Part shown: positions 1 through 64,000 of the stretch, in pieces | How the letters are laid out: each line of letters opens with the position of its first letter | How positions within the stretch are numbered: the stretch's first letter is position 1 | NCBI GenBank assembly: GCA_965207075.1 | Contig: CBDBLO010000002.1 | Span: forward strand, 1,600,001-1,664,000 | Length of the DNA stretch: 64,000 nt | Direction: 5' to 3' | Origin: Nitrosopumilus sp. | GTDB lineage: Archaea; Thermoproteota; Nitrososphaeria; Nitrososphaerales; Nitrosopumilaceae | Program-made: the position numbers and the translations under genes | The notes under the pieces: generated by a model | Databases searched by the model: none | What the model was told of the DNA's origin: nothing | The model's input: the letters and a program-made list of their open reading frames with translations, nothing else

Positions 1-50
1 GTTCCGTGCAGGCCCGACGCCTGCGGGTGGGGGGCGCCGTCAGTGCGTCA

Positions 51-1307
51 TCAGAGCGCCTGGTATTCGGTGCTCCACTGGTGGTACGAGCGGATCATGT
101 CCGGCGAGACGCTCGGCTTGCGGCGCTCCATTATCTTTCTAAAGTCGGCCATCGTCAGGTCCCTCGGCTGCGGGGGCTCGTCTCCCTCCACGGGCTCCTT
201 GTAGTCCGGCGACTCGAATATCTCATGGACCGTCATTATCTGCGCGGCCTGGCATATGTCCTTGATGTCGCTTGCGCTGTACCCGTCAAACAGCTTTGCC
301 AGCCCCGCGCTGTTGAGCCGGTAGTCGGTCTTCAGCTTTGCGGTGTACTGCTCAAACAGGTTTTGCCGCGCGTCCTGGGTGGGAAGCGACACGTATATCC
401 TCTTCTGGAACCTCCGCAGGAACGGCCAGTCAAGCGTCCACGGCTTGTTGGTGGCGCCTATGACATACAGCATGAGCTCCTTGCCCTTCGTGTTGATGCC
501 GTCCATCTCGGTGAGAAACTGGTTCCGGGAGCGCGACTCGCCCCCTATCTCGTTCTGCCTCGAGCCGAGCAGGGAGTCCACCTCGTCCAAGAACAGGATC
601 ACCGGCTTGGACTCCTTCTCCGCGTAGTGGCGCGCCATGTCGAACAGCTTCGAGACGTTCTTTTCGGCCTCGCCAAGCCACTTGCTCATCAGCGAGGAGG
701 CGTCGGCGCTGATAAAGTAGCCGTCCATCTCGTTTGCGGTGGCCGCGGCCAGCATGGTCTTGCCCGTCCCGGGCGGGCCGTACAGGAGCATGCCCTTTGG
801 CCATCCAAGCGGAAACAGATCGGGTCGCTTTGTGGGGTACACGATCGACTCGCGCAGCGAGCTCTTTGCCTCTTCTAGCCCCACAACCTGGTCCCATGTC
901 ACGTCGGGCTTGTCCCGCATTATGAGATCCTCAAAGTCGTTCTCGTCCTCCTGGCGCTGTATCGACTTTTTCTGCTCCTCGGGCGTGGCAGACGGGTCCA
1001 CTGCCGGCTCCACCCCGTGGGCCTGCTGCAGTACGGTTATCCTCTCATGGTACGAGTTGCACTTGTCCTTGTACAGCGGGTTGAGCTTGCTTGAGGGGTA
1101 CAGGTTGATGAGTTTCACCAGCGCGTCTATCGCCTGCTGGTAGTACGTAATCGCCATGCCACGCGCCCCCTGCGAGTCGCACTTTATGGCCTCGTTTGCG
1201 CACATGCTTGCAGTGCGCTCCAGCTGCTGGGGCGCGCTCATGGACGGGTCGTCGGAGGGCCCCATCGGCGGCCGCAGCACCTCGGGATCGCTGGGAGTCT
1301 GGCTCAT
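51..1307 (-). CDS. cdvC: CdvC/Vps4-type AAA+ ATPase (MIT domain + AAA)
   Basis: N-terminal MIT-like helix (AIKCDSQG..AITYYQQAID), Walker A GPPGTGKT, Walker B LFLDEVD, SRH GATNKPW..RRFQKR. Start uncertain (1307 or 1241). Confidence 0.9.
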   Translation of the reverse strand: MSQTPSDPEVLRPPMGPSDDPSMSAPQQLERTASMCANEAIKCDSQGARGMAITYYQQAIDALVKLINLYPSSKLNPLYKDKCNSYHERITVLQQAHGVEPAVDPSATPEEQKKSIQRQEDENDFEDLIMRDKPDVTWDQVVGLEEAKSSLRESIVYPTKRPDLFPLGWPKGMLLYGPPGTGKTMLAAATANEMDGYFISADASSLMSKWLGEAEKNVSKLFDMARHYAEKESKPVILFLDEVDSLLGSRQNEIGGESRSRNQFLTEMDGINTKGKELMLYVIGATNKPWTLDWPFLRRFQKRIYVSLPTQDARQNLFEQYTAKLKTDYRLNSAGLAKLFDGYSASDIKDICQAAQIMTVHEIFESPDYKEPVEGDEPPQPRDLTMADFRKIMERRKPSVSPDMIRSYHQWSTEYQAL

Positions 1308-1553
1308 GTTTGTGTGATGCCCGGTACAATTAGTATAAGGCAATGTGAACTAACGCATACCTAGATGTCAAATTTTTTGCACCATTCATGTACGGACGGC
1401 CCCCGACTTGGGGGGTTTTTGCCACGCGCGTGCGGGAAAAAGGCGTCAACATACGCTCGGAGTCCCGGGGATATGGGGCCGCACTGCGGCCAGAGGGCAG
1501 ATGTAACTACAGGCGTGCAAGTCAACTAGGCGTGCAAGGGCACAGGCTGTCTG

Positions 1554-2312
1554 CTAGTTCGTGATCTCGATGTCGGCAAGGCTCGGCATTGCACTGCATC
1601 CCAGGCTGCCGCACGATGCGGCCTCTTTTGCCGGCTCCTCTTCGGCGGTGGCGGCGGCGGTGGCGGCGGCGGTGGCGGCGGGGCGAACAGCAGTATCGGC
1701 GACTGCCGCTTTGGCGGATCCTGCGGCAGACGCCCCGGTTGCCGCCGGTCCTGCCCCTGCACCGGGGTCCGCCTCAGGTTCGGATCTGATCCCGCCACCT
1801 AGAGAATAGGATCCGTCTCCGCACATGTTCGTGTGCATCTCCCTTATGCGTTCAAGTGACGCCTGCGCCGAGATCAGCATCTCCTGCACGTCGTCCTCTA
1901 TGACGTCGAGAGACTCTGCAGAGTTTCGTATTATGGACACAAGCTGGCCTGTCACGTCCCCAAGGGCCCCTTTCTCGGCATGCTTTGTCGCGATATACTC
2001 TGCAATCCAGACGAGTCTGCCCAGGTCCACCAGCTCGCCATCATCAAGGCGCCGCATGTCGTCGGCGGATATGAAATCGATGCACGGTTCCTCTGTCCCG
2101 GCCGACTGGAGAGCTGCGGCGCAGGCGGCACCGTTGCAATTATTGTCACTGTCATCGCCACAACTGCAGGCGGCGTTCTTTATGGAGGAGCCGGCCGCGT
2201 CGTCTACGGCCGCACGCCGTGTCTTTTCCTGGTCAACCATGGAGGCGGCCGCGGCAAACCCCTGCCTGCTTGTCGCCGGGCGCCGTATCTTGTCTAGCAG
2301 CATCGTCTGCAT
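1554..2312 (-). CDS. Hypothetical protein with a central helical/coiled-coil segment and Ala-rich termini
   Basis: 252-aa ORF overlapping the upstream cdvB-like gene, same strand; no family recognised. Confidence 0.6.
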   Translation of the reverse strand: MQTMLLDKIRRPATSRQGFAAAASMVDQEKTRRAAVDDAAGSSIKNAACSCGDDSDNNCNGAACAAALQSAGTEEPCIDFISADDMRRLDDGELVDLGRLVWIAEYIATKHAEKGALGDVTGQLVSIIRNSAESLDVIEDDVQEMLISAQASLERIREMHTNMCGDGSYSLGGGIRSEPEADPGAGAGPAATGASAAGSAKAAVADTAVRPAATAAATAAATAEEEPAKEAASCGSLGCSAMPSLADIEITN

Positions 2313-2917
2313 GCTCCCGGTATCTCTAGTTTATCATACTGCTTTCTTAATTTAGAGTCGACGATCAATTTTGCTTGATCAAATATTGCCGAGACCTCCG
2401 CGTTGGACCGGTCTAGGCTCAGGTTGGAGCCCGATATAGTGGCCGCGTCCAGAATGACACCGCCCAGGTGGACAGACGCGTCGTGCAGGCTTCTCTGGCA
2501 CGCGGGTGCCGCGTCCCGGGCCAGCTGCATGTGTGCGGTGCGCACCACATACAGCGCAGGCAGCAGCGTGCGTGGCATATGGCGCGCCGTGACAGGCGTC
2601 ACCGTCCTCCGGCGGGCGCGCTCCAGCGCCTCAAGCATGACGGACATCGCGTGCTCCAGTCCCATAGACCTGGCGTGCACCTCGTTGCAGGGGTCGTACC
2701 GGGGGGCCAGCCTCCTGTTGCGTGCGCGCACGTCGCGCACCTGCCCCCTCATGGACGCAATCGCGGAGTCAAGCGCGTCCGTTGCAAGCTCCAGCCTCGT
2801 AAGTATGCCAGACGCGGTGATGGCGGCGTCGACGGCAGCGGTGTTCGGCCAGTGCAGAAATCCCGTGCCATGCCCCGCGCGCCCCTTCACGCCCACCTGC
2901 AAGTCCGATGCCAGCAT
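2294..2917 (-). CDS. Divergent CdvB/ESCRT-III (Snf7-like) paralogue
   Basis: C-terminal LGGVILDAATISGSNLSLDRSNAEVSAIFDQAKLIVDSKLRKQY resembles thaumarchaeal CdvB paralogues; lies two genes from cdvC. Confidence 0.65.
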   Translation of the reverse strand: MLASDLQVGVKGRAGHGTGFLHWPNTAAVDAAITASGILTRLELATDALDSAIASMRGQVRDVRARNRRLAPRYDPCNEVHARSMGLEHAMSVMLEALERARRRTVTPVTARHMPRTLLPALYVVRTAHMQLARDAAPACQRSLHDASVHLGGVILDAATISGSNLSLDRSNAEVSAIFDQAKLIVDSKLRKQYDKLEIPGACRRCC

Positions 2918-3070
2918 GCATGCATATTGCGCGGCGCGTATTTGAGCGGGTTGTGCTTCCGCACGGAGTGACCGCGGTCACGCACGGGCGCAGTTACTAG
3001 GAAATTTTTTATCAGTTGTTCAAACGAATTTAACTTTGCAGCTTAGTTATGGGTGCCGCGACACGCATGT

Positions 3071-4273
3071 ATGGAGGGTGAGAGTGCGCTTACAGTCAGC
3101 CTGGAGGAGCTGGGCCTCAGCAGGTACGAGGCGCGTGCGTACGTTGCCCTGATAACGAAGGGGACGATGTCGGCAGGCGACTTGGCGTTCTACTCGGAGA
3201 TTCCGAGGACCAAGATATACTCCACCATGAAAAAGCTTGCAAGCAAGAACCTTGCCATAACCTCCAACACAAAGTCCGCGATGGTGTGCACGGCGGTCCG
3301 GCCGGAGGATGCCTTTGACGACATCATACACGAGCAGATCCAGAAGGTGACCGCAATGAATGCGCTCGTGGCGGACCTCAAGAACATAAGCGAGATGAAC
3401 AGGAGGGCAGGCGACTCGGAGGAGAAGCGCTACATGCAGATAGGGACGGGCAGCGTGCTTCCAAAGCTCCAGGAGATGACGATCAGCGCAGAGTCGTCCA
3501 TCACAATAACTGCCGACGACGGAGGCCTGGGCCTCTTGTCCGGATGCAGGGACCAGCTGCTTGCCGCGCAGAAGAAGGACGTAAGGATCAGGTGCGTCAT
3601 ACCGCACGGCGAGGTATGCTCCGAGCCGCACAGGGCGCTGCCGCACGGCGTGGAGTCCAGGGCCTCGCACGGCGTGTCGGGAAGCTGCATCGTATTTGAC
3701 GGGACGGACGTGATGATCCTCGACGGAACCGACGGGCGCGGGGCGGTATTCGAGTCGGCCCCTACGCTCGGTTCGGCGCACACGGCGATATTTGAGAAGA
3801 TGTGGTCGGAGTCCATGCCCATCGACGCCCTTGCAGACATGGCCCCGGAGGATGCGCGCCAGATATGCCGCATCATAAGCACGACTGGCGCGGGCGGACT
3901 GCAGTACCTGCTAGGGGAGATGGCCGGGGCAGATCCGAGGAACGGCGGTGGCGGCCACGCTGCGAGGCTGTACGGGCTGCTAGAGCGGGATGGGATAGCG
4001 CCAGACTCCAAAAGGCCGCTCGGCGAGGTGCTCGACATGTTCAATGCCATAATGCAGATCGTGTGCTCGGGGAGCGCCTGCATGGATGCGAGGGGCCGAA
4101 ACGTCACGATAGAGTCGCCCCAGAACAGCAGCAGTTCGCTTCCCTGGGTCTCCATGCTCGAGGGGTGCCTGCGCGGGCGCGGATATGCAGTCAGGACGGT
4201 CAGGCAGAACAATGCGCCCCCCAAGCACGGCGACGCGGGCGAAAGGTTCCACATACGCATAGACAAAAACTAA
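3071..4273 (+). CDS. TrmB-family transcriptional regulator
   Basis: LEELGLSRYEARAYVAL..SEIPRTKIYSTMKKL wHTH signature. Confidence 0.88.
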   Translation: MEGESALTVSLEELGLSRYEARAYVALITKGTMSAGDLAFYSEIPRTKIYSTMKKLASKNLAITSNTKSAMVCTAVRPEDAFDDIIHEQIQKVTAMNALVADLKNISEMNRRAGDSEEKRYMQIGTGSVLPKLQEMTISAESSITITADDGGLGLLSGCRDQLLAAQKKDVRIRCVIPHGEVCSEPHRALPHGVESRASHGVSGSCIVFDGTDVMILDGTDGRGAVFESAPTLGSAHTAIFEKMWSESMPIDALADMAPEDARQICRIISTTGAGGLQYLLGEMAGADPRNGGGGHAARLYGLLERDGIAPDSKRPLGEVLDMFNAIMQIVCSGSACMDARGRNVTIESPQNSSSSLPWVSMLEGCLRGRGYAVRTVRQNNAPPKHGDAGERFHIRIDKN

Positions 4274-4285
4274 AAACAGACCGTC

Positions 4286-4762
4286 ATGCCACGTCGCAGC
4301 ATGATAGAGGAGAGGATGAGCGAGATGGGAATCGTGCTGCCGAGCGTCCCGGCGCCCCCGGCCGGTTCGTACGTCCCGGTTGCAAGATCCGGCAGCCTGC
4401 TTTACGTCTCAGGACAGATCCCGCAGAGGGACGGCAAGATAATGTTTGCAGGAAAGGTGTCAGACTCGAACATTGCAAGGGCCCAAGAGTCGGCGCGCCT
4501 GTGCGCCATAAACATACTGGCGCAGGCAAAGTCGCACCTGAACGATCTCGAAAGGGTCGAGAAAGTAGTGTCGCTGACAGGCTTTGTCAACAGCGTGCCG
4601 GAGTTTACACAGCATCCCAAGGTAATCAACGCGGCATCCGACCTGCTTGTGGAGATATTCGGAAGCGACAGGGGGAGCCACAGCAGGATGGCAGTCGGCG
4701 CCTCGAGCCTCCCGCTTGGCGTCATGACGGAGATAGGGGCCGTAATACGGGCGAAGGGCTAG
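4286..4762 (+). CDS. RidA/YjgF family protein
   Basis: YVSGQIP, VINAASDLL, HSRMAVGASSLPLG motifs. Confidence 0.9.
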   Translation: MPRRSMIEERMSEMGIVLPSVPAPPAGSYVPVARSGSLLYVSGQIPQRDGKIMFAGKVSDSNIARAQESARLCAINILAQAKSHLNDLERVEKVVSLTGFVNSVPEFTQHPKVINAASDLLVEIFGSDRGSHSRMAVGASSLPLGVMTEIGAVIRAKG

Positions 4763-4861
4763 CCGCGCCCGCGGCTGCCTCAAGGCGAGCGGCCCGACGG
4801 GCTCGGTTTTGGGACTCGCGCAGCCTTGCTTTTTATTGTGCGGCGTGTACACGCAGGCAGC

Positions 4862-5257
4862 ATGGACGTAGCAGCCATGATGGAGCGGCAAAAGTACATC
4901 ACGGTAGAGACCTACAGGAGGGACGGCACGCCGGTGAGGACGCCGGTCTGGTTTCACGTCAGGGACGGGCTGGTGATCGTGGTCACGAGATCCGAGACGG
5001 GCAAGGCAAAGCGGCTCAGGGCCAACAGCAGGGTCAGGATTGCGCCGTGCACCATAAGGGGCAGGGTCAAGGGGCCGTGGGCGTCAGGCGGGGCCGTCAT
5101 ACTGGACGGGGAGCAGACTGACGCGGCGGTAAAGGCGCGGGACAAAAAGTACGGAATGATGGCCCGCCTGGCAAGGTCCCTCACCGGCGGCAAGGGCGAG
5201 CTCTTTGCATTTGCAATAAAGCTTGACGACACACACGACGCTGCAGGGTCGGCATAA
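4862..5257 (+). CDS. PPOX-class F420-dependent oxidoreductase
   Basis: YITVETYRRDGTPVRTPVWF..GKAKRLRANSRVRIAPC motif. Confidence 0.88.
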   Translation: MDVAAMMERQKYITVETYRRDGTPVRTPVWFHVRDGLVIVVTRSETGKAKRLRANSRVRIAPCTIRGRVKGPWASGGAVILDGEQTDAAVKARDKKYGMMARLARSLTGGKGELFAFAIKLDDTHDAAGSA

Positions 5258-5287
5258 CAGTACAGCGGGGACGGCCCGGATGCGGCA

Positions 5288-6517
5288 TCACGCGGCAGCG
5301 ATACGCTTGTTAAGCTCCGAGACGAACTTTTTGATCCTCGCAAGCGGGATCAGCGCGCCGCATGCCCTGTCGTGGCCGCCGCCAGAACCCCCCAGCTCGG
5401 CGGCCAGCACGTTTACAATCTTGCCCAGGTGCACCCTGCAGGACCTGGAGCCGCGTACGGACACGGAGTAAAAGTCCTCGTTCTTCTTTGCCTTGTATGC
5501 CACGCCCACGTCCTTGCCGGACAGGCCCAGCACAAAGTTCACGGCGCCGCCGGCCCCCGCGTCGGTTATCTCCATGTGCGCAAGGTTCCTGGTCCTTCTG
5601 AGGCCTGCCTTTACCTTTGCTATCATCTCAGAGAGCCGCTCGACCTGGGACTGCGCAAACTCGAATGAGCCGGGGATCTCGTGCGGAAACTTCGAGTCGG
5701 CCAGTGCGTCTACCAGCGACTGCAGGTATGCGCCGTCCTTTTGGTGACCGGTGATGTTGTACGTCATTACCGTCGCGCTGATCAGGGCAAACTGCCTGTC
5801 GTACATCTGCAGCAGCCGCGAGCCCAGGGGCCTGTCCTCCATATAGTCCGTTATGGCGGCGCACGAGGCGACAAACGTCGCATGGTCCGACATCTTTGAC
5901 TTGAACGAGTCGTACACGAGCACCGACGCGCATTCGTTTGTGTTGTGTATCATGCGCACTCCCAGGTTCGAGAGGCGACGCGCCGTGCCGGCGTCTATCG
6001 CGTGGTGATCCACGTACGTGACGGGCACGCGCTTTTTTCGAAGCGACGAGACGATATCGACAAACTCGTCCTGGTTTTTCTTGCTGAGTCCGAGATCGCA
6101 TATGAACAATTTTTTGAGGGACGGTTCGGCCGCAATCTCCTCAAGGGCCTTCATCTGTCCCGGGTAGTCAGTCAGGACCGTCTCCCCGCCGTGGGCCTGC
6201 TTTACCAGCGCGGCGGCGCTTATCCCGTCCAAGTCCTCCCTGTGCGAGAGGCATACGACTCGGGTGCGCTTTGGCGCGGCCGCACGTCCGCTCGCCTTCC
6301 GGGTTTTTGCGGGCGCAGTCTTCGCGGCGCCTGCCGAAGGCGTCCTTTTGGCAGCGGCCCGCGCGGCCCCGGACGCCTTTGCAGCAGCAGGGCTCCTCGC
6401 GGCCCTGCCAGATGACGCAGTGGTGGCAGCAGCGGTCCTTTTTTTGGCCGCGCGCACCCCGGCGGATGCAGTCGGAGTACGGCTAGCGGGGGGCTTTGTA
6501 GTGGTAGCAGAGGCCAT
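5288..6517 (-). CDS. DHH/DHHA1 family phosphoesterase with Lys/Ala-rich N-terminal tail
   Basis: DLDG, ICD, YVDHH and SVRG..GGGH..ACG motifs; TTTAAAT box ~25 nt upstream. Confidence 0.88.
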   Translation of the reverse strand: MASATTTKPPASRTPTASAGVRAAKKRTAAATTASSGRAARSPAAAKASGAARAAAKRTPSAGAAKTAPAKTRKASGRAAAPKRTRVVCLSHREDLDGISAAALVKQAHGGETVLTDYPGQMKALEEIAAEPSLKKLFICDLGLSKKNQDEFVDIVSSLRKKRVPVTYVDHHAIDAGTARRLSNLGVRMIHNTNECASVLVYDSFKSKMSDHATFVASCAAITDYMEDRPLGSRLLQMYDRQFALISATVMTYNITGHQKDGAYLQSLVDALADSKFPHEIPGSFEFAQSQVERLSEMIAKVKAGLRRTRNLAHMEITDAGAGGAVNFVLGLSGKDVGVAYKAKKNEDFYSVSVRGSRSCRVHLGKIVNVLAAELGGSGGGHDRACGALIPLARIKKFVSELNKRIAAA

Positions 6518-6628
6518 ACAAAACCGCACGAGGGCGCCTCAATTTAAATGGAGAATCAGGATGTGCGAAAAAACCACAAGTCAGCCAAAATGCAACCGCC
6601 GGCGGCGCCCGTGCACAAGCAAAAAGCG

Positions 6629-6862
6629 TCACTCCCGGCGGCGCCCGTGGCGCTGGCAGGCATAACCGTCACTGCCCCCGTACCGGCCGCTTACAAGGGC
6701 GGCCGAGTCCACGCACACGTCGTAAAAAGGCAGGCCGTCCACCTGCGTGCGGTAGTCCACTTGCTGTATGCGCCGGAGCTCGTCCGGTGACGCTCCCAGC
6801 ACCATGTCGTCGAGCTCCTGAAGCCTTCTGCGCTCATCAGGGGTCATACCGCATTCTTCCAT
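6629..6862 (-). CDS. Small hypothetical protein (D-x3-Q-x2-G-x2-FYD motif)
   Basis: Short ORF with a TATA-like box upstream; motif shared with 8307..8537. Confidence 0.6.
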   Translation of the reverse strand: MEECGMTPDERRRLQELDDMVLGASPDELRRIQQVDYRTQVDGLPFYDVCVDSAALVSGRYGGSDGYACQRHGRRRE

Positions 6863-7000
6863 TATGCGCATTTATGGCAGAGGATTAAACTATTAGGCCA
6901 TTTGCTAAAGTTTGTTGACACAACTCGGCGGTGCAGAGCCGCGCGCCGTGGGTGAAACGCTCCAAAACAGAATAAATAGACGCCGGCCCATACACGTGGC

Positions 7001-8164
7001 ATGAAGACCAAGAATATCGGCCTGAGGGGGATAGAGGTTGCGGACACCAGGATATCCAACATCGACGGCGAGAAGGGCAAGCTGATATACCGTGGATACG
7101 ACATAATCGACCTCACCAAGTACTCCACGTTCGAGGAGACGGCGTACATACTGATTTACGACCACCTGCCGACCACGCACCAGCTCAACGAGTTCAAGTC
7201 AAAGCTGTCAGACGCGCGGAGCATACCAAGGCAGATGCAGCGTAACATGTCCAACTGGAGGAAGGACGCGGATCCCATGGACATGCTGCAGGCCTTCGTG
7301 GCAGCCCTGGCAGGGTACTACGACGAGGAGTTCTCCACAAAGGAGGCAAGCTACGACAGGGCAATCAACCTCGTCGCAAAGGTGCCGACCATAGTCTCAA
7401 GCTGGCAGCGGCTCCGAAACGGCGAGGAGACAATAGATCCGGACCCCAGCCTGACGCATGCGGGCAACTTCCTGTACATGATGTCAGGGCGCAGGCCGGA
7501 TCCCGAGGTCGAGAAGATATTTGACACGTGCCTCATACTGCACGCGGACCACACGTTCAACGCGTCGACCTTTACGGCAAGGCAGGTCGCCTCCACCAGG
7601 GCCCACATGTATTCGGCCTCAAGCGCCGCAATCGGGGCGCTGAGCGGCGAGCTGCACGGGGGTGCGAACACAGAGGTGATGAAGATGCTGCTTGAGATTG
7701 ACAAGCAGGAAAACGTAGAGGCGTGGATAAAGGAGAGGCTGTCGGAGGGCCAGAGGATAATGGGCATGGGCCACGCAGTGTACAAGACGTTTGATCCCAG
7801 GGCCCAGGTGCTAAAGGAGATGTCAAGGCAGCTTGCAGCAAAGACCGGCCAGAGATGGTTTGACATGACAGAAGGGGTGGAGACCACCACCATGTCCGAG
7901 ATGAAGACGAAGAAGGGCATAGATATCTACCCCAACGTCGACCTGTACAGCGCGTCGATATACTATATGCTCGGCATACCCGTCGACCTCAACACCCCGA
8001 TATTTGCAATATCGCGCTCAGTGGGGTGGGCCGCCCACATAATAGAGGAAAAGTTTGCAGAGGCCGCGCCCAAGCCCGCGCTGTACAGGCCAAAGGCAGT
8101 CTACGTGGGCAAGTACTGCGGCCCCGAGGGATGCGAGTACAAGACCATAGACCTGCGCAGCTAA
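7001..8164 (+). CDS. gltA: Citrate synthase
   Basis: LIYRGYDI, HADHTFNASTF, LHGGAN, MGMGHAVYK.FDPR, YPNVD motifs. Confidence 0.95.
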   Translation: MKTKNIGLRGIEVADTRISNIDGEKGKLIYRGYDIIDLTKYSTFEETAYILIYDHLPTTHQLNEFKSKLSDARSIPRQMQRNMSNWRKDADPMDMLQAFVAALAGYYDEEFSTKEASYDRAINLVAKVPTIVSSWQRLRNGEETIDPDPSLTHAGNFLYMMSGRRPDPEVEKIFDTCLILHADHTFNASTFTARQVASTRAHMYSASSAAIGALSGELHGGANTEVMKMLLEIDKQENVEAWIKERLSEGQRIMGMGHAVYKTFDPRAQVLKEMSRQLAAKTGQRWFDMTEGVETTTMSEMKTKKGIDIYPNVDLYSASIYYMLGIPVDLNTPIFAISRSVGWAAHIIEEKFAEAAPKPALYRPKAVYVGKYCGPEGCEYKTIDLRS

Positions 8165-8306
8165 CCGGCGCGGCAGATCATGGTTGCGGCAGTAATTACG
8201 ATGCCCGCAGGTGGCGACAGCGGCGCGCGCAGATACGTCAGGCAGACTCGGATGCAAGGCGGTCCACATCCAAGCGCACGCCACCATACGCAGGGCATGC
8301 AGAATC

Positions 8307-8537
8307 CTAGTTGCGCCTGTCAAGCCACGCCCTGTGATCGGATATGGAATATTCGCGACGGTACAAAACCTCAAAGGCCATGTCGTAAAACGAGATGCCG
8401 CGCCTCTGGGCCTGATCATCAAGCCATCTGAGTCCATCGGCCAGTTCAGGGTCGTCGTCGGCAGTCTGGGCCAGCTCGTCCATCACATTCGTAAAGAAAG
8501 AGTCGCTCATGACTCCAGATGTAAAAAAAGAGTCCAT
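8307..8537 (-). CDS. Small hypothetical protein (D-x3-Q-x2-G-x2-FYD motif)
   Basis: Protein-like C-terminal part of ORF 8307..8879 (DPELADGLRWLDDQAQRRGISFYD); AT-rich promoter region at ~8550-8582. Confidence 0.7.
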   Translation of the reverse strand: MDSFFTSGVMSDSFFTNVMDELAQTADDDPELADGLRWLDDQAQRRGISFYDMAFEVLYRREYSISDHRAWLDRRN

Positions 8538-8930
8538 AAGGCATGCATTCAAAATATGTAAACAAAAACAGTTTATTTTTTTGACAAGGGCTGATCGCAG
8601 GTTACAAGCGTGGGGGAAAGCACGGCTGTTGTGAGGCAGACGATGGCGCAGAGGCGAGAGCCATCGCAGGACAGGCAGTCCCGCGTCTGTCACCACTGTT
8701 CTCCCCTGTCGTCCCCTCTCCTCCCCCCCCCCCCAACCCTTCTCCTCCCCAACCCTTCGGCCAGCAAGTGCACATCGATATGACGGAGACAGAAGGGAAG
8801 AACTGCCGCATGCAAGTGACAAGGAAGGCAATCCAAACCCAAGCACGGCATATCGGCGACAGCAAGGGGCAGGCGGCACAGCGCGTTGACAGCTGCCGCG
8901 CGGCCTTCATGCACATACCAGAGAATACGG

Positions 8931-10766
8931 GTACACCCTCAGGTCGTTCGACATGGAGCCACGGGCTGACGCCGTCCCGTTCGCGTCAGGCGGGATCGTA
9001 ACCGGAGGCCGGGGTGCGCGCCATCCGCCTGATTCTGGCGCGCGCCGCTCACGCGGCCACCGCGGCCCTGTCCCGGGGCGGGCCGGGCCCGCCAAAGACG
9101 GAGTATCTGGTGCCGTCGGGGTTTGTGAGCGAGTACGGGGTGTCACCGGCCCTCTCAAACAGGCTCCAATCGCGGTCAAGCAGGTATTCCAGGAGCGCCC
9201 TGCCCGGTGAAACATTTTGCCGGTGGCATGTGCGGGTGAACGTGAGGAGGACCGACATCAGGAGCCTGCCCCCTGCCGTCATGGTCTTGCGCCTGACGTT
9301 CCGCTGCGGTATGAGCCCGTCCCGTATCTCGCGCTCCACGTCGTTGCTGTGCGGCGACATTCCCGGGTGCGCCTGGAACGTGAACAGGTTGGGAATGGCG
9401 TTTAGCAGGTGCGTTCGGAACCCGGGATCCTCGTACGACGCGGCGATCGCGTATGCCCGCCGCGAGAGCTCCATCATGGTGAGCGGCGCCAGCGTCTTGA
9501 TCCGCTTGGCGTCGCGGTACAGCCCGAGCAGCATGTCGTACCTTGCCTCGTCTTCCGGTTTTTTGCCGACCACCGCCACCCTTTCGGCCTTGCGCAGTAT
9601 GTGGACAAAGTCCCGCTGTATGGTGCCGGTCAGCTCCGGGTACCCGGCGTAGCCGTCGCATGTCACGGGCTTGCCCCGGAGCCACGCAAAGTGGACGGAG
9701 AGCACCGAGGCGGACCTGGTCGGCGAGAACAGGACGAACACCGCGGCGGGCGTGTACGCCACCCAGACGTATCCGTGGTGCCCGTCGCCGCGCCCGTACC
9801 TTGACTCGTCCATCTGGATGTGCGGCCGGAGCTGAATCATGCGCATTATCCGGGCGAGCATGCCCGACTGTATGTGCGTGGAGACCGCGCTCCTGCCGTT
9901 TCTCACGGCGTTGGGACTCAGCTCGAAGCCGAATATGCCGCGTATCATGTCCGCGATGCCCTCGTCCGTGTTTGCCGCCGCAAACATCATCAGTATGACC
10001 GACAGCAGGACGGGCCCAAGCGACGTCCCGTCAAGAAACGGGCTCGGCGCCCTGAAGACGCGGCCGCAGGACGGGCACCCGGCCCTGCCGATGACCGCCA
10101 TGGCGCACTGCACCGCGTAACACGCGTCAAGGTCGTACACGAGCTTGCACGCGGGACGCATCCCCGCGAGCGGCCTTTTGCAGCACTCGGACACCGCGTC
10201 GTCCACGGGGTAGTACAGCGGCGGAAGGGTGGCCCTGTTGTGGTGCGAGGCCCCGGCGTGGCCGACCGGGGGCCCGATCCTCCCGCCGCTTGGACCGCGA
10301 GTGACGTCGTCCTCATCGCCGCCGTCCTCCCGGCTGATCTTTTCCCCGGGCCCGCCCTTTGGGTCCTCGCCGCGCCTCCTCCGGAACTTGTCGCGCGCAC
10401 CGTTATAGCCTGACGGAGTCGACGTTGGCATGTTCTCGCTCTCGTAATAGGCAATCTTCCTTCTCATCCCTTCCATCTCTTCCCGCTGCCTCCGGTTCTC
10501 CTCCTCCAGCTCGCGTATCCTCCCAAACGCCTTCCTGAGCTCCCCCCTCAGCAGCTTGGACTCTGCGCCGCCCGTCTGAGCATCAAGGAGGATCCCAATC
10601 GTGTCCTCCAGGCTGTCAATCCGGGCGTGCAGCCTTTTGATATCCTCTCGCAAGGCTTCCTCTGACACGCGGACGGTGTCACGGGGTCGGATCTAAAGCT
10701 TGTGAACTGTTTTTGTACACCATTTGGTCAATTTTCACACATTTTGATTTCGACCTGAGGGTGTAC
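8931..10766 (-). mobile_element. Complete IS66-family insertion sequence (single-ORF type), 1836 bp
   Basis: Perfect 16-bp TIRs GTACACCCTCAGGTCG (8931-8946) / CGACCTGAGGGTGTAC (10751-10766); 8-bp TSD GAATACGG at 8923-8930 and 10767-10774. Confidence 0.93.
9049..10668 (-). CDS. IS66-family DDE transposase
   Basis: Coiled coil, STPS motif, zinc finger (CC..CPSC), catalytic QMDES / TCDGYAGY / SNDVEREIR. Confidence 0.92.
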   Translation of the reverse strand: MSEEALREDIKRLHARIDSLEDTIGILLDAQTGGAESKLLRGELRKAFGRIRELEEENRRQREEMEGMRRKIAYYESENMPTSTPSGYNGARDKFRRRRGEDPKGGPGEKISREDGGDEDDVTRGPSGGRIGPPVGHAGASHHNRATLPPLYYPVDDAVSECCKRPLAGMRPACKLVYDLDACYAVQCAMAVIGRAGCPSCGRVFRAPSPFLDGTSLGPVLLSVILMMFAAANTDEGIADMIRGIFGFELSPNAVRNGRSAVSTHIQSGMLARIMRMIQLRPHIQMDESRYGRGDGHHGYVWVAYTPAAVFVLFSPTRSASVLSVHFAWLRGKPVTCDGYAGYPELTGTIQRDFVHILRKAERVAVVGKKPEDEARYDMLLGLYRDAKRIKTLAPLTMMELSRRAYAIAASYEDPGFRTHLLNAIPNLFTFQAHPGMSPHSNDVEREIRDGLIPQRNVRRKTMTAGGRLLMSVLLTFTRTCHRQNVSPGRALLEYLLDRDWSLFERAGDTPYSLTNPDGTRYSVFGGPGPPRDRAAVAA

Positions 10767-10817
10767 GAATACGGGTTTAGAACGTTTATTTAGTATGAAG
10801 AGATACACAGGGTAATT

Positions 10818-11951
10818 ATGGCAGCAATTGATAAGGCAGCAATCGGATTCTCAATTGCAATCGTGGCGATAGGCGTGGCCTTTGCAATGGCTGGAGAGGC
10901 GACGCAGAGCAGTACGCTTGCGCCTGTGGCACCAGTTGAGAGACCGGCACCAGTCATGGAGCCTGAGCCAGAGATGATGGAACCGGAGCCAGAGATGATG
11001 GACAAGGACAAAGAGATGATGGACAAGGACAAAGAGATGATGGACAAGGACAAAGAGATGATGGACAAGGACAAAGAGATGATGGACAAGGACAAAGAGA
11101 TGATGGACAAGGACAAAGAGATGACAATGAAGGACAAGATGGCGCTTACCATCGAATTTAGAGCAGGAACGGAGACGATCGAGATACTCATATCGTCATC
11201 GTATGAGCTAAGCGACGAAGAGACAGAATGTCCAGAAAACAAGCTTGGAATCAGCGGCCATTGCGTTCCGTACTACATCAAGGGTGGAATGGTAACTGAC
11301 GCCAGCGTCGTCACGGAGGATAACTCCGTGGTCATTGCAATCGACGCGGTAGAAGACGGGAAACTGACGCTCATCAAGTCAAAAGAAGGCATCGAGGTAG
11401 TCGATCTCATACTTGTAGACGGCGAAGAGACAGACGACTACAGTGTGATGGAAAAGTCAGAAATGATGAAGGACAAAGACAGGGACGCAATGGAGGAAAA
11501 GTATGGTGACTCTGAATATGGAGACGACATGGCAAGAGAGGACAAGGACGCAATGGAGGAAAAGTATGGTGACTCTGAATATGGAGACGACATGGCAAGA
11601 GAGGACAAGGACGCAGAGACATCTGAGAAAGAGGATACCATGGCAGGACCCCAGACAGTCACAGTCGACATGCCAGAAGGAACGGCATTGCCGGGATGTG
11701 AGGTGGACGACGCATGCTTCGTACCAGCAGATGTTACGATCAACGCAGGTGACACAGTATCATGGATCAATTCCGACACGGCTGCACACACCATAACCAG
11801 CGGCAGCGCAACGGACGGGCCCACGGGCATCTTTGACAGCAGCCTGGTCATGGCCGGAGCGGTCTTTGAGCATACGTTTGGAGAGGCAGGCACCATTGAG
11901 TACTTTTGCATGGTTCATCCATGGATGGAAGGTACGGTAACTGTAAACTAG
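10818..11951 (+). CDS. Membrane-anchored/secreted plastocyanin-like (cupredoxin) protein with Met-rich repeats
   Basis: N-terminal hydrophobic helix; C-terminal type-1 Cu ligands AHTIT..YFCMVHPWM. Confidence 0.9.
   Translation: MAAIDKAAIGFSIAIVAIGVAFAMAGEATQSSTLAPVAPVERPAPVMEPEPEMMEPEPEMMDKDKEMMDKDKEMMDKDKEMMDKDKEMMDKDKEMMDKDKEMTMKDKMALTIEFRAGTETIEILISSSYELSDEETECPENKLGISGHCVPYYIKGGMVTDASVVTEDNSVVIAIDAVEDGKLTLIKSKEGIEVVDLILVDGEETDDYSVMEKSEMMKDKDRDAMEEKYGDSEYGDDMAREDKDAMEEKYGDSEYGDDMAREDKDAETSEKEDTMAGPQTVTVDMPEGTALPGCEVDDACFVPADVTINAGDTVSWINSDTAAHTITSGSATDGPTGIFDSSLVMAGAVFEHTFGEAGTIEYFCMVHPWMEGTVTVN
10991..11116 (+). repeat. 21-bp coding tandem repeat x6 (EMMDKDK)
   Basis: AGAGATGATGGACAAGGACAA repeated perfectly six times. 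Confidence 0.95.
11483..11608 (+). repeat. 63-bp coding tandem repeat x2 (DAMEEKYGDSEYGDDMAREDK)
   Basis: Two identical units at 11483-11545 and 11546-11608. Confidence 0.93.
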
Positions 11952-11953
11952 GA

Positions 11954-11972
11954 TTTTTTATTTTTGTTTTTT
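11954..11972 (+). terminator. Archaeal T-rich terminator
   Basis: TTTTTTATTTTTGTTTTTT immediately after the cupredoxin stop codon. Confidence 0.65.
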
Positions 11973-12152
11973 AACCGGCAGTACGCGCCGTGCGCGGCTC
12001 GCGTGTGAGCCAATCACGCGAAAGCTACGCAGAGATTAGCCACTCTGGTGTGCGGCATCAGGCAAAAGCCTGCGGGCACCATGTCGGCAAACACGGCGCT
12101 TCCTGATCACCCCGTACCACGTCAGGCATGCATGGAAAAGACGGGGCTTCAG

Positions 12153-13982
12153 TTACCGGCTTTGCATCATCTTTTTCTGGAGAGTGCGGTTGTACGACAC
12201 GCCAAACCTGTGTGACTCGTCCCGGGCATGCTGCAGTATCTTAAGTGACTGATCGCTTCTTGGAATCACGACCGGGTCGCTGCGCCCGGGCATGTACACC
12301 TCCTCGTTCTCCTTTGCAAGCGAGATGCAGGGCAGGTCGCGTAGTCCCAGCTTGAAAAGTGACTTTAGCGCGGCGCCAAGCTGTCCCTTGCCGCCGTCAA
12401 TTACCACCAAGTCCGGAAGCTCTGCCGTCTTTTTGTCCGTGCCGGGGTCGGCGGCAGGGGCAGCGTCGCTGTTACCAGCATCGCCGCGGCCACCCGCCCC
12501 CCCGTCCAGGATGCGGCGATACCTCCTGTAGACAATCTCAGATATCATCGCGTAGTCGTCGCGGCCGTCCACGGTCTTTATCCTGAACCTGCGGTACCCC
12601 GGCTTGTCAGGAACGCCCCCCACAAACCGCGACATCGAGCCCACCGCAAACGCCTCGCCGTGGTTCGAAACGTCAAAGCATTCTATTACGTGCGGGATGC
12701 GCGCGAGCCCGAGCGCGCCCTGCAGCTGCAAGAGTCCGGGAGATTCTGCGGATGCGGGGCGGCCGCGGCCGCTCCCAGTACGGCCGTCCCCGGCACCGGG
12801 AGAGCCGCCAGCCTCGCCATGACCGCCGCCGGTGCCGCCCGCCGGATCGCCGGCGCTGCTTTCATGCACTATCGCCACGTTTCGTAGTATCAGGTCAACC
12901 ATCTCCTTGCGCCTGCCCCTCCGGGGCACCGACATGTCCACCGCGTGGCCTGCGCGCTCAGAGAGCAGGGACTCCAAGAGCCCCGCGTCCTGCGGCATCT
13001 CGCTCAGTACGACGTGGTGCGGTATGCGCCTAGTCGTATAATACTGGTACAGGAACCCGGCAAACGTGTTGTCGGCCATCGCGTCAAACACGAACTTGTC
13101 GCTGTCCCGGATCACCCCGTGGATCATGCGGAACGTCATGACCACGGCCGTGTGGTCGCGTACTGCGATGCCAAAGTACTCCTCGTCGGAGCTCTTCACG
13201 CGCTCCATCTTCTGGCCCGAGTTCAGCCCGTCAAGGCGGACAAGCGTGTCCCGTATCTCGATTGCGCGCTCAAAGTGCCTCGCGTCGGCGGCCTCTTTCA
13301 TCTGCAGCCTTAGCTTTTCAGAGAAGATCTTTAGCTGGTCGGATCCCGCAAGGACGTCCTTGAGGGCGTCGACGTGGCCCTGATACCTCTTCTGGGCCGA
13401 CTCGAACTCGCAGGGCCCCTCGCAGTTTCCGAGGTGGTACTCCAGGCAGACCTTTTTCGGAAGCGTCTTGCAGATGCGTATCTGAAACGCCTTTCTCAGC
13501 GCCCCGACTGTGAGTATCTTGGAGCTCCCCTGCACAAACGGCCCAAAGGTCTGCCCCTTGCCAAGAAAGCGCCCGTCCCGGGTCCGCCGGGACACCAGCA
13601 GCCGCGGGTACTTTTCATCGGATATCCGCAGGTACGTGTAGCGCTGCTGGTCCTTGAGCTCTATGTTAAAGCGCGGCCGGTGCCGCTTTATCATGTTGGA
13701 CTCGAGCAAGAAGGCCTCGCCCTCCGTGTCAGTTATCACAAACTCCACGCCTGCCACCAGCCCTACCAGCCTCTGCGTCTTGTAGTTATCGTGCGTCTTG
13801 TTGCCAAAGTACGACCTTACGCGCTTGCGCAGGCTCTTTGCCTTTCCGATGTAGATTATGCGCCCCTGGCCGTCCTTCATTATGTAGACCCCGGGGCTAT
13901 CAGGTATCGCAGAAGGCTGCATGTCAAACGGCCGCTGCGGTGGCGGCGGCTGCGCGGTGGCGGCGGTGTCAGCAGGAGTCAT
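12153..13982 (-). CDS. uvrC: Excinuclease ABC subunit C
   Basis: GIY-YIG (PGVYIM..IYIGKAKSLRKR), Cys cluster, IECFDVSN, DDYAM, VIDGGKGQL, RDESHRF. Confidence 0.95.
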   Translation of the reverse strand: MTPADTAATAQPPPPQRPFDMQPSAIPDSPGVYIMKDGQGRIIYIGKAKSLRKRVRSYFGNKTHDNYKTQRLVGLVAGVEFVITDTEGEAFLLESNMIKRHRPRFNIELKDQQRYTYLRISDEKYPRLLVSRRTRDGRFLGKGQTFGPFVQGSSKILTVGALRKAFQIRICKTLPKKVCLEYHLGNCEGPCEFESAQKRYQGHVDALKDVLAGSDQLKIFSEKLRLQMKEAADARHFERAIEIRDTLVRLDGLNSGQKMERVKSSDEEYFGIAVRDHTAVVMTFRMIHGVIRDSDKFVFDAMADNTFAGFLYQYYTTRRIPHHVVLSEMPQDAGLLESLLSERAGHAVDMSVPRRGRRKEMVDLILRNVAIVHESSAGDPAGGTGGGHGEAGGSPGAGDGRTGSGRGRPASAESPGLLQLQGALGLARIPHVIECFDVSNHGEAFAVGSMSRFVGGVPDKPGYRRFRIKTVDGRDDYAMISEIVYRRYRRILDGGAGGRGDAGNSDAAPAADPGTDKKTAELPDLVVIDGGKGQLGAALKSLFKLGLRDLPCISLAKENEEVYMPGRSDPVVIPRSDQSLKILQHARDESHRFGVSYNRTLQKKMMQSR

Positions 13983-14018
13983 TTCAAAAGACAGTCACAG
14001 CAGGAACCACACCAAATA

Positions 14019-17000
14019 TCACTGCTTGTCTGTCCTGCTGCGCCTTTTTGCGGCAAGATCCCGGAGCAGGTACCGGCCCGTGTGGCTCTCCGGCACCTCG
14101 GCCACCTGCTCGGGCGTCCCCGTGCATACTATCTGGCCGCCCGCCTCGCCGCCCTCGGGGCCCAGATCTATTATCCAGTCCGAGTTCCTGATCACGTCCA
14201 TGTTGTGCTCTATGACCACCACGGTGTTTCCCATCCTGACAAGCCGGTCAAGCACGTCAAGCAGCTTTTGCACGTCTGCAAAATGCAGCCCGGTGGTGGG
14301 CTCGTCGAGTATGTACATGGTCCTGCCCGTGCTGGGGCGGGACAGCTCGGATGCAAGCTTTACCCTTTGCGCCTCCCCTCCCGACAGGGTGGTGGAGGGC
14401 TGCCCCAGCTTGATGTATCCGAGCCCCACGTCGGCCATGGTCTGCAGCTTTGAGCGCACCGCGGGGACGTTTGCAAAGAACTCGAGCGCCTCGTCTATCG
14501 ACATGCCAAGGACCTCCGTGATGTTCTTTCCCTTGTACGTGACTGCAAGCGTCTCAGAATTGTACCGCTTGCCGCCGCACTCGTCGCACGTGACCTGCAC
14601 GTCGGAGAGGAACTGCATCTCGATCTGCTTTACGCCCGCCCCCTCGCACGCAAAGCACCGGCCCACCTTGACGTTGAAGGAGAACTGGCCCGGCTCGTAG
14701 CCGCGCGTGCGTGCAAGCGGGGTCGAGGCGAATATGGAGCGCACGGGGGTGAATACGTCGATGTACGTGGCCGGGTTCGAGCGCGGCGTCCTTCCTATGG
14801 GGGACTGGTCTATCTCTATCACCTTGTCGACACGCTGCATGCCGTCTATCCTCTTGTGCGCGCCCGCCCTAGCGGTGGATTGGTACATCCGCGCCATAAG
14901 CCCCTTGTAGAGGACCTCCGTGACCAGGGTCGACTTGCCGGAGCCGGACACGCCGGTCACGCAGACAAACCGCCCGAGCGGAATCTCCACGTCTATGCCC
15001 TTTAGGTTGTGCTCAGAGGCGCCCCGGATCACGACGGTGCGGCGGCCGTCGCCTTCGGGGTCTGCGCTGCGCGCCTCAGTCGATACTGTCATCTCCCCCC
15101 GCAGGTACGCGCTTGTGGGCGACCGGCTGTCGGCCAGCATCTCTTGGACCGTGCCCTCAAACACGACGTGCCCCCCGTGTATCCCGGCCCCGGGCCCCAG
15201 GTCCACGATATAGTCGGAGCTTCGTATGACCTCCTCGTCGTGCTCTACTATTATCACCGTGTTTCCCAGGTTGCGCAGCTTTGTGAGCGTGCGGATGAGC
15301 CGCTCGTTGTCCCGCTGGTGCAGTCCGATGGTGGGCTCGTCGAGCACGTACAGGACGCCGGTCAGGTTGGAGCCTATCTGGGTTGCAAGCCTGATGCGCT
15401 GCGACTCGCCGCCGGACAGGGTGGAGCTCCGCCTGTCAAGGGTCAGGTAGGTGAGCCCGACGTTCATCAGAAACTCCAGCCGCTCCGTGATCTCCTTTAG
15501 TATGTCGCGCGCAATGTACGCCTCCATGTCCGAGAGCCGCAGATCGGAGAAGAACTCGTGGCACGACTCTATTGACATGTCGCACACCTCCATTATCCCC
15601 CTGCCGCCCACCTTGACTGCAAGCGATTCGGGCCTGAGCTTCTTGCCTTCGCATCTGCCGCACGGTATGTCGCGCATGAACTTTCGAAGCCAGTCCCGCT
15701 TCGAGTCTGACGTGGTATTCTCAAGCATGTAATACAGGTCGTTCATCACCCCGTTGTACGTCTCGGGATCCTTCAGGGTGGACATCTTCTCCCGCCTCAG
15801 GCCGGTCTCAGGGGCCCCCCACAGCAGGAGCTGCATCTCCTTTTTGCCCAGGTTCCCAATCGGGGTGGTCAGATCGATCCCAAAGTATTCTGCGACGTCG
15901 ATCAGCTTGTCGGTCTTGTATGCAGAGTACTGCCCCCGCCACGGGACGATCGGGTACTCGAGCAGGCACATGGACCGGTCTGGAATCACGAGATCCTCAT
16001 CAAACTGCAGGTTGACGCCCAGCCCGTGGCACTCGTCGCACATGCCAAAGGGCGAGTTGAACGAGAAGTTGCGCGGCTCCATCTCGCCTACGCTCAGCCC
16101 GCAGTGCGGGCACGCGTTCTTTTGGGAGAATACCGCGTCCTTCAAAGAATCCTTGGCGCGGCCGCGGGTGCGGGAGCTCTTGCTGCTGCTGCTACTGCCC
16201 GCACCGCGCGACGACGCGACAGATATTACAACCGTTCCCTTTGACGCCTTTATCGCAGACTGTACGGACTCAAAGAGCCGAGAGCGCTCCTGCACGGTGG
16301 GCGTTATGCGGTCCACCACGATCTCTATATCGTGCCACTTTTTCTTGTCAAGCGCCGGGAAGCGCCCTACGCCCCCGCCGCCCATAAGCGACGCCACCTC
16401 GCCGTTGACCCGGACGCGCGAAAAGCCGTCGCGCCTCGCGTCGTCAAACACCTTTTCATGCGTGCCCTTCTTGCGCTGTATTACGGGCGCCAGCACCAGG
16501 ACCGGTCGCCCCTCGTACATCCGGAGCACGGAATCGCATATGGCGTCAAGGGACTGCGTCGATATCTTCCTGCCGCACCCCGTGCAGTGCGGCACGCCGA
16601 TGCGCGCGTACAGGAGCCTCAGATAGTCGTATACCTCGGTGGTGGTTCCCACGGTGGACCTCGGGTTTTTTGCAGTGGTCTTCTGCTGTATGGAGATTGC
16701 AGGGGACAGTCCCTCGATGTAGTCCACCTCGGGCTTTTCCATCATCTCCAGAAACTGCCTCGCGTACGCGGAGAGCGACTCGACGTACCGCCTCTGCCCC
16801 TCCGCGTATATGGTGTCAAACGCAAGCGACGACTTGCCGGAGCCGGACAGGCCGCTTATCACCACCAGGCTGTTCTTCGGCATGCTTGCAGTGATGTTCT
16901 TGAGGTTGTGGTGCCGGGCGCCACGCACGGTGAGCCTTCCGGCATACTGCGCGGGGTCGATCCCGTTGGGCGTCGTGTCATAACCGTACGGGTGACGGGG

Positions 17001-17102
17001 TGATTGGGAAGAGGAGGAGGAGGAGGAGGAGGAGAGAGATTCAGAACCCAGGGGCCTAGTTCTCGCGGAGCCGTTACGGGCGCCCCTTTTTGACGCTGCC
17101 AT
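14019..17102 (-). CDS. uvrA: Excinuclease ABC subunit A
   Basis: Two ABC ATPase modules ([26 protein letters not shown]) and zinc fingers. Start uncertain; the ORF is open to 17219. Confidence 0.95.
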
Positions 17103-19260
17103 CTCCGCCGGCGTCGTCGCGACCGTTGCGGTCCTTGCCGCGGCCCCCGCCGCCCTTTTTCTTGCCAACGCGAGTCCTCTTTTTCTGCCGTCCGCGGCCC
17201 CCGCCACCCTTTTCACCATCCCTTGACTCGAGTTCCTCCGTCAGTCTTTTTATTGTATCCCTGCATTTTATGGCCTGCTCAAAGTCAAGATCGTGCGAAT
17301 ACTGCTCCATCTTGGCCCCCAAGTCGGCAAGCTCCCTGTGTATGTCGTGTACGGACTTTGTCTTCGAGTCGTCAAACGCGCCCGAGTCCGCGGCGCCCGC
17401 GGGGATTGCCTTGGTTATGGTTCTCGGTACGAGCCCGTGCCGCTCGTTGTACTCGGACTGCCTCCTCCGGCGGCGCTCAGTCTCGTCCATGGCGGCCCTC
17501 ATCGAGTCGGTCACGGTGTCCGCGTACATTATGACGGAGCCGTTTGCGTTGCGCGCCGCCCTGCCAAACGTCTGTATGAGGCTCGTGGTGTTGCGCAAAA
17601 ACCCCTCCTTGTCCGCGTCAAGTATGGCCACAAGCGAGACCTCGGGTATGTCCAGCCCCTCCCGCAGCAGGTTTATCCCGACAAGCACGTCAAACTCGCC
17701 CAGCCGCAGCTGCCGTATCAGCTCCGTGCGCTGCAGCCCCTCTATCTCAGAGTGCAGGTACCGCACGCGCACGTCCCTGCGCGACAGGTACTCGGCCAGA
17801 TCCTCGGCCATCCTCTTTGTAAGCGTGGTCACGAGCACCCGCTCACCACGCCCGGCCCTGCCGCCTATCTCCGATATCAGGTCGTCCATCTGTCCCTGCG
17901 TGGGCCGCAGCTCCACGCGGGGGTCAAGCAGCCCCGTGGGCCGCACGAGCTGCTCGGCCACCCCCGAGGAGACCTCGCGCTCGTACGCGGCCGGGGTGGC
18001 AGACACGAATATTGTCGGGTGCCTCATCACGTACTCCTCGAACTCTTCGAACCTCAGCGGCCTGTTGTCGTACGCGCTGGCCAGCCTGAATCCGTGCGTC
18101 ACCAGCTCGCGCTTGCGCGAGTGGTCCCCCTTGTACATGCCGTGCAGCTGCGGCAGCGTCACGTGCGACTCGTCTATGACCAACAGAAAGTCCTCGTCAA
18201 AAAAGTCCATCAGGCAGAACGCCTGCTGGCCCGGCCTGCGGCCGTCAAAGTGCCTCGAATAGTTCTCTATGCCGGAGCAGTATCCGAGCTCCTCGATCAT
18301 CTCGAGGTCATACGTCGTGCGGGACTCCAGCCGCTGCCGCTCAAGCTCCGCAAGCTCGGGCAGCCTGCCGGCAAGCTCTTCTCTGATCGACAGGATTGCG
18401 TTTGCCCGCACGTCGCTTGCGATAAGGTAGTGCTTTGCGGGAAATATGCGCAGCTCCGGCAGGTCCCGCACCACGTCGCGCGACACCTTGTCAAGTATCG
18501 ACACCCGCTCTATCTCGTCCCCGAACATGGATATGCGCACCAGGTCCTCGGAGTACGCGGGCGTGATCTCAAGCGTGTCGCCGCGGACCCTAAAGTTTCC
18601 GGGCGCGACTTCCGTGTCGTTGCGCTCGTAGCGCGCGTCGACGAGCCTCTGGATCAGCGCGCCGCGCCCCAGCTGGTCGCCGCGGCGTACGCGCAGGGCC
18701 AGGTTGTCCCAGTCCCGGGGGTTTCCAAGGGAGTATATGCACGACACCGTGGCGACGATTATGGTCGGCTCGCCGGAGAGCAGCATCGCGGTGGCCTCCA
18801 GACGCATCTTCTCGATCTTCTCGTTGACCTGCGTGTCCTTTTCAATGTACGTGTCAGTCTGCGGTATGTAGCTCTCAGGCTGGTAGTAGTCGTAATATGA
18901 CACAAAGTAGCCCACGTTGTTGCGCGGAAAGAACTGCTTTAGCTCAGAATACAGCTGGGCCGCAAGCGTCTTGTTGTGCGATATCACAAGCGTGTTCTTG
19001 CCGCATTTGGCAATCACGTTTGCCACGGTAAACGTCTTTCCGGAGCCCGTCACCCCGAGGAGGGTCTGCCTCTTGTTCTCACTCACTCCAGATGCCAGTG
19101 CCGACACGGCCTGCGGCTGGTCCCCGGTGGGCTCGAACGGGGAGGCCAGCTCGAATTTGGGGGCATGATCATACAGGGGGGAGAATGGCGTGCCCGTGGC
19201 GGTATCGGCAGCGGCCGACACGTCTGCTGCAACGGTTCTTGCGCGCCCCATGATCACCAC
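17074..19260 (-). CDS. uvrB: Excinuclease ABC subunit B
   Basis: GVTGSGKT, YYDYYQPE beta-hairpin, DESH, GINLLREGLD, GRAAR. Confidence 0.96.
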   Translation of the reverse strand: MVIMGRARTVAADVSAAADTATGTPFSPLYDHAPKFELASPFEPTGDQPQAVSALASGVSENKRQTLLGVTGSGKTFTVANVIAKCGKNTLVISHNKTLAAQLYSELKQFFPRNNVGYFVSYYDYYQPESYIPQTDTYIEKDTQVNEKIEKMRLEATAMLLSGEPTIIVATVSCIYSLGNPRDWDNLALRVRRGDQLGRGALIQRLVDARYERNDTEVAPGNFRVRGDTLEITPAYSEDLVRISMFGDEIERVSILDKVSRDVVRDLPELRIFPAKHYLIASDVRANAILSIREELAGRLPELAELERQRLESRTTYDLEMIEELGYCSGIENYSRHFDGRRPGQQAFCLMDFFDEDFLLVIDESHVTLPQLHGMYKGDHSRKRELVTHGFRLASAYDNRPLRFEEFEEYVMRHPTIFVSATPAAYEREVSSGVAEQLVRPTGLLDPRVELRPTQGQMDDLISEIGGRAGRGERVLVTTLTKRMAEDLAEYLSRRDVRVRYLHSEIEGLQRTELIRQLRLGEFDVLVGINLLREGLDIPEVSLVAILDADKEGFLRNTTSLIQTFGRAARNANGSVIMYADTVTDSMRAAMDETERRRRRQSEYNERHGLVPRTITKAIPAGAADSGAFDDSKTKSVHDIHRELADLGAKMEQYSHDLDFEQAIKCRDTIKRLTEELESRDGEKGGGGRGRQKKRTRVGKKKGGGGRGKDRNGRDDAGGDGSVKKGRP

Positions 19261-19886
19261 ACCGGCTCGTCGACCATCCGGGGCCCGTCGTCGGTCACCT
19301 CGAACCCCATTACGCGTAGCGTCTCCGCGGCCGTCGGGGAGCCGCGCTCGAGTATCTGCTCGGCGAGCTCCTGGCGGCGCTTCCGGCTCATGTGCTGCCC
19401 TATCTTGTACTTGCCGTGCATGACCTCAGGCGTGATCTTCAGGATGGCGACCGCGTCGACCACGCCCATGTCGGGCCTGACAGGCTCGTAACGGCCCTCC
19501 GGCTGGTACTTTGCCATGAGGCCGTTGAGCGCAAGCGCCTTCTCGCCGCGGTCGGAGACGATGCTGCACGCGCCCTTTATCACCACGCTGATGTACAGCG
19601 TGTCAGCAACCGACGCGTCGAGTGGATCCTCAAAGTAGGACGGCAGGAACTCCAGCTCCCTGTCGACCTCGAACCCGACCCTTGGGTTCCGGGCGACGTT
19701 GTCCAGCTTTTCGCCGCGCGTGTGCGAGTGCATGTATACGGATCCGTCAAGGTACGCAAAGTTCATCGGTATGACCTGCGGGTACCCGTCGCGGTCCATG
19801 CTTGCGATCCGCCCTATGTGCTCAGAGTTGAGGAACTCGATCATCTTTTCCCTGGATTTGATGCGCAGTATGCCCGCATGCTGCAT
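19254..19886 (-). CDS. Pyridoxamine 5'-phosphate oxidase-like flavin-binding protein
   Basis: GRIAS..YPQVIPMNF..GEKLDN..NPRVGFEVD..YISVVIKG. Confidence 0.85.
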   Translation of the reverse strand: MQHAGILRIKSREKMIEFLNSEHIGRIASMDRDGYPQVIPMNFAYLDGSVYMHSHTRGEKLDNVARNPRVGFEVDRELEFLPSYFEDPLDASVADTLYISVVIKGACSIVSDRGEKALALNGLMAKYQPEGRYEPVRPDMGVVDAVAILKITPEVMHGKYKIGQHMSRKRRQELAEQILERGSPTAAETLRVMGFEVTDDGPRMVDEPVW

Positions 19887-19966
19887 GGGGGGAGGTACCC
19901 CGCATAGTGCTATAAATCAAATGTGCAGGCACGGGTCGCGCGGAACGGATGCCGCGGGTGCGGCAG

Positions 19967-21070
19967 TCACGACGCGGCCGCCTTTTCGCGCAGGGCGGGC
20001 ATCACGTGGCTGGCAAACTTGTCAATCGAGCCGAAATAGTTCTTGCCCCAGAACCTGATGACAAAGTGGTTGACGCCGGCCTCCATGAACCTCTCGAATA
20101 CCGGTATCACGTCGTCGGGGGTTCCCACGGCGGTGGAGGAGCGCGCGATCGGGTCCGGAATCTTTGTTGCGGCCTCCCTCATCTTTACTATCCAGTCCTG
20201 GTTTGACATCGAGTATTCCGTAAAGTACTTTCTAAAGTCAAAGCCCTCTATCTCCTTGAGCCCGTGCACCCGCAGTATCTCGGGCTTGAAGAGGCTCACC
20301 TTTACGGCCTCCTTCATGCGCGCCCACGACTCCTCAGAATCGTCTGAAAAGTACACGTCTATGTCCAGCGCATACTCAAAGTTGTCCTTCTCCTCCTGCG
20401 TCCGGCCGCTTGCGTCCATCGACGCCTTGATCTGGCCCGCGTGATCCTCGAAGAGCTCCGGCGTGTACCCGATGGGAAGCCAGCCGTCGCCGAGCTTGCC
20501 TGTGAGGGCAAGCGTGCGCTTGCCGCCGGCCGCCATGTACGTGGGCGGCCTGGGCTTCCTGATCGGCGGCGCCTGCAGGCAGGCCCCCTCCAGCTTGTAG
20601 TACTTGCCGTCATAGTCCACGGTGTTGTCCGGTGTCGAGCCATACAGGGTGTGTACAACCTCTATCTGCTCCTCCCACTTTGAGACGGGCTTTTCAAACG
20701 GAATGCAGAACTCCTTGAGGTTCTGCGCCTCGCCGGCGCCTATGCCGAGTATGGCCCTGCCCTTTGAGACGCGATCAAGCGTGATTGCCGCAAGGGCGAT
20801 GTTTGAGGGGTGCCTGCGGATGGCATCCGTTACGCACGTCCCGAGCTCTACGTTGTTTGTGACGGCCGCAATTGCGGACAGCATGACCCAGGGGTCAAGC
20901 ACGATGGCGTTGGTCCACTGTGGGACGTTCGTATGGTCCATATAGAATATTGAGTCATAGCCGGTCCTGTCGGCAAGCGTACAGGCAGTCAGGATCTGGT
21001 CCTCCGTATAGCCGGCGCGGGCGACATTCAGCCCGTTTTGAATCCCAAACTTTATCCCGGTCCTGCCCAT
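19967..21070 (-). CDS. LLM-class (luciferase-like) F420/flavin-dependent oxidoreductase
   Basis: DPWVMLSAIAA.T, LDRVSKGRAILGIGAG, GDGWLP motifs. Confidence 0.9.
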   Translation of the reverse strand: MGRTGIKFGIQNGLNVARAGYTEDQILTACTLADRTGYDSIFYMDHTNVPQWTNAIVLDPWVMLSAIAAVTNNVELGTCVTDAIRRHPSNIALAAITLDRVSKGRAILGIGAGEAQNLKEFCIPFEKPVSKWEEQIEVVHTLYGSTPDNTVDYDGKYYKLEGACLQAPPIRKPRPPTYMAAGGKRTLALTGKLGDGWLPIGYTPELFEDHAGQIKASMDASGRTQEEKDNFEYALDIDVYFSDDSEESWARMKEAVKVSLFKPEILRVHGLKEIEGFDFRKYFTEYSMSNQDWIVKMREAATKIPDPIARSSTAVGTPDDVIPVFERFMEAGVNHFVIRFWGKNYFGSIDKFASHVMPALREKAAAS

Positions 21071-21129
21071 TCATGAAAACTCCTGCGTGAGAATACAAAA
21101 GTGTATCGATAGGCAAGGGCGCGGGCGCT

Positions 21130-21194
21130 GCTTGTGGGCGGCTTGTGGGCGGCTTGTGGGCGGCTTGTGGGCGGCTTGTGGGCGGCTTGTGGCG
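21130..21194. repeat. Intergenic 11-bp tandem repeat (GCTTGTGGGCG) x5 plus one degenerate copy
   Basis: Read directly; no spacers between units. Confidence 0.95.
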
Positions 21195-21310
21195 TATAAA
21201 TGGCAACGACCCCGGCGCCGCGGAAAGCACAGGCAGCAGCAGCAGCAACAGAAGAATAAGAAGACGACGCCATCACGCAATCGGCAGAAAAGACCAGAAA
21301 AGGCAGATAC

Positions 21311-22255
21311 TCACAGGTTGCCGGCCTTGATGTCCTCTAGGCACTTTACGACGTCCCCCTTTGATATTGGTATCGGGTTGGGATCCAGGTGTCCGCGGTC
21401 GGTCATGACCACGTCGGCGGCCTCTGACACGTCTGCCTTTAGTTCGAGCCTGTCAAAGCCGAGTTTTTCCATAGCCTCCTTGAACCTCTCATAGAATACC
21501 GACTTGTTGTGCTTGTGCGCCACCGTGGTGCACGACGACAGCGAGTACCCGTGGGGTACTCCCTCGTTTGAAAACACGTAGGAGAGCGCGTGTCCGAGCG
21601 TAGTCGAGCAGTTGCCAAAGCCCATGCCGGAGAGCATGGAGCCGTAGGGATAGTCCTCCGGCCTGTCCTCCATAATGGCGGCGTACAGAATGTCAAACGC
21701 CTGCTTGCACAGCGTCCTTGTCATGTCGTTTCCAATCTTGCTGTCGTACCCCTCCGTGGCCTGCGCGCACGCGTCGCACACAGAGTTCTTGATTACCTGC
21801 TCCGGCGTGCCGTCCATAAAGTACGAGTCAACCACCGCCATGTCGGCAAGGAACCTGTCCTCCCGGAGCAGCTTCTTCTTGCCCTCGAACTTTAGCACGC
21901 AGTAGGTGGTCATCTCGGCGCCGGTCCCAAAGGTGGTCGGTATCAGTATCTTCTCCTTTTTCATCTCGGGAGCCGCGTACTTTACCACGTCCATCGAGCT
22001 CCCGCCCCCGAGCCCTATCAGGACGGAGGGATCCTTGTCCTTGAACTGCGATATCACGGCATTGACGTCCTCAATCGATGGCTCCGGCGTCACCTTGTCG
22101 TACAGCATAAAGTCCTTTATACCCATCTTGGAGGTCCACTTGTCGGACAGCTCCGGCGGGACCGTGGTGACTATGAGCGCGTTCCTGGGATACTCGGTCT
22201 GGGACAGGGCGTCCTTGCCAAAGTTGATGATCTTCGGGATGCGCACGGTGTGCAT
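21311..22255 (-). CDS. Iron-containing alcohol dehydrogenase; probable malonic semialdehyde reductase of the thaumarchaeal 3HP/4HB cycle
   Basis: GGGSSMD, PTTFGTGAE, HALS..HG motifs; very similar, from memory, to N. maritimus Nmar_1110. Confidence 0.85.
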   Translation of the reverse strand: MHTVRIPKIINFGKDALSQTEYPRNALIVTTVPPELSDKWTSKMGIKDFMLYDKVTPEPSIEDVNAVISQFKDKDPSVLIGLGGGSSMDVVKYAAPEMKKEKILIPTTFGTGAEMTTYCVLKFEGKKKLLREDRFLADMAVVDSYFMDGTPEQVIKNSVCDACAQATEGYDSKIGNDMTRTLCKQAFDILYAAIMEDRPEDYPYGSMLSGMGFGNCSTTLGHALSYVFSNEGVPHGYSLSSCTTVAHKHNKSVFYERFKEAMEKLGFDRLELKADVSEAADVVMTDRGHLDPNPIPISKGDVVKCLEDIKAGNL

Positions 22256-22352
22256 AAATGGCCGAGATGTGGTTCATTATTATATCTTGCAGTCCGGGGG
22301 CGACAACCACAATGGCAGCGGCAACGTCGGTGACAATACCGCCGCCGCCGCC

Positions 22353-23768
22353 ATAACCATATCGGGCAGGGAGGAGATAATCGCAGAAAGCGACAGGCGG
22401 AGGGACTGCATCTCCATTCTGGAGGCGGGGCTGGCCGCGGCGGATCCGGCCATGTTCATACCAAGATACGTAAAGGAAGACAGGATATGCGCGCCTGGCC
22501 CCGGCGCGGCCGTGCGCCTGGACGACTATAGCGGCGTATACACGGTGGCGTTTGGCAAGGCGGCGGACTCTATGACCAGGGCCGCAAACGGCATACTGCA
22601 GGACAGGCTGTCCGGCGGCGTCATAACGATTCCAAGGGGGTCCAGGTCCGCCATAAGGGGCAGAAAGTTTCGCATATTCAACGCAGGCCACCCGGTGCCG
22701 GACAAGACGAGCGTCAGGGCCGCAAAGGAGTCCATCAAGTTTCTGCGCGCAAGGAGGCGCGGCGAGCTCGTGATATTCCTGATATCGGGCGGGGGATCGT
22801 CACTGCTTGCGCTGCCCGACGGGATCACGCTGGGCCAAAAGGTGCACATGACGAACCTGCTGCTCAGGTGCGGCGCGCCGATACGCGAGATCAACACTGT
22901 GAGAAGCGCCCTCTCCGGCGTAAAGGGCGGGAGGCTGGCGGGGCACCTCAGATGCGACGCAATGAGCCTGATAATGTCAGACGTTGAGGGCGACGACGTT
23001 GCAAGCATAGCGTCAGGTCCCACGTATCTGGGAGAGGCCGCAGGCGGCGGGGACGGCAGGTACGAGGCGGCGCTTGGAGTCATTGCCAGATACGGGCTGT
23101 CAAAAAAGGCAGACAAGGCAGTCATCGACTACCTCGGCAAAGGGGCCCGGGCGCGGCGTGACGGCCCCGCAGAGTCCGCCGGTTCCGGCACGGGCCGCAT
23201 GATGGGAAACTATGTGATTGCAAGAAACAGGGACTGCCTGGAGGCGATGGTCTCGGCCGCCAAAAGGCTCGGGTACGGGCCGTCCGAGTCCACGCCGCTC
23301 CAGGTGTTTGGCGACATCAAAGAGGCTGCAGACGCAGTTTATGGCGAGATACCACCCGACGGGCGCAGGTGCGTCATATTCGGGGGAGAGGCCACGATCA
23401 AGGTACTCGGGCGCGGCGTCGGCGGCAGGAACCAGGAGATGGTGCTCAGACTCCTCAAAAAGAGCCAGAAGATGCGCGGCGCCGCAGGGCAGGACAGGAA
23501 GAGAGGGGGAGGAAGAAGAAGGGGCAGGCTGGTAATCGCGTCGGCGGGCACGGACGGAATCGACGGCAACTCCATAAACGCAGGAGCCATTGCAGAAAAC
23601 GAGAGCGTAGACATCGGACTGATAAACGACGCGATAAGGAACAGCGACTCGGGGGGGTTCTTTGGGCGGCGCAAAAGAAGCGAGAGCGGCGGGGCCATGC
23701 CGCCGTCGCTCATCAGGACGGGGCCCACGCACACAAACCTGATGGACATAGGGGTCGTGCTGACATGA
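22353..23768 (+). CDS. Glycerate 2-kinase (DUF4147/MOFRL family); start ambiguous
   Basis: AFGKAA, GHPVP, LISGGGSS, VKGG, SDV.GD..IASGP, GGE, GGRNQE, TDGIDG, TNLMD. The ORF-track N-terminus overlaps the antisense ADH gene and is spurious. Confidence 0.85.
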   Translation: MTISGREEIIAESDRRRDCISILEAGLAAADPAMFIPRYVKEDRICAPGPGAAVRLDDYSGVYTVAFGKAADSMTRAANGILQDRLSGGVITIPRGSRSAIRGRKFRIFNAGHPVPDKTSVRAAKESIKFLRARRRGELVIFLISGGGSSLLALPDGITLGQKVHMTNLLLRCGAPIREINTVRSALSGVKGGRLAGHLRCDAMSLIMSDVEGDDVASIASGPTYLGEAAGGGDGRYEAALGVIARYGLSKKADKAVIDYLGKGARARRDGPAESAGSGTGRMMGNYVIARNRDCLEAMVSAAKRLGYGPSESTPLQVFGDIKEAADAVYGEIPPDGRRCVIFGGEATIKVLGRGVGGRNQEMVLRLLKKSQKMRGAAGQDRKRGGGRRRGRLVIASAGTDGIDGNSINAGAIAENESVDIGLINDAIRNSDSGGFFGRRKRSESGGAMPPSLIRTGPTHTNLMDIGVVLT

Positions 23769-23905
23769 GGCGCAGTAATTCGAGGCCGGCCTAATCTACG
23801 GGCCTGTCCGCATCTAAGGTCGGGAAAACCGGCAATCGCGCGAGGGTTACTCGAGCCGGGTGAGTGATGCACCCTGTTTTAATACGATAAAGCCGTATTA
23901 CAGAT

Positions 23906-24262
23906 ATGATTGAAAAGGAATTCAATCCAGACGTGCTGTACGGCAAAATAGTCCACTATTACATGGACAGGAGGGGGTACGACAAGGTAAAGGCAAACAC
24001 CATAGCACAGCGCGTAGTTCAAAGAGAGGCGCAAAGGCGCATATGCACAACAGAGGGGTGCGGCCACTTTTCGCACGACCATCTTCGAAACACCGGAATA
24101 TGCCTATCAGACGGCTGCACGTGCAGCAAATTTACGAACAGGCGCGGAATGCGGGCAGGACTCACGAGGGGCAAGGAGAAGGGGGAGGAGAAGGCAAGTG
24201 CTCCAGACGTTACGATGGCCGCGGCGGCGACAGCAATGCCAGATGGCGGCAGCGCCAGATAG
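23906..24262 (+). CDS. Small hypothetical protein with Cys/His metal-binding motif
   Basis: C-x4-C-x-H-x3-D-H..C-x4-C-x-C; TTTTAATA box ~25 nt upstream. Confidence 0.75.
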   Translation: MIEKEFNPDVLYGKIVHYYMDRRGYDKVKANTIAQRVVQREAQRRICTTEGCGHFSHDHLRNTGICLSDGCTCSKFTNRRGMRAGLTRGKEKGEEKASAPDVTMAAAATAMPDGGSAR

Positions 24263-24354
24263 ACAAGTGCAGTCGGCGCGCGATGCCGCGCGATAAAGCA
24301 AAAAGCGACGCGAGTAACTATGCATGACGCAAGGCAGAAGGCGGGCGCGGGGCG

Positions 24355-25356
24355 TCAGTGCGCCGGACCGTCGGCTCCCGCGACGGTCAGCGGCGCGGCA
24401 TCGATTCCAAGCCTTTGCAGGTCCCGTGCAAACTCCTCCTCGAACCCGTGCGTCGTATACACCGTCTCTGCCCCCGACTGCCGCACCATCCGAAGCAGTT
24501 CGGAATAGTCGCAGTGGTCGCTCATCGGTATCGAATAGTCGGCCCTCCTGCCAAACGCAAACCGCGGGGACTTTGCCCACCCGCTGAACCCGATCGTAAC
24601 GGCCCCGTATCTTGACTTTAGATCCCGGACGAACCGGGACTTTTCGGAGAGCATCGGGGATATCATCAGCCACGGCCTCCGCTCAAGCAGGCCCCTGGAC
24701 TCGGCCTCCGTATGCCCGATGCCGCCGGCAAGGCTTACGCCGAGCTGCCCGTGCAGCGAGTTCATCTCAAGCACGGAGTCGTGAAAGTAAAGAGGCATCC
24801 AGTGCCCGAACAGGCGGGTCAGGGTCTGGGCCTTGCCAAGCTGGTACCCCATCAATACGACCGGGACGCTCCGCTCGTACATCTCGGATATGAGGCGGTT
24901 TACGCGCTCCGTTACGTCCTGGACGGGGGGAAACTCGAATTCCGGCAGCCCGAACGTGCACTCCGTAATCAGCGTCTTGCACCGGGGCACCTTGGCCCCC
25001 CTCAGAAACCCCCTGTCGCGGGTGCAGACGTCGCCCGTATAGAACGTCTCGCCAAACAGGAGCCCCTTTGATCCCAGGATGTGGCCGCTGTCGACCATCT
25101 CAAAGCCGTCAGCGTGCTCGGAATGATCGTCGAGCCTGAACCCGCGCACGGCGGCTATCGCGTGCGTCTGCCGGGATGCCAGCAGCGTGCAGCGGTCGCC
25201 ATCGCGCCCGTTTCGGGACGCCGGCAGGTGGTCGGTGTGCGCGTGCGACACAAAGTTCACCGCCCCGGGAACGGGCGCCTTTGGGTCGAGCCAGACCTCC
25301 TGCGATCCGTCACGGCACACGATGCCGTTTGCAGTCATTCGTATACTCGGCGGCAT
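24355..25356 (-). CDS. MBL-fold/beta-CASP exonuclease
   Basis: SHAHTDH, SGHILGS, YTGD, ITECTFG, SDHCD motifs; start trimmed to ATG 25356. Confidence 0.85.
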   Translation of the reverse strand: MPPSIRMTANGIVCRDGSQEVWLDPKAPVPGAVNFVSHAHTDHLPASRNGRDGDRCTLLASRQTHAIAAVRGFRLDDHSEHADGFEMVDSGHILGSKGLLFGETFYTGDVCTRDRGFLRGAKVPRCKTLITECTFGLPEFEFPPVQDVTERVNRLISEMYERSVPVVLMGYQLGKAQTLTRLFGHWMPLYFHDSVLEMNSLHGQLGVSLAGGIGHTEAESRGLLERRPWLMISPMLSEKSRFVRDLKSRYGAVTIGFSGWAKSPRFAFGRRADYSIPMSDHCDYSELLRMVRQSGAETVYTTHGFEEEFARDLQRLGIDAAPLTVAGADGPAH

Positions 25357-25477
25357 GGCCGGGGTGCAGGGGCCTCTGATTTTAACATGAGGATGATCGG
25401 GCGGGCGGCGCCCGGCCCGCGCGGCGCGCATCCCGCCATGCATGGGGTTTAATACCCTCGCGGGCGCGCACCACCGC

Positions 25478-26341
25478 ATGGCCTGCGTCAGAATCAACGG
25501 GGTCGAGCTGGCAGACGCGGTGAAGGCGGACGTCAAGGGATCCGTGCTCCGGCTCCAACGCGAAGGGGTCGAGGCGTGCCTTGCGACCATACTGGTCGGA
25601 GACGACCAGGCCTCGGCCACGTACGTCAGGAAAAAGCACGAGGCGTGCGCAGAGGTCGGGATCAACGCAACAGACCACAGGCTCGGGGCCGGCGTCGGGC
25701 AGGACGAGCTCAACGCCCTCATCGAGAGGCTGAACTCGGACGCCCGGGTGCACGGCATATTGCTCCAGCTTCCCCTGCCCGGACACTTGGACGCGCCAGG
25801 GGCGATATCGAGGATATCGCCAGAAAAGGACGTCGACGGGCTCGGCATATCCAACATGGGCCGCCTCGCGGCGGGGCAGGCCGGACACGTGCCGTGCACC
25901 CCGCTTGCAGTCATGTACATGCTGGACCACTTCAAGATAGATCTCGCGGGAAAGACGGTCGTGATAATAAACAGGAGCAGTCTCGTCGGCAAGCCCCTGT
26001 ACCACCTGCTTCTTGGCAGGGACGCGACCGTAATCACGTGCCACTCAAAAACCGGGGACATTGCCAGGTTCAGCGGCATGGCAGACGTGGTGATCACGGC
26101 AGTCGGCGACAGGAGCAGGTTCGAGCTGACGCCGGACATGATTAGCGAAGGGTGCGTCGTAATAGACGTGGCAATCACCCGGCACAACGGAAAGCTTGCA
26201 GGCGACGCGGACTATGAGAAGGTGGCATCAAAGGCCTCCCACGCGACGCCGGTGCCCGGCGGGGTCGGGCCCATGACAGTTGCGATGCTGCTAAAGAACA
26301 CCACGGCTGCGGCGGCGGGTGCAAACGGAATTGAGCTCTGA
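25478..26341 (+). CDS. folD: Methylenetetrahydrofolate dehydrogenase/cyclohydrolase
   Basis: GILLQLPLP, KDVDG, PCTP, TPVPGGVGPMT. Confidence 0.95.
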   Translation: MACVRINGVELADAVKADVKGSVLRLQREGVEACLATILVGDDQASATYVRKKHEACAEVGINATDHRLGAGVGQDELNALIERLNSDARVHGILLQLPLPGHLDAPGAISRISPEKDVDGLGISNMGRLAAGQAGHVPCTPLAVMYMLDHFKIDLAGKTVVIINRSSLVGKPLYHLLLGRDATVITCHSKTGDIARFSGMADVVITAVGDRSRFELTPDMISEGCVVIDVAITRHNGKLAGDADYEKVASKASHATPVPGGVGPMTVAMLLKNTTAAAAGANGIEL

Positions 26342-26954
26342 GCGCGTGCAGGCAGAGAAGAGCAGGCTCCGCAAGCTCCTGCTTGAGAGGAGGGACGCCA
26401 CGTCGGCCGAGTACGCGGAGATTGCCGCGGGGCGCATACTGCGCAGGCTGCTCTCGTGCAGGGAGTTTTCAGAGGCCCTGACCGTGGGCGCGTACCACCC
26501 CATAGGAAGCGAGGTGCCCACGCTCGGGATAATATCAGAAACGATATCAGCCGGCAAGGAGCTCTACCTGCCAAGGGTGACGGACGACGAGGTGATGGAT
26601 TTTTGCCGCGTCCGCGACGTGTCAAAACTCGAGCGGGGCCGCAGGTACAGCGCGATAATGGAGCCGGCGGGCCCGTGCGCGGAGGCCCCGCCGCGCGGGC
26701 TTGACATGGTCATAGTGCCCTCCATAGCCGCGTCAGCCGACGGGCACAGGCTCGGCTACGGGCGCGGATACTATGACAGGTATCTTGAGAGGCGCAGGGG
26801 GGCCGCGACGACAGTATGCGCAATACTCTTTGAAAAGCAGGTCGCAAAAAGGATCCCGGCCGACCCGCACGACGCAAGGGTGGACATGATAGTAACCGAG
26901 AAAAGGACAAGATACGTGGACGGCGGGGCAGAACGCGCGGCGCGCGCCAGATGA
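26319..26954 (+). CDS. 5-formyltetrahydrofolate cyclo-ligase
   Basis: IMEP, RLGYGRGYYDRYL, HD.RVDMIVTE. Confidence 0.9.
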   Translation: MQTELSSERVQAEKSRLRKLLLERRDATSAEYAEIAAGRILRRLLSCREFSEALTVGAYHPIGSEVPTLGIISETISAGKELYLPRVTDDEVMDFCRVRDVSKLERGRRYSAIMEPAGPCAEAPPRGLDMVIVPSIAASADGHRLGYGRGYYDRYLERRRGAATTVCAILFEKQVAKRIPADPHDARVDMIVTEKRTRYVDGGAERAARAR

Positions 26955-26975
26955 TCCGGGTTCTGCGCGCGCCTC

Positions 26976-26986
26976 AAAAAAAAAAA
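26976..26986 (-). terminator. Oligo-T terminator downstream of purD
   Basis: A11 on the + strand (T11 on -), just past the purD stop. Confidence 0.55.
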
Positions 26987-26998
26987 GTCGAGCCGGCA

Positions 26999-28471
26999 TC
27001 AGGCACGCGAGGCCCCAAGCCCCTTTGCACGCGCATCCATGGCGTCCAGGCTCTGGGCGGAGCCTATGTCGCGCCTGTATTCTAGTCCCCCGGCCCTGAC
27101 GCACGAGTCGATTGCCTCGTTGACCCTGTCAGAGGCCCCCTGCACGGTGTCCGACGCGGCGCAAAACGCCACCACCCTGGACTTTTTGAGCGTGCGGTAT
27201 TTGTTGTACGCATGGCCGCCGCCCGGCGCGCCGTCATCGCCGGCGTGATCATGTGCATCACCATCACCGTCATTATCGCCATCGACTGCGCGCACGCAGG
27301 ACGCATAGTATGCCGTAACGCCCAGCCTGCCCGCCGAGTCGTCGTCCACCTCAAAGCAGGAGGCGTAAGGGCTGGCAGAGGGGTACTCCTTTGCAACCAG
27401 GTACTTGCAGACGCTCGCCTTGTTTGCAAAAGACACCGTGTCCCCGGACAGCGTGCCCTCCCACATGCGCACCAGCACCTCCGACAGCGGCGTCTCCAAT
27501 ACGGACATTATGTTGAGGCACTCCGGATCACCGAACCGGCTGTTGAACTCCATGAACCTGATTCCGTCCGCGGTCTTGAAGAACCCGCCGTTGAGCACGC
27601 CGGTAAACCCGAGGCCTCGCGCGCGCATGTCGTCTATCACCCTCTGCATTATAGTCTGGCAGTCCTCCAGATCCGAATCGGACAGAAACGGGAGCGTGAC
27701 GCAGTCAGAAAAGCAGCCCATGCCCCCCGTCCCGGGCCCCCTGTCGCCCTCGAGCCGGTACGGATAGTCGTACGTGGCGGGGGACATCACAAGATGCGTC
27801 CCGTCAGTGAGTCCCATGATGGTAAACTCAAGCCCGTCCAGCTTCTCGACTAGCAGCACCTGCTGCCGGCCACCGTGCGCTACAAGCAGCTCTGATGCAT
27901 ACCTGGCGCACTCCTCGTATGACGCCAGGTGCTCCGGCATCACCTTGACGCCCTTGCCCCCCGTCAGCCCCTGCGGCTTTACCACGAGGTGCATGCCGCG
28001 GGATTCAAACTCGGATATCGCATCGCCAAGCTGCCGCTCGTCCCGTACAATCCTGTAAAGCGGGGTATGCTCGGGGCAGAGCCGGTTCATCATCTCCATT
28101 GCATATACCTTGTCCCACTCTATGCGGGTGGCGGACTTGGTGCCGCCCACCGCCTTGAAGCCTTCGCGTACGAGGGCGTCCACCACCCCGTTGGCAAGCG
28201 GCTCGTCGGCGTTTACAAATGCATAATCTACAGAGTGCAGGCGGGCGTACTCCAGCACGGTATCCGGGTCGCTGGGGTTGCCAATTGTGTAATCACCGCC
28301 GGATCGCCTCGTACAGTCTGCAATGAGCGGGTTTTCGTGGGGCGTGACGGCGTACACGAGGGGCGCGTCCCGACTGCCGCCGGGAGGACTCTGCATCTCT
28401 GTCGCCGCGCCTGCAAGGTTTAGCGCAAAGGAGGCCTCGCGTCCGCCCCCGCCCACCAGGAGAAACTTCAT
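26999..28471 (-). CDS. purD: Phosphoribosylamine-glycine ligase
   Basis: VGGGGRE, GGKGV, DRGPGTGGMG, EFNSRFGDPE. Confidence 0.93.
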   Translation of the reverse strand: MKFLLVGGGGREASFALNLAGAATEMQSPPGGSRDAPLVYAVTPHENPLIADCTRRSGGDYTIGNPSDPDTVLEYARLHSVDYAFVNADEPLANGVVDALVREGFKAVGGTKSATRIEWDKVYAMEMMNRLCPEHTPLYRIVRDERQLGDAISEFESRGMHLVVKPQGLTGGKGVKVMPEHLASYEECARYASELLVAHGGRQQVLLVEKLDGLEFTIMGLTDGTHLVMSPATYDYPYRLEGDRGPGTGGMGCFSDCVTLPFLSDSDLEDCQTIMQRVIDDMRARGLGFTGVLNGGFFKTADGIRFMEFNSRFGDPECLNIMSVLETPLSEVLVRMWEGTLSGDTVSFANKASVCKYLVAKEYPSASPYASCFEVDDDSAGRLGVTAYYASCVRAVDGDNDGDGDAHDHAGDDGAPGGGHAYNKYRTLKKSRVVAFCAASDTVQGASDRVNEAIDSCVRAGGLEYRRDIGSAQSLDAMDARAKGLGASRA

Positions 28472-28705
28472 TCGGGTCGTAGTGACGGCGAGGTACGAAC
28501 GTAATTAAAAGATTGGACACGTACGGCCCACCTTTGACATGCCACATGCGGCGGCAAAGCGTGCGCGTGCCGGAACCGGCCCATACCAAGCCCCGCCGCG
28601 CGCGGTGCAGCCGCTCCCCCCCCCCCCCAAGCACACCGTCGCGCAGGGCGGCCCTGATCCTAGCTTTATAATGCCGCGCGCAGATGCCACAGCCAAGGGC
28701 CGACA

Positions 28706-31700
28706 ATGGAATTATCTCAGAAATTCGATGCCAAGCGCATAGAATTGCGCGTGAGGGGATATCTGGCCGAGACTGACGTCGCGTCGGATCTTCTCGAGTC
28801 CGCCAAGGACAGGGAAAAGGCCAGGTTCATAGAGGGGCCTCCCACCATGAACGGCCCGCCACACGTGGGGCACCTGAGGGGCAGGATAATCAAGGACTTG
28901 TGGTACAGGTTCAGCACGCTGCGCGGCGCGTACGTAGAGTTCAACGCCGGATGGGACACGCAGGGGCTGCCAATCGAGCTGCAGGCAGAAAAGGAGCTCG
29001 GGGTGACCGGCGGCAAGGCAGAGGCAATCGAGAGGTTTGGAATTGAGCGCATCGTGGCAGAGTGCAAAAAGATAGTCGCAAAGAACACCACGGAGTGGGA
29101 GGAGGCGGACAGGCAGCTTGGCATCTCGCTTGATCACGACAAGGCGTATCGCACATTTGATGACAAGTTCATAGAGCGCGAGTGGAAGATAATAAAAAGC
29201 GCAAAGGAGTCCGGCGTCATAAGGGAGGACTATACCGTAATCGCATACTGCCCGAGTTGCCAGACGTCGCTGAGCCACGCCGAGGTCGGGCAGGGATACA
29301 AGGAGGTGGTGGACCCCTCGATGTACTATACAGTAGAACTGGAAGGGGAGGCAGGCGTCGGCGAGGACGGCCGCGTCCATCTGGTGGTGTGGACCACCAT
29401 GCCTTTTACGCTGCTGACTGACGCGATGGTCGGCGTCCACCCCGACGAGGAGTACGCGTACGTCAGGGTCAGGCAGGATCCCGACGGTGGCAACGGTGGT
29501 GGTGGCGACAGTGACGGCAGGGTATGGGTAGTGGGCAAGACCCGGCTGGACGGATTCCTATCGGAGATAAAGGCAGAGTCCCACGAGATCATAAAGGTCG
29601 CAAAGGGCTCCAGCCTTGACGGCCTCGGCTACAAGCACCCCCTGCGCGACACCGTACCGGGGCTTGATGCAATGCTCAAAAAACACCCGGACAAGTACCA
29701 CAAGGTCGTGGCCGAGGAGTTCGTCGACGTCAATGCCGGAAGCGGCCTTGTGCACATAGCCCCCGCAAACGGCGAGGAGGACATCAAGGTGGCCGCCAAG
29801 CGGGGCGTCGAGGTCTTCTGCCCCATTGACGACCAGGTGCGGTTCACCTGGGAGGCCGGCGACAGGTATGCCGGCGTGCCCGTCAGGGATACGGACCGCG
29901 CGATAGTGGAGGAGCTAAGGGCGCGCGGCGCCCTGGTAAGGATAGGCCGGATAAAGCACAGCTATCCGCACTGCTGGCGCTCCGGGCACGCGCTCGTATG
30001 GCTTGCACGCAGGGGATATTTTTACGACACCGGTGTAATAGGAGGAAACGCCACGCGGGCCGCCGAGGAGGTCGAGTACTTTTTTGAGCAGCCAAGAAAC
30101 AGGTTCCTTGGCATAATAAACGACAGGCACCCCTGGTGCATATCAAGGGAGCGCATATGGGGATGCCCTCTGCCCGTGTGGAAGTGCAACGACTGCCAGG
30201 AATCCACGTGGCTCTATTCCAGATCCGAGATAGTGAACAACTCGGTGTACCTTCCCGACGGGGTTGATTTTGAACTGCACAGGCCCTGGATTGACAACGT
30301 AAAGGTGCGGTGCAGCAGCTGCAGCGGCGTGGACACGACAAGGGAGGACTTTGTGCTTGACACGTGGCACAACAGCGGCTCGGCCCCGTGGTCGTCGCTT
30401 GACGACTACACGTACCACAGCGACGTGCCGGCCCCGTTCCTGACAGAGGGGATTGACCAGACCCGCGGATGGGCCTACACGCTGCTCCTTGAGAACGTCA
30501 TACTCAGGGGGGAGCCCGAGGCCCCGTTCAGGGCGTTCCTGTTCCAGGGGCACGTGCTTGACGAGAACGGCCAAAAGATGAGCAAGAGCAAGGGAAACGT
30601 CCTAGAGGGCAGAAAGCTGCTCGAGGACCACCCGGCCGACATGATCCGCCTGTACTGCATGTGGAAGGCCTCGCCGATAGAGCCATTGAGCTTTAGCATA
30701 CAGGAGATGAACGCCAGGCCGCACCAGACCATCAGCACGCTGTACAACCTGCACCTGTACTTTGCGCAGAACAGCCGATACGACGGGTTCGACGAGTCGG
30801 CGCACACCGTGCAGTGGGCGGACGGCCAGGACCTGCTAAGGAAGCCGGAGAGGTGGCTGCTCTCAAGGCTGCAGGGGCTAATATCCAACGTGACGGAGAA
30901 AAACGAGAGGTGCAGGTTCCACGAGGCGGCCAGGGCGCTAGACGACTATATCGTCAACGCGTTCAGCCAGACGTACGTGAGGATGACAAGGGCCGAGATA
31001 TGGAACGAGGACGGCGACAACAGGGACAGAAGGCTGGCCATATACGCGGTACTGTGCCATGTGCTCAGGACGCTTGACGTGATGATGCACCCACTGTGCC
31101 CGTTTGTCACGGAGTATTTGTGGCAGTCCGCATTTGGCTCCGGCGATGCAGGCGGAGGCGCGGTGGGCAAAAGCATACTGCTCTCGGCATGGCCCAAGCG
31201 CGATGCTGGCATGGAGGATTCCGCGCTTGAAGGGTCATTTGACATGATGACAGGCGCGATATCGGCATGCGGCGCGGCCCGCATGTCCAAGAAGTTGAAG
31301 GGAAGGTGGCCTCTTGACGAGGCGGTCATATGCGTGCGCGCGGGGCAAAAGTCAAGGCTCGATCCGCTTGCCCCGATGCTCCAAGAGCAGATCAACGTCG
31401 AGAGGCTCTCAATCGTGGAGGCAGAGCACATGGGCGGCGACGGTGGCAGTGGCGCGGGAGACAGTGCAGGCGACGGTGGCAGTGGCGGCGCGGCCGGCGA
31501 GTCGGCCGCAAGGCTGGCCCTGGAACTTGAGGAGATCGGCATGCCCATTACAATAACGGCAGAGCTCAACGGCAAGAGCGCGGGCCCAAAGGCCAAAAGG
31601 CACATGCCAGACCTGGTAAGAAAGTTTGGAGAGACGCGCCCAAAGGAAATTGCAGAGTCGCTGCGCCGCCGCGGCTCCCACGACGTGCGCGTCGAAGACG

Positions 31701-32089
31701 GAGTTACAATAAGCCTTGACGGCGAGGACGTCGCGATAGGATACGACGCGGCCGAGGGGTACGCGACTGCCTCGAGGGGCGCCGGCGCTAATAGCTGCGC
31801 CGTATTTCTGACCACGTCAAGGAACAGGGAGATGACTGCAAAGGGGCTCGTAAAGGACGTCGCAAGGAGGCTGCAGTCGCTCAGAAAGGAGAGGGGCTAC
31901 AACCCCACAGACATGCTGGAGCGCGCGTCGATACTGGGGCTGACTGCAGAGCAGAGAGAGATGCTAGAGGAGAGGGCCGACGAGCTCGCGTTCCTGGTCA
32001 GGGTGCGCGGGATAAACTTTGAGGAGACCTGCGATACCTACAAGGACGAGGACATAGACGGCCAGGGGATCAGGGTGTCCGTAGAATAG
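28706..32089 (+). CDS. ileS: Isoleucine-tRNA ligase
   Basis: EGPP..HVGH, GWDTQGLPIE, WTTMP, ISRER.WG, DQTRGW, KMSKS. Confidence 0.96.
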   Translation: MELSQKFDAKRIELRVRGYLAETDVASDLLESAKDREKARFIEGPPTMNGPPHVGHLRGRIIKDLWYRFSTLRGAYVEFNAGWDTQGLPIELQAEKELGVTGGKAEAIERFGIERIVAECKKIVAKNTTEWEEADRQLGISLDHDKAYRTFDDKFIEREWKIIKSAKESGVIREDYTVIAYCPSCQTSLSHAEVGQGYKEVVDPSMYYTVELEGEAGVGEDGRVHLVVWTTMPFTLLTDAMVGVHPDEEYAYVRVRQDPDGGNGGGGDSDGRVWVVGKTRLDGFLSEIKAESHEIIKVAKGSSLDGLGYKHPLRDTVPGLDAMLKKHPDKYHKVVAEEFVDVNAGSGLVHIAPANGEEDIKVAAKRGVEVFCPIDDQVRFTWEAGDRYAGVPVRDTDRAIVEELRARGALVRIGRIKHSYPHCWRSGHALVWLARRGYFYDTGVIGGNATRAAEEVEYFFEQPRNRFLGIINDRHPWCISRERIWGCPLPVWKCNDCQESTWLYSRSEIVNNSVYLPDGVDFELHRPWIDNVKVRCSSCSGVDTTREDFVLDTWHNSGSAPWSSLDDYTYHSDVPAPFLTEGIDQTRGWAYTLLLENVILRGEPEAPFRAFLFQGHVLDENGQKMSKSKGNVLEGRKLLEDHPADMIRLYCMWKASPIEPLSFSIQEMNARPHQTISTLYNLHLYFAQNSRYDGFDESAHTVQWADGQDLLRKPERWLLSRLQGLISNVTEKNERCRFHEAARALDDYIVNAFSQTYVRMTRAEIWNEDGDNRDRRLAIYAVLCHVLRTLDVMMHPLCPFVTEYLWQSAFGSGDAGGGAVGKSILLSAWPKRDAGMEDSALEGSFDMMTGAISACGAARMSKKLKGRWPLDEAVICVRAGQKSRLDPLAPMLQEQINVERLSIVEAEHMGGDGGSGAGDSAGDGGSGGAAGESAARLALELEEIGMPITITAELNGKSAGPKAKRHMPDLVRKFGETRPKEIAESLRRRGSHDVRVEDGVTISLDGEDVAIGYDAAEGYATASRGAGANSCAVFLTTSRNREMTAKGLVKDVARRLQSLRKERGYNPTDMLERASILGLTAEQREMLEERADELAFLVRVRGINFEETCDTYKDEDIDGQGIRVSVE

Positions 32090-32094
32090 CTTTT

Positions 32095-32772
32095 ATGGGA
32101 ACATCGGTGCACGACAGCATGGCAGGGACGGGTCGTACTGCAAAGCCGGGAGCGGCGAAGAGAAAGAGGAGCGGTTCGGCCGCCTCTGGGAAGAAAAAGT
32201 CACCCGGTGTAATCGGGATCACGGTACTTGAGAAGAACGGCCTTGACGTCGACGCGCTGATAAACGAGCTTGTACGCAACGCCGCCGTCGAGTTCACCGC
32301 GTACTACTACTTTACCAACCTCAGGGCGCACTGCACCGGAATGGAGGGCGAGGGGCTAAAGGGGATAATAGAGGACGCAAGGCTGGAGGATCTGAGCCAC
32401 TTTGAGTCGTGCATAGAGCGCATATACCAGCTCGGGGGATCACTGCCCAACGACGCGACGGAGTTCATACGCATCTCGGGGTGCGACTTTCTAAAGCTGC
32501 CGCCGGACCCGACTGACCACAAGGCGATACTCGAAAAGTGCCTCAAGGCGGAGCAGGGGGCCATAGTCAACTGGAACAACATATGCAACATGACACTCGG
32601 CAAGGATCCGGCCACGTACGACATTGCAAAGGACATACTGGCCGAGGAGATAGAGCACGAGTCGTGGTTTTTGGAGCTCCTGTACGGGAGGCCGTCCGGA
32701 CACATGAGGCGCAAGTATTCCGGCGAGAGGCCGCACACAAGAAAGCACTCGCGCGCGCTCGACATGGCGTGA
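32095..32772 (+). CDS. DPS-like (DPSL) ferritin-family protein
   Basis: EFTAYYY, EDARLEDLSHFE, EEIEHESWF, PSGH motifs. Confidence 0.9.
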   Translation: MGTSVHDSMAGTGRTAKPGAAKRKRSGSAASGKKKSPGVIGITVLEKNGLDVDALINELVRNAAVEFTAYYYFTNLRAHCTGMEGEGLKGIIEDARLEDLSHFESCIERIYQLGGSLPNDATEFIRISGCDFLKLPPDPTDHKAILEKCLKAEQGAIVNWNNICNMTLGKDPATYDIAKDILAEEIEHESWFLELLYGRPSGHMRRKYSGERPHTRKHSRALDMA

Positions 32773-32994
32773 CCGGACATCGGTCGCGCCGCGGCGATTT
32801 GGCAGGCTTTGTTGCAATTACGGCGCAAAAGGACCGCGCCGCAAACCGGGCAATCCGCGCCGGCCACCCCGCGCAAATTTGGAAAACGGCGGCCCGCTGC
32901 AAATTTTATGCAGGTACGTGCAGGCGCACGTGCGACAGAACCCACGCACGCAGTCCCAGTTCACGGTTAAATACAAAACCACACAATGTAATTC

Positions 32995-33354
32995 ATGGTA
33001 AAGCAGGTAAGCCTTGACGCGTGGCAGGTCCAGCGCCTGCAGAATCTGCTCATGATGGGCTCGGATATCGCATCAAAGACTGACAGGGCCATAATACTGT
33101 ACAGGCAGACGCTAGAGGAGGAGGACGGGTGCTACGAGGAGATCGTGTGCACGCTTACCGCGGGCTTTGTCATAGAGCAGATAGTCACGTCAGGGGGGAT
33201 GCTGGTGCCGAGTTTCAGGCGCCAGGTGGTGCACTCCATAGTCGAGTACCCGCAGGTGCTTCTTGGCCAGAGCAAGGACAGGTTCGCGGATGTAACAAGC
33301 AGGCTCGAGGAGCAGCTCGGGATACAGGAAGAAGACGAAAGGGCGCCGGGCTGA
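32995..33354 (+). CDS. Conserved hypothetical protein
   Basis: 119-aa ORF with TTAAATA box ~25 nt upstream. Confidence 0.7.
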   Translation: MVKQVSLDAWQVQRLQNLLMMGSDIASKTDRAIILYRQTLEEEDGCYEEIVCTLTAGFVIEQIVTSGGMLVPSFRRQVVHSIVEYPQVLLGQSKDRFADVTSRLEEQLGIQEEDERAPG

Positions 33355-33447
33355 CAGTGGGCGGCAGGCAGGCGGCAGGTGTTTTGGCGACCATTGCAGG
33401 AACCGCAAGTCACAGTCGTTAAATTACGGCGCCAAACCGATACAGGC

Positions 33448-34557
33448 ATGCGCCTCTTGGAGTACCAGGCAAAGGAGCTGTTCAGGGAGTACGGCATAAG
33501 GCTTCTTGACGGCAGGTCGTCTACCAGCATCGAGGAGGCCAGAGGGCACGCCGGGGAGCTAGGATACCCGTTTGTGATAAAGATACAGGTGCCAGTCGGA
33601 GGAAGGGGCAAGGCCGGCGGCGTCCAGTCCTGCAGCAACCCAGACGAGTTTGAGATAAGGTACCCGCAGGTCATGAACCTGGTGATAAAAGGCGAGAAGG
33701 CAAGGGCCGTGCTCCTTGAGAAGATGGCAGACATCAAAAAGGAGCTGTACGTGTCGCTGTTCCTGAACCGCTCAAAGAGGTGTTACACGATAATAGCGTC
33801 ATCGGAGGGCGGGGTCGAGATCGAGTCGGTAAAGAGCCAGACCATAAGGGAGGTCGGCATGGGCGACGTGTCGCGCGAGACCGCCCTGGAGGTCGCGGGC
33901 CAGATCGGCCTTGACGGGAGGCTGGCAGACGGCTTTGCAGACACCCTGGTCAGGCTCTCGAGGCTGACCATAGAGAAGGAGGCCGAGCTCGCGGAGATAA
34001 ATCCGCTGGCAATCACCCCTGACGAATCCATAATAGCGCTCGACGGCAAGTTCGTGACAGACGACAACTCCAACTTCCGCCACCCCGAACTGGCAAAGTA
34101 CCAGGAAAAGTCAGAGATAGAGGAGAGGGCCGAGAAGAGCGGGTTCTCGCTTGTAGAGCTCGACGGCGACATCGCGGTGGTGGGAAACGGCGCGGGGCTG
34201 GTAATGTCCACGTTTGACATGCTGTCAGACAGCGGCGGCAAGCCGGCGTGCTTTCTTGACGTGGGCGGGGGCGCCACCACCGAGTCGGTATACGAGGCCC
34301 TCACGCTGATAAGCCGCATAAGGGGCGTCAGGAGCATACTTGTAAACCTGTACGGGGGCATAGTCAAGACGACGGTGGTGGCCGAGGCCTTCCTGAAGGC
34401 GTACGAGTCGGGCCTGATAGACATGCCGGTATACGCCAGGCTGAAGGGGACCGAGTCCGACAGGGCCAAGGAGATGCTGAGGGATTCGAGGACAGAGATG
34501 TTCGACTCTGTAGAGGGCGCCATAAACGCGGCCGTTCTTGGGGGCAAGAAGAGTTGA
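33448..34557 (+). CDS. sucC: Succinyl-CoA synthetase beta subunit
   Basis: MRLLEYQAK, GGRGKAGG, EINPL, NGAGL, FLDVGGG. Confidence 0.95.
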   Translation: MRLLEYQAKELFREYGIRLLDGRSSTSIEEARGHAGELGYPFVIKIQVPVGGRGKAGGVQSCSNPDEFEIRYPQVMNLVIKGEKARAVLLEKMADIKKELYVSLFLNRSKRCYTIIASSEGGVEIESVKSQTIREVGMGDVSRETALEVAGQIGLDGRLADGFADTLVRLSRLTIEKEAELAEINPLAITPDESIIALDGKFVTDDNSNFRHPELAKYQEKSEIEERAEKSGFSLVELDGDIAVVGNGAGLVMSTFDMLSDSGGKPACFLDVGGGATTESVYEALTLISRIRGVRSILVNLYGGIVKTTVVAEAFLKAYESGLIDMPVYARLKGTESDRAKEMLRDSRTEMFDSVEGAINAAVLGGKKS

Positions 34558-35498
34558 GGGACATATTCGAGGTGCTGAGGGGAAGCCCGGGCGACGCGGA
34601 CCACAACAAAAAGGGCGTCATAGTGCAGGGGATAACCGGGGCGTACGGCTCGCTGCATACAAGAAACATGATTTCATACGGGACCAACGTAGTGGCAGGC
34701 GTAACCCCCGGCAAGGGGGGGCAGAGGTTTGATGATGCCATACCCATATACGACACGATGGCCGAGGCGGTGGAGACGACGGGCGCTAGGATGTCTGCCG
34801 TGTTCGTCCCGGCAAAGTTCTTCCTGGGCGCCGCAAGGGAGGCGCTCGAGGCCGGAATCGAGCTGCTGGTCGCGATACCGGAGCACATACCGATACGCGA
34901 CACCATGAGCGCGCTGGACATGGCGCAGAAAAAGGACGCCAGGATCATAGGCCCCAACACGCCGGGAATAATGATACCCGGAATCATAAAGATAGGCATA
35001 ATGCCCCCCACGCCGTTCAAGCCCGGCAAGATAGCGGTACTCTCAAAGAGCGGCACTCTGCTCTACGAGATATCCGACGCGCTGAGCAGCGCTGGGTTCG
35101 GGCAGGCGATCACCATAGGAATAGGGGGGGATCCCGTGAACGGGACCAGGCTTATCGACGCATTTGAGATGGTCAGGGACGTGCCGGACATAGACGGCAT
35201 GGTGGTGGTCGGGGAGATAGGCGGAGACTCCGAGGAGATGCTGGCGCAGCGCATAATGGACACGGGGTTTGCAAAGCCCACAGTCGCGTATATAGCCGGA
35301 AGGGCGGCCCCCAAGGAGAAGCGCATGGGGCATGCGGGCGCAATCGTGATGGGCACGTACGGCTCCGCAGAGTCAAAGATATCCATGTTCAACAAGGCAA
35401 ACATCCCGGTTGCAAAGAGGCCCGCCGAGGTGCCGGTTCTGCTTGCCAAAAAGATGGAGAATGGGGGCGGCGGCGGCACGACTGGCGGCAGCGATTAG
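34554..35498 (+). CDS. sucD: Succinyl-CoA synthetase alpha subunit
   Basis: VQGITG, GVTPGKGG, IGPNTPG, GIGGD, MGHAGA. Confidence 0.95.
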   Translation: MRDIFEVLRGSPGDADHNKKGVIVQGITGAYGSLHTRNMISYGTNVVAGVTPGKGGQRFDDAIPIYDTMAEAVETTGARMSAVFVPAKFFLGAAREALEAGIELLVAIPEHIPIRDTMSALDMAQKKDARIIGPNTPGIMIPGIIKIGIMPPTPFKPGKIAVLSKSGTLLYEISDALSSAGFGQAITIGIGGDPVNGTRLIDAFEMVRDVPDIDGMVVVGEIGGDSEEMLAQRIMDTGFAKPTVAYIAGRAAPKEKRMGHAGAIVMGTYGSAESKISMFNKANIPVAKRPAEVPVLLAKKMENGGGGGTTGGSD

Positions 35499-35528
35499 AA
35501 TAAAAAGAGCAAGGAAGGCGATCCAGTG

Positions 35529-35696
35529 ATGCCCATTACAGACCCGGAAAAGAAGCGTATAGCCCAGCAGGCGCGCCTGGTCATGAAGATATGCTTTGAC
35601 TGCGGCTGCCGCAACGACATAGGCGCGACCAGGTGCCGCAAGTGCCGCAACCCGTACCTCCGGCTCAAGAACCGCAACCTAGGCATCAAGAAGTAG
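35529..35696 (+). CDS. rpl40e: 50S ribosomal protein L40e (55 aa; absent from the ORF track)
   Basis: Manual translation MPITDPEKKRIAQQARLVMKICFDCGCRNDIGATRCRKCRNPYLRLKNRNLGIKK. Confidence 0.93.
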   Translation: MPITDPEKKRIAQQARLVMKICFDCGCRNDIGATRCRKCRNPYLRLKNRNLGIKK

Positions 35697-35816
35697 AGCG
35701 GCGGCACGTGCCGAAAACTGGAATCCCGCTGCAGGCCCCGCAAGGGCAGCAATGAAGACCGCAGGGCCGCGCTGTGGCGGCAGAAGTGCGGGCCTGAGCA
35801 CGGGTGCGCGCCCCCG

Positions 35817-37898
35817 TCAGCGGCAGACTCTCTGCGAGGGATCGATTGTAAATGCGTCCCAGTGGCCCGCCGCAAACGGGTACGACGGGTCGTCGAACCT
35901 TTTCACCGTCAGTTCAGTGATGGTGCCGTCCGAATCCGTCGAGTATGAGTCAAGGTAGAACGGCCCGTTGCTCACCACCGGGTGCCCCCTGGCGTCTATC
36001 CACTGTATGGCCGCGTCGTACCGCTCGCTTACGTACGCGGTTGTCCTGTCGATATACAGAAAGCCAGGCACGTGGGCGTCGTGGCTCGCGCCCTTGAGCG
36101 CGACCAGGTGGCCCCTTATCAGGGCGATGTCAGAGGCGTCAAGCATGTCAAGCCAGCTTACGCCACGCGCAGACGCCGCGGCCGAATCCCAGTGGGTCTG
36201 GTTGTTGCCAACCGCAGACTCCATGGCGGCGTACACCTCCCAAGGCAGCGCGCTCCACGTGGTCGCGGCGCCTTCAATCTCGGTCTCATCAGAGTGCCAA
36301 TAATCCAGATACACCTCGATCGTGTCCCGGCCCGCGTCCGGCACCCTCAGCCCCACCGGAATGCTCGGATCGTCGGGCAGATCACTATGCTCGACGGCGA
36401 ACCACACGGCATAAAATATGTCATTCATGTCCATCGACAGGCCGTGGTGCCACTTTGAGAGGAGTAGGTCGATCACAACCTTGCTGGTGGCAGTCGTGCC
36501 CGGAGGCAGCTCGGTCCACGCATCAGCCTCCGCGCTCCAAGCCATCGTGCCCGGCGGCACTGCAAGCGTGTCGTCAGGCCCCGCAGTCTCCACGGAGGTC
36601 CAGACGTTCCTTGCAGGCACCAAGTCCGCAGTGTGCGGATTGCGCACCGCCCCAGAATCGCGCAAAAGCCGCCACACATCAAGACTGTATGTGTCAGACA
36701 GCCCTTCGACCGGGTTCCAAGAGCTCTGCGCCACGTGGCGCACGCCGATATCCAGGTGGGCGCTGCCGTCCGGCAGCTGCGCGTTGATCGGCGTGTACCT
36801 GTTTGCGATTCCAGAGCCCGGGGCGTTTACCACGCCCGTGACGCCGTCCCTTACCGCGTACGACTGGTGTGCGGCGGCAAGAAAGATGCGTACGGACTCG
36901 TCGACGCCAAGCTCGGTCGCACGCGTGACCAGAGACGCCCTCTCGTCAGGCGAGCCATACCCCATACGGTAGAGGGTCTGCGTCAGCCTGTCAAGCTCCG
37001 CGTGCTCATACTTCCACAGGGCGTTGTCCTCCGCACCTCCCGGCAGCCTGCCCGCCCAAGGGGCATAGAACGACGCAAGTATGGAATCGTCGTATTTGAT
37101 CACCCCAGAGCCGCCCCAGGCCTCCGTGTACAAGTGCCACGTTTGGGCCGCGGGGTCGGAGCCGTACACGGCGCTGTATACGTCGGACAGATCCCCGTAT
37201 ACTGTATTCACTGCAAAGCCCGCCCTGCCAAGATCCGCCACGAGCCTGTCCCCTATCGACTTGCGCACCGCGTCGTCGTCTCTGACAAATACCGTTATCT
37301 CTATGGGCTCGCCCCCGTAGGTCCACCTGCCATCAGAATCCCTCGAGGCGCCCGCACCAACAAGGGCCCCTTCAAAGAGGCGGTCGGCCTCCGCCGGGTC
37401 GTACCGCAGTCCGAGGGCGGCCAGCATGTCCTTCACCAGGCCGTAGTCTGGGTGTTGCGGGGTTATGGCAGAGAAGAGTTTGGAGCCCGAGCTGGGCAGA
37501 ACGTTTGTGATTATGTCATCCCGGTCCACCAGATAGTTAATCGCATACCTGGCGTCTGGCAACGAGAACGGGTTGAAGCCATTTGTGTGGTCGTCAGTTG
37601 GGTTTACATACATCGAGTAGACGGTGCCGCCCGTGGACTGCAGCACTTGGTGTCCCGCATCGCGCACCGCCTGAGACTCGTCTTTGGTTATCGGGAGATA
37701 GTACATGTCGATGTCTCCGGCTATCAGGTTGTCTATGGCCGCGGCCGGATCCTGCTTGATGAACGTCACGCTGTCCACGTATGCCCCCGCCTCCGCCGCG
37801 GCGTCCTGCGGCATGATTGAGGCGGCAGCGGCCATTGCAACGACCAGCGCCACTGCGAAGACTAGTACCGCAGAAGGATGCTGCAACGATGTACTCAC
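35817..37898 (-). CDS. ABC transporter substrate-binding protein (family 5, peptide/nickel-like), copy 1
   Basis: Signal peptide; FNPFSL..ARYAINYLVDR, WHLYTEAW, SWNPV, KWHHG, SNGPFYL. A GTG start is conserved in both copies downstream of a TTTAAA box. Confidence 0.88.
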   Translation of the reverse strand: MSTSLQHPSAVLVFAVALVVAMAAAASIMPQDAAAEAGAYVDSVTFIKQDPAAAIDNLIAGDIDMYYLPITKDESQAVRDAGHQVLQSTGGTVYSMYVNPTDDHTNGFNPFSLPDARYAINYLVDRDDIITNVLPSSGSKLFSAITPQHPDYGLVKDMLAALGLRYDPAEADRLFEGALVGAGASRDSDGRWTYGGEPIEITVFVRDDDAVRKSIGDRLVADLGRAGFAVNTVYGDLSDVYSAVYGSDPAAQTWHLYTEAWGGSGVIKYDDSILASFYAPWAGRLPGGAEDNALWKYEHAELDRLTQTLYRMGYGSPDERASLVTRATELGVDESVRIFLAAAHQSYAVRDGVTGVVNAPGSGIANRYTPINAQLPDGSAHLDIGVRHVAQSSWNPVEGLSDTYSLDVWRLLRDSGAVRNPHTADLVPARNVWTSVETAGPDDTLAVPPGTMAWSAEADAWTELPPGTTATSKVVIDLLLSKWHHGLSMDMNDIFYAVWFAVEHSDLPDDPSIPVGLRVPDAGRDTIEVYLDYWHSDETEIEGAATTWSALPWEVYAAMESAVGNNQTHWDSAAASARGVSWLDMLDASDIALIRGHLVALKGASHDAHVPGFLYIDRTTAYVSERYDAAIQWIDARGHPVVSNGPFYLDSYSTDSDGTITELTVKRFDDPSYPFAAGHWDAFTIDPSQRVCR

Positions 37899-38085
37899 GG
37901 GACGATTGAGGATGTCAGGTTTAAAAAACATTCGGAGTACAGCGTGAGTCCATCGCGTGACGCGTGATTCGGTCTGGTATCGTCCGGCAATGGGGGTGGT
38001 GTCGGCCTGATTCGCGGGCAGGCAAGAGCTTGCAAGTCCTGAACAAACGAACAAAAGACAAAAAACGTAATTGTCAGCTCAAAAC

Positions 38086-38166
38086 GGATCGGTCGTCTAG
38101 CCTGGTTTGGATGACACGCTCATACTGCGCAAGGCAAAGGTCGTGGGTTCGAACCCACGAGATTCA
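38086..38166 (+). pseudogene. Decayed tRNA-Val copy (anticodon changed to CAT)
   Basis: D-arm identical to the tRNA at 40714, but anticodon stem ACACG/TGCGC is mismatched, the intron is partly deleted and the acceptor stem is broken. Confidence 0.8.
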
Positions 38167-38265
38167 TGTTTTTTATCCATATTCGTGGAATAAGCTTTAG
38201 GATTATGCCGCATGCGACGGGCGCAGGGACCTTCATGCGGGGTGAATGCGATCGGGTCGGCCATA

Positions 38266-38328
38266 TGCCGCAAGTGCCGCAACCCGTACCTCCGGCTCAA
38301 GAACCGCAACCTAGGCATCAAGAAGTAG
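38266..38328 (+). pseudogene. 3' fragment of rpl40e
   Basis: Identical to 35634-35696 (CRKCRNPYLRLKNRNLGIKK*), with no 5' half. Confidence 0.88.
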
Positions 38329-38448
38329 AGCGGCGGCACGTGCCGAAAACTGGAATCCCGCTGCAGGCCCCGCAAGGGCAGCAATGAAGACCGCAGGGCC
38401 GCGCTGTGGCGGCAGAAGTGCGGGCCTGAGCACGGGTGCGCGCCCCCG

Positions 38449-40524
38449 TCAGCGGCAGACTCTCTGCGAGGGATCGATTGTAAATGCGTCCCAGTGGCCC
38501 GCCGCAAACGGGTACGACGGGTCGTCGAACCTTTTCACCGTCAGTTCAGTGATGGTGCCGTCCGAATCCGTCGAGTATGAGTCAAGGTAGAACGGCCCGT
38601 TGCTCACCACCGGGTGCCCCCTGGCGTCTATCCACTGTATGGCCGCGTCGTACCGCTCGCTTGCGTACGCGGTTGTCCTGTCGATATACAGAAAGCCAGG
38701 CACGTGGGAGTCGTGGCTCGCGCCCTTGAGCGCGACCAGGTGGCCCCTTATCAGGGCGATGTCAGAGGCGTCAAGCATGTCAAGCCAGCTTACGCCATGG
38801 TCAGACGCCTCGGCCGAATCCCAGTAGGTCTGGTTGTTGCCAACCGCAGACTCCATGGCGGCGTACACCTCCCAAGGCAGCGCGCTCCACGTGGCCGCGG
38901 CGCCGGCAATCTCGGCCTCGTCAAAGTGCCAGTAGTCCAGATACACCTCGATCGTGTCCCGGCCCGCGTCTGGCACCCTCAGCCCCACCGGAATGCGCGG
39001 ATCGTCTTCCAGCTGGCTGTGCTCAATGGCGAACCATGCGGCAAAAAATATGTCATTCACGTCCATCGGCAGGCCGTGGTGCCACTTTGAGGGACGGAGG
39101 TCGATCACAACCTTGCTGGTGGCAGTCGCGTCAGGAGGCAGTTCGGCCCACGCACGATCCTCTGCGCTCCAGGCCATCGTACCTGGCTGTACTGCAAGCA
39201 CGCCGTCAGGCCCCGCAGTCTCCACCGAGGTCCAGACGTTCCTTGCAGGCACCAAGTCCGCAGTGTGCGGATTGCGCACCGCCCCCGGGTCGTTCAAAAG
39301 CGACCACACGACAAGGCTGTACGAGTCAGACAGCCCTCCGACCGGGTTCCAGGAGCCCTGCGCCACATGGAACACGCCTATGTCGAGGTTGGTGCCACCG
39401 CCCGGCAGCTGCGCGTTGATCGGCGTGAACCTGTTTACGATTCCAAAACCTTGGGCGTTTACCACGCCCGTGATGCCGTCCCTCACCGCGTACAGCACGT
39501 TCTCGGCGGCAAGAAAGATGCGGACGGACTCGCTGACGCCAAGCTCGGTCGCGCGCTTTACCAGAGACGCCCTCTCGTCCCGCGAGCCATACTCCATATT
39601 GTAGAGAGACTGCGTCAGCTCGTCAAGCTCCTCGTTCTCATAATTCCACAGGTGCTCCTCCAGACCGCCTGGAAGGTAGCCCCACCAAGGGGCGTAGAAT
39701 GTCGCAAGTATGGAATCGTCATATTTGATCGCCCCGGGACCGTCCCAGGCCTCCGTGTACAAGTGCCACGTCTGATCCGCGGGATCGGAGGCGTACACGG
39801 CGCTGAATGCAGCGGACAGATCCCCGTATACTGTATTCACTGCAAAGCCCGCCCCGTCAAGATCCGCCACGAGTCTCTCCCCTATCGACTTGCGCACCGC
39901 GTCGTCGTCTCTGACGAATACCGTTATCTCTATGGGCTCGCCCCCGTAGGTCCATCGGCCGTCGGAATCCCTTGAGGCTCCCGCCGGGACAAGGGCCTCT
40001 TCAAAGAGGCGGTCGGCCTCCCCTGGGTCGTACCGCAGTCCGAGGGCGGCCAGCGCGTCGTGCACCAGGCCGTAGTCTGGATGTCGCGGGGTTATGGCAG
40101 AGAAGAGTTTGGAGCCCGAGCCGGGCAGATCGTTTGCCGCTATTCCGTCCCTGTCTACCAGGTAGTTGATCGCGTATCTGGCCTCTTGCAGCGAGAACGG
40201 GTTGAAGCCATTTGTGTGATCGTCAGTGGGGTTTACATACATCGAGTAGACGATGCTGTCCATAGACTGCAGTACTCTGTGTCCAGCATCGCGCACCACC
40301 TGGGACTCGTCTTCAGATATAGGGAAATAGTACATGTCGATGTCCCCGGCTATCAGGTTGTCTACGGCCGCGGTTGGATCCTGCTTGATGAACGTCACGC
40401 TGTCCACGTATGCCCCCGCCGCCGAGGCGTCCTGCGGCACGATTGTGGCGGCAACGGCCATTGCGACGACCAGCACCATTGTGGAGACCAGCACCATGGA
40501 ATGATACTGCAGCAGCGTACTCAC
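38449..40524 (-). CDS. ABC transporter substrate-binding protein (family 5), copy 2
   Basis: Paralogue of 35817..37898 with the same motifs and an identical C-terminus. Confidence 0.88.
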   Translation of the reverse strand: MSTLLQYHSMVLVSTMVLVVAMAVAATIVPQDASAAGAYVDSVTFIKQDPTAAVDNLIAGDIDMYYFPISEDESQVVRDAGHRVLQSMDSIVYSMYVNPTDDHTNGFNPFSLQEARYAINYLVDRDGIAANDLPGSGSKLFSAITPRHPDYGLVHDALAALGLRYDPGEADRLFEEALVPAGASRDSDGRWTYGGEPIEITVFVRDDDAVRKSIGERLVADLDGAGFAVNTVYGDLSAAFSAVYASDPADQTWHLYTEAWDGPGAIKYDDSILATFYAPWWGYLPGGLEEHLWNYENEELDELTQSLYNMEYGSRDERASLVKRATELGVSESVRIFLAAENVLYAVRDGITGVVNAQGFGIVNRFTPINAQLPGGGTNLDIGVFHVAQGSWNPVGGLSDSYSLVVWSLLNDPGAVRNPHTADLVPARNVWTSVETAGPDGVLAVQPGTMAWSAEDRAWAELPPDATATSKVVIDLRPSKWHHGLPMDVNDIFFAAWFAIEHSQLEDDPRIPVGLRVPDAGRDTIEVYLDYWHFDEAEIAGAAATWSALPWEVYAAMESAVGNNQTYWDSAEASDHGVSWLDMLDASDIALIRGHLVALKGASHDSHVPGFLYIDRTTAYASERYDAAIQWIDARGHPVVSNGPFYLDSYSTDSDGTITELTVKRFDDPSYPFAAGHWDAFTIDPSQRVCR

Positions 40525-40713
40525 GGAGTAGGTGAGGGTGCCAGATTTAAAAAGCATTCAGAATACGGCAGGAGTCCGCCGCGCGATGCATGACTCGTGC
40601 CCAGTATCTTCTGGCAGATGGGTGATGTCGGCCTGATTCGCGGGCGGGCAGAGCCTGCAAGCCCCGAACAGACGAGCAAAAGACAAAAAAGCGGCGTATT
40701 TTCAAGCCAGAAC

Positions 40714-40804
40714 GGACCGGTCGTCTAGCCTGGTTTGGATGACGCACTCACACTGCGTAAGGCACAGCCCGCAAAGGTCGTGGGTCCGAATCCCACCCGG
40801 TCCA
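40714..40804 (+). tRNA. tRNA-Val(CAC) with a 16-nt intron at position 44/45 (40760-40775)
   Basis: Acceptor GGACCGG/CCGGTCC+A, anticodon arm ACGCA-CTCACAC-TGCGT, T arm GTGGG-TCCGAAT-CCCAC; BHB motif TGCG-TAA-GGC-ACA-GCC-CGCA-AAG. Confidence 0.9.
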
Positions 40805-40812
40805 TTTCCACT

Positions 40813-41270
40813 CTAGCTTTGAACCACTGTTTCCGATGATGTTACGTTACGATCGTTGGCGATGATATTGCAGGATGTAGGAGGCTCCACTATGATACGG
40901 CCGTCAGGCAGAGAGGCGACAAACCGGCACCCACGTGCCAGCACATGCTCGACCTCATCGCACGAGGCTACGAGCTGATTGCAGCCAGGCCTATCTTGCC
41001 GGCACCCGCCTTGCGAAACGCCTCTAGCGTCAGGTCCAGCTGCTCTGGCGTAGCTTTCTGAATCGTGTCGTACATTGCCTGCCTCTACTCCAGTACCGCA
41101 TCTTTTGGCGTGTTGGCCTCGAGGTCGAGGAGCTCTTCGGATCGCGTAAACGACTCGCGCATCTCCTGCAACAAAATCCCAGGTAGAATGCCTTTGTTTG
41201 TGCCCAGCGCAGTCGTGTCCGTCTAAAGATATGCAAAATGCAGGTTTGCCACTTCCGAACACCATGAGGC
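40813..41270 (-). pseudogene. Probable C-terminal remnant of an archaeal tyrosine integrase
   Basis: One frame reads TNKGILPGILLQEMRESFTRSEELLDLE..* (stop at 41085-41087), another reads QLVASCDEVEHVLARGCRFVASLPDGRIIV; both recall archaeal integrase C-termini, and the locus abuts a tRNA 3' end. Confidence 0.5.
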
Positions 41271-41500
41271 ACTGAAGAACCTGACGCATGCGGCGTCCGA
41301 ATATTTTAGGACGTGCTCAATCAGGCCCGACATCTACAAATTTCTGTACCGCTGCATATGAGGCGAAATTTCAATAAGCGGCACTCTAGTCGGACTTGCA
41401 GAACCTGTTACGTCTGCATGAAAATCAGATGGGGGCGGACTGCCAACACGGATGCAAAACAGACACCAAGCCGCACCCGATTTTACAGGCAAGGTTCCAG

Positions 41501-42490
41501 CTACTCTATGACCTCGATCAATTCCTTCAGTTTGCGTCTTGACTTTGGCGGTCTCTTCCTGTCTGGGTATCCGATGCAGAGAATCGAAGACGGCCTTAGT
41601 TTTGTCCCAAGGATCGACTTTATCTTCTCCTCGTCGATCATGCCGATCCAGATTGAGCTCAGTCCCAGGCCCGCCGCAGCGATCAGCGCATGTGATGCTG
41701 CAAGCGTTGCATCCTGAACGGAGAACTTTTCCAGTATGTTTTCAGGGAACTTTAGCTTGACCCGTGACGGATCCATGCAGAACACAAGCACTACCGGGGC
41801 GTTGACATACGGCTGCTTGTTGGCAGCCTCCACAAGAGCCTCCTTTGTCCTGTCATTTTTTACATAAAATATCTTCAGGCCTTGAAAGTTTCCCGCGGTG
41901 GGTGCAGTATCTGCTGCTGCCAGTATCTTGTCAATCTTCCAGTCTTCCACCTTGGTTTTTGCAAACTTTCTCGTGGATCGTCGCGTTGCAAATATCCTAA
42001 AGACATCAGACTCTGGGAGCTGCAGTCCTGTTTTTGTGGGTTCGGAGTGGAGTATGGCGTGCACAAGAGACTGCCGGGTTGCCTGTCCTTCGTGGCTGCT
42101 GTCAGACGGATGTGCCTCTTTTTTCTCCCTGTCTTCCCTTATCCAGACTGAGGGGTAGAATTGTTTTGAGCTGGCGTAAATGTACTGCGGCTCATGCGGT
42201 ATCTTGGCATATTCAAGCACTTGTCTTTGGAGCTCAAAAGTGTCTGCTTCAAGCAACTCATGTCCCTGCAAGGAAAATTGGGTGACGTCTGAATTCACAA
42301 GGATCGTGCTGGTTTGATCCTCCAAGATTACCGTCCCCGTCGAATCCCTCTGCAAAATATCAATGAGGGAATCTAACTCATCCTTGTTGAGGATGACAGT
42401 ATCAGAGTCGTCTTCGTCAATGCCACGCCATACAAGCCTGCACCCGTGTTTTGAAGTGTAGGCCGGCTCTACTTTGCTAAATTTCATCAT
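41501..42490 (-). CDS. Nitroreductase-family protein with N-terminal extension
   Basis: RRSTRKF, APTAGNFQ, QDATLA..AAAGLGLSSIWIG, IGYP. Confidence 0.88.
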   Translation of the reverse strand: MMKFSKVEPAYTSKHGCRLVWRGIDEDDSDTVILNKDELDSLIDILQRDSTGTVILEDQTSTILVNSDVTQFSLQGHELLEADTFELQRQVLEYAKIPHEPQYIYASSKQFYPSVWIREDREKKEAHPSDSSHEGQATRQSLVHAILHSEPTKTGLQLPESDVFRIFATRRSTRKFAKTKVEDWKIDKILAAADTAPTAGNFQGLKIFYVKNDRTKEALVEAANKQPYVNAPVVLVFCMDPSRVKLKFPENILEKFSVQDATLAASHALIAAAGLGLSSIWIGMIDEEKIKSILGTKLRPSSILCIGYPDRKRPPKSRRKLKELIEVIE

Positions 42491-42524
42491 GTCCTTTTCT
42501 CCCACCAATAGGATAAAAAAGGTG

Positions 42525-42720
42525 GGATGTGGGCCGGAGGCCCCTGATGGCCGCGTTGAACGGTCTGCCGATATACCGGCTTCCGCGGTCGATCCGTACG
42601 GTCAGCCGCGCCGGATTCGCACCGCCGTGACGGCCCAGCGCGTCCAGCAGCGCCTCGATGGCCGCCCACGCGGTGGCGCCAGTACTGGGCACATAGCCCA
42701 GCCATTAGGGCGCTCTCAAT
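42525..42720 (-). pseudogene. Fragment of an rve/DDE integrase-core transposase
   Basis: AIEALLDAL..RLTVRIDRGSRYIGRPFNAAIRGL resembles the 'D.GSQY.S..F' motif; no full ORF; GC-richer than its flanks. Confidence 0.55.
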
Positions 42721-42911
42721 TTGAAAGGGTCCGCCCCATACACCACGTATCGCCATAAACAAAAAAATGACAGAGATGTTGTACGCGTCCCGATTCGCTT
42801 TCTGCCGCCGTTTGTGAGAAGTGTCCAAACCCACTGCGGATCGGGACAACGCAGGCAAGGCACGCCTGAAAAGAACCAACAAGATCATGGTTTAAATACA
42901 TATGAAAAAGG

Positions 42912-43601
42912 GTGCCCGCGTTGGAGTACGAGATAGTAAAGAACCCGGTGGGACTGGTCGAGTTTACGCTGAACCGCGGGGAGGCAATTACCGCAGAGGC
43001 AGGCGCGATGGCGTTTATCCAGGGACCGGTGCGCACCGAGACTAGGATGCGAAAGGGAGGCCTCTTCAAGTCGCTAAAGGCGGCCGCGTTTGGTGGCGAG
43101 TCCTTCTTTGTAAACGAGTTCATCGCCGAGGAGGACGGCTGCAGGCTGGGCCTGACAGGTAACATGCTGGGTGACATCACGGTGATCGACGTGGACCAGG
43201 AGTTTATCGTCCAATCGGGATCATTTGTCTGCTCAACCACCGATCTGACACTGGATACAAAGTGGCAGGGGTTCAGCAAGGGGATCTTTGGAAGCAACCT
43301 CTTCATGCTCAAAACGGTGGGAACCGGGAAGATGTTCGTCAACGCGTGGGGCGGAATAATCGCCAAAAAGCTAGAGCGCGGGGAGAGGATGATTCTGGAC
43401 AACTACCAGCTGGTGGCGCTGACCACTACGGCCGAATACCGTGTGACGAAGCACGGCAGCCTGAAGACGTCGCTGTTCGGGGGTGAGGCCCTTGTCCTTG
43501 AGATCATGGGCCCGGGCACGGTCTACATCCAGACTAAGAATGTGATGGAGTTTGCAAGGGCGCTGATTCCGTTTCTTCCAAAGCGCGGCCTGGGCAACTG
43601 A
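42912..43601 (+). CDS. TIGR00266/AIM24 family protein
   Basis: AEAGAM, GGESFFVNEF, LFGGE.LV..GPGTVYIQT; TTTAAATA box upstream. Confidence 0.9.
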   Translation: MPALEYEIVKNPVGLVEFTLNRGEAITAEAGAMAFIQGPVRTETRMRKGGLFKSLKAAAFGGESFFVNEFIAEEDGCRLGLTGNMLGDITVIDVDQEFIVQSGSFVCSTTDLTLDTKWQGFSKGIFGSNLFMLKTVGTGKMFVNAWGGIIAKKLERGERMILDNYQLVALTTTAEYRVTKHGSLKTSLFGGEALVLEIMGPGTVYIQTKNVMEFARALIPFLPKRGLGN

Positions 43602-43753
43602 CTCGATCCTGCAGGCCGCCGACCATAGACAAGACCTCAAGCTCGGGACGACGCCAGAGGGCGCCATTTTCCCCCCCCCCCTCCCTCTCCCTCTCCTTCC
43701 CCCACAACCCCACCTGTTCACCTTCCTGAGGTATCCGGGCATGCCGGCGCCTG

Positions 43754-45220
43754 CTACCTGTGCCTCTTTCCGTGAAACATGAGGTGCGAGACGGCCATGG
43801 TGGCAGCGGCGAGAATAGCGCCGGCAAAGTTGCGCGCCACTATCACCTCGCTTGGCAGCGCCGCTATGATCGGTGAGCCAAGCGCAACGTGGGCGTTGTC
43901 GACAAGCCAGAATGCGACTGCCGCCGCGGACAGTACGCCGGCAATCAGGTATCCCAGCCGCGTCCCCGCAACGACCATAGCCGCCGCGGCCACAATGGCG
44001 GCAAGCCACAGTGCCGAGCCCGACAGCCAGAGAGGATGGTACGCGTCGGCCCTGCCGTCCAGCCAATAGTAGGAAGTTCCAATCGCCCCAAGCATAACCA
44101 GCATGGCCAGAACCGCGGCACGGCCAGCCCCCTGACCGCCGCCCCCGGTTTCCACTGCCCCCTTCTCTTGTGTTCCCCCTGCGGCGGCAAGCCTCCGAGT
44201 CTCCCCGATGGCAATATCGATGGACTCGCGCACGGGCTTGGGCCGGATCTTGATTATGTCAGACATCGAGTCGTCCGTAACCACCGTATCGTGCACAAGG
44301 CTGTCTATGAGTGGCCTGGCAAGCGACGCCCGGACGGGGGTCACCAGGTCCACCCAGTACGACGAGAGCCGCGTCGTCAGGAAGGGTATCTGCAGTATGA
44401 ACAATCTTCTGCCAAGTCGCCCGGCATACATCCTCATGAGGTCCTCGTAGGTGACCCTGTCGGGGCCTCCGATCTCAAGAATCCTTCCGACGGTGGCATC
44501 GGCCGTCAGGCACCTTGCCAGGTACTCTATTACGTCTCCCACTGCAATGGGCTGGGCCATGGACTTTACCCACGAGGGGCAGACCATCACGCTCAGCCGC
44601 TCCACAAGGTACTGCAGCATCTCGTACGAGCTTCCGCGGGCGCCGATTATCAGGGAGGCCCTGAGCTCCGTCACCGGGATGCCGCCTGAGGCCAGCGCCT
44701 CCCCGACCTCCTTTCTGCTCCTCATGTGGGGCGAGAGGTGGCGGCCCGCGTCGTGAAGCCCGCCAAGATAGATGATCCTCTTCACGCCCGCCCGCGTTGC
44801 GGCCCCAAGAAAGTTTCTGGCCTGGAGCATCTCCCGCTCTGCAAACTTCTGCCATGTGCCGCTTCCGCCCTCCATCGAATGTATCAGGTAGTACGCGACA
44901 TCCACGCCGCGCATGGCCCTCCCGAGCCCCTCGGGATCAAACGCGTCGGCCTGGACATATCGCACGTTTTTGGAGGGGCCGGCGCCCTGCCCGCCCGTCC
45001 GCCTCCGGCTCATTCCTACTACGTCAAACCCGTCTGAGGCCAGCCGCGGGATCAGCCTCGAGCCGATGAACCCAGTCGCGCCGGTAACCAGAACCGTGGG
45101 CGACGCGGCGCGGTGCGAGTCCGCGTCGTGCCTCTGCAGTTGCCGCGCGCCCCGCCTTTTCATATCGTCCTGTCCCTCGGCGCGCGCCGCACCGGGTGAC
45201 GCGTCTGGCGCATACTCCAT
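43754..45220 (-). CDS. NAD(P)-dependent SDR/epimerase (YbjT-like) with C-terminal TM helices
   Basis: VLVTGATGFIG, AYYLIHSM, IIYLGG, QPIAV.DV; hydrophobic C-terminus. Confidence 0.85.
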   Translation of the reverse strand: MEYAPDASPGAARAEGQDDMKRRGARQLQRHDADSHRAASPTVLVTGATGFIGSRLIPRLASDGFDVVGMSRRRTGGQGAGPSKNVRYVQADAFDPEGLGRAMRGVDVAYYLIHSMEGGSGTWQKFAEREMLQARNFLGAATRAGVKRIIYLGGLHDAGRHLSPHMRSRKEVGEALASGGIPVTELRASLIIGARGSSYEMLQYLVERLSVMVCPSWVKSMAQPIAVGDVIEYLARCLTADATVGRILEIGGPDRVTYEDLMRMYAGRLGRRLFILQIPFLTTRLSSYWVDLVTPVRASLARPLIDSLVHDTVVTDDSMSDIIKIRPKPVRESIDIAIGETRRLAAAGGTQEKGAVETGGGGQGAGRAAVLAMLVMLGAIGTSYYWLDGRADAYHPLWLSGSALWLAAIVAAAAMVVAGTRLGYLIAGVLSAAAVAFWLVDNAHVALGSPIIAALPSEVIVARNFAGAILAAATMAVSHLMFHGKRHR

Positions 45221-45455
45221 CTTACGCACGGGGCGTGGAACCTCCGTATTTAATGCAATAATGCGGCAGCGGCATCCGGCCGTGTTGCATTTGTCCCCCC
45301 TCCCACCCCAAGCGGCACGAAGCCGCTTTCCGCACCGAACCCGCAGCAGACATCTTGCGCGCTCCACTTCAGATAACTCGCAAGAGGCGCCGCCGCAGAC
45401 CCGAGAAAGGGCCGCCGCCTGCCCTTGGGCCGCCCTGCAAAAACCGCAGCGGCCG

Positions 45456-47279
45456 CTAGCCCCCTCCGGATGCTGCCCTCTTCTGAATTCTGGCGTTGTT
45501 CGGATCAAGGTCGGGCCAGACAACGTCGTAGCCCATGCAGGACAAGAGCTCGGCGTGGCACTCCTCCGGGATTTTGGCGCCTGCCAGTATGCGGCACGCG
45601 TCCACAAACCCTTCGGGGCCGCCGTCAACCGCCTCTGACATCTCGGATACCTTTGCCGCCGATACCATAAACGGGCCCGCCCGGACGTACCTCCCGGGCG
45701 CGGACGCCTCGAACATGCCGGGCACGGCGCCCTCCGGCACCTTACGCCTGACTGCAACGTCCCGTATCGCAATCACGTCGGCGCCGACATCACCCGGCGA
45801 GAGCCGCGCGCCGGAGGCCGCCTCGCGCTCCAGCTCGGCGTCAATCTCGCCCAGGTGGTCCAGTATGGGCTTTACCGATATGTCCCTGCCGAACATAAAG
45901 ACGCCCGGCAGCCCGGCAACCTCCGAGGCCTGCGAGCACAGGAGCGAGGAGTCGATTCCCACAAGCATGTCGATGCCGCCACCGCCGCCGGCCCCCGGGC
46001 CTGCCCCGGGCCGGCCCCTGCCGGCGGTGGTGGCGGGCTCAACCAGCAGCATGTCGCGCAGCTTTGCGAACTTTCGGCGGATATAGTCGGGGGTCCAGAA
46101 CCCGACGATCTCAAGGTATACGCGCCGCCCAAGCCGCTCAAACACAAAGTCCGGCAGCATGGCCTTGTTTCCGGATATGAGCGGCCCGGGCTCCCGCGTC
46201 ATGCGCCATCCGAGCGGGTCGCCGCGCCCCAGATGCGCGTACAGGATGTCGGCAAACTTTTGCTCGACTGCGCTGTCGTACTGCTGCGGGTCCGCGTCGG
46301 TTCCATGCCGAGGCCCGTACTCGGTTCCCCTCAGGTGGGCATGCGCGGAGTCGCTTGCCATCTCAAATCTGTACAGTTTCACTCCGCCCGGCGTCTTTCT
46401 TGAGATTGTGGCGTCAATCCACCACGACGGGGTGCGGGTTATCACCGGAAGCAGGCGCGCAAAGGCGGTGCCGTACTTGGTGGTCATCTTGAAGACGCTG
46501 AGAGGCCCCTCAAGTATGCAGCGCAACGGGACCTCGCCTTCCTTGCTGCTGCTGCTGCCGCCGCCGTCCTTCCTCTTGCCCGCGCTGTCGCCTGCCTCCA
46601 GCACGTACATGAGCCCGCGCGCCTTTACCGCCCTCAGTATCTCCTTCCAGTACGGGCCCTCGCTGACGTAAAACTCCATCCTGGCGCAGCCAAACAGCAG
46701 GGTCTGAGCAAGCGACATGTTGTACCACAGCAGCAGGTCCCCGACGGAGATTGCATCAAAGCGCTCCAGCGCCTGGTTCTCCTCCAGGTCGGCCCACATG
46801 ACGCGCGGGACGTCGGGCGGCCGGATGCCGCACGCGTCGGCCGCCCTTCTCATTATCGCGTCCCTCTTTGCAGCGGACGTGGCAAGCCCCGCCGCGGACG
46901 ACTCGGCGAAGAGGGCGCGCCTCACGTCGTACGGGTCGAGCCCCGGCGGGCAGGACTCCGGCCTCTGCGTCGCAAACGAGGACCTGCGCTCAAGCAGCGT
47001 GCGGAGACCCCTGACGAGCTTGTAGTCATAGTCGGGCTCCATGTCAGATATCGTGCGGTGCAGCTGGCCCCGGCTCGTGCCGCTTGCAGACGCGTCTTCG
47101 AACTTTGAGATGAGTTCGGAGGCAAGCTCGCGCTCGGTGTCGGCGGCGGCAGCCGCGCCGCCCTTGGAGGCTCCGTCGCCGCCTCCCCCTGCCCCCGTAT
47201 CGGAACCGCCCACGCTGCAGAACATGGGGTATATCCTGCCCCTGCTCGTGCGGGCGCGCAGCAGCTCAGACGGCAGCAT
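45456..47279 (-). CDS. bax1: DUF790/Bax1 endonuclease
   Basis: MLPSELL, YKLVRGL, YNMSLAQTLLF, GPLSVF..T.KYG, DSAVE..REP..PDF..EIVGFWTPDY. Confidence 0.88.
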   Translation of the reverse strand: MLPSELLRARTSRGRIYPMFCSVGGSDTGAGGGGDGASKGGAAAAADTERELASELISKFEDASASGTSRGQLHRTISDMEPDYDYKLVRGLRTLLERRSSFATQRPESCPPGLDPYDVRRALFAESSAAGLATSAAKRDAIMRRAADACGIRPPDVPRVMWADLEENQALERFDAISVGDLLLWYNMSLAQTLLFGCARMEFYVSEGPYWKEILRAVKARGLMYVLEAGDSAGKRKDGGGSSSSKEGEVPLRCILEGPLSVFKMTTKYGTAFARLLPVITRTPSWWIDATISRKTPGGVKLYRFEMASDSAHAHLRGTEYGPRHGTDADPQQYDSAVEQKFADILYAHLGRGDPLGWRMTREPGPLISGNKAMLPDFVFERLGRRVYLEIVGFWTPDYIRRKFAKLRDMLLVEPATTAGRGRPGAGPGAGGGGGIDMLVGIDSSLLCSQASEVAGLPGVFMFGRDISVKPILDHLGEIDAELEREAASGARLSPGDVGADVIAIRDVAVRRKVPEGAVPGMFEASAPGRYVRAGPFMVSAAKVSEMSEAVDGGPEGFVDACRILAGAKIPEECHAELLSCMGYDVVWPDLDPNNARIQKRAASGGG

Positions 47280-48817
47280 TACCGGTCACCGGCCCCCCCC
47301 CCGCGGCGCCGCCCCTGTCCCGTGGCGCGGCTCCCCGCGGCGCGCCCCGCCGCGTTGCGGCGCAGCGCCGCGGTGCGCCTTGCGCTGCTGCCCACCTCCC
47401 GGGTCTCCTCGGATACGATCTCGATCAGTCTGGCCCTGGCGTCGTCCCTCTTTGGGCGCAGCAGCCTTCCAAGCCTCTGCACCATCTCCCTGCCGCTCCC
47501 CGTGCCGCTCACGATGACGCCGAGCTCCGCGTCGGGCACGTCGACCCCCTCGTCAAGCACGCGGGACGTGACGACGGCCACGTATCTTCCGTCCCTGAAT
47601 CCGTCAAGTACGTCCCTGCGCTCGGCCTTTGCGGTCTTGTGGGTTATTATCGGTATGAGGAACCTGTCGGATATGGAGTGCGCCATCTTGTTGTTCTGCG
47701 TGAATATTATGGTCTTCCTCCTCGCCCCCGGGGCATCCGCGGAGGCGTCACGGCCGCGCGCGGTGGCGCGCCCGCAGTTCTCGGACAGTATCCGCCCAAG
47801 CTCGGCCGTCTTCGCGGCGGCGTTGAATGCAATCTCGTTTGCCCTGTTCCTTGCAAGCAGCGCGCTGCGGGCCCCCTTGCTGCGGTTTGATATGAGGATG
47901 AGCCGCTTTAGGTTGTACATGGACTCGGTCCTCATGCCGAGCCCCCGCAGCCCCGCGAGGAACTTGGACCTGCACCTTGCATACTCGGCCTGCTCGGCGT
48001 CCGTCAGGCGCACGCGTATCCTCTGCACGTCATACTTGGCAAGGTGCCTCTTGGCGGCAAGCTCCCCCGAGCCCCTCGTGTACACGACGCCGCCGGCCAG
48101 CCTCGGAATCTCGGAGTGCAGCCCGTCCTCGCGCTCAAGCGTGGCAGTCAGCCCCAGCCGGAACGGCGCGATGCACTGCTCTGCGACCAGCCTGTAGCCC
48201 GGGGCGGGCAGGTGGTGCACCTCGTCGAACACCAGGAGCCCGAACCTGTTCCCAAGCTCCGCGGCCCTGGCGTACGCGGAGTCGTACGTGGACACTGTCA
48301 CCGCCCGGATGTCGTCGTACCCGCCGCCGAGCCGCCCGACTGCAACCGTTCCGCCGCTGCCGCTGCCGCCATCCGCACGATCGCGCTCATATCCCATTAC
48401 GCGCAGGTTGCCGCGGAGGAACTCCGTCCACTGGTGCAGCAGGTCAATGGTGGGGACCAGCACGAGGGCGGGCACGGCGGCCCTGCAGATGGCGTGCATG
48501 CCGACGGCCGTCTTGCCGGAGCCCGTCGGAAGCACCACGCACCCCCTCATCCCCGCCCTCTGCCAGCTGTCGACCGCGTCCTGCTGGTAGTCCCTCAGCT
48601 GCATCTCCGCGTGCAGCGCGGGCATGGCCTCGTACTGCCTCACCTCGTCGTCGTGCGCAATCTCGCTCTCCTCCAGATACCTGAGGACGCCGGGGTAGCT
48701 CATCCCGTACGCCCGCAGGGTCCCGCTGCGCTCGTCGTACCTGGCATCCGGGATCTCCAGCATCCGGGCGTTCTCGATGCGTATCGTCCCGTGGTCAAAG
48801 ACGAGGCGCGGGTGCAT
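47279..48817 (-). CDS. xpb: XPB-like SF2 DNA helicase
   Basis: LRDYQ, LPTGSGKT, DEVHH, LTATLEREDG (RED motif), LDEGVDVP, QRLGR; translationally coupled to bax1. Confidence 0.9.
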   Translation of the reverse strand: MHPRLVFDHGTIRIENARMLEIPDARYDERSGTLRAYGMSYPGVLRYLEESEIAHDDEVRQYEAMPALHAEMQLRDYQQDAVDSWQRAGMRGCVVLPTGSGKTAVGMHAICRAAVPALVLVPTIDLLHQWTEFLRGNLRVMGYERDRADGGSGSGGTVAVGRLGGGYDDIRAVTVSTYDSAYARAAELGNRFGLLVFDEVHHLPAPGYRLVAEQCIAPFRLGLTATLEREDGLHSEIPRLAGGVVYTRGSGELAAKRHLAKYDVQRIRVRLTDAEQAEYARCRSKFLAGLRGLGMRTESMYNLKRLILISNRSKGARSALLARNRANEIAFNAAAKTAELGRILSENCGRATARGRDASADAPGARRKTIIFTQNNKMAHSISDRFLIPIITHKTAKAERRDVLDGFRDGRYVAVVTSRVLDEGVDVPDAELGVIVSGTGSGREMVQRLGRLLRPKRDDARARLIEIVSEETREVGSSARRTAALRRNAAGRAAGSRATGQGRRRGGGAGDR

Positions 48818-48904
48818 ACACCGTACATGGCGGGGCGGCAGTTATAGGTATGCGGGCCCACGCCGGCTAGGCCGGGGCGGCGCAGGCCTCGCCCATGACT
48901 CCAC

Positions 48905-48970
48905 ACTTAAAAAGTCTACAAAATACTTATATAGTTGTTAAATCAACATTACAGAGTAGAATAAAAAGCT
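48905..48970 (+). promoter_or_regulatory. AT-rich promoter region upstream of tfb
   Basis: CTTATATA with upstream purine-rich BRE-like bases and a short inverted repeat GTTG-TTAAAT-CAAC. Confidence 0.5.
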
Positions 48971-48986
48971 TTGGAGGCGTTTGGTA

Positions 48987-49913
48987 ATGGAGATAGCAGG
49001 CTCGATCAATGCAAAGGAGAGGTGCCCGAGGTGCGCCCGCGACACCATGATCACGGACGGAAGCACGGGCGAGAACTTTTGCGGCAGCTGCGGCTACGTG
49101 GTGTCCGAGAAGGCAGAGGAGTCGGGCCCCGAGTGGCGCTCGTTCTCAAACGAGGGGGAGAACAAGAGCAGGGCCGGCGTGCCCACGTCCCTTGCCATGC
49201 ACGACATGGGGCTTGCAACCATCATCAACCCCCAGAACAGGGACGCCACAGGCAAGCCGCTGGCCGCGTCCATGAAGAGCACCATCGAGAGGCTGCGCAC
49301 GTGGGACAACAGGAGCCAGGTGCACGAGCCGGTCGACCGCAACTTCAGGCAGGCGTTCAGCGAGCTTGACAGGCTAAAGGACAAGCTCGGGGTCGGGGAG
49401 GCCGTCATCGAGAAGGCGGCCCACATATACAGAAAGGCCCTCGAGAAGGGGCTCGTCAGGGGGAGGTCTATATCGGCCCTCATAGCGTCCGCGCTGTACG
49501 CGGCGTGCCGCGTCACGGAGACGCCCCGCACGCTCAAGGACATAGGCCAGGCAAGCAACATAAAGCGCAAGGACATCGCAAGGTGCTACAGGCTGCTCCT
49601 CAGGGAGCTTGACATTACGATGCCCGTAGTCGATCCCATAAAGTGCATCTCAAGGATCGCAAGCAAGGCGGAGCTCTCCGAGCGCACAAAGCGCCACGCA
49701 ACGAAGATACTAAAGCTCGCCGAGCAGCACAAGATATCGGCCGGAAAGGACCCGATGGGGCTGGCTGCCGCCGCGCTGTACGTGGCGTGCACCGAGTGCG
49801 GCGAGAACAAGACCCAGAGGGACGTGGCCGAGGCCGCCGGCGTGACGGAGGTTACCATACGCAACAGGTACAAGGGGCTCAAGACGGCGCTAGACGGGAT
49901 GGTCTCGGCGTAG
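48987..49913 (+). CDS. tfb: Transcription initiation factor IIB
   Basis: Zn ribbon CPRC..CGSC, GPEWRSF, HDMGL, two cyclin repeats, VTEVTIRNR. Confidence 0.96.
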   Translation: MEIAGSINAKERCPRCARDTMITDGSTGENFCGSCGYVVSEKAEESGPEWRSFSNEGENKSRAGVPTSLAMHDMGLATIINPQNRDATGKPLAASMKSTIERLRTWDNRSQVHEPVDRNFRQAFSELDRLKDKLGVGEAVIEKAAHIYRKALEKGLVRGRSISALIASALYAACRVTETPRTLKDIGQASNIKRKDIARCYRLLLRELDITMPVVDPIKCISRIASKAELSERTKRHATKILKLAEQHKISAGKDPMGLAAAALYVACTECGENKTQRDVAEAAGVTEVTIRNRYKGLKTALDGMVSA

Positions 49914-51044
49914 GGAACCGGCAGTTCTTGACGAAATTATTATCGCGATTACCGACAGGATCCCGCATACGGCCAGTATCACCTCCACTGAGAGCATCAT
50001 GGTGTGGGAGAACGCCTCCTCCAGCGGGACGAGGTGCGTCTGCGATATGAAGTGGGCGTGCGAGAATATGAAGTAGTTGGTGGCCCAGTGGACCAGGACC
50101 GACGCGACAAACCCGTACCTGACGTACACCCACCCCAGGATGATTCCGCCGGCGGCCGCCTGCGCAAACTTGCCCTCGCTCCACGGCTCGCCCAGCGCTA
50201 TGTGCGCAAAGCCGAACAGGAGCCCTACTGCCACGATCACCGCGAGCGCCCTCCTGTGATCGTCGATGCCGACCGCGTCGGGGCGCCACAGGCAGCGCGC
50301 CACGTACCGGAACGAGAAGCGCCCAGAATACATCAGGAAGACGGGTATCCCGACAAGCACGAGCCTAAAGCCGGTCTCCTCCACGATTGGCGCAAGCGAC
50401 ACGTAAAAGAACTCCACAAGGTCGTTTTCGGACTCGGGCGGGGCGGTCTCTATGCCTACATATCCCTGCGCGGCCGTTATTACGATTGACGCAAGCACCA
50501 GTATGGAGAACCACGTTATGACACCCAGCATGGAGTTGTCAAACCGGTGCGCCGTGCGCCGGCCCGCTATGACGTCAGATATGGCGCCCATAAACCCGCG
50601 GGCGGGGCCCATGCATGCGGTTGCAAACGCAACCAGGTACCCAAGCCACAGTATCACGAACGCGTCGCCGACTGACACCGGCGTGGGGGCAAGGTGCAGC
50701 CCCGTGCCCTCAAACAGGCTCAGGTGCGTCAGCGGCAGGTCGTAGTTGATGTCCCCCCCTATGCCGCTTGCAAAGACCACGAACGCCCCCATCGGGAAGG
50801 ATGCCAGAAACAGTCCGAACGTCACCGATATGAGGGCGGCGTGGGGGACTCCGAGCAGCTGCCGCGCAAGGGACTGCCTTGCCAGGGCGGCAGGCGCGGG
50901 GCTGCTGCCGCTGCTGCTGCCGGCAGCAGCGCCACTGTCGTCATCGGCGCGGCGGCCCGCGTCGTTGCAGTCGCCCCGGTCCTGTCCGCCCCGCGCGCCG
51001 CCGACGTCATCATCGTCAATGCTGCCGCTGCTGTCCGGGGGCAT
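49890..51044 (-). CDS. CPBP (CAAX/Abi) intramembrane metalloprotease
   Basis: PIVEETGFR, FGFAH, VHWATN motifs; multiple TM segments. Confidence 0.87.
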   Translation of the reverse strand: MPPDSSGSIDDDDVGGARGGQDRGDCNDAGRRADDDSGAAAGSSSGSSPAPAALARQSLARQLLGVPHAALISVTFGLFLASFPMGAFVVFASGIGGDINYDLPLTHLSLFEGTGLHLAPTPVSVGDAFVILWLGYLVAFATACMGPARGFMGAISDVIAGRRTAHRFDNSMLGVITWFSILVLASIVITAAQGYVGIETAPPESENDLVEFFYVSLAPIVEETGFRLVLVGIPVFLMYSGRFSFRYVARCLWRPDAVGIDDHRRALAVIVAVGLLFGFAHIALGEPWSEGKFAQAAAGGIILGWVYVRYGFVASVLVHWATNYFIFSHAHFISQTHLVPLEEAFSHTMMLSVEVILAVCGILSVIAIIISSRTAGSLRRDHPV

Positions 51045-51045
51045 C

Positions 51046-51354
51046 TCAATGCAGCTCTATGCTCTCCTCGGCAAAGCCGAGCGAGACCAGCGTGTCCTTT
51101 ATCGTGTCGCGGTGGTCGCCCTGCAGAAAGATGTATCCCTCCTTTGCCGTTCCGCCGCAGGCGTACTTGTTTTTGAGATCCTTCGCGACCGTCTCAAGGC
51201 TGTTGATCTTGGGATCGAGCCCCTCGATCATCGTCCCCTTCTTCTTAAAGCGCCGCGTCTCCAGCCTGATTATAATCTTGGTGCTGTCCTTGGCAAGCTC
51301 CCCACATGCGCATAAGTCATCGGGTAGGCCACACGTATTACAGATTACCGCCAC
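51046..51354 (-). CDS. sui1: Translation initiation factor aIF1 (SUI1)
   Basis: CNTCGLP.DLC.C, LKNKYACGGT, LQGDHR. Confidence 0.94.
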   Translation of the reverse strand: MAVICNTCGLPDDLCACGELAKDSTKIIIRLETRRFKKKGTMIEGLDPKINSLETVAKDLKNKYACGGTAKEGYIFLQGDHRDTIKDTLVSLGFAEESIELH

Positions 51355-51409
51355 GTTCGTTACCGATTGGCATCACATGCTATTAAGGTTTGAGGAGATC
51401 TTGACTCGT

Positions 51410-52746
51410 TGAAGAGTCGGGGAATCATGTCACCCCGACGCATAAGAGAGCCGACATGGAGGGAGGCGTAATGACACCTCAAACCAAGTATGACGAACAT
51501 GTCCTCATACAGGAACAAAGGGAGGAGACCGAGCGCATACTCAAGACCGCCAGCGAGAAGGGCAGGAAGCCCATACGCAAGCTGGACACGCTTGACGCAA
51601 GGTTCATCGTCCGCGAAAAGAGGAGGGGGACAAGCAACAAGACGATTGCAGGCATCCTGAAGGTCTGCATAAGGCAGGTGCAGCGCATCTGGAGCCGGTT
51701 CAGGCGCCTCGACACGGGGCGGATACTGTACCTTCCAAGGCGCCCCGGCAGGCACCGGAAGGGCGAGCCGGGGCGCAGGGAGCACTCCGCGGTTTTGGCC
51801 GCGTTCGGCCGGGTCGTAAACGGCGCGTCTGCCACATACTGGCACATCAGGAACGCGGGGGACCACGTCCCAAAGGACGCCGTGCACCGGGTGCTGCTTG
51901 AGAACGGGCTGGCGCGCGAGGAGCACGCCAAGAAGAGGCAGCGCAGGTACGTGAGGTACGAGCGGAGGCACAGCAACACGCTCTGGCACACGGACTATAC
52001 GCAGCTGGAGGACGGGAGGTGGCTGATCGTATACGTGGACGACTCGTCCCGGTACATCGTCGGACACGGCGTGTTTGACCGCGCCACGTCCGAGAACGCC
52101 ACCGCGGTCTTCAAGCAGGCCTGCCTGGCGCACGGGACGCCGTACTCGGTCCTGACCGACCACGGATCCCAGTTCTACGCCATGGAGTCCGAGGCAAAGC
52201 GCGAAAGGGGGCGCACGCACTTTGAGGAGCACCTCGGGGACGCCGGCGTAAAGCAGATCCTGGCGCGCGTGGGGCATCCCCAGACCAATGGCAAGGCGGA
52301 GCGCGTGTTCAAGGAGTACAAGTACAAGGTGGGGCACTTTGCCGACGTTGCGGGACCGCCGGGCACGGCGGCCCCGTTTGGCGCCCCCGCCGCAATGGAG
52401 AGCGACCCGACTGCCAGGTTCGTCAGGAACCACAACAACAAGCCGCACGGCAGCCTGTACGGGCAGACGCCCGCGGACGCATACCGCGAGCGGAGGCTCC
52501 CAGAGGGCCGGTCATACAAGGATGACGACGGGTAAGACACCTCAGTCAACCCCGCCGTAGGACCCTCCAGCGTATGCTGCGCACGATCATGTAAAAGCGT
52601 ACCTTTCGCGGCAGTTCGCGCACGTCGGGCACGCTGCCGGCCGCTTGGGCTGGCCCAGCGGAACCGGGAATTCAAAATTCATATGGAGTCCAGGCATGCG
52701 TGGAGCAATGTCACGACACACCGTGACATCATTTTCCGACTCTACA
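51410..52746 (+). mobile_element. IS481-family element A, 1337 bp
   Basis: TIRs TGAAGAGTCGGGGAATCATGTCAC and (reverse complement) TGTAGAGTCGGAAAATGATGTCAC, 20/24 match; 15-bp flanking repeats. Confidence 0.9.
51471..52535 (+). CDS. IS481-family DDE transposase A
   Basis: HTH, RYER..LWHTD, YVDDSSR, LTDHGSQF, HPQTNGKAER. Confidence 0.9.
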   Translation: MTPQTKYDEHVLIQEQREETERILKTASEKGRKPIRKLDTLDARFIVREKRRGTSNKTIAGILKVCIRQVQRIWSRFRRLDTGRILYLPRRPGRHRKGEPGRREHSAVLAAFGRVVNGASATYWHIRNAGDHVPKDAVHRVLLENGLAREEHAKKRQRRYVRYERRHSNTLWHTDYTQLEDGRWLIVYVDDSSRYIVGHGVFDRATSENATAVFKQACLAHGTPYSVLTDHGSQFYAMESEAKRERGRTHFEEHLGDAGVKQILARVGHPQTNGKAERVFKEYKYKVGHFADVAGPPGTAAPFGAPAAMESDPTARFVRNHNNKPHGSLYGQTPADAYRERRLPEGRSYKDDDG

Positions 52747-52761
52747 GAGATCTTGACTCGT

Positions 52762-53799
52762 TCTATTATACGGAAAGTAGGTCACCGCAGGATCAGGCGG
52801 ACTGTAGCCGATTATTTTAGGCTGTACCGATCACGAAAGCCAGTGTCAAAGGGACTGACAGAAAAGGCCGGGAAGCACCTGGTCAGGAGGCTCGGGAAGG
52901 GGGTGCCGGCTCCCGAAGTGGCAAGGGACCTTGGAATCTCCATCCGGCATGTACGAAGGCTGTGGGCAAGGTTCCAGAAGACCGGGACCATACGCGTGCA
53001 GATGGGCAGGCCGCGCTCCTGCATCACGGGGGCCCAGATACGGCTGATAACCGACGCCCACCAAAGGCGGCCGGTCGGAGTCGTACGCACCGCAAGGGAG
53101 CTGAGAAGGAATCACGATATTAGTTACGCCGCCGTGTACCGCGTGTTGAAGAAGAGCGGCGCCGTGGAGGCCTCGGCGGCAAGATCAAAGAGGCGCAAGT
53201 GGGTGCGGTACGAACGCACGTACTCCAACGCCATGTGGCATACGGACTGGCATGTCATGAAGGATCCCCGCTTTTCAGGCATGAATCTCATCACATATTT
53301 GGACGATGCGTCCCGGTGCGTTACGGGCGCGGCGCTCTTCGAGCACGCCACGTCCGAGAACGCGGTAATGCTCCTCAGGCTCGCAATCAAGAGGTTCGGC
53401 TCCCCCGCGTCCATACTGTCCGACAACGGATCGTGCTTTGTGGGGCAGAACGGCCGCAAGAAGGGAAAGGGGAAGTGGCAGCCCACCGTCTTTGAGGAGG
53501 AGCTGCTTGAGAGGGACATTGCCCTGATAAACGCCCGTCCCTACCACCCCCAGACTAACGGCAAGTTGGAGAGATTCCACCGCAGCCTGGAGGAGGAGAT
53601 ATACCACTATGGCAGCCTCAGGGAGTACGTAGACTATTACAACGAGTCAAGGCTGCACTTCTCGTTGGACATCGACAACTACGAGACGCCGCAGATGGCC
53701 TTCAGGAACAAGAGGGCGACCGAGGCGATCAGGAAGAACGACCCGAAATGGATGGAGAAGGATGCACATGAGTAGCGGACCGACTTTTCATATAATACA
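52762..53799 (+). mobile_element. IS481-family element B, 1038 bp
   Basis: TIRs TCTATTATACGGAAAGTAGGTC and (reverse complement) TGTATTATATGAAAAGTCGGTC, 18/22 match; same 15-bp flanking repeats. Confidence 0.9.
52843..53775 (+). CDS. IS481-family DDE transposase B
   Basis: HTH, RYER..MWHTD, YLDDASR, LSDNGSCF, HPQTNGKLERF, YN..R.H.SL; start moved to the GTG inside the element. Confidence 0.9.
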   Translation: MSKGLTEKAGKHLVRRLGKGVPAPEVARDLGISIRHVRRLWARFQKTGTIRVQMGRPRSCITGAQIRLITDAHQRRPVGVVRTARELRRNHDISYAAVYRVLKKSGAVEASAARSKRRKWVRYERTYSNAMWHTDWHVMKDPRFSGMNLITYLDDASRCVTGAALFEHATSENAVMLLRLAIKRFGSPASILSDNGSCFVGQNGRKKGKGKWQPTVFEEELLERDIALINARPYHPQTNGKLERFHRSLEEEIYHYGSLREYVDYYNESRLHFSLDIDNYETPQMAFRNKRATEAIRKNDPKWMEKDAHE

Positions 53800-54077
53800 G
53801 AGATCTTGACTCGTGCGGGTTTGCCTGTCCATAAAAATATCAGAAATTACGCACAAATTTTGACGCCTCGATCAGGTTCAGGCAGGGGTGCCGAATCCAC
53901 ACCGCGATTCTCTGAAAACTGTTTGTAGCCGGCCGCATGCGCGGATTAGTGAAACCCGGTGCGGCCATCGGCAAGAGGCGGCGCAGAGAGGACGGGCGCA
54001 CGGGTCCCGCGGCGAGCGGCATCGGCTCGGAAGGGTGGACGGCGCAGTTTTTTAGCGCCCGTGTCATACGGGGCGCG

Positions 54078-54554
54078 TTGGCGCACAAGGACGGCGGCGG
54101 AGAGAAAGAGAGGGAGCGCGTCAGGCGCGCCGCGGAGATGCTGCTTGCCGGGGCCACCCTGCTGGGGCACCCATGCCCCTACTGCGGGGGCGTCAGGGTG
54201 ATCAAGGATGGCGACGCGCTGTGCGTCAGCTGCGGACAAGAACCGGAGAGACGGGACGTGCCGATAACGGCCCCCCAGGACGGCGGCAGCGACGCAGAAG
54301 ATCATGCGGGCGCAGAGAGGACGGGCGCACGCGCGCAACTGCGGGGGCGGCGGCGGCAGCAGCAGCAACGGCGCAACCTGATCGACGTTCTGGAGAAAAA
54401 GCTCGAGTCGCTTGCCGGCGAGCTTGAGTCGGAGACGGACAGGAAAAGGGAGATTGCCATACTGGATTCAATCGAGGGCGTACTCTCAGCCCTAGAAAAG
54501 GCCAGGGGCGTCACAGACGGCGGCAGTGGCGGCAACGGTGCGGGAACCGCATGA
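54078..54554 (+). CDS. Zinc-ribbon protein (Sjogren autoantigen p27/UPF0148-like)
   Basis: AAEMLLAGATLL..CPYC..CVSC and C-terminal coiled coil; start uncertain. Confidence 0.8.
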   Translation: MAHKDGGGEKERERVRRAAEMLLAGATLLGHPCPYCGGVRVIKDGDALCVSCGQEPERRDVPITAPQDGGSDAEDHAGAERTGARAQLRGRRRQQQQRRNLIDVLEKKLESLAGELESETDRKREIAILDSIEGVLSALEKARGVTDGGSGGNGAGTA

Positions 54555-54821
54555 CGGCCGCATGCTGCGCGCGGCAGCGCGGCCCGAGTCGCGGTCGTCG
54601 CCTTGCGCCGTCGGGCATATCGGCGCAACGTGGATGAGAAAACCCGCAACCGCAGGCCGCAGGACCTCAGCGCGCCGCGTATGCGCCGCCGACACAAAGG
54701 GCCCGGCGCATGCCAGCGGATCGCGCGGCGGCCAGCCAGGGCCGCCCGCGGCAGCACGCAGCAGGTGGAAGCTGGCCAGATTCTGACAGCAACCCGCGGC
54801 AGAACCGCGGCCGTCTAAAAG

Positions 54822-55709
54822 ATGACCCCTGAGTTTAAATCAAGAGTCGTGTCCGCACATACAGTGCCACGAACATTTGCCGTGATTGGGGATCCAATCG
54901 ATCACTCGCTCTCGCCGCACATGCACAGCGCCGCGTTCAGGCAACTGGGAATGAGCGACTGCTCGTACATAGCATACCGCATACCAAGGGGCGAGCTTGC
55001 GCACGGAATCGAGTCACTCCTAAAGATAGGGACTGCCGGATTCAACGTCACCATACCCCACAAGGTGGAGATTATGCGCCACCTGTCAAAGACGGACGAG
55101 ACGTGCAGCATGGTGGGCGCCGCAAACACGGTGGAGGTTGCCGGCGACGGGTCGCTCAAGGGGTACAACACAGACGTCGAGGGGTTTGCAGATCCGCTCC
55201 GCAGGAGGTCGATCAGCCTCAGGGGGGCCTCGGTGCTGCTGCTGGGCGCGGGGGGCGCCGCGAGGGCCGTCATCGCGGCCCTGGCAAGACTCGGGGGCGC
55301 ATCGGAGATTACCATTGCAAACCGCACCCCAGAGGCCGCCTCGGAGATGGCCAGACTTGCAGGACTCGCGGGCCTGCCCAACGCCAGGGCCGTCCCGCTG
55401 TCAGAGGCCGACCAGGCCGCGAAGGGGTGCAACGTGATAATCAACACCACCTCGATAGGGCTGCCGGCATCGGCCGAGAAGATCATCCCGGTATCCCCAG
55501 AGTCCATTAATAGGGACGACATCGTATACGACACGGTATACATGCCCATGAAGACCGACCTCATACAGAAGGGCAAGGAGAGGGGCGCCACGTGCATAAT
55601 GGGGTACGAGATGCTGCTGGGGCAGGCCGCCAGGGCCTTTGAGATATGGCACGGGGTCGAGGCCCCCAGGGACGCGATGAAGAGGGCCCTTCTGGGAGTA
55701 GGGGTATGA
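54822..55709 (+). CDS. aroE: Shikimate dehydrogenase
   Basis: HSLSP, NVTIPHK, GAANT, NTD, GAGGAA, NRT. Confidence 0.95.
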   Translation: MTPEFKSRVVSAHTVPRTFAVIGDPIDHSLSPHMHSAAFRQLGMSDCSYIAYRIPRGELAHGIESLLKIGTAGFNVTIPHKVEIMRHLSKTDETCSMVGAANTVEVAGDGSLKGYNTDVEGFADPLRRRSISLRGASVLLLGAGGAARAVIAALARLGGASEITIANRTPEAASEMARLAGLAGLPNARAVPLSEADQAAKGCNVIINTTSIGLPASAEKIIPVSPESINRDDIVYDTVYMPMKTDLIQKGKERGATCIMGYEMLLGQAARAFEIWHGVEAPRDAMKRALLGVGV

Positions 55710-56674
55710 CGGCTGGAGGAGGGAGGGGAACGGAGAGAGCAGCAGGGGCGGCGCGGGGGCAGAAGGGCGCAAGCGCCACCGTGCACGGCGCCATATCAAT
55801 AGTAAACGCACTGGCCACCAGAAAGGGGGCCACCCTCGGCGTGGCGCTCAGGGTGGAGGCCGACGTGCTCGCGGTGCCAGGCAGGAGCGGGATCACGGTG
55901 ACAAGAAAGGACGGGCGGAAGGAGGGTGAGAGGCGCCCCGGTGGGGGTAGGCGGCGGCCAAACCACCCGTTCAGCTCGAGGCTGATACAGAAGACCGTGC
56001 AGCGCGTCGTCCCAAAGTCCGAGCTCGAGTCAAACAGGATAGAGATAGCAATATCCTCTGAGATGCCCGCCGGCTTTGGACTGAAGAGCTCGAGCGCCAT
56101 ATCGTCTGCCGTGGCCCTTGCATGCGACAGGGCATTCGGGCTCCGCATGTCGGATCACCAGATACTCCTAGCAGGCGTGGAGGCGTCCATCGCGTCAAAG
56201 GTAAGCATCACGGGTGCATACGACGACGCCTGCTCATGCTACTACGGGGGGTTCAACGTAACCGACAACGCGAGACGGCGCCTCGTGCGGCACCAGCGCG
56301 CGCCCCGCGGCATGTCGGCGGTGATATTCATACCAAAGAGCAGGAGGCGCGGAAACCTCAAGAGGCTCAGGCTGCTCAGGGAGGCCTTTGACGGCGCATG
56401 GGGACTGGCAAAGCGGGCGGAGTACTGGAAGGCCATGACCATAAACGGGCTGGCGACCGCGTCCGTACTCGGCTCCGACCCCGAGCTCGTGGCCAGGCTG
56501 GCCGAGAAGGGGGCCTTGGCCGCGTCCGTATCCGGAAACGGCCCCGCCATTGCCGCCGTCGCCAAGGACGCCGACGTGCAGGGGGTCAGCAAGGTGTTTG
56601 CCGCCTCGATGGAAGGCAGGACTATAGTGTCCGGACTGAGCAACAAGAAGGCAGAGGCCCATGACACACTGTAG
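55706..56674 (+). CDS. aroK: Archaeal (GHMP-family) shikimate kinase
   Basis: GAISIVNA, P.GFGLKSSSA, SITGAYDD, SGNGP. Confidence 0.92.
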   Translation: MTAGGGRGTERAAGAARGQKGASATVHGAISIVNALATRKGATLGVALRVEADVLAVPGRSGITVTRKDGRKEGERRPGGGRRRPNHPFSSRLIQKTVQRVVPKSELESNRIEIAISSEMPAGFGLKSSSAISSAVALACDRAFGLRMSDHQILLAGVEASIASKVSITGAYDDACSCYYGGFNVTDNARRRLVRHQRAPRGMSAVIFIPKSRRRGNLKRLRLLREAFDGAWGLAKRAEYWKAMTINGLATASVLGSDPELVARLAEKGALAASVSGNGPAIAAVAKDADVQGVSKVFAASMEGRTIVSGLSNKKAEAHDTL

Positions 56675-58055
56675 CGTGTCACAGTCCGCGCTCTCGGGGG
56701 TCGTCAGGTGCCCCCCAAGCAAGAGCTATACGCACAGGGCCATATTCCTGGCCGCCCTAGCCGATTCCGGGGGCGGAAGGGTGTCAAACGTCCTGCGCTC
56801 GGCCGATACGGACGCCACCATCGAGGCGTGCAGGAGGCTGGGCGCGTCAATTACGGTAGAAGCAGGTCACGGCAGCGACACAGAGGCAGGCACCCTTACC
56901 GTCACGGACACCATACAAAAGGCCCGCAGCCCCGGCGGCGCGGCGGGGGCAGACGGCGGCGGGGGTGGCGGCGCAGAGATCACACGGATTGACGCGGCAA
57001 ACTCCGGCACCACGATCAGGGTTGCCGCGGGGGTGGCGGCCCTGCTTGACGGGCGCGTCGAGCTCACGGGGGACTCCAGCCTCAGAACCCGCCCCATGCA
57101 GCCGCTGCTCGACGCGCTATCCGCAATGGGCGCCTCGTGCAGCTCCGCGGACGGCCGCCCCCCGCTGCACATACGCGGGCCCATACGGGGAGGCGCCGTG
57201 GAGATACCTGGAAACGTCTCAAGCCAGTTTGTCACGTCGCTGTTCCTGTGCGCGCCCAAGACGGACTCCGGGATGAGCATCACGATAACGGGGGGCATGG
57301 TCTCAAGGCCCTACCTAGAGTCCACCATCAGCGCGATGCGCGAGTTCGGCGTGTCGGTCCAGACCCAGGTGCCCTACAGGATGTACCGCATAGCGCCGCA
57401 GAGAATCAGCCCGCCTGCAGGCGGGTTTGCCGTGCCGTCTGATGCCTCCAGCCTGGCCTTGCTGCTGGCGGCCTCCGCCCTCAACGGCGGGAACGTCGCA
57501 GTCGAGGCCCAGATGGGGGCGCTCCCGCAGGGGGACGAGGCGTTCATAGACATGCTCGAGTCGATGGGGGCGTCCATAGAGATAACGGATACGGCAGGCG
57601 GCGAGACGGTGCGCGTCGGCATGCCGGACGGCGGCCTGAGGGGAGGCAAGTTTGACCTTGGAAACCACCCGGACCTGCTGCCGCCGCTTGCCATAATGGC
57701 ACTCGGATGCGGAGGCAGCATTGAGATATCCAACGTGGGGCACGCGCGCATAAAGGAGACGGACAGGATATCCATACTGGCAAGGGAGCTCCCAAAGCTC
57801 GGAGTGAACGTAGACGAGCTGGAGGATGGGCTGGTGGCAGGCGCAAGCGCGGCGGCGCCCCGGGACGGCGGCGGCGCCGGCGCCACGCACCTGAATCCGG
57901 AAAACGACCACAGGCTCTTCATGGCGCTCTGCATAGCGGCCATGCGGGCGGGCGGCGAATACGTGATATCGAACCCCGGCTCGGTCTCCGTGTCATATCC
58001 CGGATTCATAAGGGACATGGTGGCGCTGGGCGCCCGCATAACGGACGCCGCGTGA
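56661..58055 (+). CDS. aroA: EPSP synthase
   Basis: PPSKSYTHR, NSGTTIR, SSQF, RIKETDR, DHR, SYPGF. Confidence 0.95.
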   Translation: MTHCSVSQSALSGVVRCPPSKSYTHRAIFLAALADSGGGRVSNVLRSADTDATIEACRRLGASITVEAGHGSDTEAGTLTVTDTIQKARSPGGAAGADGGGGGGAEITRIDAANSGTTIRVAAGVAALLDGRVELTGDSSLRTRPMQPLLDALSAMGASCSSADGRPPLHIRGPIRGGAVEIPGNVSSQFVTSLFLCAPKTDSGMSITITGGMVSRPYLESTISAMREFGVSVQTQVPYRMYRIAPQRISPPAGGFAVPSDASSLALLLAASALNGGNVAVEAQMGALPQGDEAFIDMLESMGASIEITDTAGGETVRVGMPDGGLRGGKFDLGNHPDLLPPLAIMALGCGGSIEISNVGHARIKETDRISILARELPKLGVNVDELEDGLVAGASAAAPRDGGGAGATHLNPENDHRLFMALCIAAMRAGGEYVISNPGSVSVSYPGFIRDMVALGARITDAA

Positions 58056-58199
58056 GCGCGGCGCCTGCTCCTTAGTATGACGACATATTGCGCAGCAGGT
58101 CCGCGGGGACAGTACGGCGGCGGCAGAGTCAAGAGGTACGGCCCCGACTGTCGCCCCGCAATTATTAGGAATTATAAGCACGTGCACAATACCACATGC

Positions 58200-59345
58200 G
58201 TGTCCCGAAACAGTATGGGCCAGAGACTCGTACTTACAAGCTTCGGCGAGAGCCACGGCCAGCAGATTGGCGCCACGCTTGACGGGTGCCCGGCGGGACT
58301 GGAACTCGCAGAGGACGACATACAGCCCATGCTGGACTGGAGGAGTCCCGGACAGAGCGCCATTACGACGCAGCGCGCGGAGAAGGACAGGGCCGAGATC
58401 ATCTCAGGCACGTACCGCGGGCGCACGACGGGCGCGCCCATTACGATAATCATGAAAAACTCCGACCAGCGCTCAGGGGACTATGAGAGCATGCAGATCA
58501 AGCCGAGGCCGGGACACGCAGACTACACGGCCATGGTAAAGTACGGCCGCTTCAACGACTACAGGGGCGGCGGCAGGTTCTCCGGCAGGCTGACTGCCAC
58601 GCACGTGATGGGGGGCGCGATTGCAAGAAAGCTTCTCAGGGAGTCGCTGGGCGTCGAGACCTGCTCCTACGTGCAGCAGATAGGGAGCGTCACAATGGGC
58701 GGCCAGGCCGGAGGGGCGGCCGCGCGCAGCGGCCCCGAGCGCTGCTACGACCAGTCACAGATATACGGAAGCGAGGCAAGGTGCCCGGACCCGGAGGCGG
58801 CAGAGGCCATGAGTAAGTCCATACTGGACGTGAAGAAGAAGGGCAACTCGCTTGGCGGCGTCATAAGGTCGGTTACAACAGGCATCCCCGTGGGACTCGG
58901 CGAGCCCGTCTTCGGCTCGCTCGAGTCCGACCTCAGCGCGGCCATGTTCTCCATCCCGTCGGTAAAGGGCGTCGAGTTCGGATCCGGGTTTGCCGGCTCC
59001 AACACCTATGGCTCCGAGAACAACGACGCGTACTACGTGACGGAGGGCGGGGACGGGACGAAGAGGGTCGTCACCCACACGAACAACTCAGGCGGCATAC
59101 TGGGCGGCATATCAAACGGCATGCCCATAACGATGCGCGTGGCCTTCAAGCCCACGTCGTCCATACCGCAGAGCCAGCCCACGGTAAACGTCGACACCAT
59201 GAGCAACGACACCCTGCGCGTGGTGGGCAGGCACGACCCGTGCGTGGTGCCCCGGGCGCCGCCCGTGGTCGACGCGCTGGTCTCGCTTGTGGTCGCAGAC
59301 CACGCGCTGGTATCAAGACACATCAAGCCGGTGCTAGAAAAATGA
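58200..59345 (+). CDS. aroC: Chorismate synthase
   Basis: FGESHG, RPGHAD, GGRFSGR, GGILGGIS, FKPTSS, RHDPC. Confidence 0.95.
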   Translation: MSRNSMGQRLVLTSFGESHGQQIGATLDGCPAGLELAEDDIQPMLDWRSPGQSAITTQRAEKDRAEIISGTYRGRTTGAPITIIMKNSDQRSGDYESMQIKPRPGHADYTAMVKYGRFNDYRGGGRFSGRLTATHVMGGAIARKLLRESLGVETCSYVQQIGSVTMGGQAGGAAARSGPERCYDQSQIYGSEARCPDPEAAEAMSKSILDVKKKGNSLGGVIRSVTTGIPVGLGEPVFGSLESDLSAAMFSIPSVKGVEFGSGFAGSNTYGSENNDAYYVTEGGDGTKRVVTHTNNSGGILGGISNGMPITMRVAFKPTSSIPQSQPTVNVDTMSNDTLRVVGRHDPCVVPRAPPVVDALVSLVVADHALVSRHIKPVLEK

Positions 59346-60772
59346 CAGAAGACGAGCTGGGCGAGCTGCGCGAGGAGATCGGCCGCGTCACGGTCGAGAT
59401 GGCCAAGCTCTTCGTCAGGAGGGCCCAGATTTCATCTGACATAGGCAGGGCCAAAAAAGGGCTCGGCATGGGGATCACCGACGAGTCCAGGGAAGAGCAG
59501 CTCCGCGGCGCCGTGCTTGACGCGTGCAGGAAAGAGTTCGGGGGCAGCGCGGGGGATCCGGCGCCGCAAGAGGCCGCGGTATCCAGGTTCCTGAACTTTC
59601 TGCTCGACGAGTCCACGACGATACAGTCGCAGCACCGCGGAGACGGGAAGGGCAGGCCCACGCACCTGTCCGTATTCCAGGCCGCAAAGAGGCTGGAGGA
59701 AGAGGAGGGCAAGCAGATAATCCACATGGAGGTGGGCGAGCCGGACTATATGCCGCCAGACTCGGTGGCGACCGCGCTCTCCGAGTCGTACGGCAGGGGG
59801 CACATCAGGTACGAGGGCCCCAGGGGGGTGCCGGCGCTCCTAGACGCCCTTGCCGAGTACGGCTCCAAGAGGTTTGGCGCCAGCATCGGGCCGGGCAACA
59901 TAGCGGTCACCCCGGGAGGCCGCTTTGCGGTGTTCGCCGCCATGTCCGCGCTTTTGGGCCCCGGCGACGAGGTCATAACGGTGGAGCCCGCATGGCCCGC
60001 GTACAGGGACTGCGCCGCGCACGTGGGGGCCAGGGTGCGCGCCGTGCAGGCCTCGCTTGAGGAGGCGTGGATGCCCTCAGTCCAGGACATACAGGATGCA
60101 GTGAGCCCCAGCACCAAGATGGTGATACTGAACTATCCAAACAACCCCACCGGCGCGGTCCTGCGGCCGGACATAATGGACGGCATAATGGAGATTGCGT
60201 CGGACCGCGGCATCTACGTACTAGGGGACGAGATATACTCAGAGTACGTCAGCGGGGCCAAGCCGTGGAGGAGCGTCGCGTCATACGGGTACCAGAACGC
60301 CATCGCGGTCCAGTCCTTTTCAAAGTCGCACGCCATGACGGGGCTCCGCATCGGGTATGCAATGGCAGACGGGCACGTAGTCGACGGGATTGCGTCGCTC
60401 CTGTCGCTGTGCATGACAAGCGTCCCTGCTCCCGTGCAGCGCGCGGCGCTGTCCGCCGTCGGCCAGGACGTGTCAGGCAACGCCCGCACCATATCGGAGA
60501 GGCTCGGCGTCCTTGCGTCCGAGGCCCGCAAGATGGGCATGGAGTACGCGGAGCCGGAGGGCGCCATGTACCTGTTTGCGCGGGTCGGCACGGACGGGGC
60601 GCGCCTTGCAGAACGGCTGCTCTCCGAGCACGGGGTCGCCGTGGCTCCCGGCTCGGGGTTCGGCGAGAACTACCGGGACTACATCAGGATATCGGCCGCA
60701 CGCGAGGACACAAACAGACTAATTGAAGGAATGAATAGATTAAAGAGCATGCTAGACGGAGGTCACACGTAA
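59342..60772 (+). CDS. Chorismate mutase (AroQ-like) fused to a class I/II PLP aminotransferase
   Basis: N-terminal LREEI..R..IG.AK..I.D.SRE; then GEPD, PNNPTG, DEIY, SFSK..MTGLRIG. Confidence 0.87.
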   Translation: MTEDELGELREEIGRVTVEMAKLFVRRAQISSDIGRAKKGLGMGITDESREEQLRGAVLDACRKEFGGSAGDPAPQEAAVSRFLNFLLDESTTIQSQHRGDGKGRPTHLSVFQAAKRLEEEEGKQIIHMEVGEPDYMPPDSVATALSESYGRGHIRYEGPRGVPALLDALAEYGSKRFGASIGPGNIAVTPGGRFAVFAAMSALLGPGDEVITVEPAWPAYRDCAAHVGARVRAVQASLEEAWMPSVQDIQDAVSPSTKMVILNYPNNPTGAVLRPDIMDGIMEIASDRGIYVLGDEIYSEYVSGAKPWRSVASYGYQNAIAVQSFSKSHAMTGLRIGYAMADGHVVDGIASLLSLCMTSVPAPVQRAALSAVGQDVSGNARTISERLGVLASEARKMGMEYAEPEGAMYLFARVGTDGARLAERLLSEHGVAVAPGSGFGENYRDYIRISAAREDTNRLIEGMNRLKSMLDGGHT

Positions 60773-61644
60773 TGGCGGCGGCAAGGAGGAAGAACAGGCG
60801 CCTGACGGTGATAGGGGCCGGGGGCCAGATGGGCAGCTGGTTTGCAAAGTACTTTCTTGACCAGGGCTTTGTCGTGACCGGATACGACTCGGAGAAGGAC
60901 GTCACCGTCAAGGGCATAGAGACGACACAGTCGCTTGTCTCCGGCGTGCTGAGCACGGACTACGTGGTGCTGTGCACCCCTACCAGAAGGACGCCGGAGA
61001 TCATAAGGCTGATTGCAAAGGAGATGCCAAAGGGCACCTACCTGATAGAGATATCCTCTGAAAAGTCAAAGGTGGTCTCATCACTCTCAAAGATGCCAGC
61101 CAAGGTCAACCCCATATGCATACACCCCATGTTCGGGCCCGGGATCCGCACCATAAAGGGGCAGAACATCATATCTGTCCCGATACGGGACGCCAAGAAG
61201 GAGCTTACCGTGATAAAGTCGCTGTTTGCCGGCGCGAACTTTGTCACGATAGACGCCGCAGAGCACGACAAAAAGATAGCCGTCATACTGGGCCTCACGC
61301 ACCTGCTCAACCTGGTCTTTGCAAACATCATATCAAAGGACGAAAAGGTGCTGCTGACAGAAAAGATGTCGGGCACCACGTTCCGGCTGCAAAAGACGCT
61401 TGCCGAGAGCATAATGACGGAGTCCCCGGAGCTCATCGAGACCATCATTGCAAACCCCGAGATCAGGAGGGTGGCCGAAGAGTTCTGGAAGGACATAGGC
61501 AGGCTGCTGACCGCAGTGCAGGAGTCAAAGACCGACGAAGTAATAGGATACATCACCGACTGCCAGGACCGCCTGGCGGAGCACACTGACATCAGGGAGT
61601 CGTACAAGAGAATGACAAAGATGGTAAAGGTAGTTGAAAAGTAG
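60772..61644 (+). CDS. tyrA: Prephenate/arogenate dehydrogenase
   Basis: IGAGGQMG, HPMFGP, EHD..LTH. Confidence 0.88.
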   Translation: MAAARRKNRRLTVIGAGGQMGSWFAKYFLDQGFVVTGYDSEKDVTVKGIETTQSLVSGVLSTDYVVLCTPTRRTPEIIRLIAKEMPKGTYLIEISSEKSKVVSSLSKMPAKVNPICIHPMFGPGIRTIKGQNIISVPIRDAKKELTVIKSLFAGANFVTIDAAEHDKKIAVILGLTHLLNLVFANIISKDEKVLLTEKMSGTTFRLQKTLAESIMTESPELIETIIANPEIRRVAEEFWKDIGRLLTAVQESKTDEVIGYITDCQDRLAEHTDIRESYKRMTKMVKVVEK

Positions 61645-62278
61645 CGCCGGGGATGCCGGCAGCAGAGTTATCAGAAAGGGAACAGAAAGGTGTGGCCGCG
61701 GCAGCGGGGGCGGCGAGAGTCATAATAGTGGCGGAGGCGGCAGCAGCCGCGGCAACGGCCGCAGCCGCAACATGTCGGCCGACAGAACCGCCAAAGGCAG
61801 AAGATACAGAAAGGAGAACGGCACGCGAGGCGCCGGCCGTCCGCCTGCCGCAGACGGCAACATGGCAGTGCGCACCACCGGCATAGTGACCGCGTTCGTG
61901 CGGGATGTCAGAACCGACAAGGTCCTGCTCCTGAGGCGCAGCAACAGGGTGAGGACCATGCGCGGCAAGTGGTCCGGGGTCAGCGGGATCATAGAGGGCA
62001 ACGAAAAACCCCTGAACCGCGCAAAGACGGAGATATTCGAGGAGGCGGGCATTACCAAAAGCAAGATCAGGCTGATAAGAAGCGCTGACGGCATACGGAT
62101 AAAGTCGCCGCAGTACAGGAACCACGAATGGGTCGTGTCGGCGTTCCTGTTTGAGGCCGACAGTCCTTCCGTAAGGCTCAACTGGGAGAACTCGGACTAC
62201 AGGTGGGTGAGGATATCAGAGATGGGCAAGTACGAGACCGTCCCCGACCTTTACAGGGTGATGTCCTGCCTGATATGA
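61634..62278 (+). CDS. NUDIX hydrolase
   Basis: G.IEGNE.P..RA..EIFEEAG Nudix box and LNWEN; the start may be downstream (61772 or 61862). Confidence 0.85.
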   Translation: MKSSAGDAGSRVIRKGTERCGRGSGGGESHNSGGGGSSRGNGRSRNMSADRTAKGRRYRKENGTRGAGRPPAADGNMAVRTTGIVTAFVRDVRTDKVLLLRRSNRVRTMRGKWSGVSGIIEGNEKPLNRAKTEIFEEAGITKSKIRLIRSADGIRIKSPQYRNHEWVVSAFLFEADSPSVRLNWENSDYRWVRISEMGKYETVPDLYRVMSCLI

Positions 62279-62454
62279 AGACAGGCGCGCAGATCAAACC
62301 GGCGATACCGATCTGTCATTGCGGGCTCGGGGCTCAGTAGCCTGCCCCAGCCACGCACAAGACTGGTGGCATAACCCGCCCGGAATGAACGTGCTCTGGA
62401 TCACGTCCGCATCCAGAGGCCCTTTCAAGATGATCCCGGGTGTCAGAACGGGCG

Positions 62455-63828
62455 CTATGATGGCAGGGTCGTGGCCGCGGCCGTGTTGCGGATCTCGGGT
62501 TTTGCGGATCCGCCGTCGCCGCTGTCGCCGTACTTTTTCTGCTGCGGCAGCATCATGTACACGCACGCCCCGCCGCACATCGTGCACGGCACGTTGTTTC
62601 CCGGGTGCTGCCCGGTCCTGCCGTGTATGCGCGCTGCCTCCTCGGGGTCGATTGAGAGCGCAATCTGCCGCTCCCAGTCAAGTGTGCGGCGGGCCTCGGT
62701 CATCGCGGCGTCCCACTTTATGGCCTTTTCACGCAGCTTGACAAGATCGCCGGCGTGTGCGGCAATCCTGTACGCGATGAGTCCCGCCTTTACCTCCTCC
62801 TCGTTTGGCAGCGCCAGATGCTCGGACGGCGTCAGGTAGCACAGCAGGTCGACGCCCTCGCTTGCCGACACGGCGGCGCCTATGGCGCTTGCGATGTGGT
62901 CGTGTCCGGACGCCACGTCGGTTACCAACGGGCCCAGTACGTAGTACGGCACGTCCCCGATCAGCGATTTTGCAAGCCGGACGTTTGCGGCCACCTCGTT
63001 GAGGGGCACGTGTCCGGGCCCCTCCACCATCACCTGCACGTCCTGCTCGTGGGCGCGCTTCGTGAGGCGCGATATGTTGATCATCTCCTGCACCTGCAGC
63101 TCGTCGTGCGAGTCCAAAATGGAGCCGGGCCTCAGCGCGTCGCCCAGGCTGAAAGTCACGTCGTACTTTTTTGCAATCTCCACAAGATAGTCATAGTGCT
63201 CGTAATAGGGATTCTCCTTGTCGTGCTTTAGCATCCACGCGGCCGTGATGGTGCCGCCCTTGCTGACCACCCCGCCGTGCCGCCTCACCTTTAGTATGCG
63301 CTTTGCAATGTCCTTGGTGATCCCGCAGTGGACAGTGGTATAGTCCACGCCGTCCTTTGCGTTGTTCTCAAACGCGTTAAGATAGTCGTCCTCAGTCAGG
63401 TTCAGCGGGTTTTTGTGCTCCTCGACGCCATAGTTGTACGCCTCGTATATGGGAACCGTCCCAAACGTTATCGGCGCCTCCTGCAGCAGCCTGCGCCGTA
63501 TTCCCTTGACGTCCCCCCCGTCGCTCAGATCCATTATGGTGTCGGCGTGGTACTTTACTGCCACCCGCGCCTTTGCAATTTCGCCTGGCAGGTCCACGTT
63601 GAGCGTGGAGGTCCCGATGTTGACGTTGACCTTTGTCTTGAGTCCGCGCCCTATCCCGACCCGGTGCACATGGGACTTTTGCGGGCGGGCGTTGTTGGCA
63701 GGTATGATAATGGCGCCAGACGCCATCTTTGATACCAGCCAGTCGGCAGAGACGTCCTCGTCACGCGCGACCTGCCTCATCTCCTCCGTGACTACACCGC
63801 GCCTTGCAGCGGCCATCTGGGTTGACAT
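62455..63828 (-). CDS. thiC: Phosphomethylpyrimidine synthase
   Basis: KVNVNIGTS, MDLS, GTVPIY, SLGDALRPG, EGPGHVP, EHLALP, CTMCG..C. Confidence 0.96.
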   Translation of the reverse strand: MSTQMAAARRGVVTEEMRQVARDEDVSADWLVSKMASGAIIIPANNARPQKSHVHRVGIGRGLKTKVNVNIGTSTLNVDLPGEIAKARVAVKYHADTIMDLSDGGDVKGIRRRLLQEAPITFGTVPIYEAYNYGVEEHKNPLNLTEDDYLNAFENNAKDGVDYTTVHCGITKDIAKRILKVRRHGGVVSKGGTITAAWMLKHDKENPYYEHYDYLVEIAKKYDVTFSLGDALRPGSILDSHDELQVQEMINISRLTKRAHEQDVQVMVEGPGHVPLNEVAANVRLAKSLIGDVPYYVLGPLVTDVASGHDHIASAIGAAVSASEGVDLLCYLTPSEHLALPNEEEVKAGLIAYRIAAHAGDLVKLREKAIKWDAAMTEARRTLDWERQIALSIDPEEAARIHGRTGQHPGNNVPCTMCGGACVYMMLPQQKKYGDSGDGGSAKPEIRNTAAATTLPS

Positions 63829-64000
63829 GCCATGCGCACGGGACGGCCCGATTTAAGTAGTAAGGAATGGCAACCGCCGCCCCGTTTGCGGCAGGGCGTG
63901 TCCGCAAATCCGCGCTCCAAAAAGCGCACCTGCACGTCACGGCCGGGGGGGGAGGTGTAACCCTGCCGACGGGAAGGAGCGCGGCGACCTCCAGGCCTGG

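What the first reader, a model, noticed from the sequence alone, without database searches (positions are those of the whole stretch)
51395..53814. Two different IS481 elements stacked at one site with three identical 15-bp repeats: a CRISPR-like array of transposons
Seen: the layout is repeat - IS-A (1337 bp) - repeat - IS-B (1038 bp) - repeat, with GAGATCTTGACTCGT identical three times. The two elements have different TIRs and clearly diverged transposases, both with intact DDE motifs, in the same orientation. Known: IS481-family elements have TGT..ACA ends and variable TSDs, some around 15 bp, but DDE ISs rarely reuse an exact base position. Inference: two independent insertions cut the same two bonds in the same polarity, each regenerating the target. 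That is the logic of Cas1/casposon or Tn7-att array growth, and suggests an archaeal IS481 clade that integrates site-specifically at a safe-harbour site.
Basis: partly seen in the sequence, partly recalled or inferred. Interest (0 to 1): 0.85.

Follow-up and report, generated by a model that had tools for sequence, protein, structure and literature searches.

The report
Two insertion sequences stacked end to end
Two different jumping genes sit side by side sharing one 15-base target duplication, most likely because elements of this archaeal family tend to land right beside the tip of one already there, not because the site is a special docking sequence.

Summary
GAGATCTTGACTCGT occurs exactly three times, bracketing IS-A (1337 bp) and IS-B (1038 bp). 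Both encode intact DDE transposases that are 35% identical.

The site-specific safe-harbour reading fails.
- In this genome, 6 of 7 IS-A copies and all 3 close IS-B copies carry perfect 15-16 bp duplications of unrelated sequence.
- In Nitrosopumilaceae relatives, 46 of 80 loci show unrelated 15-16 bp duplications.
- The duplicated 15 bp carries no sequence information.
- A roughly 96%-identical strain has the site empty.
- 15-bp duplications are already known for archaeal IS481 members (PMC10045372).

What remains is a narrower effect. Where two such elements lie within 100 bp, tip to tip, the gap is 13-17 bp in 6 of 7 cases. These are two cases here, three in G425, one in G428, and one outlier of 25 bp.

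My best reading is that an incoming element cuts at the tip of a resident element and 15 bp away, regenerating the same duplication. This resembles the "IR-targeting" of IS30 and IS911, but here it acts between different elements. It is a new variant of a known behaviour, of moderate interest.

The parts
51046..51354 (-). sui1 (translation initiation factor SUI1), the left neighbour. Its start codon lies 41 bp from the first 15-mer.
   Evidence: ORF; Pfam SUI1 E 4.2e-19; conserved at 70-82% DNA identity in relatives of the same genus.
51395..51409 (+). Copy 1 of the 15-bp target site duplication.
51410..52746 (+). IS-A, an IS481-like insertion sequence of 1337 bp with imperfect terminal inverted repeats of about 24 bp (TGA... 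/ ...ACA).
   Evidence: 7 full-length copies in the genome at 97.7-100% identity. 6 of the 7 carry perfect 15-bp duplications that fix both boundaries.
51456..52535 (+). IS-A transposase, 359 aa, DDE/rve type.
   Evidence: Pfam rve E 4.9e-15. The best NCBIfam model is the IS481 family at 161.7 bits, below the 224-bit cut-off. DDE residues.
52747..52761 (+). Copy 2 of the 15-bp duplication. It is the whole spacer between the right tip of IS-A and the left tip of IS-B.
52762..53799 (+). IS-B, an IS481-like insertion sequence of 1038 bp with terminal inverted repeats (TCT... / ...ACA).
   Evidence: 3 copies at 97.2-100% identity plus 2 diverged copies. The other 2 close copies have 15- and 16-bp duplications of unrelated sequence.
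52789..53775 (+). IS-B transposase region matched to families. The true start codon is uncertain. The frame stays open leftwards through the left end and the 15-mer into the IS-A tail (ORF 52645-53775).
   Evidence: Pfam rve E 1.8e-13; NCBIfam IS481 174.8 bits against a 224-bit cut-off.
53800..53814 (+). Copy 3 of the 15-bp duplication.
53937..54554 (+). Right neighbour, a small zinc-ribbon protein (Auto_anti-p27 domain), transcribed divergently from sui1.
   Evidence: Pfam PF06677 E 3.6e-10. A homologue lies next to sui1 in relative L005.

Best explanation
IS-A and IS-B are two ordinary members of a Nitrosopumilaceae clade of IS481-like insertion sequences. Their transposases cut the target with a fixed 15-bp stagger and show no sequence preference inside those 15 bp.

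One of the two elements inserted first into the short divergent intergenic region between sui1 and the p27-like gene, and so duplicated the 15-mer. The second element then inserted directly beside the tip of the first. One of its two staggered cuts fell at the junction between the resident tip and its flank, and the other fell 15 bp away. The 15 bp it duplicated were therefore exactly those already duplicated, which gives three identical copies.

Shown:
- the 15-bp stagger;
- the lack of a target consensus;
- the empty ancestral site;
- the recurrence of a tip-to-tip spacing of about 15 bp at unrelated sequences in three genomes.

Inferred:
- The resident terminal inverted repeat is recognised by a transposase and acts as the landmark, as in the IR-targeting of IS30 and IS911, where the spacer also equals the duplication length.
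- Recognition works across elements with only partly similar ends.
- Only unlike pairs persist, because a like pair would form an active IR-IR junction or recombine away.

The order of the two insertions is not known.
For: (1) A fixed 15-bp duplication at unrelated targets.
- 6 of 7 IS-A copies and 3 of 3 close IS-B copies have perfect 15-16 bp duplications, all of different sequence.
- IS-C (3 copies) has 16-bp duplications.
- Of 80 related loci, 40 gave a 15-bp call, 6 a 16-bp call, 2 a 14-bp call, 3 a 13-bp call and 29 no call.

(2) No information inside the duplication. It carries at most 0.10 bit per position in 46 sites, against a sampling expectation of 0.05. There is only weak, roughly symmetric A/T preference in the flanks.

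(3) An empty site exists. In run X3, one 6273-bp contig of a strain about 96% identical joins 51396 to 53811. It skips 2414 bp and carries a single, diverged copy of the 15-mer region.

(4) The tip-to-tip spacing recurs.
- In this genome the only two outward-facing end pairs closer than 200 bp both have a 15-bp spacer: the window pair, and G000:C2 799834/799850.
- In G425 there are three pairs, with spacers 17, 14 and 15. One is a second three-fold repeat, with duplications overlapping by 13 of 15 bp.
- In G428 there is one pair with spacer 13. There the flanks show that the IS entered 2 bp inside the tip of a 232-bp MITE-like element that was already present.
- In L056 there is one pair at 25 bp.
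- So 6 of the 7 close pairs seen lie at 13-17 bp, and all six pair two different elements.

(5) Precedent in print.
- IS30 inserts into hot spots or next to its own inverted repeats, as IS911 does (PMC9333248, passages read).
- The ISAba32 group sits 5 bp from XerCD sites with a 5-bp duplication (bioRxiv 10.1101/2022.12.17.520857, abstract read).
- Archaeal IS481 members ISMac4 and ISA0963-1 make 15-bp duplications (PMC10045372, passages read).
Against: - No experiment or read-level intermediate shows that a transposase binds the resident end. The targeting is inferred from spacing statistics alone.
- The second pair in this genome (799834/799850) has a 15-bp spacer, but neither element has an outer duplication. 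A simple abutting insertion does not explain it without a later rearrangement.
- Two IS-rich genomes showed no close pair: 0 among 36 detected termini in G426 and 0 among 24 in G427.
- A strict two-core pattern found 0 matches in 401 family genomes. It would also have missed the known cases.
- Orientation is not uniform: 3 pairs are head-to-tail and 2 head-to-head. IS30 IR-targeting gives only IRL-IRR junctions.
- The ends of IS-A and IS-B are only partly alike.
- The end detector was a position weight matrix built from ends of the same loci, so the counts are not from an independent detector.
- The inner junction was not among the read-derived pieces listed.
Confidence: 0.72

Rival explanations
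1. Structural hot spot without recognition of the resident end. The clade prefers a certain flank shape (A/T-rich at about 4-5 and 9-12 bp outside the cuts), and the A/T-rich tip of a resident element happens to recreate that context. The position beside an IS tip then becomes a favoured target with no protein-end contact.
For: One search shows a weak, roughly symmetric A/T preference outside the duplication, with T at -5/-4, A at +4/+5 and A/T at 9-12 bp (0.2-0.3 bit). IS tips of the clade are A/T-rich at positions 4-8.
Against: The preference amounts to a few tenths of a bit per position. That is far too little to concentrate 6 of 7 close pairs into a 5-bp range. IS-A's tips are not A/T-rich, yet they take part in both pairs of this genome.
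Confidence: 0.14
2. One reading: the 15-mer is a specific attachment or safe-harbour site, recognised by an IS481 clade that integrates site-specifically, so arrays grow as at Tn7-att or CRISPR leaders.
For: Three exact copies and identical polarity of both insertions. The site lies between two divergent promoters, where insertions are likely harmless.
Against: All other copies of IS-A, IS-B and IS-C, and 46 of 80 related loci, sit at unrelated sequences. There is no information inside the duplication. The 15-mer occurs nowhere else in the genome. In the related strain the empty site has a diverged 13-bp version matching 10 of 13 positions, so the sequence is not conserved. Other abutting pairs use other sequences.
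Confidence: 0.03
3. Chance. Two random insertions in a permissive intergenic region happened to use the same positions.
For: The region is non-coding and tolerated one insertion already. IS elements cluster in such places.
Against: My own estimate uses about 15 resident elements, 2 matching positions each and a 2.2-Mb genome. It gives about 1e-5 per insertion and about 2e-4 for 15 insertions. Yet this genome has two 15-bp pairs and two other genomes have four more at 13-17 bp. Selection for harmless sites cannot produce base-precise spacing.
Confidence: 0.03
4. Assembly artefact. The tandem was produced by collapsing or mis-joining repeats.
For: Both elements are multi-copy repeats, and the inner junction was not among the contig pieces listed.
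Against: Contigs from two runs of two studies cross both outer junctions, flank into IS-A and IS-B into flank. The related empty site joins the same two flanks. Analogous tandems occur in independently assembled genomes.
Confidence: 0.03

Closest known systems
IS481 family insertion sequences with 15-bp duplications (archaeal ISMac4 and ISA0963-1, as named in PMC10045372)
   Same: A single DDE/rve transposase ORF, a size of about 1-1.3 kb, terminal inverted repeats ending ...ACA, and a 15-bp target duplication. The IS481 model is the best NCBIfam match over its full length.
   Different: Scores fall below the curated IS481 cut-off (162-177 bits against 224). The left tips read TGA or TCT instead of TGT. 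The clade found here is confined to Nitrosopumilaceae/Nitrososphaerota records among the 80 best loci, except one Thermoplasmataceae record.
IR-targeting of IS30 and targeted transposition of IS911 (IS3 family)
   Same: Insertion next to the terminal inverted repeat of a resident element creates an end-spacer-end junction whose spacer equals the element's duplication length. That length is given as 2 bp for IS30 in PMC9333248, and I recall 3 bp for IS911. Here it is 15 bp.
   Different: In IS30 the targeted end belongs to the same element, the junction is exclusively IRL-IRR, and it is reactive. Here all six pairs join different elements. In the window pair the transposases are 35% identical. 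Orientation is mixed, the products are simple insertions with complete duplications, and they appear stable.
ISAba32 subgroup of the IS1202 family abutting XerCD sites
   Same: A relative of IS481 inserts at a distance from a protein-bound landmark equal to its own duplication length, 5 bp (abstract of 10.1101/2022.12.17.520857).
   Different: The landmark there is a host recombination site, not another IS end. According to that abstract, the 15-17 bp subgroup of that family does not target xrs.
Arrays at Tn7-type attachment sites and casposon or CRISPR spacer integration
   Same: Repeated insertion regenerates a short direct repeat, so elements stack in one orientation.
   Different: Those systems recognise a defined sequence or leader. 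Here no target sequence is shared between copies, and the enzyme is a DDE transposase, not Cas1 or TnsABCD.

Membership tests
IS481 family | Single-ORF DDE transposase with an rve (integrase core) domain and no programmed frameshift | tested here: met
   Pfam rve E 4.9e-15 and 1.8e-13. There is one uninterrupted ORF per element. D, D and E are invariant in alignment A2.
IS481 family | Transposase reaches the curated NCBIfam IS481 model (NF033577) cut-off | tested here: not met
   IS481 is the best model and is matched over its full length, at 161.7, 174.8 and 177.4 bits for IS-A, IS-B and IS-C. All three fall below the 224-bit cut-off. This points to a divergent clade. IS3 is next at 61-65 bits.
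IS481 family | Terminal inverted repeats with TGT...ACA tips | tested here: inconclusive
   The right tips are ...ACA in IS-A, IS-B and IS-C. The left tips are TGA (IS-A) and TCT (IS-B, IS-C). Many relatives have TGT at both ends.
IS481 family | Target duplication within the family's range (2-15 bp, with about 15 bp in some archaeal members) | tested here: met
   15-16 bp in 9 of 10 close IS-A and IS-B copies and in 46 of 80 related loci. The range is as stated in PMC10045372.
Site-specific integrating elements (att-site or safe-harbour type) | All or most copies occupy the same target sequence | tested here: not met
   The duplications are all different. They carry at most 0.10 bit per position. 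The 15-mer is unique to this locus.
Site-specific integrating elements (att-site or safe-harbour type) | The target sequence is conserved at the empty site of relatives | tested here: not met
   The related strain in X3 has an empty site with a 13-bp version matching 10 of 13 positions. The intergenic DNA is not alignable in other species of the genus.
IR-targeting as in IS30 and IS911 | Insertion beside a resident terminal inverted repeat, with a spacer equal to the duplication length | tested here: met
   Spacers are 15 and 15 (this genome), 17, 14 and 15 (G425) and 13 (G428). One pair lies at 25 bp (L056).
IR-targeting as in IS30 and IS911 | The targeted end belongs to the same element, and the junction is exclusively IRL-IRR | tested here: not met
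   All six pairs join different elements. Three are IRR-IRL, two are IRL-IRL and one cannot be determined because it involves a MITE.
IR-targeting as in IS30 and IS911 | Transposase binding to the resident end, and one-ended strand transfer intermediates | not testable with these tools
   This needs biochemistry or transposition assays.

The most novel reading that the evidence does not exclude
In this Nitrosopumilaceae clade of IS481-like elements, the tip of any resident clade member may serve as a landmark for incoming elements, even when the transposases are only about 35% identical. The resident end would be held where a donor end normally sits, so that the two target cuts fall at the tip and 15 bp beyond it. 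This would be cross-element IR-targeting with a 15-bp ruler. Each insertion regenerates a new tip with an intact 15-bp flank, so arrays could extend themselves and steer new copies into DNA that is already disrupted. On this reading only unlike neighbours survive, because like neighbours would make an active junction.
Probability: 0.45. Interest if true: 0.55.

Novelty: new variant of a known kind. Interest (0 to 1): 0.4.

Why it matters
The headline idea, a CRISPR-like array of transposons at a safe-harbour site, does not hold. These are ordinary IS481-like elements whose 15-bp duplication is a known family trait.

What may be worth following is narrower. There is comparative evidence that elements with an unusually long 15-bp stagger land with base-level precision beside the tips of other, only distantly related elements.

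If confirmed, this would extend IR-targeting to another family, to archaea and to unlike partners. Until now it has been described for IS30 and IS911 acting on their own ends. It would also give a simple reason why IS elements pile up in tandem in the IS-rich genomes of sponge-associated and marine ammonia-oxidising archaea. Finally, it would offer a natural test of how transpososome geometry sets the spacer and duplication length.

Tried and rejected
- Empty site in other species. A search with the sui1 region matched 16 of 41 genomes, G000 included; the best match outside G000 was 82% identical. The intergenic DNA beyond sui1 did not align in the six loci tested. These genomes therefore gave neither an empty nor an occupied site at the DNA level.
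- Exact scan of metagenome contigs for the 15-mer plus right flank: 0 hits. The strain is evidently not in that collection, so I did not spend the second scan.
- Strict pattern for two outward-facing end cores (GAACKACTTTN{24,54}AAAGTMGTTC) in 401 family genomes: 0 matches. The pattern would also miss the known pairs in L018 and L024, so this is uninformative and is not evidence against recurrence.
- Read laying. No listed piece bridges the inner junction 52746/52762. 153 pieces were not shown and all runs are contigs, so this is neither support nor refutation. No single-element allele was seen. X1 carries an IS-B-like copy in a different context.
- Order of the two insertions. Copy identities do not decide it: IS-A here is 100% identical to another copy, and IS-B is 99.9% identical to another.
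- Composite-unit idea, in which A, the 15-mer and B move together. Rejected, because the inner 15-mer would then match the outer duplication only by coincidence, and the 15-mer is found nowhere else.
- The second pair in this genome (IS-B', decayed, and IS-A at G000:C2 798726-801187). I looked for outer duplications and found none. It remains unexplained beyond its 15-bp spacer.
- Literature. No paper in the library holds both 'IS481' and 'IR-targeting' (0). The searches gave the papers cited. The search failed on a formatting error. Supplementary files were not consulted; the IS tables of PMC13343696 and PMC10045372 may list these elements.
No earlier findings were used.
Full report
THE OBSERVATION

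The window stretch 51395-53814 reads: 15-mer, IS-A (51410-52746, 1337 bp), the same 15-mer, IS-B (52762-53799, 1038 bp), the same 15-mer. The 15-mer has exactly three matches in the window, even when two mismatches are allowed. The expected number is 0.06, and none of 100 shuffles reaches three. It has the same three matches and no others in the whole 2.23-Mb genome. The window is G000:C2:1600001-1664000.

Both elements lie on the + strand. Each carries one long ORF with a Pfam rve domain (E 4.9e-15 and 1.8e-13). The two proteins are 35% identical over 272 residues. The catalytic D, D and E are invariant in an alignment with two further paralogues. The best NCBIfam model for both is the IS481-family transposase, matched over its full length but below the curated cut-off (161.7 and 174.8 bits against 224).

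The array sits in the divergent intergenic region between sui1 (51046-51354, minus strand) and a small p27-type zinc-ribbon gene (53937-54554). In at least one species of the genus these two genes are direct neighbours (L005). IS-A begins TGA and IS-B begins TCT, and both end ACA.

IS THE 15-MER A SPECIFIC SITE?

The whole genome answers this directly. IS-A has 7 full-length copies (97.7-100% identity). IS-B has 3 close copies plus 2 diverged ones. Six of the 7 IS-A copies are flanked by a perfect 15-bp direct repeat, each of a different sequence. The other two close IS-B copies have 15- and 16-bp repeats, and a 78%-identical relative of IS-B has 16 bp, again all unrelated. A third paralogue, IS-C (1131 bp, 3 identical copies, transposase 44% identical to IS-A's), has 16-bp repeats: one perfect and two with one mismatch.

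I then fetched the 80 best related loci from one-genome-per-species contigs. All but one come from Nitrosopumilaceae, Nitrososphaerota or other thaumarchaeal records; the exception is a Thermoplasmataceae record. An automated search looked for terminal inverted repeats flanked directly by a direct repeat. It called 15 bp in 40 loci, 16 bp in 6, 14 bp in 2, 13 bp in 3, and made no call in 29. The repeat sequences are unrelated.

A profile of 46 reconstructed empty sites carries at most 0.10 bit at any of the 15 duplicated positions, against a sampling expectation of 0.05. There is a weak, roughly symmetric A/T preference 4-5 and 9-12 bp outside the cuts (0.2-0.3 bit).

So the 15-bp stagger is a property of the clade, and the targets have no consensus. 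This matches what is in print. The IS481 family makes duplications of 2-15 bp, mostly 6 bp, with about 15 bp in "not a few" members, among them the archaeal ISMac4 and ISA0963-1 (PMC10045372, passages read).

THE EMPTY SITE AND THE ASSEMBLY

Public runs were searched with 50900-54400, and four were laid on it. All four are Logan contigs.

- In X19 and X20, from two different studies, contigs run from the left flank 30 bases into IS-A (50900-51439) and from the last 30 bases of IS-B into the right flank (53770-54334).
- In X3, a sponge metagenome holding a strain with 17 differences in 481 bases of the sui1 region, one 6273-bp contig joins 51396 directly to 53811. Seven other letters lie between, so 2414 bp are skipped. 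This is an unoccupied site with a single, diverged copy of the 15-mer region (13 bp, 10 of 13 like the window's).

The 15-mer is therefore target DNA, duplicated twice, and it is not conserved as a sequence. No listed piece bridges the inner junction (153 pieces were not shown), so that junction rests on the assembly alone.

WHY THE SAME TWO BONDS TWICE?

Random re-use is very unlikely. My own estimate takes roughly 15 resident elements, two matching positions each, and a 2.2-Mb genome. That gives about 1e-5 per insertion.

I built a position weight matrix from 51 distinct ends, read from the files, and scanned for termini that face outward towards each other.

- In this genome the only two such pairs within 200 bp are the window pair and a second one at G000:C2 799834/799850. 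There a decayed IS-B relative and an IS-A copy face each other across exactly 15 bp.
- In the 80 related loci there were three pairs, with spacers 13, 14 and 25.
- For four IS-rich genomes I fetched every locus with a transposase match at E <= 1e-20: 29, 19, 21 and 23 matches. G425 has three pairs (spacers 17, 14, 15). G428 has one (13). G426 and G427 have none among 36 and 24 detected termini. The L018 and L024 pairs are among these four.

In total I saw seven distinct close pairs. Six have spacers of 13-17 bp. The seventh, at 25 bp, is a 15-bp duplication lying 10 bp from the neighbour.

The details are telling.

- At G425 49174-51320, two different elements have duplications that overlap by 13 of 15 bp. 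This gives another three-fold repeat at an unrelated sequence.
- At G428 (L024), the flanks show that a 232-bp MITE-like element was there first. A 1427-bp IS then entered with its duplication reaching 2 bp into the MITE's tip.
- At two further G425 pairs, the duplication of one element includes, or stops at, the terminal base of its neighbour.

All six pairs join two different elements. Three are head-to-tail, two are head-to-head and one cannot be oriented. Selection for harmless positions could explain clustering, but it could not explain base-precise spacing.

MECHANISM

The simplest account is that an incoming element uses the tip of a resident clade member as a landmark. One target cut falls at the junction between tip and flank, within about 2 bp. 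The other falls one stagger (15 bp) away. Gap repair then duplicates the very 15 bp that the resident had already duplicated.

This is the logic of the IR-targeting described for IS30. That element inserts into hot spots or next to its own inverted repeats and creates an IR-IR junction. The process is said to resemble targeted transposition of IS911 (PMC9333248, passages read). It also parallels the ISAba32 group of the IS1202 family, which sits 5 bp from XerCD sites with a 5-bp duplication (10.1101/2022.12.17.520857, abstract read). In each case the spacer equals the element's own duplication length.

Several steps are inferred and not shown:
- that a transposase, resident or incoming, binds the resident end;
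- that recognition works across ends that are only partly alike;
- that like-like tandems are absent because they would form reactive junctions or recombine.

A weaker rival is that IS tips merely mimic the preferred A/T-rich flank. The measured preference is too small to give this precision.

The second pair in this genome lacks outer duplications. It needs an additional rearrangement under any model.

COMPARISON AND NOVELTY

The elements are IS481-like. They meet the architecture, duplication and right-tip criteria. They miss the curated HMM cut-off, and their left tips are atypical. They fail the defining tests of site-specific elements. They share the defining spacing rule of IR-targeting, but not its same-element and single-orientation features.

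I found no paper in the searchable library that combines IS481 with IR-targeting (0 papers). A 2026 survey of archaeal IS elements mentions very IS-rich Nitrosopumilus genomes, but in the passages I read it says nothing about end-adjacent insertion (PMC13343696).

VERDICT

The site-specific safe-harbour interpretation is not supported. The residual phenomenon is cross-element insertion beside a resident tip with a 15-bp ruler, supported by comparative evidence from three genomes. It is a new variant of a known behaviour and of moderate interest to transposon specialists.

Noticed in passing
G000:C2:798726-801187 (outside the window; locus L011 4727-7188): A second stacked pair in the same genome. 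A decayed IS-B relative (82% identity, frameshifted, with an internal duplication of about 70 bp) and an intact IS-A copy lie head-to-head, exactly 15 bp apart. Neither has an outer target duplication.
   Followed up: partly
G000:C2 462556-463686, 519679-520809, 2042492-2043622 (outside the window; L012): A third paralogous element, IS-C: 1131 bp, three identical copies. Its transposase is 44% identical to IS-A's and 34% to IS-B's. It has 16-bp duplications.
   Followed up: partly
window 52645-53775: The IS-B transposase frame has no stop codon leftwards through its left inverted repeat and the 15-mer, into the 3' tail of IS-A. The first in-frame canonical start inside IS-B is a GTG about 80 bp in. 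The diverged copy at G000:C2 259485-260525 likewise has an ORF that starts outside the element. The start of translation for this element type is unclear.
   Followed up: no
window 51381-51409 and 53815-53850: The insertion point lies between a TATA-like box upstream of sui1 (conserved as ...CTATTAAG... in relatives) and an A/T-rich box upstream of the p27-like gene. Both promoters seem to be left intact. The related strain in X3 also lacks 149 bp at 53890-54040.
   Followed up: no
L024 5224-5455 (G428): A 232-bp non-autonomous (MITE-like) element with terminal inverted repeats of the same clade and its own 15-bp duplication.
   Followed up: partly
L018 2860-5382 (G425): A nested insertion. 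A 1434-bp IS with a clean 15-bp duplication sits inside another clade element of about 1.09 kb, directly beside the abutting pair, forming a small IS cluster.
   Followed up: no
46 reconstructed empty sites: The duplicated 15 bp are compositionally balanced, while the flanks are A/T-rich in a roughly symmetric pattern (T at -5/-4, A at +4/+5, A/T at 9-12 bp outside). This suggests that target choice follows DNA shape.
   Followed up: partly
G000:C2 solo termini, e.g. 422720, 731055, 773315, 1036632, 1959275, 2060284: Several high-scoring single IS ends and transposase fragments point to older, decayed copies of the clade in this genome.
   Followed up: no
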